DNA from: Octopus bimaculoides | Taxonomy: Eukaryota | DNA length: 64,000 nt | NCBI RefSeq assembly: GCF_001194135.2 | Contig: NC_068997.1 | Span: forward strand, 11,242,793 to 11,306,792 | Direction: 5' to 3' | Shown: positions 1 through 64,000 of the stretch, in pieces | How positions within the stretch are numbered: the stretch's first letter is position 1 | Layout of the letters: the number at the start of each line of letters is the position of its first letter | The notes under the pieces: generated by a model | Database searches by the model: none | Seen by the model: only the letters and a program-made list of their open reading frames with translations | What the model was told of the DNA's origin: nothing | Translations under genes and position numbers: made by a program

Positions 1-12520: not shown

Positions 12521-13029
12521 TCATATGTCTCCAGAATTTGACATATCTTGCTTGTCATAGAAAAGCTTATCAGAAAGGTAGCGAGTTGGCAGAAACATTC
12601 ATACACAGAAAGTGCTTGGTGATATTTCTTCCGTCTTTACCTTCTAATCAGAATTCCTTCGCGGAATTTTCATCACCCTTAAATGGAATTTTCATCACTG
12701 TTAAAGAAGTAAATTTCATTTCCACAGAAAAATAAAATAAACAGATATAAACGCCATTATAAGGCGGTGGTGGGGTGGAATGAACTCAAGGAAGATCACA
12801 AACGAAATGGCAGGATATGACTGGTGTTGTCTTGTTATTGCAGCCATAATAGTTGTAGCTAATTGCTATTGACACTTTCAACATTAGTTCCTCTTTTGAG
12901 GTGGTGCTTCATTTTTAATTCCACATTTTCCATCTTCTCAGCATTCGAAGTTTCTATATAGAAATTAAATATTTCAAAACAAAAGCCTAGCAATCCGTCG
13001 GTTAAAATGACTTGTGTTCCGTGCAAATG

Positions 13030-13165
13030 TGACAAGGCTCGCCCTTGGAATTACAGGTACTAATCATTTTTGCCAACTGAATGGACTGCGCTGGACGAGA
13101 ACTTAACTCACAACCGTGAGTCGAGTACCCTAACAGATAAGACATGGGCTTTCACAATTTCTACA
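13030..13165 (-). mobile_element. SINE family C, degenerate fragment
   Basis: TTTTGCCAACTGAATGGACTG...AACTCACAACCGTGAGTCGAGTACCCTAAC resembles the reverse tRNA head and body at 28130-28263. Confidence 0.4.
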
Positions 13166-13379
13166 CATGTCTTGGTATAGCGTTACGGCTTCGTTGTGTT
13201 ATTAACTAATATCTGGCTGCTTGTTCCGTTTATTTTTACGTTTTCTATTTCATAAATTGTGACATAAAGCGAACGACGTTTGGCAGTTGTAAGTATTAAA
13301 ACCTTGAATTTTTTGTTTTTTTCGGGTGGTTCTAGTGTGGATTCACTTAACATGAAAGACGAAATATTTCAGGATAGGC

Positions 13380-13528
13380 ACTGTGTTTCGTAGCGTTGCT
13401 TCTCGACTACATTCTTTTGGGTTCAGCCCTCCTAAGTATCACCTTGGGCAAGTGTCTTCTACTATAACCTCGGGCCGACCAAAACCTTGTGAATGGATTT
13501 GGAAAACGGAAACTGAAAGAAGGCAATC

Positions 13529-13615
<87 letters not shown>

Positions 13616-13866
13616 CGTGCGTGAGAGTGAGTATCTTTTTATCTATATTTGTTTCCTCACCGGTCCTGATGTGTTGATGTCCCCGTAACTTAGCGGTTCG
13701 GTTAAAAAATTCGATACGGTAACTTAGCGGTTGGGTTAAAGAGATCTATTGTTTTTTTTTTAAAGAACAATAGATAAGCACTGTGGTCGATACATTCAAC
13801 TAAGATTCCTTCAAGAGATGCCCCAGCACGGCCGCAATTTAATAGCTAAAACATGTAAAAGATAAA
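13380..13866 (+). mobile_element. SINE family B, near full length, internal (TA)n(GT)n
   Basis: GGGTTCAGCCC B-box-like head, CACCTTGGGCAAGTGTCTTCTACTATA body, GTAACTTAGCGGTTCGG, tail CCCCAGCACGGCCGC...GTAAAAGATAAA. Confidence 0.8.
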
Positions 13867-14274
13867 CGGTTTGAATGAGGTATGCGAACAGTAGTTATAA
13901 TGAAACGGTACATACTACAACCTTTCATTTCCATGTTGCCATATTCCAAAATAACATCTACATTAAGGGAATGAATATCATTTTTGCCATTTTAGAATGA
14001 AATTACGATCGGTTACTGCCATTAATTTTAATAAAATATCGCTTTCCTGAAATGATGTTACTTAATATATTTTTTTCTCTCGAATAAACGAAATATTCTG
14101 TTTCATCACCTATACAATTGTAATTTTCCATATTTTAAAATATTGTTTCTGGAAAAGTTTGATTAATTTTCTTTTTGTTATTAAAACACTTCCATTCAAG
14201 TGACATTTCATTTTGATTTTAATAATCAGACTACAAAAGGTTTGTATTTCATCAATGCAAAGACGCAGGTGGAA

Positions 14275-14309
<35 letters not shown>

Positions 14310-16339
14310 GGATTATTTTAAGTAAAAATTACAGAGCAAGTCGGTAAAATACCGTAAAATGTCTTAGAGTTGCAAATTTAGTGTTAACGTAAACCTTTTT
14401 GCCTACGAGCTTCAAGCTACACGCTGCAGCACGATATGGTTTTAATATATTGAGCCTTCTAACCTCATCTCATTTTCTTTCCTCTTCTCTCTTCCCTTTG
14501 TTCATTTTATTTTATGCATTTGTATTCACTCTCAAGAAACTCGATGTATTACCTAAAATTGATATTGTATATAAAATTTTCTCACGAAGCAGTCAACTAA
14601 CATTTCGGTTGAACTGGAAAACGAATTAAGAAATAAACAATTCTATTTACCTAATCAAATTTTCATGCGTATTTTATTGCGTCGTTTTATTCCTCGTGCA
14701 TTTACCATTAAGTATATGCATTGCTGGCAAACATCCTAAATTTATGTAGAATGAAATCTAAATCTTTCGAAATTAGATTTTGTGAGGTTAATTGTAAAAA
14801 TGTTAAATGAAATAATTTCCCCAATGTTTTTTTCATTTATCTTATTCGCATTTCAAATATTCATATTATTTTCAAACTTATTTTGTGCTTTCCATATTCC
14901 TCATCTTTTTCCCTATTCAATGTTTTCCGTATGTTCACTACTGTAATGGGTTCTTATTTTCCTGCAAAAGATTCCAATTTAATTCAAGGTTACTTAATTC
15001 ACAATGTTCGTGACAGTATCAGAGAGCTTAAAACGTCACATCTCCCTATTTAACATACATGTTCATTGTCAAAATATAACCAACATTTTCACATTGAACT
15101 CTTCTGTCACTGCGTATGATAAGGTATTCATCTTACATTAAATCTTGAATTCTGTTCTCTTCTTTTCCGAATGTTTTTCTCGTGGTCGATGCTTTAGAAT
15201 AATCGAGAAAATAAATCAAAATTTATATTTTTATACGTTATACATTTCTCTTACATTTTCATACATCATCGCCCTTTTTTTCTTTCCAACTAATTTTCGG
15301 ATCAAACAATAACTTATTTTATAATATCTAGTAATTTTTCAATGCGTGAAATACGTTCAATACGTTCATATCTCTTGATAAATAGGCGAATGCTCTAGTT
15401 ACGCATATGCATCTATTTCTAAATGCAATACGGTTATGAGATAATCAGAAAGATTTACTAGTTTAGGAATTTCCTTTACAATTTTCAGAATGTTCTCTCC
15501 CCAAAGTTTTCATGAACGATGGAAATACATACCTATTATAAATGCAATCAAAAGTAACTAAAAAAAAAAGCCCAGTCTTTCATAGAGTAATTAGTCATCT
15601 ATCATGAAACAAATATTTGCTTCCCTTCTATAATTATATTTAAATTTTCTTTTCTCTTCCAGATAACGACTATGATGGCAAGTATTCTTGGAGCATAATT
15701 AGGAGTTTTATGGATGTAGACATAAAGTACATCTTACTCTATATAATTTATTTCTTACATTTGAAGCAATTGATAGCATGGCTAAGACACATTTGATGAC
15801 TTAGAAATATTAGTATTATAATTCAGAACATCTTTTCTCTATCATTAGCAATAACCATCAATATGTGTAAAATATCATAGACATATATTTCGATATTTTG
15901 TTTAATTGCCGTAAATAATCAGGTGTTTCGAATATATTGTCTAGACTGATATATAGCAGCGTTAGACTGTCAGGCTCTCATTTTTTTTTCAGTTATAAGG
16001 TTGGTGCAGTTAAAAGAGATTCATATATACTAAGATGATTATTAAGATAATTATAGTCGTAATGGTCATCATCATCATCATGAACGAAAACAACAACATG
16101 ATCATCATCACCTAAAACGACATTGGAAAAGCATATTTATTATTCGACGTCGTAGATATTTAAATTTGCGCTTCATATTTTCGAATCTTAAATTCATCCG
16201 ATGTGGCTAAACAAAATAAGCACCATAGTTCTAATGTGCCAATCAAATATATTATCAAAGGAGATGGATTATCATAGTAGATACTTATTAATGAAAATAG
16301 CTACTGAGAACCCGTTATATATACTGAAAAAACAAGACA

Positions 16340-16391
<52 letters not shown>

Positions 16392-16709
16392 AGCTCAGAG
16401 ATAGAATATGTAGAAATAAGAACTAAGTGATGGTTTTCAGTCATGCGGCGTAGATCAATAGACGGACATAGTAAGGACGTGAATGGTCATAAGTCTAATC
16501 GATTAAGAAGCGAAGAGCAGAGTTAGTAAGTTGTTTTATTAATGGAAGGCTATACATTCTAGAAACTTCCAAGAGAAACGGTAAGCTTCTTGTATAATTA
16601 TAAATCACGTCTCATGACACAGATATGTCGAGAAACTTAGGAAAGGGAGAGTACTCTATAAACTCTCTTGCAAGTGAGATGATTCAACTATTTAGCTACG
16701 TAGACCAAT

Positions 16710-17186
16710 ACATATGTATTCTCATGCATAAAGTTCCATATTTAGACATGCTCATATGTACTTAAATAATAAACTTCTGGAAAATTTTACAGATTTTTAC
16801 AGTTCTATTTATGGATTGGGTCCCTAGTCTTTCTGGGGATGAGACGCCTAATTTCTGAAGATTAGTATTTAGGCAGTGTGTTACATATGCTACTGCACCA
16901 ATAATTAAAGGTATAAACCTGAGGATAGAGTAAATGCAAATTTCGCAATAGTTCAGCGTAGGTATTTTCATTTTCGCTTACCTTTATTTTTATATTAACA
17001 TCCGCTCGACAGCGAATTTTCAAAACTGTACATAATTTCTCTTCCAGTCCCTGATCATTATATCAGGTCTCTTATGTTTAAATTTTATTGAGGGTTTTAA
17101 CCGGGTCTTTCCACCAGTTCTTTGTTTTATTATGAGTAGCAATAGCCTCCACATTGCTGAGGGTTCTTCGGGGTTATCCTTCCGAT
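16710..17186 (-). mobile_element. RLE non-LTR retrotransposon family 1, 5'-truncated, endonuclease domain plus 3' UTR
   Basis: frameshifted translation RKDNPE..VEAIATHNKTKNWWKDPVKT/SIKFKHKRPDIMIRD/EEKLCTVLKIRCRADVNIKIKVSENENTYAELLRNLHLLYP/RFIPLIIGAVAYVTHCLNTNLQKLG..TVKICKIFQKFII* (stop 16762-16764); RPD at 17062-17070. Confidence 0.8.
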
Positions 17187-17193
17187 GGATGGA

Positions 17194-17345
17194 TGTATAG
17201 TATGTATGCATGATATGTGTGTATGTGTGTAAGTATGTATGTATGTATGGATTATGTATGTATATGTATGCATTCATGCATGTATGTATGTATGTATGCA
17301 TGTATGTATGTACGTATGTATGTATGTATGTATATATGTATGCAT
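17194..17345. repeat. imperfect (TATG)n / (CATA)n microsatellite
   Basis: direct reading; adjoins the 5' end of the minus-strand RLE element. Confidence 0.95.
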
Positions 17346-18552
17346 ACACAGACAAGTAGATTTACAACAGTCGTTTGTTATAAAATATTTCATATCTCTT
17401 AATTCTATTGTCAGCAATGGTGAATTGACATTTGTAAGTAACATGTGTATTGAATTGATGTACTTTGTCTAGGACGACCTTTATATTTACCTATGTTAAA
17501 GTTATGGTGTTTTAACATGACATTATATAAACGGTTTCATTTTTAAGTATACCTGAATATCTGGAGAGATTAGAGCATCTATGAGTATGTACATCAGACC
17601 TTACTGCAGTCTCGTGAATTGCCACTCAGATCAGACTGGCTAGTAATTCTCAGTGCTTTGTAGGATTTGAATCGGCAGTAACATTTAAGATCTGTGTGAT
17701 ACATATGTGTCCAATAGTTCTCTGATAGATTTACGTACGTCATATGTCTAAACATACATCTGTTAAATATTTACAAACAGCTACGTATTTTTTCTTCGGA
17801 ATAGTCTTACAGTTCGTTATAATCTTTTAAATTCGACAAAGGCGTATCCGTTTAGAGACGAAATAATGTACGATACCATTTAATAGTGCCATCATAATGT
17901 TCCTGGATTGACCTATTACCTTGGCTGAGATTAGTCAGGGAAACCATTGTAAATCGCATTTCAAGCTGACTTCATTTACCAAGCCATGATGTATTAGAGC
18001 AATACTGACTCTCTTAATGATTCGCTTAAATATAGTGGATGGAACCTCGTTCAAAGTTGTAGAAAGCAATACTTCTAAAATCCATTAATTACTAAGAATG
18101 TAATACACCAGAATAGGCTCAATGGGGCAACAATTGGGGATGTTTCCTTGCTGGAAATCATTGACATTATCATTAATACAATTAAAGCTACAGTCATTAT
18201 AAGGCGAACATCTAATGATAAATTACTGACTACACATTTGCATTTACATATAAATTATGCACTTAAGAGATACACGAATGTGTATAGATATTCAGGTGCA
18301 GGCATAGACATAGCATTAGAATGTTTTGTAATCCCCTGGCACAGTGCAACGCGTATTTAGTGTGCAGTAAAGTAGCTTTTTAGCTATATTAACAGTATTG
18401 CATTATACTACTATTGTTTCATTTTTTCGCTTAATCTATTTGTCAGCATACTATCTGCTTTAATACTTGCACAGCCGTCATTTGCCAATGTTACTGAAGT
18501 AGTACCGATGCAATGTAATTATATTATATTATCTTGCATTATATACAGACTA

Positions 18553-18553
<1 letters not shown>

Positions 18554-18634
<81 letters not shown>
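18554..18634. repeat. (GATA)n microsatellite
   Basis: direct reading. Confidence 0.95.
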
Positions 18635-18635
<1 letters not shown>

Positions 18636-19207
18636 CAGAGAGAGAGGGGGTGAACAGACATGGTATATAGATACATACAGATATTAATGAATATGTATAG
18701 AATTATCGAACGGTAAAATTAATATTTTCATTTAAAGATGTTAGAAAATATTTGAACATATCTCTCCCAAGACAGAAATATATGAAAATAATATAGGAAG
18801 TTAAGAGAAACATTATATTTAAAAAGTCAAAAGAACACAAACCTGTGCATTCCATAAAAAAAAAGATGAGACAAGTCCAATTTTGCATCATGATCGTGTT
18901 AAATGTTTCATAATGGCCAAACTACTTACCACGGATTTTTAGTTAGTCTTCGGTACATATCTTAATATACTGGATATCTAACTAAATATTTTCTTGAATA
19001 GGCTCATATTTTCTCATTCGGTTTGATCTGGCACTCATCGCAGTTTACAGAATCAAAAGTTATCACTTCTTTTGAATAAATACTTGCAGGTTTTCGAAAT
19101 GTTAATGCTTAAAATAAACAAATACGTTATCACAAGAAAATATTTGCTGCTTCAGGAAACACCGAATTGTGAAATGCCGCAAAACGTATATTGATTTATG
19201 TGATGCA

Positions 19208-19212
<5 letters not shown>

Positions 19213-19273
<61 letters not shown>
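19213..19273. repeat. (ATT)n microsatellite with no inserted element
   Basis: direct reading. Confidence 0.95.
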
Positions 19274-19275
<2 letters not shown>

Positions 19276-19924
19276 TTTATTATAGAAGCTTCTGTTAACG
19301 TTGTTTCTTCATTGTTTTACATTTAAAGGTATGTACACATAAACGCACAGATATTAAACATTATTTTGTGATTGCACATCGGTGCTTTATTTTATTGGAT
19401 TGTAAAGAAATGTATTAAATTTCTGTTTTTCATGACTGTCTTTAATTGCGTGGTAAGATGTAAGTCTAGATTTTTGTATTGACTTTCGCATTTCAAATAT
19501 TGTTTGCTTCAACACGAAAGATTGCTCTCACTTCCTTTAGCGTTCGATCAAACTGTCAAGCAATTATAGAATCGATTGAATCCCTCCTACCGTAAAACAA
19601 AAGAATCATAACTGTGTAAGAAATTATTAATGCTGTGTACCAGTTATTTTAGAAGCAACCCCGAAACCATTTAGAGAATTATATTTCATGAAGTTAATCC
19701 CTGGATGGTGAAAATTCTTATAACATTTTCAGCTTCAATAGATTTGCTGCACTGATGCTGAAAATGCAGTCTTTTCTTTCGCAGGAAAATTATGGCAAAG
19801 GAATCCATGAAATAGAATGTAGTCTACCTAATACAACCATGGATAAAGTTATAGTGTGTAGGAAGATAAAGATATAGGTCTAGCATCTGTAAAAACTTAA
19901 TTATCGTAGAATATTCCTGGTACT

Positions 19925-20290
19925 TAATACATCGTCCTGGTGAAGTTGCGAACTCTTCAGACAAAATTATGTCCGAATAATAACAGATAAAACTACTTGG
20001 TTTAAGGTTTATATTTTCATGAATTCTCGTTTGCACTGTTCCAAAATCAATGCAGCATTTATAATATTGATATTCAGCTGTACTCTGCAATGGGAAATAG
20101 CTTCAGATCACTAGGCAATACTTAGAGCATCGACGAAGGTGAACAGTTCGTCAGTATATACAATAACTTCGAATCCAAATGGAAGCCATCACTTTGGCCT
20201 TACTTCTTCAGTTCTGATGCCATCTACAGCTGTCAGTATTCTTTTGCTGCTCATAAACGTACCACTTATGCCCCAAGTTTTATTCAGGAT
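19925..20290 (-). pseudogene. fossil mariner-type (DD34D) transposase fragment
   Basis: ordered degenerate motifs with stops and frameshifts: NKTW (~DETW, ~20272-20285), KAKVMASI-WDSKVIVYTD (~AGKVMASVFWDAKGIVFID, ~20150-20200), LHQDDV (~FHQDNA, 19928-19945). Confidence 0.45.
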
Positions 20291-21465
20291 TTAATCAGTA
20301 CTGGAATATTTTAATAAGAAGGAAAATTGTAAACAAGTATTTCATTACAAGATGTCTATTTTCTGATATGCTTCATATTTCCTATTCGTGTGTCCTAATA
20401 TAAACAAGCGCTGAATTTTGATAGAATTGTATTTTGCCTGTATATAAAACAAGAACATATCAAGGCGATACCATTCCAATAAATTCATCAAATAAATGCT
20501 TTAAGAAATCGAACCTCTGCTTACTCGAACCTGACCTGGCACTAATTATGTAAATAGAAACGCCTTTCTTCTGTGTGTATCCAAATTGCTCACAGTATAT
20601 TACTATATAAGACACGTCTAATTAATGCCGATAATTCCAATAAACGAAGCAATAACTCATTTTAAACCGAAGACGGAAACATATGATCGGTAGATTCTTC
20701 CTTTCGGAAAATCTTGAATAGATTAGCAATGAATACATGGTTGAAGTGATACTAAACACCTGCTTCTCAATTGTAAGAAATGTGATATCATTATCTCATT
20801 GAAATAGTGTCTGTAATGAGTATGCTTATCTATCAGTAAATTGGGTGCAATTATATAGTTAAAACTATTTTCAGAAATATGCAACAATATGAACAAATGT
20901 GAAATTCTCATAAGCAAAGATTATTAGTCACGTAAAGCTCTTCTTATGAAGCTCAATAATGAACAATTTCAGTTTCAAATACCGCATTCGAAATCACCGA
21001 AGCCACAATTTGAATGTAGCCAAATTAATCCTGAAGCTTATTCTCATTTATCTTTTAGGTGCTGAATGAAAGTGCTCAGTTGAACAGAAGAAGAAAGAAA
21101 GAAAATACTTAAACGAATTTATTAAAATATGTAATGGAAATTACACATCGTTATTCTATAAAAATGGTATCACGAAACAAACATAATGTGTGTTAAAAGA
21201 TTGTGTACGAGAAAGTGTAAGATGAAAAGGAAAAATTATCTCAATAAATGGCCTGAAAATGAAATACCAAAACATACTAATATCATATCTCCTTGTATGA
21301 ACTTCTACTCATAAAAACAAAAGTAGTCAAGTAAAAAACGAAAAGAGCCACGTAGTTCTCACCTAAAGATAATAAAGATGAGAGTAAGGTTTAGGCTCAT
21401 ATAAAAGCCAATAATGTACTTCAGCACAAATGAATCAAATCAATATCATTATTATAAAACCATAT

Positions 21466-21682
21466 AATGCATCGGGCTGGCAGAATGGTTGGCACGCCGG
21501 GCCAAATACTAAGCGGTATTTCGTCTATCTCCACGTTATAAGTTCAAATGCTGCCGAAATCAACTTCACCTGTCATCCTTTTAGGATCAATAAATTAAGT
21601 ACCAGTTACGCACTGGAGTCGATGTAATCGACTTAATCACCCCTCCCCCCAAATTTGAGGCCTTGTGATTCCAGTAGAAAGG
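21466..21682 (+). mobile_element. SINE family A (tRNA-derived)
   Basis: GCTGGCAGAATGGTTGG A box, GTTCAAAT B box, TCATCCTTTTAGGATCAATAAATTAAGTACCAG body, tail GTAGAAAGGATTATT. Confidence 0.85.
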
Positions 21683-21700
21683 ATTATTATAAAACCACAT

Positions 21701-21902
21701 AAGGCGGCGAGATGACAGACTCGTTAGTATACTGGGGGAAATGCTTAGCTGTATTTCGCTCGTTGCTATGCTCTGAGTTCAAATCCCGTAGAGGTTGACT
21801 TGCCTTTCATCCTTTCGGGATCGAAAACTTAAGTACCAGTTGAACACGGGTCGGTGCATTCAACTCATCCCCAAGCTACCCCTGTGGCAAAAATTTGAAA
21901 TA
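21701..21902 (+). mobile_element. SINE family A, second tandem copy
   Basis: starts AAGGCGGCGAG, GAGTTCAAATCC B box, GCCTTTCATCCTTTCGGG body, tail AAAATTTGAAA. Confidence 0.85.
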
Positions 21903-24172
21903 TTTATTATAAAACTGTATATTTTACCAAGACACATTTTGGATAGTTTGACATGATTGCTTAAACAAAATGCTGAATAAGTTGCTAAATCATTATTTTA
22001 ACATAATGGACTATCATAAAGTAAGTGAGAAAGGAACGAAAAGGAATATCAAAGGAATTTGAACGACTATTAATTATCATGCCGTGTTTGCAAATTACTA
22101 CTTTATCTTTAGATTCGCTAGTTGAAGGCTGAACATTATATTAAATGCATATATAATGTTGTTACAAATCACAACGAAATAGCTCAATAATTTATAAAAA
22201 CAAAATAACAATATTATAGCAAAAGAAGGAGAAGAGTCTGAGAAGAAGAATAAATAAATATCTTCCATTTTAATTCTAAGTAAAAATGGATGAACGTCAA
22301 TGATGAAAGAACTGAAGATCAAAGAAAAGTGGCTGATATTCGAAAATACGAATTAATGTGGGAAGAAGACACCAGACAAATGTTTGCTATAAAGAAAAGC
22401 ACAAATAAAAATTTACAATAGATTTTCTATTTAATTTTGCTCATCGCAAAACTACTTTTAATTTATACTTTTTTTATGAATAGCGCCTAATACACTTGAA
22501 AACAGTACGAAATGATACAACGTAATACTATATATCATACGGTATGATGCTCCGTGACATAAATTATTACGCTTTTATAAGAAATGCATTAAGTGATTAA
22601 TCTTGTTACTTATATACACAACACTATTTGCTGATGTTGATATGCAATCACGATATAAACGGAACAAAAGCACGCAGATAGTTTTCTCAAAAAATAAATA
22701 AACGCTTAAAACATTCTTTGGATAGTAACCTCAATACTTGAGTGTTACAAAGCGACGTCTAATTTAGATGTACACAATATATAGATTATAATATTGATAA
22801 TAAAGAATGCTTCCATTACAGCAAATATTCATCTAAGAGGTATGACTTTATAAGTTTGTTACGTTCATGATATTCCAGTCATTTGGGGTTATATTAAACG
22901 TGAAGGAACAACAGTATGACGGTCCAATGTTTTGTAAGGTTCGGTAATCTAGAAACGCATTAAGAAATATGTCATCACCGTTTCAAAGTGTGATTTGAGA
23001 AGAATGTTTTGCAGGGTTTCAAACTTGTAGTGTTATCATTGTAGACTAACTGGTTGTTATTACTAGCTGGTCTTACGTTGTCTCAAGTTATGTTACAATC
23101 TCTAACTTTGATGAATATAATGCAGACTCTATTAATGATATCTGATCCCTATCACGAAGTGATTATAACGGATGTTATAATCGTATTTCTTTGCTGATGA
23201 ATTAACCACAATAATACATGAAAAAAATGACAAAAATTAACATACATACAGTATCTAAAATAAATGTATTGCAAAAAAACCCCAAAAAACATAGAATCCT
23301 AGACATATTCAATATTTTCAGTACAATGGAAAAAGGAGAGCCAGAATAAAATTCTGATCTGACAGCTTTATGCAATGATACCCCAATAACGTAATTTCAG
23401 TTAAGGGAAAATTTGACATTTAGGTTCGCTCTGGGCTAAGTATTAGAAGAGAGAATCGAGTCGAATAAATAGCAAGTCTATTGCATGTGACTAAAAAGTA
23501 TATCTTATCACTTTCGGAAAAAGGTGAGACCAAGTTGGCATTGGCGTGATTCGAAATCAAGTTATAAAGGAACAGAATATATAATAATTCCGATTGCTAT
23601 TAGAAAACAACTATTTTCATCAATCTCTGCTCCATTAAAGACGAGATCAAGTCTGCTATGAATTAATTTGCATCCGAATACACGAAAATGATTTTTGTTC
23701 TGCTCTGGAGGTCAATAAATAATAAATAACCTGAAAAGACATTTTTATCCTTCTCATAGACATCTTTCATTCAATTAATATTTTACTAATCATTCCTGAA
23801 TCTAGGAATAACTGTACGGATAGCAGTTCACCTACTCGGTTTGTTAACTAATTTATATTTTATTGCAAAGAGATATAATAAATAGATTCATGAGGATATG
23901 ATAATATTATCTAATCAACATTTATTAGTTACTAGAATTTTCAAGAAAGATATTATTATTAACGCGTATACCCAAATGAGAGAGATTTATTTATTAGCGT
24001 TTGTTTATTCTAGAATATCAAATAAACATACTTTATGAAAAATAAAATGAAATGTTCACCATCGCTCGATGCCCAGTTATAAGTAATATCAGATCCAGTA
24101 TGGTGGCAATTGAACTGGGTAAAGATCTTGGCGACTTGGATAAATTCCATTTGCAATATTTGTTGTGGTTCT

Positions 24173-24387
24173 AAGGCGGTGAGCTGGCAGAACCCTTAGC
24201 GCGCCGGGTGAAATATTTAGCGGTATTTCGTCTGTCTTTGAGCTCTGTGTTCAAATTTCGCCGAAGTCGACTTTGCCTTTCATCGTTTCGGAGTCGATAG
24301 ATTAAGTACCAGTTGCGTACTGGATCGATCTAATCGACTGACTCCCTCCCCAAAAATTTCGGGCCTTGTACCTAGAATAGAAAAGAT
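24173..24387 (+). mobile_element. SINE family A, best-preserved copy, with TSD
   Basis: AAGGCGGTGAGCTGGCAGAA...GTTCAAATTTC...GTCGACTTTGCCTTTCATC...AAGTACCAGTT...TAGAAAAGAT; flanks TATTTGTTGTGGTTCT (24157-24172) and TATTTGCTTTGGTTCT (24388-24403), 14/16 identical. Confidence 0.9.
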
Positions 24388-27300
24388 TATTTGCTTTGGT
24401 TCTCTACTGTTTTGTACTGAAGTCTAGTCAACACTAACTTTTACACTGATCGTTTCCAGGTCAATATATAAAGTACAATCAAATAGTCAACTCGGTTTCT
24501 CGTCCTCTTCTTCCTTTCATTGTCTTACTCTCTCTCATTCGCTCTCTCTCTCGCTTAGAAAACGCTACCTAAATATTCCCATTAATACCCGCTTATATCG
24601 TGGAGCTAGCAAATATTTCAGCTAGAATTTGAAGGGGAAAAACATATATTATGTGATATCAGTCATTTTGTGTGCATCCATGGTGCATTTTTAACAAAGT
24701 AAGTAGCCAATGTTTGAAATGCGTTTCACGTGCAAGATAACTTAATAATGGTTTATTTCTAAGACATAAAAATGAGAGTACAGATACATTGTGTCAAGAT
24801 GGGGTTTGTACTGATTCGGGCTTACAACTCATTTGTGGTGTTCATCCACCGAAAATAAACGTTATTAATATAATCCATTAACAAACCAAACGTCGTAAAA
24901 CCCTGCATTCATTTATCGAACCATTTATCCATCATTCACTCGTACTTAAATTCATAGAAATATCGGACAGTTGATACATATTGTATTGAACCAACTGTAC
25001 TTTCTCTAACTTATATGAGAATATTCACCAGTAAAATAAAAACGAAAAAAGTTGATGTATTCAATTATGCCTTTAAAATACAAGCCTCCCTTTCCTTAAC
25101 AAAACGATATAATACAATCAGCAAGAGACGGTTGTTTATATTTACCACCTACTATCATGGCTGCGAATGCAGTCACATGCATTATTACGTGGGTTCACGC
25201 TGATGGTTACAATGTTAAGTATTGATTATTTGTCAACAACGTGAGGGGAAAAAAGTAACATTTAAAATATTTATATATTTTAAAAGGATCGATATACAAT
25301 ATACATTCATTTTCAAATTACTGCTTCTTTTTATTTTCACTCATATTTGGAACGAAAATGAGTTAGAATTGAATTATTCATACATATACATTTTGATGCA
25401 TTGTATGTATTCAACAGTTTAAACCTAATTATGAATGTTTCTTTTTTTTCTTTTTATTTGAAATTCATATTATATGTAGAAAATTGTTCTATCAAAATAC
25501 ATTTGATTCATCTGCAAATTCAGCTTCGGGGCCTAGTTCCCTATTTTGGAATGATTGAATCTTTATAAATTTATACAATTTCTTATTTACTTTAACAGAA
25601 AATCTATCTAAAAATCGATGATCCATACGCAGTTATATATGTTACAGCACCTGCTAATCCAAGACCAAACGTACAAAGCCAATCGTAATTAAATAAATGC
25701 ATTTGGTATTTCTTTGCGATCATTGTTTTATATTTATTTTAACATTTACTGATGTTTCTATTTAGAATAGACCAATGATAGTTTAACGGATAGAGATTTC
25801 TCTTTACAAAACCGTTCCAGTTCTTAATACGTACCAATACATCTGTCACAACTCTGTCAGAGAAGGCAATGTATTGAAATGTATGAGTCCAGATTCACTA
25901 CAAGCGCATATTTAATGTATCCTAGAAAATACGTGATAGATTTCAAGTGGGGAAATTTTAGAATCTATATAAAAATTCACTATTTCTAAATGGAGTCAGT
26001 TTCTAGCTCCGAAAATGATATATGCAGACAATCGTGTGATCCATAATATTCAAAACTGCATTCCGGTGCACCTTAGCAAATTCATATTTTTTAATGCTGC
26101 TTTGAAAATCTTGCTTTTGATCAGTTCCTTTGCAAAACCTGGTTATCTCAGAATTCGGTATCTCTCATCTAGGAGGTGAATAAATTTAGATTGATTCATC
26201 GCCTAAGCTTCTTAGTTTACTAGCACCTTCCTTGCCCTAAAATGAAAATATTATGAATGAATTCAAACCCTTTTTGGGTGTGTTCAGCGAAAATAATTCG
26301 GAAAAGCATAAACATTTATGGACCCATCCAACTAAATTTTAACTTTCTCCATAAATAGTAAATTTAGAATTGCCCTTATAAACAAAAACATACATAATTT
26401 GAATCGTCCAACGATTGCAATAATTTTCCTCTCTACTTCTTAAATGACAAAATTATACCAAAAAGCACTATGCTATATTTAACAATAAACCGAAAACTAT
26501 TGTAGAATTACGCTTTTAATGACAGCTGGGAATACGGAAATAAATTTTTAATGCAATAATAATTGAATCCACTTAATCGAAACTATTTGAAATATTTTTA
26601 ATTGTATGAATACAATACAAACAGAATGTAAAATATTTCTCCCATTTTGATTTCAGAATACTTCTTTTGGAAAAGAGCATGCCATTCAAAATGACGCAAA
26701 AAAAAAAAATAATAATGATCGGTTATGATCGATGTCACGTTTAGACAGAAATTTCACAGGACTGAATTTCTTTTTCTTATTTTTATTTTGATGTATCTAC
26801 ATTCATATTTTGAGCTCTCCAGATTTCATAAAATAAAGGCAAATAAATATAAACGGGAAATAATTCAAACAACTATATCAGTCATTTAGATGTAAGTATT
26901 CAAATAATCAGTGTGATCTGAAATTTTCGTTTATATGAAATGTTTAAGTAAATCCGTTGTACTCGCCTTACCTCCCTTAAATTGCAGCTTGCCTAGAGTT
27001 TCCTGTGAATTAAGGAAGTAATATAAGTGAAATATTTGGGAGCTAAAGGATATGTTTCTTAAATGCCATATCAAAAAGAACTTCTAAAATTTGAACTAAA
27101 TACGAAAATGCATTTCGGATTTTTGATAAATACGGAGAACACGGTGGCATATTCTGGACCTACTGAACCGTCCCACTGGGGTGAAGTGACTGAAACTACT
27201 TTGTGATTATTTTTATGTAACATGGCAATTCGAAATATAGATCTTGGAAAATTCGCCTAGCGTTACTTCTGCACAAATAACATAGGTATTGCGGGCTAAC

Positions 27301-27644
27301 ATATGTATTGCATTGTGCCAACGATAGTATTAAACAAATGAAAATTAAATATATATTTTAAAGCATGTGGAAGATTAATACGTCATCAGACCATGACACT
27401 CTCTAGCGACCAACACGATTTCGATCTCTATATAACCCTAATGATAGTACAATGATATACAACTGCCTGCGACTTACAGTGTCATAACTCAAAACGTACG
27501 AGATAAAAGGAGAGGGGAAATGAAAAGGGAAAACAAATGATATGTGATGAAACAGTTTGCTCCATTTGCAGTTTTCACGTTAATATATATATGTGTGTGA
27601 GTGCACACACACACACACACACACGTATATATAAATACATACAT

Positions 27645-27681
<37 letters not shown>

Positions 27682-27934
27682 NNNNNNNNNNNNNNNNNNN
27701 NNNNNNNNNNNNNNNNNNNNNNNNNNNNNNNNNNNNNNNNNNNNNNNNNNNNNNNNNNNNNNNNNNNNNNNNNNNNNNNNNNNNNNNNNNNNNNNNNNNN
27801 NNNNNNNNNNNNNNNNNNNNNNNNNNNNNNNNNNNNNNNNNNNNNNNNNNNNNNNNNNNNNNNNNNNNNNNNNNNNNNNNNNNNNNNNNNNNNNNNNNNN
27901 NNNNNNNNNTATATATACATTTATATAACGTAAA

Positions 27935-28263
27935 GACCTTCATCATTCGGTCATGAATGGCTGAATGGCCATAGGACTGCACTTGCAAAGTTCTCCTCCA
28001 ACACACAAGTCTGTGCAAAGTTGTTTAAGGAAGACCACCAGTTGCCCATGCAAGGCAGCCGTCCCTCTACACGCCACCAATTTTAGCCAAGGGAAAGTAA
28101 AAGCCAATAAAGCTTCGCATCAGTGGTGTTGCAACTCATTGCTACACCTGAGTCAATTGGAGCAACGTATCTTGCTCAAAAACAGTACGCACTGCCCGGT
28201 CCTCGAATCGGACGCACTACCACATGATTGTGAGTCCGATGCTCTAACCATTGTGCCATGCGC
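27935..28263 (-). mobile_element. SINE family C (tRNA head plus conserved-core-like body)
   Basis: minus-strand head GGCGCATGGCACAATGGTTAGAGCATCGGACTCACAATCATGTGGTAGTG..GATTCGAGGACC, followed by TTGAGCAAGATACGTTGCTCCAATTGACTCAG body. Confidence 0.7.
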
Positions 28264-28345
28264 CATTTTACATTCTTGCATAAAAATTGTTCATTTATAC
28301 ATTTCGCTACAATTGCCTTATAGTTCAGTTTCATAACTTTATCTA

Positions 28346-28348
<3 letters not shown>

Positions 28349-28431
<83 letters not shown>
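28349..28431. repeat. (CT)n(CA)n compound microsatellite
   Basis: direct reading. Confidence 0.95.
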
Positions 28432-28433
<2 letters not shown>

Positions 28434-29132
28434 TCTATGTCACCCTCACTCACCCATTTTAACCCTCCCATAGACATACTCACTTTCTATCTATCCCTCT
28501 TCTCATGTATCCTAATCTCTCTTATCAAGTAGTCCGTTCTTTTTCCCGCACGTATATTATCACATTTTCTTCCAGTGGTTCCTGTTTATATATTTCTTAC
28601 TAATATATTGCTATTAGGTACAGCATCATTCCAATGACCTAAATCATTTGGTATCAGAGCATATACAACCATTTTATATCCATCAATTTCTAAGCGTTAT
28701 GATCTTGCTCTCTTGTTCTGCTGGATCTCAAAAGTGCAATATTTTTACAATCAAATGAGTTATGTGTTAAGTCCTCATTCAACATGCAGGAAAGAGTGGT
28801 GATATCGCCTTTAGACTATATTCTTCTATCTTTAATACAGTAATATATTCAATGATTTACTCGAAGAACTTTCTCCGTAGGCATATATGAATGACACAAC
28901 TCAGGTGATTTTTCTTCATTTGCTTAACTGACCGTGGTTCACCTGCTGCCGAATGACGGCAATAAAGCAATAAAACCAAGAAAGTTCTTGGTTTTTCATC
29001 GACTTATAAACTACTATGCCAATGGCAACTTTTATATGAAAGCATATATCATATATACACCAAGAATTTCAATTTCATCAATATATAACACTTGCACCCG
29101 AAAATGCGCGCACACACACACATACACAATCA

Positions 29133-29160
29133 CACATACATACATACATACATACATACA

Positions 29161-29196
<36 letters not shown>

Positions 29197-29197
29197 T
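29133..29197. repeat. (CATA)n microsatellite
   Basis: direct reading. Confidence 0.95.
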
Positions 29198-30613
29198 GAA
29201 AGTATGTACACTGACGCACACTCATGCATATATAAAGAAAGCACAATTCCGATAATGGACAGAATCAACGACTATTGAAAAAGCTGCAAGTCTCAATGAA
29301 AATTTTAGTAAAAAATAACGATTAAATCAGAGGAAATTAAACCGGTGAATGTCTTAAATTAATAAAGCATTAAGGAAAAAATGACTCCCCCCACCTGACA
29401 CAATAGCATATGCTTCACCACAGGAATTTACATGAAGGATCTTGCAAACCGCATACAAAAACGAAATCCTTTAAAATTGTTTTGATGGAGTGTTTACATT
29501 CCTGTAGCAAATTAAGCGAATAAGATATGATGTTTATGTACTTAATTGTATGGGATAATAAACGAAGGTGTTTAGCTATGAATGAACGTGGAATACGTCG
29601 GGTATCATATAATCTTCAGTTTATTGTCTGTGTTAGGTTATTAGGGAATAATTGCAAGTTATTTCCTTGGCGATACAAAGAAAACAGCTACATTAATTCG
29701 AAACAACAGACAGGTACATATTTCTGTTCTGAAATGGAAGAATATATGGTTAATGCATTACCTAGTTAACCAGAAATATCAGTATTTCACCGTGATTCAA
29801 AGCGTTTTCAAAAACGAAAAAAAAAAAAAAACAACTTCAAAATTATTCTTTGAAGTAGATTCAATTGAATTGAATATCGTTGAATCTGTGTGATCTGCGC
29901 TATTGAGTTATGGAAAAGAAAGAACACGGTCGTCTGGTCTGAGAGGCAATAACAACATAATACAAACATCTATACATAGCTATATATATATATATATATA
30001 TATATATATNNNNNNNNNNNNNNNNNNNNNNNNNNNNNNNNNNNNNNNNNNNNNNNNNNNNNNNNNNNNNNNNNNNNNNNNNNNNNNNNNNNNNNNNNNN
30101 NNNNNNNNNNNNNNNNNNNNNNNNNNNNNNNNNNNNNNNNNNNNNNNNNNNNNNNNNNNNNNNNNNNNNNNNNNNNNNNNNNNNNNNNNNNNNNNNNNNN
30201 NNNNNNNNNNNNNNNNNNNNNNNNNNNNNNNNNNNNNNNNNNNNNNNNNNNNNNNNNNNNNNNNNNNNNNNNNNNNNNNNNNNNNNNNNNNNNNNNNNNN
30301 NNNNNNNNNNNNNNNNNNNNNNNNNNNNNNNNNNNNNNNNNNNNNNNNNNNNNNNNNNNNNNNNNNNNNNNNNNNNNNNNNNNNNNNNNNNNNNNNNNNN
30401 NNNNNNNNNNNNNNNNNNNNNNNNNNNNNNNNNNNNNNNNNNNNNNNNNNNNNNNNNNNNNNNNNNNNNNNNNNNNNNNNNNNNNNNNNNNNNNNNNNNN
30501 NNNNNNNNNNNNNNNNNNNNNNNNNNNNNNNNNNNNNNNNNNNNNNNNNNNNNNNNNNNNNNNNNNNNNNNNNNNNNNNNNNNNNNNNNNNNNNNNNNNN
30601 NNNNNNNNNNTAT

Positions 30614-30652
<39 letters not shown>

Positions 30653-30666
30653 AAGAGAGAGAGATG

Positions 30667-30703
<37 letters not shown>

Positions 30704-31343
30704 TTATGTATGCATTTATATATGTGTGCGTGCGTGTGTATGATATCTTTTTCCTTAACTCTTGATATAACTGCAGAAGCACTAAAGTTATATAAGGATT
30801 CTCTTGGGAATATCAGCAAAGAAACACCACTCCCTTCCACGGTTTGTTTGCAAGCAATGTCTTTCCTTTATCTCCTTAGGCAGCGAGAAGTAGATGTGTG
30901 TATAGAGAGATAGATAGATAGACAAATATAGTAAGAGAGGCTGAGACAGAGATAAGCAGCGAGAAAGAGAGATAGAGGGACTGGTAGAGAGAGTGGTAGT
31001 GAAAATAGGTGAAAGTTGGTATTTACGTATAAACTTTTTCTAAACAGAAAAACAGATATCATGTTACAATTAATTCCAACAATCTTGGTGCGGCGCATTT
31101 TGTCTATAGAAATATTTTCCAAATTATACATGCATTTAACAAACGTAAATTGGCCAATTTCATTAATAACAACAACAACAATAATAATAATAGTAATAAT
31201 AATTTCTTAAATACATGTTTTACCTGTGAATTTGCGTGTGTAAACTGGGAATGCATACAGCGAGTTTCTCTGCCCTAGGTGTATGGACAACACTCGGCGA
31301 GAAATGGAAGAAAATTTGAAGAAAGAAGAAAAAAAAACTAATG

Positions 31344-31407
<64 letters not shown>

Positions 31408-31408
<1 letters not shown>

Positions 31409-31486
31409 TGCCAGGCTTGTCCATCGGACACTTTGCAACAAGTATGGACTTGACAGAGCAAAAAATTGGTACGACCACAAACCTGA
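31408..31486 (+). mobile_element. duplicate of the first 80 bp of RLE family 2 element (probable assembly overlap)
   Basis: identical to 31722-31800; ends at a 10-N gap. Confidence 0.6.
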
Positions 31487-31540
31487 NNNNNNNNNNAGAA
31501 ATGGAAGAAAATTTGAAGAAAGAAGAAAAAAAAACTAATG

Positions 31541-31604
<64 letters not shown>

Positions 31605-31657
31605 TAATAATAATAATAATAATGATAATAATAATAATAATAATAATAACAATAATG

Positions 31658-31720
<63 letters not shown>

Positions 31721-31722
<2 letters not shown>

Positions 31723-32250
31723 TGCCAGGCTTGTCCATCGGACACTTTGCAACAAGTATGGACTTGACAGAGCAAAAAATTGGTACGACCACAAACCTGA
31801 AGTCATTGTCGAAAATAGAAATGTAGAGATCCTATGGGATTTTATGATGCAGTGTGACCATGTGATTGAGAATAGGAAGCTGGATATTGTTTTCTCTTAA
31901 TTGAGAAAGAAAACAAACTATGCTGGATCATAGACATAGCATGCCCAGCTGACAACAAGGAAGAAAGAAAAGTCGAGAGATATGACAGGTTAGCTTGGGA
32001 AGTTAAGCAGTTGTGGTCGATGAAACAGGTAGTTGTAGTGCCAATAATTGTCGGAGCCCTGGGAATAGCGAGCAGAAATCTCGAGAAGTACGTGGAACAA
32101 ATAGGGGCTGCAATAGAGTTGGAGCACTTGCAGAAAATTGCACTGCTTGGAACCGCTCGAATACCCCGGAAGGTGCTCGAAAAATAAGAGGTGCTACCTT
32201 AGTTCACTGGTAGTAAACAACTGACACTGTCATACATCTCCAGCGCTAGT
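31721..32250 (+). mobile_element. RLE non-LTR retrotransposon family 2 (R4/Dong- or HERO-like), 5'-truncated
   Basis: IARLVHRTLCNKYGLDRAKNWYDHKPEVIVENRNVEILWDFMMQCDHVIENRKLDIV/LIEKENKLCWIIDIACPADNKEERKVERYDRLAWEVKQLWSMKQVVVVPIIVGALG..LQKIALLGTARIPRKVLEK* (stop 32185-32187); one frameshift, catalytic PD altered to LD. Confidence 0.9.
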
Positions 32251-32800
32251 TTGAAATGAAACTCAGTAAATTGACGCTATGCGTTTATCACGTAAGAATT
32301 CTAAAGAGCTTCCATGTACGATATTCTATTCTCAACAACAATACTTTACTTATAAAGGAAAAACACTCTTACATTTGCCTTTGTAAAGAAAACTCTGGGC
32401 TACTCCATGATTATCTAGTGATATTTGTATGGGTTGTATGGGTAACGAAGAAATTACTCGAAATTTTTGTCTTTTAAAGTACTTTTCTAATAGAGAGTTT
32501 TCGTAAATCTCAGGCAGCATTCAATGAAAACCAGTGCAGACGCTCACACACACAGACACACAAGCACAAACGAACGCATACTCATATGTATTCATGTATA
32601 AACTATACATGTGTATGAATGAATTCATACACACGCACATGAACATACACATATATATATGTATCATTGTATTTATATGTATATATATTTATCGTATATA
32701 TGTATATATAAGTATATATATATATCTATATATACCTATATATACATTACATATATAAGATGAATATACATACGTATGCGTGTATATATTATATACACTT

Positions 32801-32847
<47 letters not shown>

Positions 32848-33517
32848 CATACATACATACATATATATACATATATATATATGTCTGTGTGTGTGTGTGT
32901 GTGTATAATTATACCGATTACGTTTCTAATCATTTGAATTATTTTATTGCATTTCCTTTGAACTTCTGGATAAAAATATATTACTGATATTTAATGGCAT
33001 ATAAAATCTATTGATATTATATTTAGTTATATTGTGGAAGATTACAGTCTATAATTAAAACTTCATGGGAAGGACGATGAGACTTTTAAAATTATTATTT
33101 ACATCGTATATTTGTAAATAAATTTCCATTAATACAACTTATTAATCTACTTTCAGCATATATATTACTTTCAGAGAAATATAAAAGATATAATATGTAT
33201 TGAATTTTATTTTTATGTTAAATACTTTGACATGCAAAGTAAAACTAAATTTTGCAGTCAATATATTAAGTTAGTTAATATTAGACTAATAAAAATGCAT
33301 AACAGCATTTGCTTTGTGAGGTCATCAGCTAGACATTACCATTCATACCTCTTTCTCCATCTATACTTTAACTATATTGAGTAACGTAGTTCAGCTTTAA
33401 CAGAGAGCAGATTAAATTTTTTCAGGCCTCTGGCGGACAGAAAATGCGAGATGCTAGGTCTGTTCTCTCAGAATTGATTACGTGCTCAAGGCTAAAAAAC
33501 AGACTCATGTATACACG

Positions 33518-33548
<31 letters not shown>

Positions 33549-33596
33549 GCACACACAAACACACACACATGCAAACACATATAAGTTATGCACACC

Positions 33597-33646
<50 letters not shown>

Positions 33647-34060
33647 ATAATTCAAAAGAAAGTAAGAAAATGGAGATAGAACATTTGATGAAAATATTTA
33701 TTATATACAAAAATCAATCAGTCTTTTACAGCTGTTTCAAATAAGATTAATAGATTAAATAGCAATTATTAAAATCATTATATGAGGCAAACATTCTTCA
33801 GAGGAGTAGAAAAATGATATACTGTTAGGTTTTTAAGTGTTATATTTTAGAATCCTCACAGAAGACTGAGTATTATTTTATGGCTAGTATTGGTATATGC
33901 CCGGATTAGGAAGTTATAGGTTGTATTAGTGGGTAATGGATAATATGTGAATATAATTAGGGTAATAATCAGTAAATTAATAGACGTTGAATAGTAAATT
34001 ACAGTGGAGAAGAGTATCATATGAATAAGAGGATAAACTATATTCTTAGGTAAGCTCTTT

Positions 34061-34265
34061 CCCACTACGTCCGTGCGTTAGTGTCACGTGACAGTAGCGG
34101 GAAATGTACATCGGGTTAGAAGCTTAACCATGTGTTCATTCTCTCCAAACACTTGACAGAAAACATTAAGAGCATCGATTGTTTGGACTTGTTCAGTGAA
34201 CTGTGTTAGCCTTAAATTACAACGCCAAACATTGTCACTTGATATTAACACACGGACGTACCGGG
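34061..34265. mobile_element. putative MITE with imperfect terminal inverted repeats
   Basis: 34066-34093 and 34233-34260 are inverted repeats, 24/28 matches; extendable to CCC...GGG ends; no clear TSD. Confidence 0.45.
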
Positions 34266-36514
34266 GATCCAAACAAAAAATTTCTAAGACCAGTGATGTG
34301 ACTATCCACTACAAAACAAATCATATTCAGAACGTATATTAATTTGAGCCATGAACTTCCAATTGTTTTTGCAATCACAACGATTTGTACGTTTACTGAC
34401 ATCAGACTTGGTGGGATTCGAAATGCAATTTCAATTTGTAGCGGGACAAAGCTTTTTGACTTAAACCATAGCTTAGACTCTAGACAAAGCAATTTGCTAA
34501 TAGCAATGGACATAATAGACAAAATAACATAAGTTATATAAAATTACACAAACTCCGCATATAAAACAAATATCTAATTCAAACGATAAAACCATATTTT
34601 AATTATGTTAACATACATACCATACCTGTGTAGATTGAACTCAGCGATGTTATCCAAGTATCCACACCAGCTACAACATGAATAAACTGGGACTATTGAC
34701 TGAGGTCAGCATTATCTACCACGAAAGGGAGCAGAATGCGTATTAGTTGATGTTTCATCAAAGAACGGCAATCATACTGAAATTTAAGTCACAATATCAC
34801 CATATATGTAAAAGGTCGGATACAACTGGTGCATTTTCTCTTTATCTGTTGGGATTTCGACGAATCAGCAGTTATTGAGGCGTTTGGGATATTTGGATAT
34901 GGACAAATGCCTCTCGTGAATTTGCTGGTGTGTGAAGTTAATGATTTTGTGTTGAGTAAGTCACGAACTTCGGAGGAGTATTTTAATAATTAGGATCCAG
35001 TCGATTTTCTGCTAGCGCAATCGATAATAGCCAAAGAAAATATTAGCATTAATATCAAAAGCATCGTTGACTGGCGATGTGGGGAAGGGCTAAGTACGAC
35101 GGCTAGAATTGATTTTACTCTATTTCAAATCCTCTTGATACTGTTTGAAATTATTACCCATAAATTCGCGGTGATTTCGTTATTCCGTTAATTGCTTCTG
35201 AACAATGGATAGCATAAATGGATCTTTGTATTTCCTGAATAATCACGTGATTTTCTTAGCAGTTACACTTGTGGTATGTTAAGTCTCTGCAGACTTTCTT
35301 ACATAAGTAGAATTACGCTATCAGATGCATACTAATGGGTGGATTAACGGCTCTTGTATAAATCGATGCTGACATAATAATCTTTAAATATTTAATGTCT
35401 TCAGAATCAATATGTGCTTGAAAGAATATATGCGTATCTATATTTTTTGAATTAATTGTAGAAACAAAGACAAAGTATTTGATAAGATATAGTAATCGTA
35501 ACCAAACGTAAGCTTTCCGTTTCCTAAACGAATGCGTCTCTGCCTGGGAGTTCGACTTCGTCCAAAATAATACTTGATATCGTATAATATAATCGATATG
35601 TTGACTTAGACAAAAGACGTTTGTCATTACTGTTAAATGTTTTTGATAATAGACTTCTGGGGCAGTATTCGATGCTGGCCTAAATAAAACCAACTTAATT
35701 CGATTCTTCGCTGTATGGATAATTCGTATTTACATTGACATATATTTCATAAAGTGTCATGATATTTAATCAAAATATTTAATCAATGAAATAAAGTTGA
35801 GTCTAGTTTTAAATATTAGTACACATTTTATGACACACTAACGCAGCTGTCAAACCCAAGTATATATTGTACTTTGTTATAATCAACACCACTATGCTTA
35901 TGAATTGTATAGGATACTGGCAAACATATCCGAATAAAAAAAATTTAAGTTTCAGAAATATATTGCATTTTCGATATTTTTGAATGTTTATTATATCGAA
36001 AATATTTTGTGCAGCATACAAAATACGCAAACGAACATTCATATATGCTTACATTTATATATATCCAGGTGTTGAAAAAAACAAAACAAACACCTTGTTA
36101 AATCGTGTTTATATTATTTAATACGATGTTTTAAATAATACTCCGTATTATATAATAGTTGGCCTCAGCCAAATGTGATTTGAAATGTGATGTGTGCTAT
36201 TACGGAAACCCCAAAACTTTTTCTGTCGATATTTTCGTCAAAGTTTTTTGTTATCCTTTGACATGCTGAAAAGCTAAATAACTCTAAATAATGCTTTCTA
36301 TTAGGACCATGATAAATAATGGTATCAAGTGCGCGGTGAGGCAATTTTTGATCATTTGAAAAGTGTTACTTACGGCAATATTTTTCATACGATGCCTAAT
36401 AAACATGATTGAAAATAAGAAGAAAAATAAAGTATTCCAGTGACTTTTAAAATCACATTACTTGAGGAATATATCTGCTAAATCATATGTAATCACCCAT
36501 AACGATAGCCACTT

Positions 36515-36740
36515 AGACCCGGCCATACATCCAGCAACTCTACGCTTCTCTGCCTAGCAGAACTCGTCCTCAATCTCAACTGCTTTATGATCGCGGGAAA
36601 GGTTTACCAGCGATTTGTCTGGCGCTGCTATGGGAACGAGAATGGGTCCCGATTTTGCCAACTTATTTGTTGGTTATGTTGAGGCCCAAAACGTCTCACA
36701 GTTCTCCGGATCAACGCCAGAGCTATACCGTTGCTACATA
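36515..36740 (+). mobile_element. Penelope-like element reverse transcriptase fragment
   Basis: LAELVLNLNCFMIAGKVYQ/SGAAMGTRMGPDFANLFVGYVEAQNVSQFSGSTPELYRCYI matches the PLE RT G.AMGT.MGP..ANLF.G..E motif and stops just before the DD of YIDD. Confidence 0.8.
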
Positions 36741-37389
36741 GTTTTGCTGTCCTTGAATACTTTGAAGAATGTTCCAAAATATTCCGATCAATTATTAAAG
36801 TAAGAATGGAAAGTATTCATGTAATTCTGAAATAAATTCTGAATACAAACGAAAGTAAAAAAAGAACATTAAATTGTAACAAATACGTATGTAAGCACGT
36901 AGGGGAATGAATATGAGAATATAATTATTATGCATGATGTATAGTCAAGTGAAACACTCGTGCGATGAATAAACTATCGTACATTATTAATGGATTATTA
37001 TGAGTGGTGAATGAATTTTGTCATTGATTGTTGAATAGTAAATTTTGAGGAGAACCTGTTGTAATGCCGTATAATATTTATATATCTTTGACATTTACAT
37101 CAAAATCCCACTGTGTTGACTCGCATTTTATTCTCATATAATTTCATGAGATAAAAACGAGTTAGTCTCTTGGATGGTGCTGATCGCACTCGTAGAAACC
37201 AAACTCTATGCAAAATTATGCAATAATTTTACAAGCAAATTATTATTTCAGATGATGTCAATTGAGATGATAATGGTAACACCAAGAGCAGTAATCGATA
37301 TGAGATGCATGATGATGATGATAAAGAGGAGGAGGAGGAGGCAAGGGAGAAAGGATCGGGACAATTGATAACATCGTAAATGATGATAG

Positions 37390-37422
<33 letters not shown>

Positions 37423-37566
37423 TAGTTTTAGGGAAAATAACCAATTATCAAGAACTCATCGATGAAAATCCACTATCACATATAAGGCTCAATTTAATTT
37501 TACTTTTTTGTAAATTGATTTTAATTGGGTTTTTTGCCTGTAATTTTGGATTTTGTCCCTAATATT

Positions 37567-37625
<59 letters not shown>

Positions 37626-38843
37626 ATATATATATATATGTATATATATATATACACATACATACATACACGCATACACACACATATATAAACCAAACTA
37701 TAAACCCAAGGACAAAATAACAAATGAACATATATACCAGTACAAATACATATTGATGTTGTTTATATCGATGTACATACTTGTTATATGTGCGTGCCTG
37801 TGCGTATATGTATGTGTGTATGTATACAAAAATGAATGATGCTCCTGGCGGGCATGCATATGATAGCCGTTTATTTAGCGGAAACATCCTCAAATTATAT
37901 TATATATAGTATATTATATAATATCCTCATATATTATATATAGTATATTATATAATATCTTAGTTGTTTGAATACACGTACTGACTTTTAGTTCAGTGGA
38001 GTTTCGGCTGACAATATCAAACTTGTTGAGTTTAAATTAAGATTTAATATCGAAATCGAAAACCAGTTGGCAGCCATGAACGCGTACGTTATTTACTTGC
38101 TACTTAATATAATTAAATTTAATAATTAAATGCATATAATTCACACGACCTGCAATTACCGTACAAATTACAATGAAACATTCGTCTACTACTTGAAATA
38201 AACGAACGTATCCTAATTACGTTGAAATTCTGAAACAGTACATATTTTAATTACTGTAATAATTTTAATAATTCTAGTTCTGCATATTTGGCATACTGTT
38301 CAGTCTCAAATCTCAATTAGAATATGTTGTATCATGTCCAAAAATTTAACATGTAACTTTAGATATTATTTTCTCTGCCAACTAATGTTTCTTTCATGCT
38401 TTCTCTTTTATTCCATGTTATGCTTAAAATCGATCAATCAATGTCATGAGTATTTGAAAAAAATATACGACTGATAGATACCTTACTGGCTTTAGTCATT
38501 GGAGTTTCCTTTTACATAATTTATACGTAAGGGTTCAGAACGAGACGTATAGATCTTAGTACATGATCGCAGAACCGATTATTAGACTTTCGTAGGGAGA
38601 TGTATTCACATTTATAGTGAGACATTATATTAATGTTGACAACAGTTAATATTCATGAACAGAGAATACCACTGTAGATTATATGTAAGTAATTTACGTT
38701 ACTTATATATTCATTTAGTAAAAGCTGTTGGGGAAAAAACCCTCTCAGTGAAATGGTACAGATTAATGATATCTATTTTAATGGAGTCAGCCTCCTCTAC
38801 TCTCAGTTTCTGGTATAGGAACGCAGAACGTTCAATTATACAC

Positions 38844-38885
<42 letters not shown>

Positions 38886-41111
38886 CGCGCGTGTGTATGT
38901 GTGTGTGTGTGTGTGTATGAAAACTGGAAAATGACGAAAATGGAAGGAAAATACAACGGACAACTTCCAGTACAAGTGCTTTAAGAGACTACTCGTCATC
39001 CGGAGGCTGCAAAGACACCGAAATTAGATTGAGACATAGATGCAACAGGAACATACTGATGTATTAATTCTAAATTTTTCACTATCTGAATTCTTAATGA
39101 TTTTTTGCGACCTGAAATATTCAATATTGCGTGTGTTTATTGTTTTTAAATATTCAGTCGCGGAATCTTTCTATTTAAAGTAATCATATTATTTGAAGTA
39201 GTCACATTTTTCGTTCTAATGCCACTACACGTTGTTTGGTCAATCCACGTATGTCACGTCGTGCTAAGAAAATGTTATTTGTGAATCAATAAATAGATAT
39301 TTGATGTTTTTATTCCTCCGGCAATGATGTCACTTGTTTCCCTTGTAAATCATGATGCTTGTTTCTTATAGTATTGCTTTGCCATTCTATCCGGCAAGCA
39401 AATCAAACAATTTGTACTTCTTCAAATTTGTTCCTTTCCTAAAACTAAGCCCGATTTCTTTAATTCATTAAGGATAAACCAATTATTCACGCAATAGAAG
39501 GCTTCCAACACATAGAATGATCATTCCAGGCACCTTAGTAAACAGAAGGTCAACAATAGTGAAATAAATGAAAAACTGACGCAAAATGAAAGCTAATCCT
39601 GTATTCTTATCACTGAAATCTCCACCACCTAATATACAAAATTTGGTGCAACAGGAACTCGCTTGAAAAGTCTGAGTATAAGATTATAATAAAATTAAAT
39701 AGCATTATACTTCTTGTTTTCTTCTTAATCATCACAATGATTATAGTTATGAATTGCCATAATTATTCCTGAATATAGAGTAAATTGAACATAACTCATT
39801 TGAACGCGATTTATAAATTTATTCAATAAAATTTTGTCAGTCTATTGATACAGGCGAGACAATTCTTTGTTGTTTCAATTGAAAGGTTACATTGAAATCC
39901 TAATCAAGGCACTATTGTTTAGCTTTTGGCAACAATTTCTTGGATTTCTAAAAATATTTTGATATTAAGCAGTTCTGATAAGAGCCTTCCCATTCTATAT
40001 TCCACATGCTCATAAATCACCTGTTGGTGATATTCGATCTAAATACACCATAATACGCTCTGACACGCTTACGGGGATCTATACACACACAATAGTATAC
40101 GCTATGTCACGCAGGAAACTATACAGGAGAGCTGGGTTTTTTTTAAGAAATTGAAACCCCTATTAAATATCTAATACGACACACTAGAATTAGAAAACTC
40201 AAATTTTACATTAGAAATTACTATAAAAACAGAAATTTATATAAAAATAAAGGTGAAGATACGAGCTTCTCTCCAGGATTCAAAAGCCTAACTTCAAACT
40301 ACTGTACAATTATATCTTGCACTTTCGCAACTCTAGTTACAGATTTTAGGTTTAACTAATTAGATTTCAAACTGGTCAAAGTCGGACCCTGAGAAGAGAA
40401 TTACTAAATACCCAGCTAATTGAGACAAATGAATTCATAATGGGATCCAGCAACTGGAACAAATGCAAGTTACCTAAATGGGGTTGGCAGAAAAAAAAAA
40501 GGCAGATCAGTGAATTTTTGCTGGTCGAAAACAAGTGGCAAAAGCCGTCGAGAAGCAAATGACGCCACCAGGATGTCAACCAATTACAAGGCTTGACTAT
40601 AGCCAAACAAAATATGCAATCAGAGCGACCGAAAACAATTGACATTTTAATGTAGCGATTCAACCAAAATACTAGGCTACAGGCGGACGAAACTCAGCGA
40701 CGTCATCAAGTTTATGAACAGTCAAATGTAGAACCTATATTTTAAGGTTATATACACAAAGAGATTTAAACCTGAAGCAATTCAAACTCTCACTATCAAA
40801 ACTTAGTACTGAAGAATTCATTTTCTTGCACTATACCTATAAATGTAAAAACATCGTTCTTGTTTTACTTTCTCTTTTCTTACTCTATTAAAACTTCAAG
40901 TTCATTGGCAATGAGTTATATTAATTATTAATATAACTCAATAGATGCTGAACATTCAATCATTTCAATCATTTTGCCTTCTTTGTACGCTTATTCTTCC
41001 CAAAAGTATATCTGCTCTATGTTTAAACTGTTTGTAAAAAAAACGAACCAAATCTGTTTTTTTTTTCCTTTTCTTTTTGCATATAATTGAGATCATTTAT
41101 ATACATATACA

Positions 41112-41238
41112 CCAGATGTGCCATCAAAACTCTTGATTGGACCATGTCAGGTGGGGGAGAAGAGCCATGCAAGGAACGTGAAAATCACGGTGGTGCACCA
41201 GCATGACCGCATCCACTTGGTTGAAACACATAAATAAA
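41112..41238 (+). mobile_element. short 3'-terminal fragment of the CR1/L2-group LINE or SINE B tail
   Basis: CCAGATGTGCCA (PDVP, compare PDEP at 11392-11403) followed by GGTGCACCAGCATGACCGC..TGAAACACATAATAAA tail. Confidence 0.4.
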
Positions 41239-41602
41239 TTTTAAAAAAAAAAATGATTTACTCTTGTACTCTTCTTATCAATCTCAAAAGCTGATCGAGT
41301 TTTTTTCTGAGTAAGCTTTTTAAAAGGATCGACGCAAGTAAAAATACTCGCGAGGCAGTATTCCCTGGCGGATTTTCACATTATCTAATCATTCATTTCC
41401 GCTTTATATTTCTAATTCCAAGGATTTCATCACTTGCTCTAAAGTTCTAAAAGAAATAAAAATAAGAAAATCGGTTAATGTTCTCATGCAAGCCAAGTAT
41501 CAGCAAGAAGTCTTGGAGCCAATACTGCGATACATTATCATATGCTTTCTTGCAGTCTTTCCAACTACAGCTACCGTCACCTTTACTTCCCATCAGTTCG
41601 TT

Positions 41603-41643
41603 TTACTTCTTCTTTTCCTTCATCATCATCAACATCATCATCG

Positions 41644-41681
<38 letters not shown>

Positions 41682-41682
41682 G

Positions 41683-41721
<39 letters not shown>

Positions 41722-41901
41722 GCACCATCTTCTTTTTACTACTACTACTACCACCACCACTACCGCTGCTGCGACTATGACTATGGCTACTACTACTACT
41801 TTTTTTGTTGTTGTTATTATCATTATTCACATTAGAGCCTTTTTTCATCTTAGGACAATGATTTACGTTGAGTTATGTGTGTACAAATATATATATATAT
41901 A

Positions 41902-41940
<39 letters not shown>

Positions 41941-41963
41941 GGAGAGAGGGAGAGAGAGAAAGG

Positions 41964-42029
<66 letters not shown>

Positions 42030-42030
42030 T
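41603..42030. repeat. compound microsatellite block: (CTT),(CAT)n,(CTA)n,(CAC)n,(GTT),(TA)n,(GA)n,(GATA)n
   Basis: direct reading. Confidence 0.95.
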
Positions 42031-42072
42031 GAGTATGTATATATGCGTGTCATTGAATATAAGGTTAAAACA

Positions 42073-42207
42073 TATTCTTTTCTACTCTAAGCACAAGGTT
42101 CGAAATTTTGGGGGTAAGGCGCCAGTCGATTAGATCGACTGCATTACACAACGGTACTTAATTTATCAACCCCGGAAAGATGAAAAGCGAAGTCGACCTC
42201 AGCGGAA
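42073..42207 (-). mobile_element. SINE family A, 5'-truncated
   Basis: reverse complement of the 24173 copy from the B box end to the tail (TTTTCTACTCTAAGCACAAGG...GTACTTAATTTATC...AAGTCGACCTC). Confidence 0.8.
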
Positions 42208-42595
42208 GGGACAAAAATATTAAAACCATATCACTACAGTAATTTAATGTGTTAATGCAGTGTATGATACACAAATTTAATGGATGGTCTAGGTTTCAGT
42301 TATATGCATTTGCAAACTTCATCCATTTGCCTATACTTAAATTTTACTATTAAAATTTGAATTCTGATGTATACGAAACATCGGTGTATGTGTGTGCTTC
42401 TACGTGTCTGTGCATGTGTGTGCGTGTGTGCGTATTTGTGTACATGTATTATATAGTTTTAATAAAATTGTACATACTTTATATGATTTAAGAAGTTAAT
42501 GATCACAAATTAACATCTTTCAGATGTGAATTCATTGAAAGAACTAAATAGATTTACATTGACCACGTCGGTAAATAAAAACCTCAAAGAAATGT

Positions 42596-43015
42596 ACCCA
42601 TGTGGCTGTGTAGTAAGAAGCTTGATCCTCAATCACAACGGTTTGTGGTTTAGTCCTACTGCATGGCATCTCGGAAAAGTATTTCCTGCTATAGACTCGG
42701 GCCAACGAAATCCGTGTTAGTGAATTTGCTTGACGGAGACTGAAAGTAGCCCGTCGTAAATACGTGCATATACACCTGTATGTGTGTGTGTGTGTGTGTG
42801 TGGGGGGGGTCTATGTTCGTTTTTGTCCTCCACAACCGTTTGACAGCCGTTGTTTGTTAGTGTGTTTTTGTCCTGAAACATTGAGGTTCGGTTAAAGCGA
42901 CTCGATAGAAAACTTTTAAAGGCTAAGTACTGGGGCCGATAAATTCGGCTAAATATTTTTTAACGTGGTACCCCTGTATGGCCGCAGTCTAAAAACAGAG
43001 ACAAGTAAAAAGGAA
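42596..43015 (+). mobile_element. SINE family B, near full length
   Basis: TGTGGCTGTGTAGTAAGAAG A box, GTTTAGTCCTACTG, CTCGGGCCAAC body, internal (GT)n, tail GTATGGCCGCAGTC..ACAAGTAAAA. Confidence 0.8.
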
Positions 43016-43457
43016 ATGTACAGCCTATTTTACCTTACATAAACAATTATGAAAATGTATTCAAAGATATGCCAACTACATTAGAAACACATATGAGAAC
43101 ATACGTATTTTAAATGTAAATACATTAACTCAAGTTGGAAGCCTACATTTACGTAATATAGCAAGAGGTATGAAGAAAAAGCTTTGATACTTTAAATAAA
43201 GATGTGGAAGCAGGTGAAAGTTTGATTTGCAACGTAACTAAGCTGTAGTACCTCTATGAAATGCGTAAAGTATACTGTATATTATTGCATTGCCTTAATG
43301 CATGGAACTGTTCTTCACCTCAATTTTTCTTCATCATGCAACACTTATATATATATATATATATGCATATCTAAATAAAAAATAGATACTTCATGTATGT
43401 ATACAAACATACGTACATATATATTTATATATATATATATGTGTGTGTATGTGTGTG

Positions 43458-43497
<40 letters not shown>

Positions 43498-43831
43498 TGT
43501 GAATTCAAAAGTTTAATACCATATACATGCATCCATCTGTATGCGAGTATGTGTGTGCGTTAATGTGGAATTGTACGCAGGACATACTTTATTTCATGAC
43601 TCATCTTTTTCATATACTTAGAGCAAACTATAATTAACATCTATTGAAAAGAGTCTGTGTGTCTTTCTTTTTCACTTAATAAATAGAAAATGAGACCTTG
43701 GATTTTATGGAAAATTGTGTATCGCACAATTAGTTTTACAAGTTTCCTTACAAATATACTATGAAGACATGTATAATCATATATACTTTGTATATGTCTG
43801 CCTATATTGGCACTTATGTGTGTGTGTTTGT

Positions 43832-43883
<52 letters not shown>

Positions 43884-43927
43884 GTGATAATTATAAATAT
43901 ATGTTCAATATTTAAAATATATATTCT

Positions 43928-44140
43928 AGTCGGAGTGCTGGCACGATCGTTAACACACCGGATAAAATGATAGGCAGTATTTGGTCTGTCTTCGCATTCT
44001 CAGTTCAATTTCCACCGAGGACGAAGTTGTTCTTCAGCCCCTTTCGGGTCATATAAAATAAGTGGCAATTGAACACTAAGGTCGATGTAATCGACTCACA
44101 CCCTTCCCCGGGAATTGCTGGTATTGACCAAAATTTGAAA
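43928..44140 (+). mobile_element. SINE family A, array copy 1
   Basis: GTGCTGGCACGATCGTTAACACACCGG head, GTCGATGTAATCGACT body, AATTGCTGG..AAATTTGAAA tail. Confidence 0.8.
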
Positions 44141-44161
44141 TCAGTATTTAAAATATATCTT

Positions 44162-44372
44162 AAGCGGTGAGCTGGCAGAACCGTTCACATACAGGACAAA
44201 ATGCTTCACGGTATTTTGTCCATCTTTACGTTCTGAATTCAATTTCAGATAAGGGCAACTTTGCCTTCCATCTCTTCGAGGTCGATAAAATAGATATCAG
44301 TTCAGCTCTGTGGTCGATGTAATCGATTTATCCCCTGACCCGGAATTGCTGGCTCTGGGCCAACATTTGAAA
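44162..44372 (+). mobile_element. SINE family A, array copy 2
   Basis: AAGCGGTGAGCTGGCAGAACCGTT head, ACTTTGCCTTCCATC body, same tail type as copy 1. Confidence 0.85.
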
Positions 44373-44399
44373 TCAATATTTAAAATATACATTCTATTT

Positions 44400-44610
44400 G
44401 ACGCTTGGGCAGATTCGTTAGCACGTCAGAGAAAATGCATAGCAGCATACATTCCCACTTTACGTTGTGGGTTAAAATACCACCCAGGTCGACTTCACCT
44501 AAAAAGAAATCAACCTGGTTCATTACAAATAAATACCAGCTGAACAGCGGAAGTAGAGGCGATCGACTTCCCCACTCCCTCGAAATTAGTGGACCTATGA
44601 AAACAGCATT
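44400..44610 (+). mobile_element. SINE family A, array copy 3 (more degenerate)
   Basis: GGCAGATTCGTTAGCACGTCAGAGAAAATGC head, CAGGTCGACTT, AAATACCAGCTG, ATCGACTTCCCC. Confidence 0.65.
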
Positions 44611-45430
44611 TAATGTGTGTGTGTGTGGGGGGGGGGTTAATAGACACAGTGTGTTCAATTTATATTTTAGAAATTCACATTGAATGACCGAGGAAGTTAA
44701 TTCTATCCCACTGTGTGACTTTGAGCAACTAGCATTTTCTGGTCGATTCCATTACTCTCTGCTGTTTCTCGTTCAACAAGGAGGGGGGGGGGGATCACCT
44801 GAACTACGAAATAAATAATCGCATGAATTAACATGTACACAACTGAGCATTCCAGATGTTGATCTCTAAGCTAATTTTTAGGCAGAGCTGGTGTAAAATA
44901 TTTTTTTGTGAAAGAGCTTTCCGTTTTCAATTACGTACAACCTATATGTAGCGATTTTTACAGATGATTTGACAGTGAAGATGCAACTTGCTGTCCTTCA
45001 GGGAAATCTATCGGAGCGAACTTAAGAGTAATGTTTAAAGTCATTTATTGCTCTAATAGATTCCGGGGTATCGAAAGTTATATCGGGGAAGGAGTGGTGA
45101 GATCTGAGTTTAATTATGCGCCTAATCAGTTTCTCTGTATTGTGCTCTCAGAACACTTGGCAATATTTGTTTTGCGTCTTCCTTGCTATATCTATTGGCA
45201 TTATTATGGAGAAAACTATTTATCATGAACTACTGGGCCGATGGGAGAATCCGCAGACCCAATTTCGTTGGTAAATGATTACAACAATTTTGGTTTGTGT
45301 CCCATTTTCTCAGTAGCGCAATCCTCCTCTGCAAATTTTTATTTAAGCTTACATACATACATACATAGATAGATACATACATACATACATACATAAATAT
45401 ATATATATACATACATACATAAATAAATAA

Positions 45431-45469
<39 letters not shown>

Positions 45470-47093
45470 NNNNNNNNNNNNNNNNNNNNNNNNNNNNNNN
45501 NNNNNNNNNNNNNNNNNNNNNNNNNNNNNNNNNNNNNNNNNNNNNNNNNNNNNNNNNNNNNNNNNNNNNNNNNNNNNNNNNNNNNNNNNNNNNNNNNNNN
45601 NNNNNNNNNNNNNNNNNNNNNNNNNNNNNNNNNNNNNNNNNNNNNNNNNNNNNNNNNNNNNNNNNNNNNNNNNNNNNNNNNNNNNNNNNNNNNNNNNNNN
45701 NNNNNNNNNNNNNNNNNNNNNNNNNNNNNNNNNNNNNNNNNNNNNNNNNNNNNNNNNNNNNNNNNNNNNNNNNNNNNNNNNNNNNNNNNNNNNNNNNNNN
45801 NNNNNNNNNNNNNNNNNNNNNNNNNNNNNNNNNNNNNNNNNNNNNNNNNNNNNNNNNNNNNNNNNNNNNNNNNNNNNNNNNNNNNNNNNNNNNNNNNNNN
45901 NNNNNNNNNNNNNNNNNNNNNNNNNNNNNNNNNNNNNNNNNNNNNNNNNNNNNNNNNNNNNNNNNNNNNNNNNNNAGAGAGAGACGTGCACATTTTTGTT
46001 GTTGATGTAATCTGTATCGACACTTAAAATTATATATAGTTGTTGTTGGCCAGGTGAAGATCATTTGCCCCCCTTCTGATCCATTTTCTAAATTTGAAGG
46101 ATACATCAAGACTCTTTAAAGTTAGTGAAAATGTGTATATGAGGGCATACAAGAATGAAAAGCAGAGTTTGGAAGAGTGTGTATTTACCGAATGTATAGG
46201 TAAAATGATGTATTGGTTAAAAAGTAGAATAGCACACAAAAAAGACACAGGAAACAACTGAAAAAAAAAATCGTGAATATCGAACCAAAGAAGTTGGAGG
46301 AACCGATGGAATGGTTGTACGATACATTCGAAGCACAAACACCCCTGCAGTTGATTGAAACCAAGCGTAAAGAGAGGGGAAAATAAAACATTCATAGTTT
46401 CTAAAAATAGATGCTAAGAGCCAAAAATATTAAATTTTCAGAAAACAAAACAAACAACTGAAAAAAGCGAGGTTAGGGGTGAACAAATAAAAGATTACTG
46501 CGAAATAGAATGACACTTTGTAAGAAAACATAGAAGAGGAGAATTAATGCAATGCAGTACATCGGATATTCAACAGACGAATTTTATAGCAAATTCTAAG
46601 GACTTCAATGGCTGGCCAGGTTCTTTTATTTCTCTTGAACTACATAGACGATCTTCGAGACAGGAAGTGTCTAGAGATAGAACGAAACGTTACACAGAAT
46701 ATGAAAGAGAAGATAGAAGCTGGACGAACTTTTCTCACTTTCAAATGGTTTGATATGTATCATAATAAAATTTATTAGGGAATTTTTTTAAGTACTGCAC
46801 ACACACGCAAACGTACGCACACACACACAAGCAAACACACAAACACACCTGCACATACTCAAAAAAATAGCGACACGTTTATATCTTTACATACACACAC
46901 ACATATATATATATAGATACGCATATCTTATGTAAATATATGTATATATATATATATATATATNNNNNNNNNNNNNNNNNNNNNNNNNNNNNNNNNNNNN
47001 NNNNNNNNNNNNNNNNNNNNNNNNNNNNNNNNNNNNNNNNNNNNNNNNNNNNNNNNNNNNNNNNNNNNNNNNNNNNNNNNNNNNNNNNNNNNT

Positions 47094-47130
<37 letters not shown>

Positions 47131-47944
47131 TAAGTGGTAGGTTTGCCTCGATCCTTCAGGGGTAGTCTGAAGCATCCAAGCAACCAGGGGATGTTTAAAT
47201 CCGGAGGCACTCCTGGGGATCACCTGTATATATACATATACATGAACATATATATAATTATAATTGTAATTATATTTTTATAATTGTATACTGAAAAATT
47301 AATTTTACCGATACGGTCATTTTTATACACTAGGCCAATGATATAACTTATAAGTATATATATATATATATATAAATCTTATATATATGAATGTGTGTGT
47401 GTATATATATATATATATATCCACTCATTTACAAATATGAATGGAAAATATATTATACGGCAACCTTGGTATACTCAGAAGACTGTACCTATGTTCGACC
47501 ATGTATGTGTCTGTCAATATGACTAATTAGTTAGCTTCATTAGGTAAGAATTGTTAAAATTCTGACAGTTGTAATTTCTATAGAAGAAAAGTCAATCTTT
47601 CTAAATAAAGTTGTATTACATATATGAAAATTATATATCTCTGCAAACTATTATAAATGTCAAACAATAAGAAAGGATGCGTGTGTACATGTACGTGTGT
47701 GCTCGTTCTATTTGCATGTATCAGATGTGTAAGTATTTGGAAATGCTCAGTGTTTATATATTTCCCTTTTCGTATGCACATGATGCTAATTGCGAACAAG
47801 TTATTTTGAATTTATGTTGCAATATTGAACGAAGTGTATTTCAACTTTCAAAATGGCATTTATAATTGGACTAAAATTAGGAAGATACATATCGAAGCAA
47901 TGTATATATTTCATTTGCAGGATTCAATGGTGACAGTTCGACAT

Positions 47945-48332
47945 TTATTTTATCTTTTACTTGATTTAGTCATTCCACAGTGGCCATGATGAGGCATAGC
48001 CTTAAAACTATTCTTGTAGTCGAATCTACACCAGGACTTATTTTTCTACACCGGCACTTATTCAGTTGCCCTGTTTTACCGGGGACGAAATCACACTAAC
48101 ACCAGTTGTCATACATAGAGATCTATCTTTCTCTAAATGCGTGTGTTTGTGTGCTTGTGCTTGAGTGTCTTTGAGTGACGGACTTCTTTCAGTTTTTTTT
48201 CTAGTAAGTGCGCTCACAAGGCTTTGGTCGGCCTGATGCTATAAGAGAAGACACCAGGCCAAGACGTCACGCACTGGGACTGAACTTGGAACTGTGGCTG
48301 GAAAGCAAGCTCCTTACCACGCAGCCTACATG
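47945..48332 (-). mobile_element. SINE family B, near full length
   Basis: reverse complement of family B: TTTTATCTTTTACTTG tail..CACAAGGCTTTGGTCGGCC..TGGGACTGAAC..CTTACCACGCAGCC head. Confidence 0.8.
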
Positions 48333-48419
48333 TGCTTCTGCGATATCTATTCACATATATATACATGCATATATATATGTAGTTACCTTTATGTTTTTTT
48401 TTAAAAGCAAAGATGTGTG

Positions 48420-48476
<57 letters not shown>

Positions 48477-49596
48477 NNNNNNNNNNNNNNNNNNNNNNNN
48501 NNNNNNNNNNNNNNNNNNNNNNNNNNNNNNNNNNNNNNNNNNNNNNNNNNNNNNNNNNNNNNNNNNNNNNNNNNNNNNNNNNNNNNNNNNNNNNNNNNNN
48601 NNNNNNNNNNNNNNNNNNNNNNNNNNNNNNNNNNNNNNNNNNNNNNNNNNNNNNNNNNNNNNNNNNNNNNTGGGAAAGTTTAGGATACACGCATGTGTGT
48701 GTGTGTGTGTGTGTGTATAAAGAATAGATTTCAGTGACAACGCTGGAAATTAGAACGTTTCGTAAACAATCGCGTCTATGTAAACAATGTGATCGAAGAG
48801 ACAAAACAAGTGTAGTCGTTATATATGCATATTTCAGAATTTATTCCTCGTTCATCAACACCACACTAAATCCGTCACATATTCCCAAATACGTTGCTTA
48901 AATATCTACTAGTTTTAGCAATGCAACACAACTCGATAGACTCCTTTACATATTAAACGAATTCCTGCCAAATAATACTTCTATATACCTTGGTGGCAAG
49001 GACGCAGGGCTTCGGGTCTTTATTTTGTATTTGTTTCTCTATGTATGCGTGTCTTTTCGGCATACTTCCGCGTAAATACATCAGGCATTTTATTTGTAAG
49101 TATATGTCTATTTTTTTTTTCAAAGGTGTGTGTTTTCGTGTTTCTGCTTGTTTTACTCTGCTTACTATGTATAAAAAATGTATAATTTTAACTCTGTGTG
49201 TTGATTAGCATATGTGGATATGTCTGATTCTATATGCTTGTCTGTTAGCATCAGTAGATGTATGTATATATTTATAACTATGCAAATATTTATGTATATT
49301 TGTGTATATACGCGATTAGACAACGACATGTATGAGTCGCTCATAAATTTGTAAAAGTTTTGCGCATGTTAATTTTCAGGTCATGAATCCAATTAAAATT
49401 AATCAGAAAACTAATATAAAAATTATAATTCGATTAAATATTTTACTCAGTGGCGTTTCGTGAACTTCCATATCGATATGACTTCAAAGGTCAAATAATT
49501 TCAAAAGTCTTTTACATCAAATGTCAGATGTAATTGAGATGGAAATTCAGAGACTTCATAAACATTAAAGAAAATTATTTTAAGTGTATAATATTT

Positions 49597-49700
<104 letters not shown>

Positions 49701-50139
49701 NNNNNNNNNNNNNNNNNNNNNNNNNNNNNNNNNNNNNNNNNNNNNNNNNNNNNNNNNNNNNNNNNNNNNNNNNNNNNNNNNNNNNNNNNNNNNNNNNNNN
49801 NNNNNNNNNNNNNNNNNNNNNNNNNNNNNNNNNNNNNNNNNNNNNNNNNNNNNNNNNNNNNNNNNNNNNNNNNNNNNNNNNNNNNNNNNNNNNNNNNNNN
49901 NNNNNNNNNNNNNNNNNNNNNNNNNNNNNNNNNNNNNNNNNNNNNNNNNNNNNNNNNNNNNNNNNNNNNNNNNNNNNNNNNNNNNNNNNNNNNNNNNNNN
50001 NNNNNNNNNNNNNNNNNNNNNNNNNNNNNNNNNNNNNNNNNNNNNNNNNNNNNNNNNNNNNNNNNNNNNNNNNNNNNNNNNNNNNNNNNNNNNNNNNNNN
50101 NNNNNNNNNNNNNNNNNNNNNNNNNNNNNNNNNNNNNNN

Positions 50140-50320
50140 ATTTCAAGATCTTTATATTTGCTCAGTTTTTGGTAGGTCTTGACAGATACGTTTATATCGA
50201 TTGGGACAGTCATATCAATGAGGAGGCATGATTTTTGTCTGAAGTCTTTCAGTATGATGTCTGGCCTATTTGCGTCTATCTTTCTGTCAGTTTGAATGCT
50301 GAAGTTCCAGAGGAGTGCAA
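50140..50320 (-). mobile_element. RLE non-LTR retrotransposon family 3 (R4/Dong-like), 5'-truncated, 3' part hidden in gap
   Basis: open frame IALLWNFSIQTDRKIDANRPDIILKDFRQKSCLLIDMTVPIDINVSVKTYQKLSKYKDLE with an intact RPD..D..P..K..KY..L endonuclease signature. Confidence 0.9.
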
Positions 50321-50380
<60 letters not shown>

Positions 50381-50405
50381 CATTATTATTATTATTATTA
50401 TTATT
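50321..50405. repeat. (ATT)n microsatellite at the RLE 5' junction
   Basis: direct reading. Confidence 0.95.
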
Positions 50406-50600
50406 AGGAGAGCTGGCTGGAGGGAATGCTTAGCGGTATTTCACCCGTTGCTCCGATCTGATTTCAAACTCCACCGAGGTCGACTGTTCCTTTTTAGCAT
50501 TTCGAGTTCGAGAAAATAAGTACCATTCGAAGACTAGGGTCAATGTAATCGATTCTTCCCCTTCCCCAGAATTGCAATATTTGAAGTCATTATTATTATT
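50405..50600 (+). mobile_element. SINE family A, degenerate
   Basis: GAGAGCTGGC..AATGCTTAGCGGTATTTC..CCGAGGTCGAC..AATAAGTACCA..ATGTAATCGA. Confidence 0.75.
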
Positions 50601-52659
50601 ATTGACATTATTATACTTCTGACAGTTTACATGGAGATCAGCTATGATTGAGCAGATATGTGATTAAAATCATTTAAACTTTTAACCATTCTTTATATTA
50701 CATTTTTTGGGACCACATTATCCAGTTAGTCGATCCACCTTCAAAGAAAGTAGAACATGGTTCGATGGAATGTACATAGCTTAACCGCGCCACATTTGAT
50801 CATTTAGCAAAAAAAAGGAAAAAATATGTACTTCATATTTTCTACGACTGTGTTGAAATGATGACAATTATCATGCGATACCTTATATCCAATAACATTG
50901 TAAGAATACAGCCACTTGAAGAATCTTTATTTTATTTTTACAGATGATACGTAGCATCTATATGTGACACGTGACCCCTATAGCTCTTATAAGCTTTGCA
51001 TTAATACCTTTTGGGCAAATGTGAATCAAGATAAGAGTCCGCTTCAGCAATAGTAACATTGAACAGCCATATTGATGTAGTGGTTAACTTAACCTGTTTG
51101 TATAGTTACTACTCTATTCTCTTATTGTACAGTTAGCTACATTGTTTGTTGCAAATCCGTGACCGATCGTCGCTTTGTTTTCTATATATTGCTAGCTGGT
51201 ATAAAATTGCATATTTTCTAACAGGTCACTGCTTCTTCAATATTTTCATGGAATTTATTTGAAAATGAAAGCACATTTCAATCGTGTAGAATATAAACGT
51301 AGTGTTCTTAAACATATAATTCCTTTCTTATATTATCTACTGTTGGACTATGGCGGCTGAAGACCTGTGAAGCAGCCTGGCGTATAGTAATTTAAATTAT
51401 TTGCTTGATTGGAGACAAACGATCAATATGATATGGTGTATTTCTGGCAGGTAGTCTATTTATGTAGTCCATTAGGGCGTACATTTTTGTTCAAGTCGCA
51501 ATCTTATGTATTCAAAAGGGCTCCAATTACGCATTGTTGTAGAGTTTGCTTGTGAACAGAGCGTAAGCATATAAAATTCTAATTGCTTCTTTACATGCCG
51601 TCACTGCATTTGACACAGTCCTTAAATCAAGAGGGTAAAGATAACATATACGACACTTTCCGTGGCCTGTGAGACTGGTGCACTATTTTATGTTAATAAT
51701 CAGTGCAGCGAATTTACTCTAGAGTCAAAGCACATAAACATTCCTTCCTGCAGTTTTAGCCAGCGGTCCCGTCTACCCAATTTCAATTGCAAAGCATTGA
51801 CAGCACTGGTTTTATGAAGAAATTATTCGCACAAAGTGGTGTCCAATGGGATGCATAGTGACTTATCTATACCATTTCACATTAAATATTAGAATAATTC
51901 CATTAGATATGTAATAATACCATTCGAAGGCGAATAACTCTATTCAAAATGGAAGAGCTACATTTAAAAGGGAATAATTCCATTCCAAATGAGAATAAAA
52001 TACTACAGTAGTTACCGCTTTAATTATTTATATATCACTAATAATAAACACATTTTTGCGTTATATCGGTCCATTCATTGTCAATTTATTCACTAAGTTT
52101 ATTTATTATTTATTTCCGAAGACCACATTGCAGGGCATGGTATAGTTACTAATTGAAATCCTTAAGATCAAGCGTGATCGTAGCGCTATGCTCTTTCTTA
52201 TGAATAAATCCTAATTCCGAATGAACTAAAGAAAGCAACTTTAGCTTCATTTCAATGCTGAATATCGTAATTAATACTCATTAGTGTTAGATATTTATTC
52301 TAAATCTGCGAATTTGAAACGCGTCTTTTTAACAGAGAAAAGGCAATTTAATGACATGAGTGATTATTTTTTTATTTTTTATAATCGGTAAATCGTGGCG
52401 AAGAAAATCAATATCAGCAAACATAAATAATATCATCGCTCCTCATCGTAGTCTTGGGTATTTTGCTTCCACCTTAATGAAAATATATATCTGTATTTGT
52501 AGGAAACACATTATTCTCGATGTTGGAACAAGCACTACATTATTATCATGCTAAAGAAAATAGACATGCAGTGAAGAAATATAATTCGATCTCTCGTACG
52601 AACGAGTTTAGGCCCACTGTTAAAAATGTTTGTGGTTATAACATTTGTGCAGACACAGG

Positions 52660-52797
52660 CGTGTCTATTCCCCAAACACATGGTCTCAGGTTCAGTCCCA
52701 CTGCATGGTATCTTGGGCAAATGTCTTCAGCAATAGTTTCGGGATGACCAAAGCCTTGTTAGTGGATTTGGTAGACTGAACTGAAAAAAGCCTGTCG

Positions 52798-52845
<48 letters not shown>
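52660..52845 (+). mobile_element. SINE family B, 5' half ending in (TA)(GT)n
   Basis: ACATGGTCTCAGGTTCAGTCCCACTGCATGG..CTTGGGCAAATGTCTTC..CCAAAGCCTTG..GGATTTGGTAGAC. Confidence 0.8.
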
Positions 52846-52868
<23 letters not shown>

Positions 52869-53897
52869 TATGCATGTCTATGGTGTGCTCAACCACTTGC
52901 ACGTTAATTTTGTCTGCATCTGGTAATGAAAAGTGAAAGTGACATCCAATATTTGCTGCAGATATATGTCTTTGATTTAACAATGTGTCTATGTATCTAT
53001 GTGTCTACTTTTCTTTCGATGTACATATGAGTTCTACTCTGAAAATATTGATGAACATTTAAAAACACAAAACGTACGCCATCTTCCCTTCATTCATCAC
53101 TCACCTTCTCTCTCACTCTCTTTTTCTTTCTCTCTCAATTCCTCTCTGTCCCTCCTCTCTCCCTTTTATTTTAACATTGTATGTATGTATCTATGCAGGT
53201 ATGTTTCTACATTTCTTTCGATGTATGCATCAGTCTCCTATGACAATATTGATAAATATTTCTTTCTCTCTCACTTCCCTTCTGTGTTTCCTCTCTCCCG
53301 CTTTGCCACTCACTTCAACTATACCTCCTCTAATTAATACCTTTTATTTCTCTTTTTTCTTTGAACCGCTCTCTTTAACTTCATCTCTTCCTTTGAAGTA
53401 ATGTGACACTCACCACAAATAAGTACCTAAAAAAGAACAAAGTTAGCATATCAATATTTAGGATCTTTCACTGCCATTAACTGAAAATAAGTTTTATTTA
53501 TATAATTTTATATAGATTTATATATATATATATATTCATAAAATCTAAAATAAGGTTTTCTTCTTGTCATACTACGAAGAAATATTCACTAGTAAAGTGC
53601 TATCAACCACTTCATCATTTTATAACAATGCAAAGGAATGATGCATTGTAGCTATAAAATAAAACAACAAAAAAACTTATTGTTGTATTAAACAATAATT
53701 TTGAATATTTCTTTCCCATTTATTTTATATTAATATTAATAGTTTCAAGAGCGTCAACAACTACTTGAACACTATGGAATACATAACAAAATGTTTTATA
53801 TTAACATTAACAGTACGATCTTCAACAAAGCTGACGTTAAAATATGAAAAATTACGTGTATGTCATGTTTTTATGAAGCATTATATCCCATTAGATG

Positions 53898-54332
53898 AAG
53901 GCGGTGGTCTGGTAGAAACGTGAGCACGCCGGGCGAAATGCTTAGCGATATTTGGTCTGTCTTTACGTTCTGAGTTCAAATTCCAACAAGGTCGACTTTG
54001 CATTTCATCCCTTCGGTGTCGATAAATTAAGTACCTGTTACGCACTGGGTCGATGTAATCGACTTAACCCGTTTGTCTGTCCTTGTTTGTCTCCTGTATG
54101 TTTAGCCCCTTGTGGGCAATAAATAATTAAGAAACGCTAGCACGCTGAAGGAAATGCTTAGCGGTATTTCGTCTGTCTTCAAGTTCTGAGTTCAAATTCC
54201 GCCGATGTCGACTCTGCCTTTCATCCTTTTGGGGTTGATAAATTAAGTACCAGTTGTGTACTGGGATTGATGTAATCGACTGGCCCCATCACCCAAAAAT
54301 TCAGGCCTCGTGCCTAGAGTAGAACCGAATAT
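53898..54332 (+). mobile_element. SINE family A, dimeric form
   Basis: full monomer 53898-54065, ~70-bp pyrimidine-rich linker, second monomer from AAACGCTAGCACG lacking the first ~20 nt, single family tail. Confidence 0.85.
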
Positions 54333-54494
54333 TCCCACCTGTTATTCAAGAGTACTGTCTCTCGAAATAGATTAGAAAAGATATCCTTAGACAGTAAATT
54401 GTTTTATGAGGGAATTTGACCACAACGTATAGTAAGTTACAGAAACTACTGAAATTCCCTTTCATTGGGAAACTAGTTGGCACTGAGAAACTAA

Positions 54495-54597
54495 TTGGGT
54501 CGATAAATTAAGTATCAGTTGCGAACTGGGGTCGATCTAATCGAAAGACGCCCTCCACACATATTTCGGGCCTTTTGCCTAGAGTACAAAAGAATAT
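54495..54597 (+). mobile_element. SINE family A, 5'-truncated
   Basis: GGGTCGATAAATTAAGTATCAGTTGCG..GGGGTCGATCTAATCG..TTTCGGGCCTT..CCTAGAGTAC. Confidence 0.8.
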
Positions 54598-57117
54598 CCA
54601 ACGCAAAATAACTTAACTTTCAATTAGCTTCTCAGCGCATGCAAACAAATTATATTTAAGAGGCAAGTAGGCAAGTAATAGGACAAATAAAAATTGTCTT
54701 TTCTTAAGTGAAAATAAAATTCTTGGAAACTCTCGCTGTTTTACGTGCAACTAACTGTGCCAGCTCGCTGCCTTCTTAGCGACAATATGTTGAGAAGGAA
54801 TAAGCAGAGATTTCTAAACAAAAATGTATATGAAACTACAATTGATGAGTTATGAAAAATTATAAGAGTATGTTATTTCTGTCAATCCTGGCGAAATATG
54901 CACTTATATCAAATGTTCTCATACTTCTTCACTACAGTCGAATCAAGCAAACCAATAATCACGAAAATTTTTGAACTGTTTATTGTGTGTTATATTATCT
55001 AAATTTTATTGCCATTTCTCGCATGGTTAGGGATCGCTTATGTGCTTGCTCGTTAGTTAGTATCAAATCCGAAACCATGGAGCTATACTTAGAAAAATAG
55101 GTTATAATTTGAACTTCACTGATTAGGAACTTATTTAATACCACAAATTATTTCATACAAATACACAGGACACCAGATTTAAGTGGTACGATATCTTGTG
55201 TGATTAACAGGGAATGTCTTGCCTCATAGAACTACTTGACAATGAAAATTCTGGCTAAATATATCAGCACACAGCGTGAAGAAATATTTATTTACTGGTT
55301 GTCGTTTACTTGGTGCATTAATGTTTTAGCTACTCCACTACTGTTAAGAAATTCATAAACACTTATTCAATTGCTTTTACTGATCGGAGTAAGTACGCAT
55401 TAACTGGCGCTCAAACTTTTAAAGTTACACTTTGAACTTGACCCAAATTGCAAAACCGATTTCTTAGTGGATGTTTTACAATACTTTTTTCATAACAATC
55501 AGTAACAGATGAAACATTGATATGAATTACAGATTAATAGAATTTGAGATCATCAATTCAATTTTGATTTTAAAAATAAGTACTTTGCCTAATTTTTTTG
55601 ACTAAAACTTTAATATATGAATTTCACTATTAAAGTTGACATCTGTCTGAGGCTATTTCATGTACCAATTATATTCTGATAGAATATGATGAGGTTAGTT
55701 CCATTGTTGTAATATTCATTTTTTTCCGTACCTGTTTATTCATTCGCTACAAAATTCATATTTAATACTTTTTCACATTCTTTTCTTCGTTAATACTTTA
55801 AATAATGAATAAAACACAAACGAAGATCCCATTTTCCTTGCCCAAAGTGTTAAGGTTATTCCTATTTCTAAGTGCCTTATCATCTGACTCATTCATATTC
55901 ATTGTATTTAATATCTTATGTCTCCCTTGGCTTCAACCATCAGCAATGTATTTAAATTCAATCAACAATTTCTAACGAAAACCGTGGTTCCAAAAGGTTT
56001 TTCAGTTCCAGATACATTTCTCTATTTTAATATATTGCTACGTAATAATGTTCCTGCAGCTGTCATTAGCAGAAGAGACGTTATCATTTATGTTTCTTTT
56101 ATTGCAGTAAAGGAATTGTAATTAGATGAATGATCAGACAACGCAAAAATATACGGTAAAAGTATATGATTATATAAAGAATTATTTATTCAGAGAAGAA
56201 AATGCGGTGTAACCATTATATATACAGAGTATGATTAGGACTTTTTATTATTTTTTAAAAAGTGAATATATATTTATTGCTAGAAGATTATTGTTATTGC
56301 TCAGATCCTTTGCCAATATTAGTATTAATGTGGATATGATTATTTCGTGTGACAAAAGTATTTGTAAATCATCATTCGGATGAAACTTTAAGCAATAACA
56401 ATTCTGACGATGAATGCATTTGGTGGCTGAGTAAGAAACAAGCCTAACGGAAAATCCCTTATAGCTTCAGGGAACTGAAGAAAACTCTCATCTCACGGTC
56501 TCCAATTTCTCCCTCTTAGCACCACATTCTCAGTCAATAAGAGTTAACTCAAATGCGATGACGCTCACAACAATTTTCCGCAAGCACATTTTTCTTCAAT
56601 CTTATTTAAAGAAATGATTTGAAGTATTTTTAAAAGCATATTGACTATTGTAATGAACATACAACAGTTCATAGACAATGAACTATTGCCTCACCTACTG
56701 TGATTTCTATCTACAAACATCGTAGTCTAGTAGACTATCTTACTCCCGATTAGTCTTCCACTCTAGAGCATTTCGGAAACACAGTATTGCATACATATGT
56801 TCATTAAAAAACCAATAATCTTACCTTCCTTTTATTTATTTCTTACTTATCTTTATAGATTATCTTTTATATGTTTACGATCATTTTGTTATGACTGTTT
56901 AATATAATGAAGACTGTAGTTAGCTCCATTCGCTTGTCGATATGCATGTACCTGATGTGTCCCAGACTGCACAGGTCAATGCAACACATTAGGATGCACA
57001 ACATCCTACTAATAGAGGACAGTCATACTGAATAAAGACTAATGCCAAACCCATATTCTGTTTCATCCATCGATTATTATTACACACACATACTCACACA
57101 GACACAGAAAAAGGCAC

Positions 57118-57119
<2 letters not shown>

Positions 57120-57172
<53 letters not shown>

Positions 57173-57182
57173 AATATATATT

Positions 57183-57219
<37 letters not shown>

Positions 57220-57275
57220 TTAGAGAGATAGATAGATAGATAGATAGATAGTTAGATAGATAGATGAATAAATAA

Positions 57276-57326
<51 letters not shown>

Positions 57327-57339
57327 GATAGATAGATAT

Positions 57340-57406
<67 letters not shown>

Positions 57407-57410
57407 TGGA
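57120..57410. repeat. compound (CA)n(TA)n(GA)n(GATA)n microsatellite
   Basis: direct reading. Confidence 0.95.
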
Positions 57411-57735
57411 CACATGCTTGTATATATCTATATATAGAAATATACATATTAATTAGTAAGATTGATATAATGAATGTAGTAAACGTGGCGTGAGGAGAGT
57501 AAGTCCAACCTTGTGTACAATCCTGTAAAGTTGAAAGGTGAAAGAGCTGCAAATGATACAGAACCCAGGACGACAGGTGAAAAAGAAGATAATAGTAGTT
57601 TGTTGAATATCAACTTACGTACATCAAAACACATTCATCTCTCGCATCAAATGTAAAAGCTGAATTAAGTAAAGCCACGAATTCTAGTACATAACCTTTA
57701 CGCTAACCGTATATATGTATATGCATATACATATA

Positions 57736-57900
57736 TACGACGGGATTCTTCCAGTTTCCGTCTACCGAATCCACTCACAAGGCTTTGGTTGGACCAAGGC
57801 TATAGTATAAGACACTCTCCCAAAGTGTCACGCAGTGGGACTGAACCTGGAACCATGTGGCTGGTGAGCAAGCTACTCACCACACAGCCACTCCTGCGCC
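57736..57900 (-). mobile_element. SINE family B, 5' half
   Basis: CAGTTTCCGTCTACCGAATCCACTCACAAGGCTTTGG..GCAGTGGGACTGAACCTGGAACCATGTGG..ACCACACAGCCACTCCTGCGCC. Confidence 0.85.
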
Positions 57901-57951
57901 TACTGATATATATATATATATATATATATANNNNNNNNNNNNNNNNNNNNN

Positions 57952-57989
<38 letters not shown>

Positions 57990-59020
57990 TGTGTCTGTGT
58001 GTGTGTGTGTGTGTAAAGGGTAGAACATATATTATTCAATTTGTTCATTTACATCCAGTGGGAAATATAAAGGAACCAAAGTATTATTTTTTTTCCTTGC
58101 TGAATATATATTAAATTTTAGTTGCAGAGGATAGTATGGATTCCAAATATTGCTATATCTAATGGATTGAATGTAGCTTTCCCCATGGATAAAGCCTTTG
58201 ATCTGTAGATGCTGTGCTACACTCATATGTATTTTTTCAAATAAAACGGTTGTTTGATACCGATATCTGAAAAAAACAAAAAGAATACAAAACAGCATTT
58301 GCTAAATGGAGATCGTTACACGGCAAAAAGCGTTAATCCTGGAAACTGCGTGATATAATTTTTCTCCATAAATTAATAGAATGAATGTTTTCTATGCTAT
58401 AGGCTGAATAAGAAAAAAAGCAAGTATATAAAGGTAGATATTATCAAAAAATAGATAAATATTTAAATATATAAATAAAAGCTATACATTAGTATATAGC
58501 ATGTTTTTTTAGAAGCCTCTGAAGTCCCATAAGAATATATGGCTTGCGTTAGATATAATACAATATTGTCATGCTAAAGTCAATTCATTTTGTCCTCCGA
58601 TAGTGAATTCTATGTGCATCTGTAGGACGCCCAAAAGCATTTTAAAGTACTTTTATGGTGGGTTGCTATGAGAAACACATTGACTAAAATTACATGGCAT
58701 TCTACATTCGTTCGAATCTTTTTAATTGTATAAATGATTCACTGTCATGAATTTAAAATATATATGCCATTTTGTTGTTTTTACACTCTGCCCTATCTGC
58801 CTATTCTTTGGTGAAGCAAGACCCGCGAAGCTGACTCCTCTCCTGCTATCTCATTCAAATAACACTAACAAATTCGCTACGCATACACCCGTAATTCATT
58901 AAAAGCCTACTCTCAATCTCCTCTTTCAGGACACTATATCCCAAACCTTGCCCAACACAGAGTCAATCGTTCTGAAGAAAAGAGAAACGCAGAGAAATCC
59001 AATCATTTGTTCACAGAACT

Positions 59021-59430
59021 GCTTCTTCCTAGGTAGAAGAGTTTTAAAACTGTCTGTCTTTCCCAGTAGATGATACGCTGCATTGAGACGATTTTCTTTA
59101 TGTAGATTCGTTGCATTGCTTCGAGTTCCGACGTTAAATTTATATTGTGTTATGACCATAGTTGGGAGCAGTAGTCCAAGTGGCTGAGGACGTTTGCCCT
59201 CTAAAGGGCCATCTTTGTCTCCTTTTCTCTCGTTTTGAAAGTTCAGAGGATCCATCCAGCTAGCTGTCCGCATTTTATAATCAAATTGGTAATATGTACC
59301 TGGAAAGATGCATCCTTGCTCATGTCACTGCTGAGGTCGTTCACTGATTTTTATTCAGGGATTGCAATCCCTCATGGGTCAGTTTATACTGTCTGAATGT
59401 TGTTCAGCTTTGTGTGCTTCCAGCACACAT
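59021..59430 (-). mobile_element. CR1/L2-group LINE, degenerate ORF2 fragment
   Basis: NDLSSDMSKDASFQVHITNLIIKCGQLAGWIL*TFKTREKETKMAL*RANVLSHLDYCSQLWS*HNINLTSELEAMQRIYIKKIVSMQRIIYWER; LDYCSQLWS and ELEA.QR are hallmark post-RT motifs. Confidence 0.85.
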
Positions 59431-59443
59431 AGATACTTTTGCT

Positions 59444-59482
59444 CTTTTACTTGTTTTAGTCATTTCACTGCGGCCATGCTGG
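59444..59482 (-). mobile_element. SINE B / LINE 3' tail fragment
   Basis: reverse complement reads CCAGCATGGCCGCAGTGAAATGACTAAAACAAGTAAAA. Confidence 0.6.
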
Positions 59483-59769
59483 TGTATGTGGTTATGGGAT
59501 GTATTTTGCAACGATATAATTACTAAGAACTCATGTTTATATTATTGATTATTCTTGCTTTGTGTGATCTGAAGAGAAAGTATTGCAAAGTAAGAATGAT
59601 TTTAGCGATATCGGTGTATATTCCTTGTGCGTGCTTTATCCATAATAGAAATCATTTCACACGGAGAGAAGTTTCTAAAATTAAAATAAAATAATTAAAT
59701 ATCTCCTTTAATAATTATTCCATATTTATTCACTTTAAACGTGGCCTTTTATTCTGTAATCAGAAGTTA

Positions 59770-59776
59770 TATAAAT

Positions 59777-59837
<61 letters not shown>

Positions 59838-60096
59838 CATATATATATATATACATATACACATACATACATACACATATATGTTATGTGTATATTAATA
59901 CACGCACACACACATATATATATACATGCATTTATATATATGTATATCAATCTACCTATATAGACATACATACGTACACACACCTATAAATGTATACATC
60001 TTTATAAACCTATATACACACGAGCAGGTATATGGATATATATTATATTATATTTATTATATTATATTTATTATATTATATTTATTATATTACATC

Positions 60097-60140
<44 letters not shown>
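59770..60140. repeat. (CA)n/(TA)n and low-complexity AT tract
   Basis: direct reading. Confidence 0.9.
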
Positions 60141-60141
<1 letters not shown>

Positions 60142-61694
60142 AACGCGTGTAATATACATTCTGTTTTCGAAAACTAACAGTATAGTAACAAAAATCTAAT
60201 TATCCTGAAGGAGATTCACAGCTAAGTATCATCTTAATATCAAATATTATATTAATATCAGATACACGTGTTGAAGCTTTGCTTGTTTCGGTAGAAAAAC
60301 AATTTACTTCAAAATATTGACGGAATAATAATTCCAGTTGTGAAATTTATTTTGCATAACTATCACAAAATTTCGTTTCTTTAAATGTAAATCAACATCA
60401 GTATATGGAAATGTCAGTTGGATTTCATTAATAGGCGTTAAGTTGATTAGATGAGGATGGGAGGGGAAATGCATCCATGTTGAGTCTGTGTGACGTAGTA
60501 TATATGCATTGCGTGAAAATGTTTCTTTCCGAAATAATTGGTGCTATAGTTTTTTTGAAGTATCTTATTTTCATTGAATATTCAATTTGAGAATTTAATC
60601 TAGATATATTTTGAATTAATTCCGATAAAGAAGCAGCTCACACGAACTGCCGCACGTACATTACAATCCATGTTATTTCGAACTGATGTCATACATTCAT
60701 GCTTATCCATTGCCACACTCTTAATCTGTTTGAAACTTTTGTATTACATAGAGTAATCTCGCTTTAAAGTATATATTTACAATAATATATATGTATACCC
60801 ATTTGTTTTCACGATATCAACGTGTATTTGTGTATGCGTGTGTCTACGTGTGTGTGTATGTGTGCGCGCGAGAGAGATAGAGGTTGTGTGATACAGGTAC
60901 TGAGAAAGCGGATGACATATTTCGTTGTATGTATATATGTTATGTATGTGTTTACGCATTATTGCAGAAAATACTGTAAAGATAATTTAAGACAGTATTA
61001 TTACAGTATTACTTTGTCAATATATGTTTACCATTGTCCCACTAGTTTACACACACACACAGACACACATACACTGACACACACACACACAGACACATGC
61101 ACACACATATATATAATAAAGAAATGTATATTCCTATGAATATATTCATCTATGCTTTATTATTCACGGACAGTAAATATCGTTTATCACAGGATATTAT
61201 TCTCTTATTAATCTCAAAATACGTGCGTACAAAATTGTCCCAGTTGTTTACACTTTAAACGTTTCCACTTTTATCTAATATTCATTTTCATAAACATGTC
61301 AACATCGATTAAGCATTATCTTTTACAACATTCATTATCTTTTAACTTTGATATTTAGGTTTATAATATTTGTTTTATAATGGGGATATACACAGGAAAT
61401 CATGTCGAAAACAGTATTTGTATATTCTGAGCTCGCATAAATTTAGTGTATATATAAATATAAGGACATTCTTGTATTTTCAAAATTAATATTTAATATT
61501 TCTCTAGCCACAGAAGTGCGTGCATGAATGTTGCTCACGATTACGTAAATCTTATCTGCAATGAACACTCATAAACATATCGATATATATTTGGAAATTC
61601 TGTATTTACATCGATAGATACATATTGCATGATATTTTTCTTCAACATATACGCACACACAGAGGTACGCACCTACACATACACATTCACACAC

Positions 61695-61744
<50 letters not shown>

Positions 61745-62021
61745 GTGTGTATATATACAGGTATAAGTTAGAGGTGTTTACAAACTCTAAGGGATAGATA
61801 TATCCAAAGGCACCCCTATACCTCGGTAGGTATAGTCCTTGGTAAAAGGTATACGGCATAAGGTAATTTAGCGGGTAGACTATAGTTTAATTTATATACA
61901 GGATAAGAAAATGGAGGAAAAATAACAAAAAGAAGGGTGTCTTTTTCACTTAATTAAATAATGGCTTCCTAGCGCAAACGACACCCTTCTTGTTGTTGTT
62001 TTTCCTCTATTTTCTTATCGT

Positions 62022-62068
<47 letters not shown>

Positions 62069-62638
62069 TATATATTTATTTATTTAACTTGCACATGCAT
62101 TTTATCTAACGCAAATACGCAGGTGCACCTGTGTCTACATCCTTTGCACTTATTTTCCATGTTCTACCTGTTTTTCCTTTAACTGATTATAATTAGCTAA
62201 ACCCTAAATAAACTATTAAGTCATCACGAAGAACACAAGTGAATAGCAATTGCTCATTGCGAAACTCATAATTACTTCTTTAAATACTTAGGCTACATAT
62301 ATGAAGCGTTTACATATATTTTATGAAAAACAATGGCCTTAACGAATCGTGGACTAAGCGTGCACTGCATGACTTGTAAGTGTATGCGGAAATAGTGCAC
62401 TACTGTCATCATTCTTAGTATAGCCGCGACTCGGATTATTTGAGAGACTTTCTCATATACATTCATGATCATAACTGGATATCAGTAGCTTCCTTAAGTT
62501 GAAGCCAATAATAGTTAGCTTTAATACACAAATAAATAGTCCACCAATGCGATGCTGAGCACTCCGTCTCAATGTTCGATATTTACGTACACACACGAAC
62601 ACACACACACACACAGAAACACACACACACACACACAG

Positions 62639-62691
<53 letters not shown>

Positions 62692-64000
62692 NNNNNNNNN
62701 NNNNNNNNNNNNNNNNNNNNNNNNNNNNNNNNNNNNNNNNNNNNNNNNNNNNNNNNNNNNNNNNNNNNNNNNNNNNNNNNNNNNNNNNNNNNNNNNNNNN
62801 NNNNNNNNNNNNNNNNNNNNNNNNNNNNNNNNNNNNNNNNNNNNNNNNNNNNNNNNNNNNNNNNNNNNNNNNNNNNNNNNNNNNNNNNNNNNNNNNNNNN
62901 NNNNNNNNNNNNNNNNNNNNNNNNNNNNNNNNNNNNNNNNNNNNNNNNNNNNNNNNNNNNNNNNNNNNNNNNNNNNNNNNNNNNNNNNNNNNNNNNNNNN
63001 NNNNNNNNNNNNNNNNNNNNNNNNNNNNNNNNNNNNNNNNNNNNNNNNNNNNNNNNNNNNNNNNNNNNNNNNNNNNNNNNNNNNNNNNNNNNNNNNNNNN
63101 NNNNNNNNNNNNNNNNNNNNNNNNNNNNNNNNNNNNNNNNNNNNNNNNNNNNNNNNNNNNNNNNNNNNNNNNNNNNNNNNNNNNNNNNNNNNNNNNNNNN
63201 NNNNNNNNNNNNNNNNNNNNNNNNNNNNNNNNNNNNNNNNNNNNNNNNNNNNNNNNNNNNNNNNNNNNNNNNNNNNNNNNNNNNNNNNTCCACTGATGCT
63301 ATTTCAACGGATTTATTATACATTCATCGTTTAAGTAGAGTGAAACTCTAATGATCACGTCGTGCAACTTGGGACACAAATATAGGTCAACAACACACCT
63401 TACAACATGTTTTACTCTCTCCTGACTAAACTCAAAGTAAGAATGCTGAAGCAGAAGATTTCCTTTCAAAGAATTGGTTTGATAACTTTAGTAAGAACAG
63501 TAGTTATTCAAATGGATTAATATAATTTCCATCTAGATGTGAATGTAATAACATTTTGACTGATTGAGTGATTCTTGTTCATTTTTTTTAACGTTAATCT
63601 AATATACTCAACATAAACTAGAACATCCAAATGCCATTTTGTTTCTTTTCGTACATATGATATCATGTAATAGCTTGACAGAATATCATCAAAAGAGAAA
63701 TATGTTCAACACGTAGTAGCATTTGCCTTTGATGTTGGGATGTTTTACTGCTAGAAGCTCTCTTTCTCTTGTTTTAATCTAGATATGCATTCCATTTCAT
63801 TCACGTTTCGTACTTGATTTTTATGTGGCTCTTTCATGGTAATGTGCTGCAAAACATATTATCAAAGATGGCATAAGCATACATATTATGATGTTACGCT
63901 TCCTAAGAAATTGAAGATAATTAGGTAGATTGCCTACGAAATGAATATATTTTCCTTTATAGATTTATATTGCCTGTATTGGTACAGGAAAAAAATCGTT

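What the first reader, a model, noticed from the sequence alone, without database searches (positions are those of the whole stretch)
16710..17345. RLE retrotransposon whose 5' junction sits on a (CATA)n tetranucleotide array
Seen: a minus-strand RLE domain (RPD at 17062-17070, C-terminal FIP.IIGA motif, stop 16762). Its truncated 5' end joins directly to a ~150-bp (CATA)n/(CATC) tract, and its 3' UTR fades at ...GAGAATACATA (~16713), one more unit of the same motif. Established: RLE elements are often sequence-specific, and Bombyx Dong (R4 clade) targets (TAA)n. I know of no described (CATA)n-targeting RLE family. Inference: a tetranucleotide-specific family. With the two (TAA)n-associated families in this window, this suggests microsatellite motifs are partitioned among RLE lineages in this genome.
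Basis: partly seen in the sequence, partly recalled or inferred. Interest (0 to 1): 0.7.

Follow-up and report, generated by a model that had tools for sequence, protein, structure and literature searches.

The report
Retrotransposon fossil targeting CATA microsatellites
A broken, front-truncated copy of a jumping gene sits directly against a CATA-repeat tract, and about fifteen related copies from other genomes are placed the same way, so this lineage appears to insert specifically into that repeat, a target not found described for this type of element in the papers searched.

Summary
Window 16713-17202 (minus strand) is a dead, 5'-truncated copy of a non-LTR retrotransposon with a restriction-like endonuclease (RLE). 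It keeps the last ~146 codons (KRPD at 17062-17073, ADVNIK, IPLIIGA, stop 16762-16764) and a 49-nt 3' UTR ending in ...GAGAATACATA. Its 5' end abuts a sense-strand (CATA)n array that runs to 17342.

The "(CATC)" units are probably element coding sequence (Y-T-S-I-H-R-K-D against Y-N-A-I-R-R-K-D in relatives). That puts the junction near 17203.

The tetranucleotide-target inference holds. Eleven of 12 visible 5' junctions and 11 of 15 visible 3' junctions carry sense-strand (CATA)n arrays. These come from about 16 copies in the window and 12 fetched loci, including three independent copies of one family and two of another. No antisense array occurs in any locus.

Full-length relatives are about 4 kb. 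They have one ORF of about 1,100 aa: a conserved N-terminal helical domain, RT, a CCHC motif and the RLE.

Two Dong-like RLE fragments in the same window abut sense-strand (TAA)n instead, which fits lineage-specific targets.

Closest by machinery is Dong/R4. Closest by target is Waldo, an APE-type element on (ACAY)n. No searched paper describes a (CATA)n-specific RLE lineage. Repbase and Dfam could not be searched.

The parts
16713..16761 (-). 3' UTR of the element (49 nt), ending ...ATGAGAATACATA. The terminal ACATA is the only CATA-type unit at this copy's 3' junction.
   Evidence: DNA alignment with the O. vulgaris copy L001. Homology ends here, and L001 continues with (CATA)n. The motif TATGAGCATGTCTARATATG occurs once in the window and once in L001.
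16762..17202 (-). Degenerate, 5'-truncated ORF remnant: the last ~146 codons plus the stop codon, covering the region downstream of the CCHC motif and the restriction-like endonuclease (RLE). Contains KRPD (17073-17062), ADVNIK, SENENTYAE, IPLIIGA, TVKICK and stop TAA 16764-16762. At least 4 frameshifts and in-frame stops. The catalytic E of the I-E-x-S motif reads K.
   Evidence: Translations and motif coordinates. blastp to P0002, P0017 and P0001. Matches to an HMM of full-length relatives at 16771-16923 and 16904-17044. RLE alignment.
17203..17342 (-). (CATA)n microsatellite on the element's sense strand, read as (TATG)n/(ATGT)n on the plus strand. It abuts the truncated 5' end and is the remaining upstream part of the inferred target array.
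   Evidence: TRF array 17185-17342, period 4, 39.8 copies. Sequence read on the minus strand. Perfect runs at 17233-17333.

Best explanation
Window 16713-17202 is a dead-on-arrival, 5'-truncated and since decayed copy of a non-LTR retrotransposon of the RLE type. Its lineage inserts specifically, and in one orientation, into (CATA)n (= ACAT) microsatellites.

Shown in relatives: active elements are about 4 kb. They have a 5' UTR of about 40-330 bp and one ORF of 1,058-1,164 aa. The ORF holds a conserved N-terminal ~60-aa helical domain, a reverse transcriptase, a CCHC motif and a C-terminal PD-(D/E)xK-type endonuclease with K/RPD...E-x-S...K. The 3' UTR is about 50-570 nt and always runs into CATA units.

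Inferred from the R2 paradigm of target-primed reverse transcription:
1. The protein recognises the repeat, possibly through the N-terminal domain.
2. The RLE nicks the (TATG)n strand.
3. The freed 3' end pairs with the CAUA units at the RNA 3' end and primes cDNA synthesis.
4. Synthesis often stops early, giving 5'-truncated copies whose 5' end is joined back to the upstream part of the same array.

The window copy is one such truncated product and has no function now.
For: 1. Identity as an RLE LINE.
- Homologues of the fragment continue upstream into CCHC and RT (PF00078) in proteins of 649-1,492 aa.
- The best PDB matches of a full-length relative are R2 proteins, through the RT region only (E 2.7e-21).
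- No APE domain appears in Pfam scans or in the precomputed Pfam column.

2. Target.
- 11 of 12 visible 5' junctions carry at least 3 sense-strand CATA units. The twelfth has 1.5 units.
- 11 of 15 visible 3' junctions carry at least 3 units. Three of the other four keep 1-3 or degenerate units (window, L007c, L008), and L003 is only CA-rich and ambiguous.
- These junctions come from the window and loci L001 and L003-L012.

3. Replicates within families.
- Family A (L004, L010, L012) has 99% identical 3' UTRs and the same 3' junction ...TATTTACAAA|(CATA)n. Its 5' ends and outer flanks differ between copies.
- Family B (L007b, L011) is likewise bracketed by arrays.
- 5'-truncated copies with different break points all join (CATA)n: the window, L001, L007a, L007c, L011a and L011b.

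4. Strand.
- In the 12 loci, all oriented with the element on plus, about 38 perfect (CATA)>=3 runs are sense and 0 are antisense.

5. A hint of RNA-target pairing.
- L007b's 3' UTR stops at GAGCTTTA|CATA, while L011 of the same family continues 85 nt from ...TTTACAAAAG. This would fit priming at an internal UACA.

6. Recent activity elsewhere.
- Related protein clusters have 71-389 members at 90% identity or more, on Mb-scale contigs.
Against: - Only two copies of the window's own family were seen: the window and L001 from O. vulgaris. All other evidence comes from related families in unidentified ENA assemblies.
- The window copy has no array at its 3' junction, only ACATA. L008 and L007c are similar, so the 3' part of the target can be very short or lost.
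- Target recognition by the protein was not tested. The N-terminal domain is predicted as three helices (pLDDT 74), but Foldseek found no significant PDB match (best E 2.5) and Pfam found none.
- No cleavage site or target-site duplication can be read from a microsatellite target.
Confidence: 0.85

Rival explanations
1. Specificity comes only from the RNA tail. The elements carry a (CATA)n 3' tail and nick DNA without sequence preference. Insertion succeeds wherever the nicked strand can pair with the tail, mostly in existing (CATA)n arrays or in the tails of earlier copies and SINEs. The protein does not recognise the repeat.
For: Every 3' UTR ends in CATA units. L007b differs from L011 in a way that suggests priming at an internal UACA. 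Arrays are shared between neighbouring copies: L007a/L007b and L011a/L011b. No DNA-binding fold could be confirmed for the N-terminal domain.
Against: In published work, R2 and Dong/R4 elements are thought to recognise their sites through an N-terminal Myb-type domain (PMC7998251). The N-terminal domain here is conserved across families that share the target, with invariant W24, W55 and P60. Strict strand polarity and long upstream arrays not preceded by any element 3' UTR (L010, L012, L004) fit either model. This rival changes the mechanism, not the conclusion that (CATA)n is the target.
Confidence: 0.25
2. The arrays were born from the elements after insertion. A short CATA-like stretch at the element ends expanded by slippage, so the repeat is a product of the element and not its target.
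For: Non-LTR tails are a known source of microsatellites (PMC3812793). The window copy has only ACATA at its 3' end.
Against: Arrays of up to 415 bp lie upstream of full-length 5' ends and of 5'-truncated ends with different break points. There the element has no CATA-like sequence that could seed them.
Confidence: 0.05
3. Chance juxtaposition in a very microsatellite-rich genome.
For: TRF gives 70 rows in 64 kb, and there are four ACAT-class arrays in the window.
Against: Perfect CATA-class runs cover only about 0.5% of the window. The same juxtaposition, always in sense orientation, recurs at more than 20 junctions in 12 other loci.
Confidence: 0.01

Closest known systems
Dong (R4/Dong clade of RLE non-LTR retrotransposons; Bombyx mori, Anopheles gambiae, Biomphalaria glabrata, ostracod Dong)
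   Same: Single ORF with RT, then a CCHC motif and a C-terminal restriction-like endonuclease. No N-terminal zinc fingers. A short conserved N-terminal helical domain, reported as Myb/SANT-like in R4/Dong (PMC7998251). Orientation-specific insertion into a microsatellite, so copies are bracketed by the repeat (PMC3812793, PMC7998251). Dong-like fragments on (TAA)n occur in this same window.
   Different: The target is the tetranucleotide (CATA)n, not (TAA)n. In a crude RLE-domain tree the (CATA)n-linked sequences cluster apart from the window's (TAA)n-linked fragments. Placement inside or outside the R4/Dong clade by RT phylogeny could not be tested.
Waldo (WaldoAg1, WaldoAg2, WaldoFs1; R1 clade)
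   Same: Sequence-specific insertion into ACAY microsatellites, the same motif class as (CATA)n (PMC3812793).
   Different: Waldo is an APE-type element with an N-terminal apurinic/apyrimidinic-like endonuclease. The elements here have a C-terminal RLE and no APE domain. The shared target would therefore be convergent.
R2 (28S rDNA-specific RLE element, solved structures 8gh6, 8ibw, 9nl2, 9dou)
   Same: RT plus C-terminal CCHC and RLE. The best PDB sequence matches of a full-length relative are R2 proteins (E 2.7e-21 to 2.9e-14). R2 is the paradigm for the target-primed mechanism assumed here.
   Different: Similarity is confined to the RT region (query 259-707). There is no N-terminal zinc finger, no rDNA flanks, and no HDV-like ribozyme detected by Rfam at the 5' ends.
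Other microsatellite-specific RLE families: Togen on (TG)n in fish, and some HERO families of the leech Helobdella
   Same: RLE-type elements reported as microsatellite-specific (PMC4640811, which cites Repbase Reports 2014 for HERO).
   Different: Togen targets (TG)n. The motif of the leech HERO families is not given in any text I could read. Relationship by RT phylogeny was not testable here.

Membership tests
RLE-encoding non-LTR retrotransposons (R2 group: R2, R4/Dong, HERO, NeSL, CRE) | Reverse transcriptase domain of the non-LTR type | tested here: met
   The RT is absent from the window copy because of 5' truncation. Homologues that share its RLE continue into PF00078 RVT_1 (E 3e-27 to 9e-37; precomputed PF00078). 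PDB matches are to R2 RT.
RLE-encoding non-LTR retrotransposons (R2 group: R2, R4/Dong, HERO, NeSL, CRE) | CCHC motif and PD-(D/E)xK restriction-like endonuclease C-terminal to the RT | tested here: met
   The window has KRPD...ADVNIK...IPLIIGA. Relatives have C-x2-C-x7-H-x4-C followed by RHD, K/RPD, I-E-x-S-C-P-x-D-x-N and E-K. There is no Pfam model for this domain.
R4/Dong clade | Groups with R4, Dong and Rex6 in an RT phylogeny | not testable with these tools
   No named R4, Dong, HERO or NeSL reference sequences could be obtained. Only an unrooted NJ tree of the RLE domain without references was possible.
R4/Dong clade | N-terminal Myb/SANT-like domain without zinc fingers (PMC7998251) | tested here: inconclusive
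   The conserved N-terminal block has invariant W24, W55 and P60 and no Cys/His finger pattern. AlphaFold2 predicts three helices, pLDDT 74. Foldseek against PDB gives no significant hit (best: a homeobox at E 2.5; Timeless DNA-binding domain at prob 0.38). Pfam gives none.
R4/Dong clade | Target is 28S rDNA (R4) or (TAA)n (Dong) | tested here: not met
   Flanks are sense-strand (CATA)n in the window and in all 11 loci that show a junction with array sequence.
R2 clade | N-terminal zinc finger(s) plus Myb, and insertion in 28S rDNA | tested here: not met
   No zinc-finger motif at the N-termini of full-length relatives. No rRNA match in any locus by Rfam. Similarity to R2 proteins is limited to the RT.
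HERO clade | Groups with HERO elements in an RT phylogeny | not testable with these tools
   No reference sequences were available. Some leech HERO families are reported as microsatellite-specific (PMC4640811), so HERO membership cannot be excluded.
Waldo / R1 clade (APE-type, (ACAY)n-specific) | N-terminal apurinic/apyrimidinic-like endonuclease | tested here: not met
   Pfam scans of full-length relatives show RVT_1 only, plus zf-RVT in some, and no Exo_endo_phos. The endonuclease here is the C-terminal RLE.

The most novel reading that the evidence does not exclude
A so far undescribed, widely distributed and recently active clade of RLE-type non-LTR retrotransposons is specific for one strand of (CATA)n tetranucleotide microsatellites. 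This would be convergent with the APE-type Waldo elements. In octopus genomes the clade coexists with (TAA)n-specific Dong-like lineages, so related endonuclease-bearing LINEs would divide the genome's simple repeats among themselves as separate safe havens.
Probability: 0.45. Interest if true: 0.6.

Novelty: new variant of a known kind. Interest (0 to 1): 0.5.

Why it matters
Microsatellite-specific RLE elements are known, Dong on (TAA)n being the standard case. How such elements change targets is poorly understood.

A sister set of lineages with the same architecture but a different target, some with hundreds of near-identical copies, gives a natural comparison. Target choice could be mapped by comparing or swapping the N-terminal domain, the RLE and the 3' UTR tail.

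It would also show that ACAT-class repeats were adopted independently by RLE-type and APE-type elements.

Finally, it adds candidates to the catalogue of site-specific retrotransposons now being surveyed for targeted DNA insertion (PMC13580325).

For the window itself the practical result is ordinary. The feature is a non-functional transposon fossil that should be masked.

Tried and rejected
- Pfam and PDB sequence searches with the window peptide gave nothing meaningful. There is no Pfam model for this RLE.
- blastn and tblastn of the fragment against the window found no second copy of the family. The 3' UTR motif occurs once.
- The first word-indexed homologue search with the raw repaired peptide found a single protein. 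Adding the O. vulgaris copy as an alignment was needed to reach relatives.
- Pfam on the N-terminal domain and Foldseek of its model against PDB gave no significant match. The Myb/SANT reading stays unproven.
- An Rfam scan of the window and 7 loci at gathering threshold found nothing. Permissive scans of two 5' UTRs found no HDV-like ribozyme. An R2-like co-transcript and ribozyme processing is therefore not supported, though not excluded.
- Cluster look-up for organism names returned none. The hosts of loci L002-L012 remain unknown.
- ARAGORN does not call the tRNA-like SINE heads next to the arrays.
- Ten literature searches found no paper that links an RLE element to (CATA)n or (ACAT)n. 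Repbase Reports and Dfam are not in the library.
- I considered that the 5' array might be the tail of an upstream copy of the same family. I rejected this for L004, L010 and L012, because the family's 3' UTR occurs only once per locus.

Full report
**What is in the window**

The window is AT-rich (30% G+C), contains assembly gaps and is full of microsatellites: TRF gives 70 rows in 64 kb.

On the minus strand between 17202 and 16765 lies a decayed reading frame. Its pieces read ...YTSIHRKDNPEE / VEAIATHNK / KHKRPDIMIRD / CRADVNIKIKVSENENTYAELLRNL / RFIPLIIGAVAYVTHCLNTNLQKLG...TVKICKIFQKFII*.
- RPD at 17070-17062.
- IPLIIGA at 16914-16894.
- Stop TAA at 16764-16762.

The frame changes at least four times and contains stops, so the copy is dead.

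TRF finds a period-4 array at 17185-17342 with 39.8 copies and 80% matches. On the element's sense strand it reads (CATA)n with variants.

**Is it a real RLE element?**

Pfam and the PDB gave nothing for the fragment alone. The large protein collections did.
- The repaired peptide matches an Octopus vulgaris protein, P0001 (E 1.9e-12).
- After P0001 was added as an alignment, it matched 24 proteins. These include O. bimaculoides XP_014788340.1 (P0017) and two ENA proteins, P0002 and P0003. P0002 is 50% identical over 162 aa (E 2e-46).
- A profile of these proteins finds 4,938 cluster representatives at E <= 1e-3.
- The long hits carry PF00078 reverse transcriptase upstream of the matched region. 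A C-x2-C-x7-H-x4-C motif precedes it.
- Full-length proteins are 1,058-1,164 aa.
- The best PDB relatives are R2 retrotransposon proteins, through the RT only (E 2.7e-21).
- No APE endonuclease domain is present.

The octopus matches suggest that the window comes from an octopod genome.

**Boundaries**

DNA alignment with the O. vulgaris copy (locus L001) shows about 85% identity. Homology ends at ...ATGAGAATACATA, window position about 16713.

It is therefore probably element sequence, and the junction with (CATA)n lies near 17203.

**Test of the target hypothesis**

The O. vulgaris copy is truncated at a different codon and starts at SENENTYAE. It still abuts (CATC)n(CATA)3 on its 5' side. 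It is followed by about 13 CATA units directly after the same GAGAATACATA end.

I then fetched the genomic context of related proteins.
- Family A (L004, L010, L012). The 3' UTRs are 99% identical. The 3' junction is the same in all three...TATTTACAAA|(CATA)n. The 5' ends differ: one is 55 bp shorter, and one has extra bases. Each 5' end is joined directly to 138-415 bp of (CATA)n. The outer flanks differ, so these are separate insertions.
- Family B (L007b, L011a). Both are bracketed by arrays.
- L006 is bracketed by arrays on both sides. L008 has a 186-bp array at its 5' junction and only 2-3 units at its 3' end. L005 and L009 show the 3' array only, because the contigs start inside the element.
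- Further truncated copies also join CATA units at both ends: L007a, L007c and a P0024-like copy, L011b.

In total, 11 of 12 visible 5' junctions and 11 of 15 visible 3' junctions carry at least three sense-strand CATA units. Most of the remaining junctions carry one to three units or a degenerate stretch. The 3' end of L003 is only CA-rich and ambiguous.

With all loci oriented so that the element is on the plus strand, about 38 perfect (CATA)>=3 runs are sense and none is antisense. In the window such runs cover about 0.5% of the sequence. Chance is excluded, and the association holds across a whole clade.

**Mechanism**

Shown:
- The architecture: a 5' UTR, one ORF (N-terminal conserved block, RT, CCHC, RLE) and a 3' UTR that ends in CATA units.
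- Strict polarity of the flanking arrays.
- Invariant 3' junctions and variable 5' junctions.

Inferred from the R2 paradigm:
- The RLE nicks the (TATG)n strand.
- The freed 3' end pairs with the CAUA units at the RNA 3' end and primes reverse transcription.
- Early termination gives 5'-truncated copies such as the one in the window.

One observation fits pairing-assisted priming. L007b's 3' UTR ends at GAGCTTTA|CATA, whereas L011 of the same family continues for 85 nt from ...TTTACAAAAG.

Whether the protein itself reads the repeat is open. The N-terminal block is conserved (W24, W55, P60) and is predicted as three helices (pLDDT 74). R4/Dong elements are reported to have a Myb/SANT-like N-terminal domain (PMC7998251). 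However, Foldseek and Pfam gave no significant match here.

No HDV-like ribozyme was found at the 5' ends.

**Comparison with known systems**

A review lists the microsatellite-specific non-LTR elements known by 2013 (PMC3812793):
- Waldo on ACAY.
- Mino on AC.
- Kibi on TC.
- Koshi on TTC.
- Dong on TAA.

Togen on (TG)n and some leech HERO families were added later (PMC4640811). Dong is reported to target (TAA)n in most insects, molluscs and cnidarians (PMC7998251).

The present lineage works like Dong in its machinery and like Waldo in its target motif. It is neither. The Dong target was tested and not met, and Waldo's APE domain is absent. Clade assignment (R4/Dong, HERO or other) needs an RT tree with reference sequences, which I could not obtain.

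None of the ten full-text searches found an RLE element described on (CATA)n or (ACAT)n. Repbase Reports and Dfam could not be searched, so prior annotation remains possible.

**The partitioning idea**

The window holds two more RLE fragments.
- 31723-32190 (plus strand): its truncated 5' end joins (TAA)n at 31536-31722.
- 50145-50393 (minus strand): it has sense-strand (TAA)n on its 5' side (50321-50406) and again beyond an assembly gap on its 3' side (49599-49700).

In an NJ tree of the RLE domain (about 110-125 aa, no support values), all (CATA)n-linked sequences fall apart from these two. The two group with a coral protein and other sequences.

This fits targets that are specific to lineages. 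For this genome, however, it rests on three copies only.

**Verdict**

The object in the window is an inert fossil.

The family-level finding is a new variant of a known kind, provided that Repbase and Dfam do not already list it. Interest is moderate.

Noticed in passing
window 31536-32190 (+): A 5'-truncated Dong-like RLE fragment reading ...IIDIACPADNKEERKVERYDRLAWEVKQLW...VPIIVGALG...LQKIALLGTARIPRKVLEK*. Its 5' end joins directly to a 187-bp sense-strand (TAA)n array. No (TAA)n is evident after its stop at about 32186.
   Followed up: partly
window 49599-50406 (-): A second, different Dong-like RLE fragment (ANRPDIILKDFRQKSCLLIDMTVPIDINVSVKTYQKLSKYKDLE). Its 5' end joins sense-strand (TAA)n at 50321-50406. 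Its 3' part is lost in the N gap 49701-50139, and sense-strand (TAA)n resumes at 49599-49700. It is closest to a coral (Oculina patagonica) protein, P0281.
   Followed up: partly
window 31300-31486 and 31497-31800: The sequence on both sides of the 10-N gap (31487-31496) is the same stretch: AGAAATGGAAGAAAATTTGAAG...(TAA)n...TTGCCAGGCTTGTCC...CAAACCTGA. This looks like an assembly duplication around a gap, not biology.
   Followed up: no
L001 10001-10327 (Octopus vulgaris OX597824.1): The annotated 'hypothetical predicted protein' P0001 is an annotation artefact. Its N-terminal half translates a (CATC)n microsatellite (HPSIHP...). Its C-terminal half is the truncated transposon RLE.
   Followed up: yes
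L004 12560-12600; L005 3262-3290; L010 6566-6592: A conserved 3' UTR hairpin lies shortly before the CATA tail: GCC..ATCCCA-TTGTT-TGGGAT.GGC in family A and GCC..ATCCCC-GTGTT-GGGGAT.GGC in L005. One base pair differs by a compensatory change. It is a candidate recognition element for the RT.
   Followed up: partly
L007 10352-10968 and 9404 onward; L001 about 9995-10067: Short repeats with a tRNA-like head (box A TAGCTCAGATGG, box B GGTTTGAGCC, judged by eye; ARAGORN does not call them). They lie antisense to the LINE, with both ends against the same (CATA)n arrays. A separate plus-strand repeat ends ...GGTCCCGAATCTCATA(CATA)n (L007 10250-10310 and 11046-11115). The arrays seem to collect several kinds of retroelement.
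   Followed up: partly
L004 8167-8504 and 12766-12870: The same (GATA)n plus a 60-bp unit (ATCAGCAAGGCTGAGTCTCTACTGGACTACACC...GGTGCTGG) occurs on both sides of the element and its arrays. The target array is therefore part of a larger composite repeat.
   Followed up: no
L007 9277-9329 versus L011 6277-6410: Two copies of one family differ at the 3' end. L007b stops at GAGCTTTA and goes straight into (CATA)n. L011 continues for 85 nt before its array. This could be internal priming at a UACA, or a deletion.
   Followed up: partly
P0274: A relative of these eukaryotic LINE proteins is deposited as 'MAG: reverse transcriptase family protein [Cyanobacteria bacterium J06649_11]'. It is probably a eukaryotic contig binned into a bacterial MAG.
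   Followed up: no
window 11726-11750, 29112-29194, 45350-45469: Three further ACAT-class arrays on the plus strand, two of them next to assembly gaps. No remnant of the family's 3' UTR or ORF lies beside them.
   Followed up: yes
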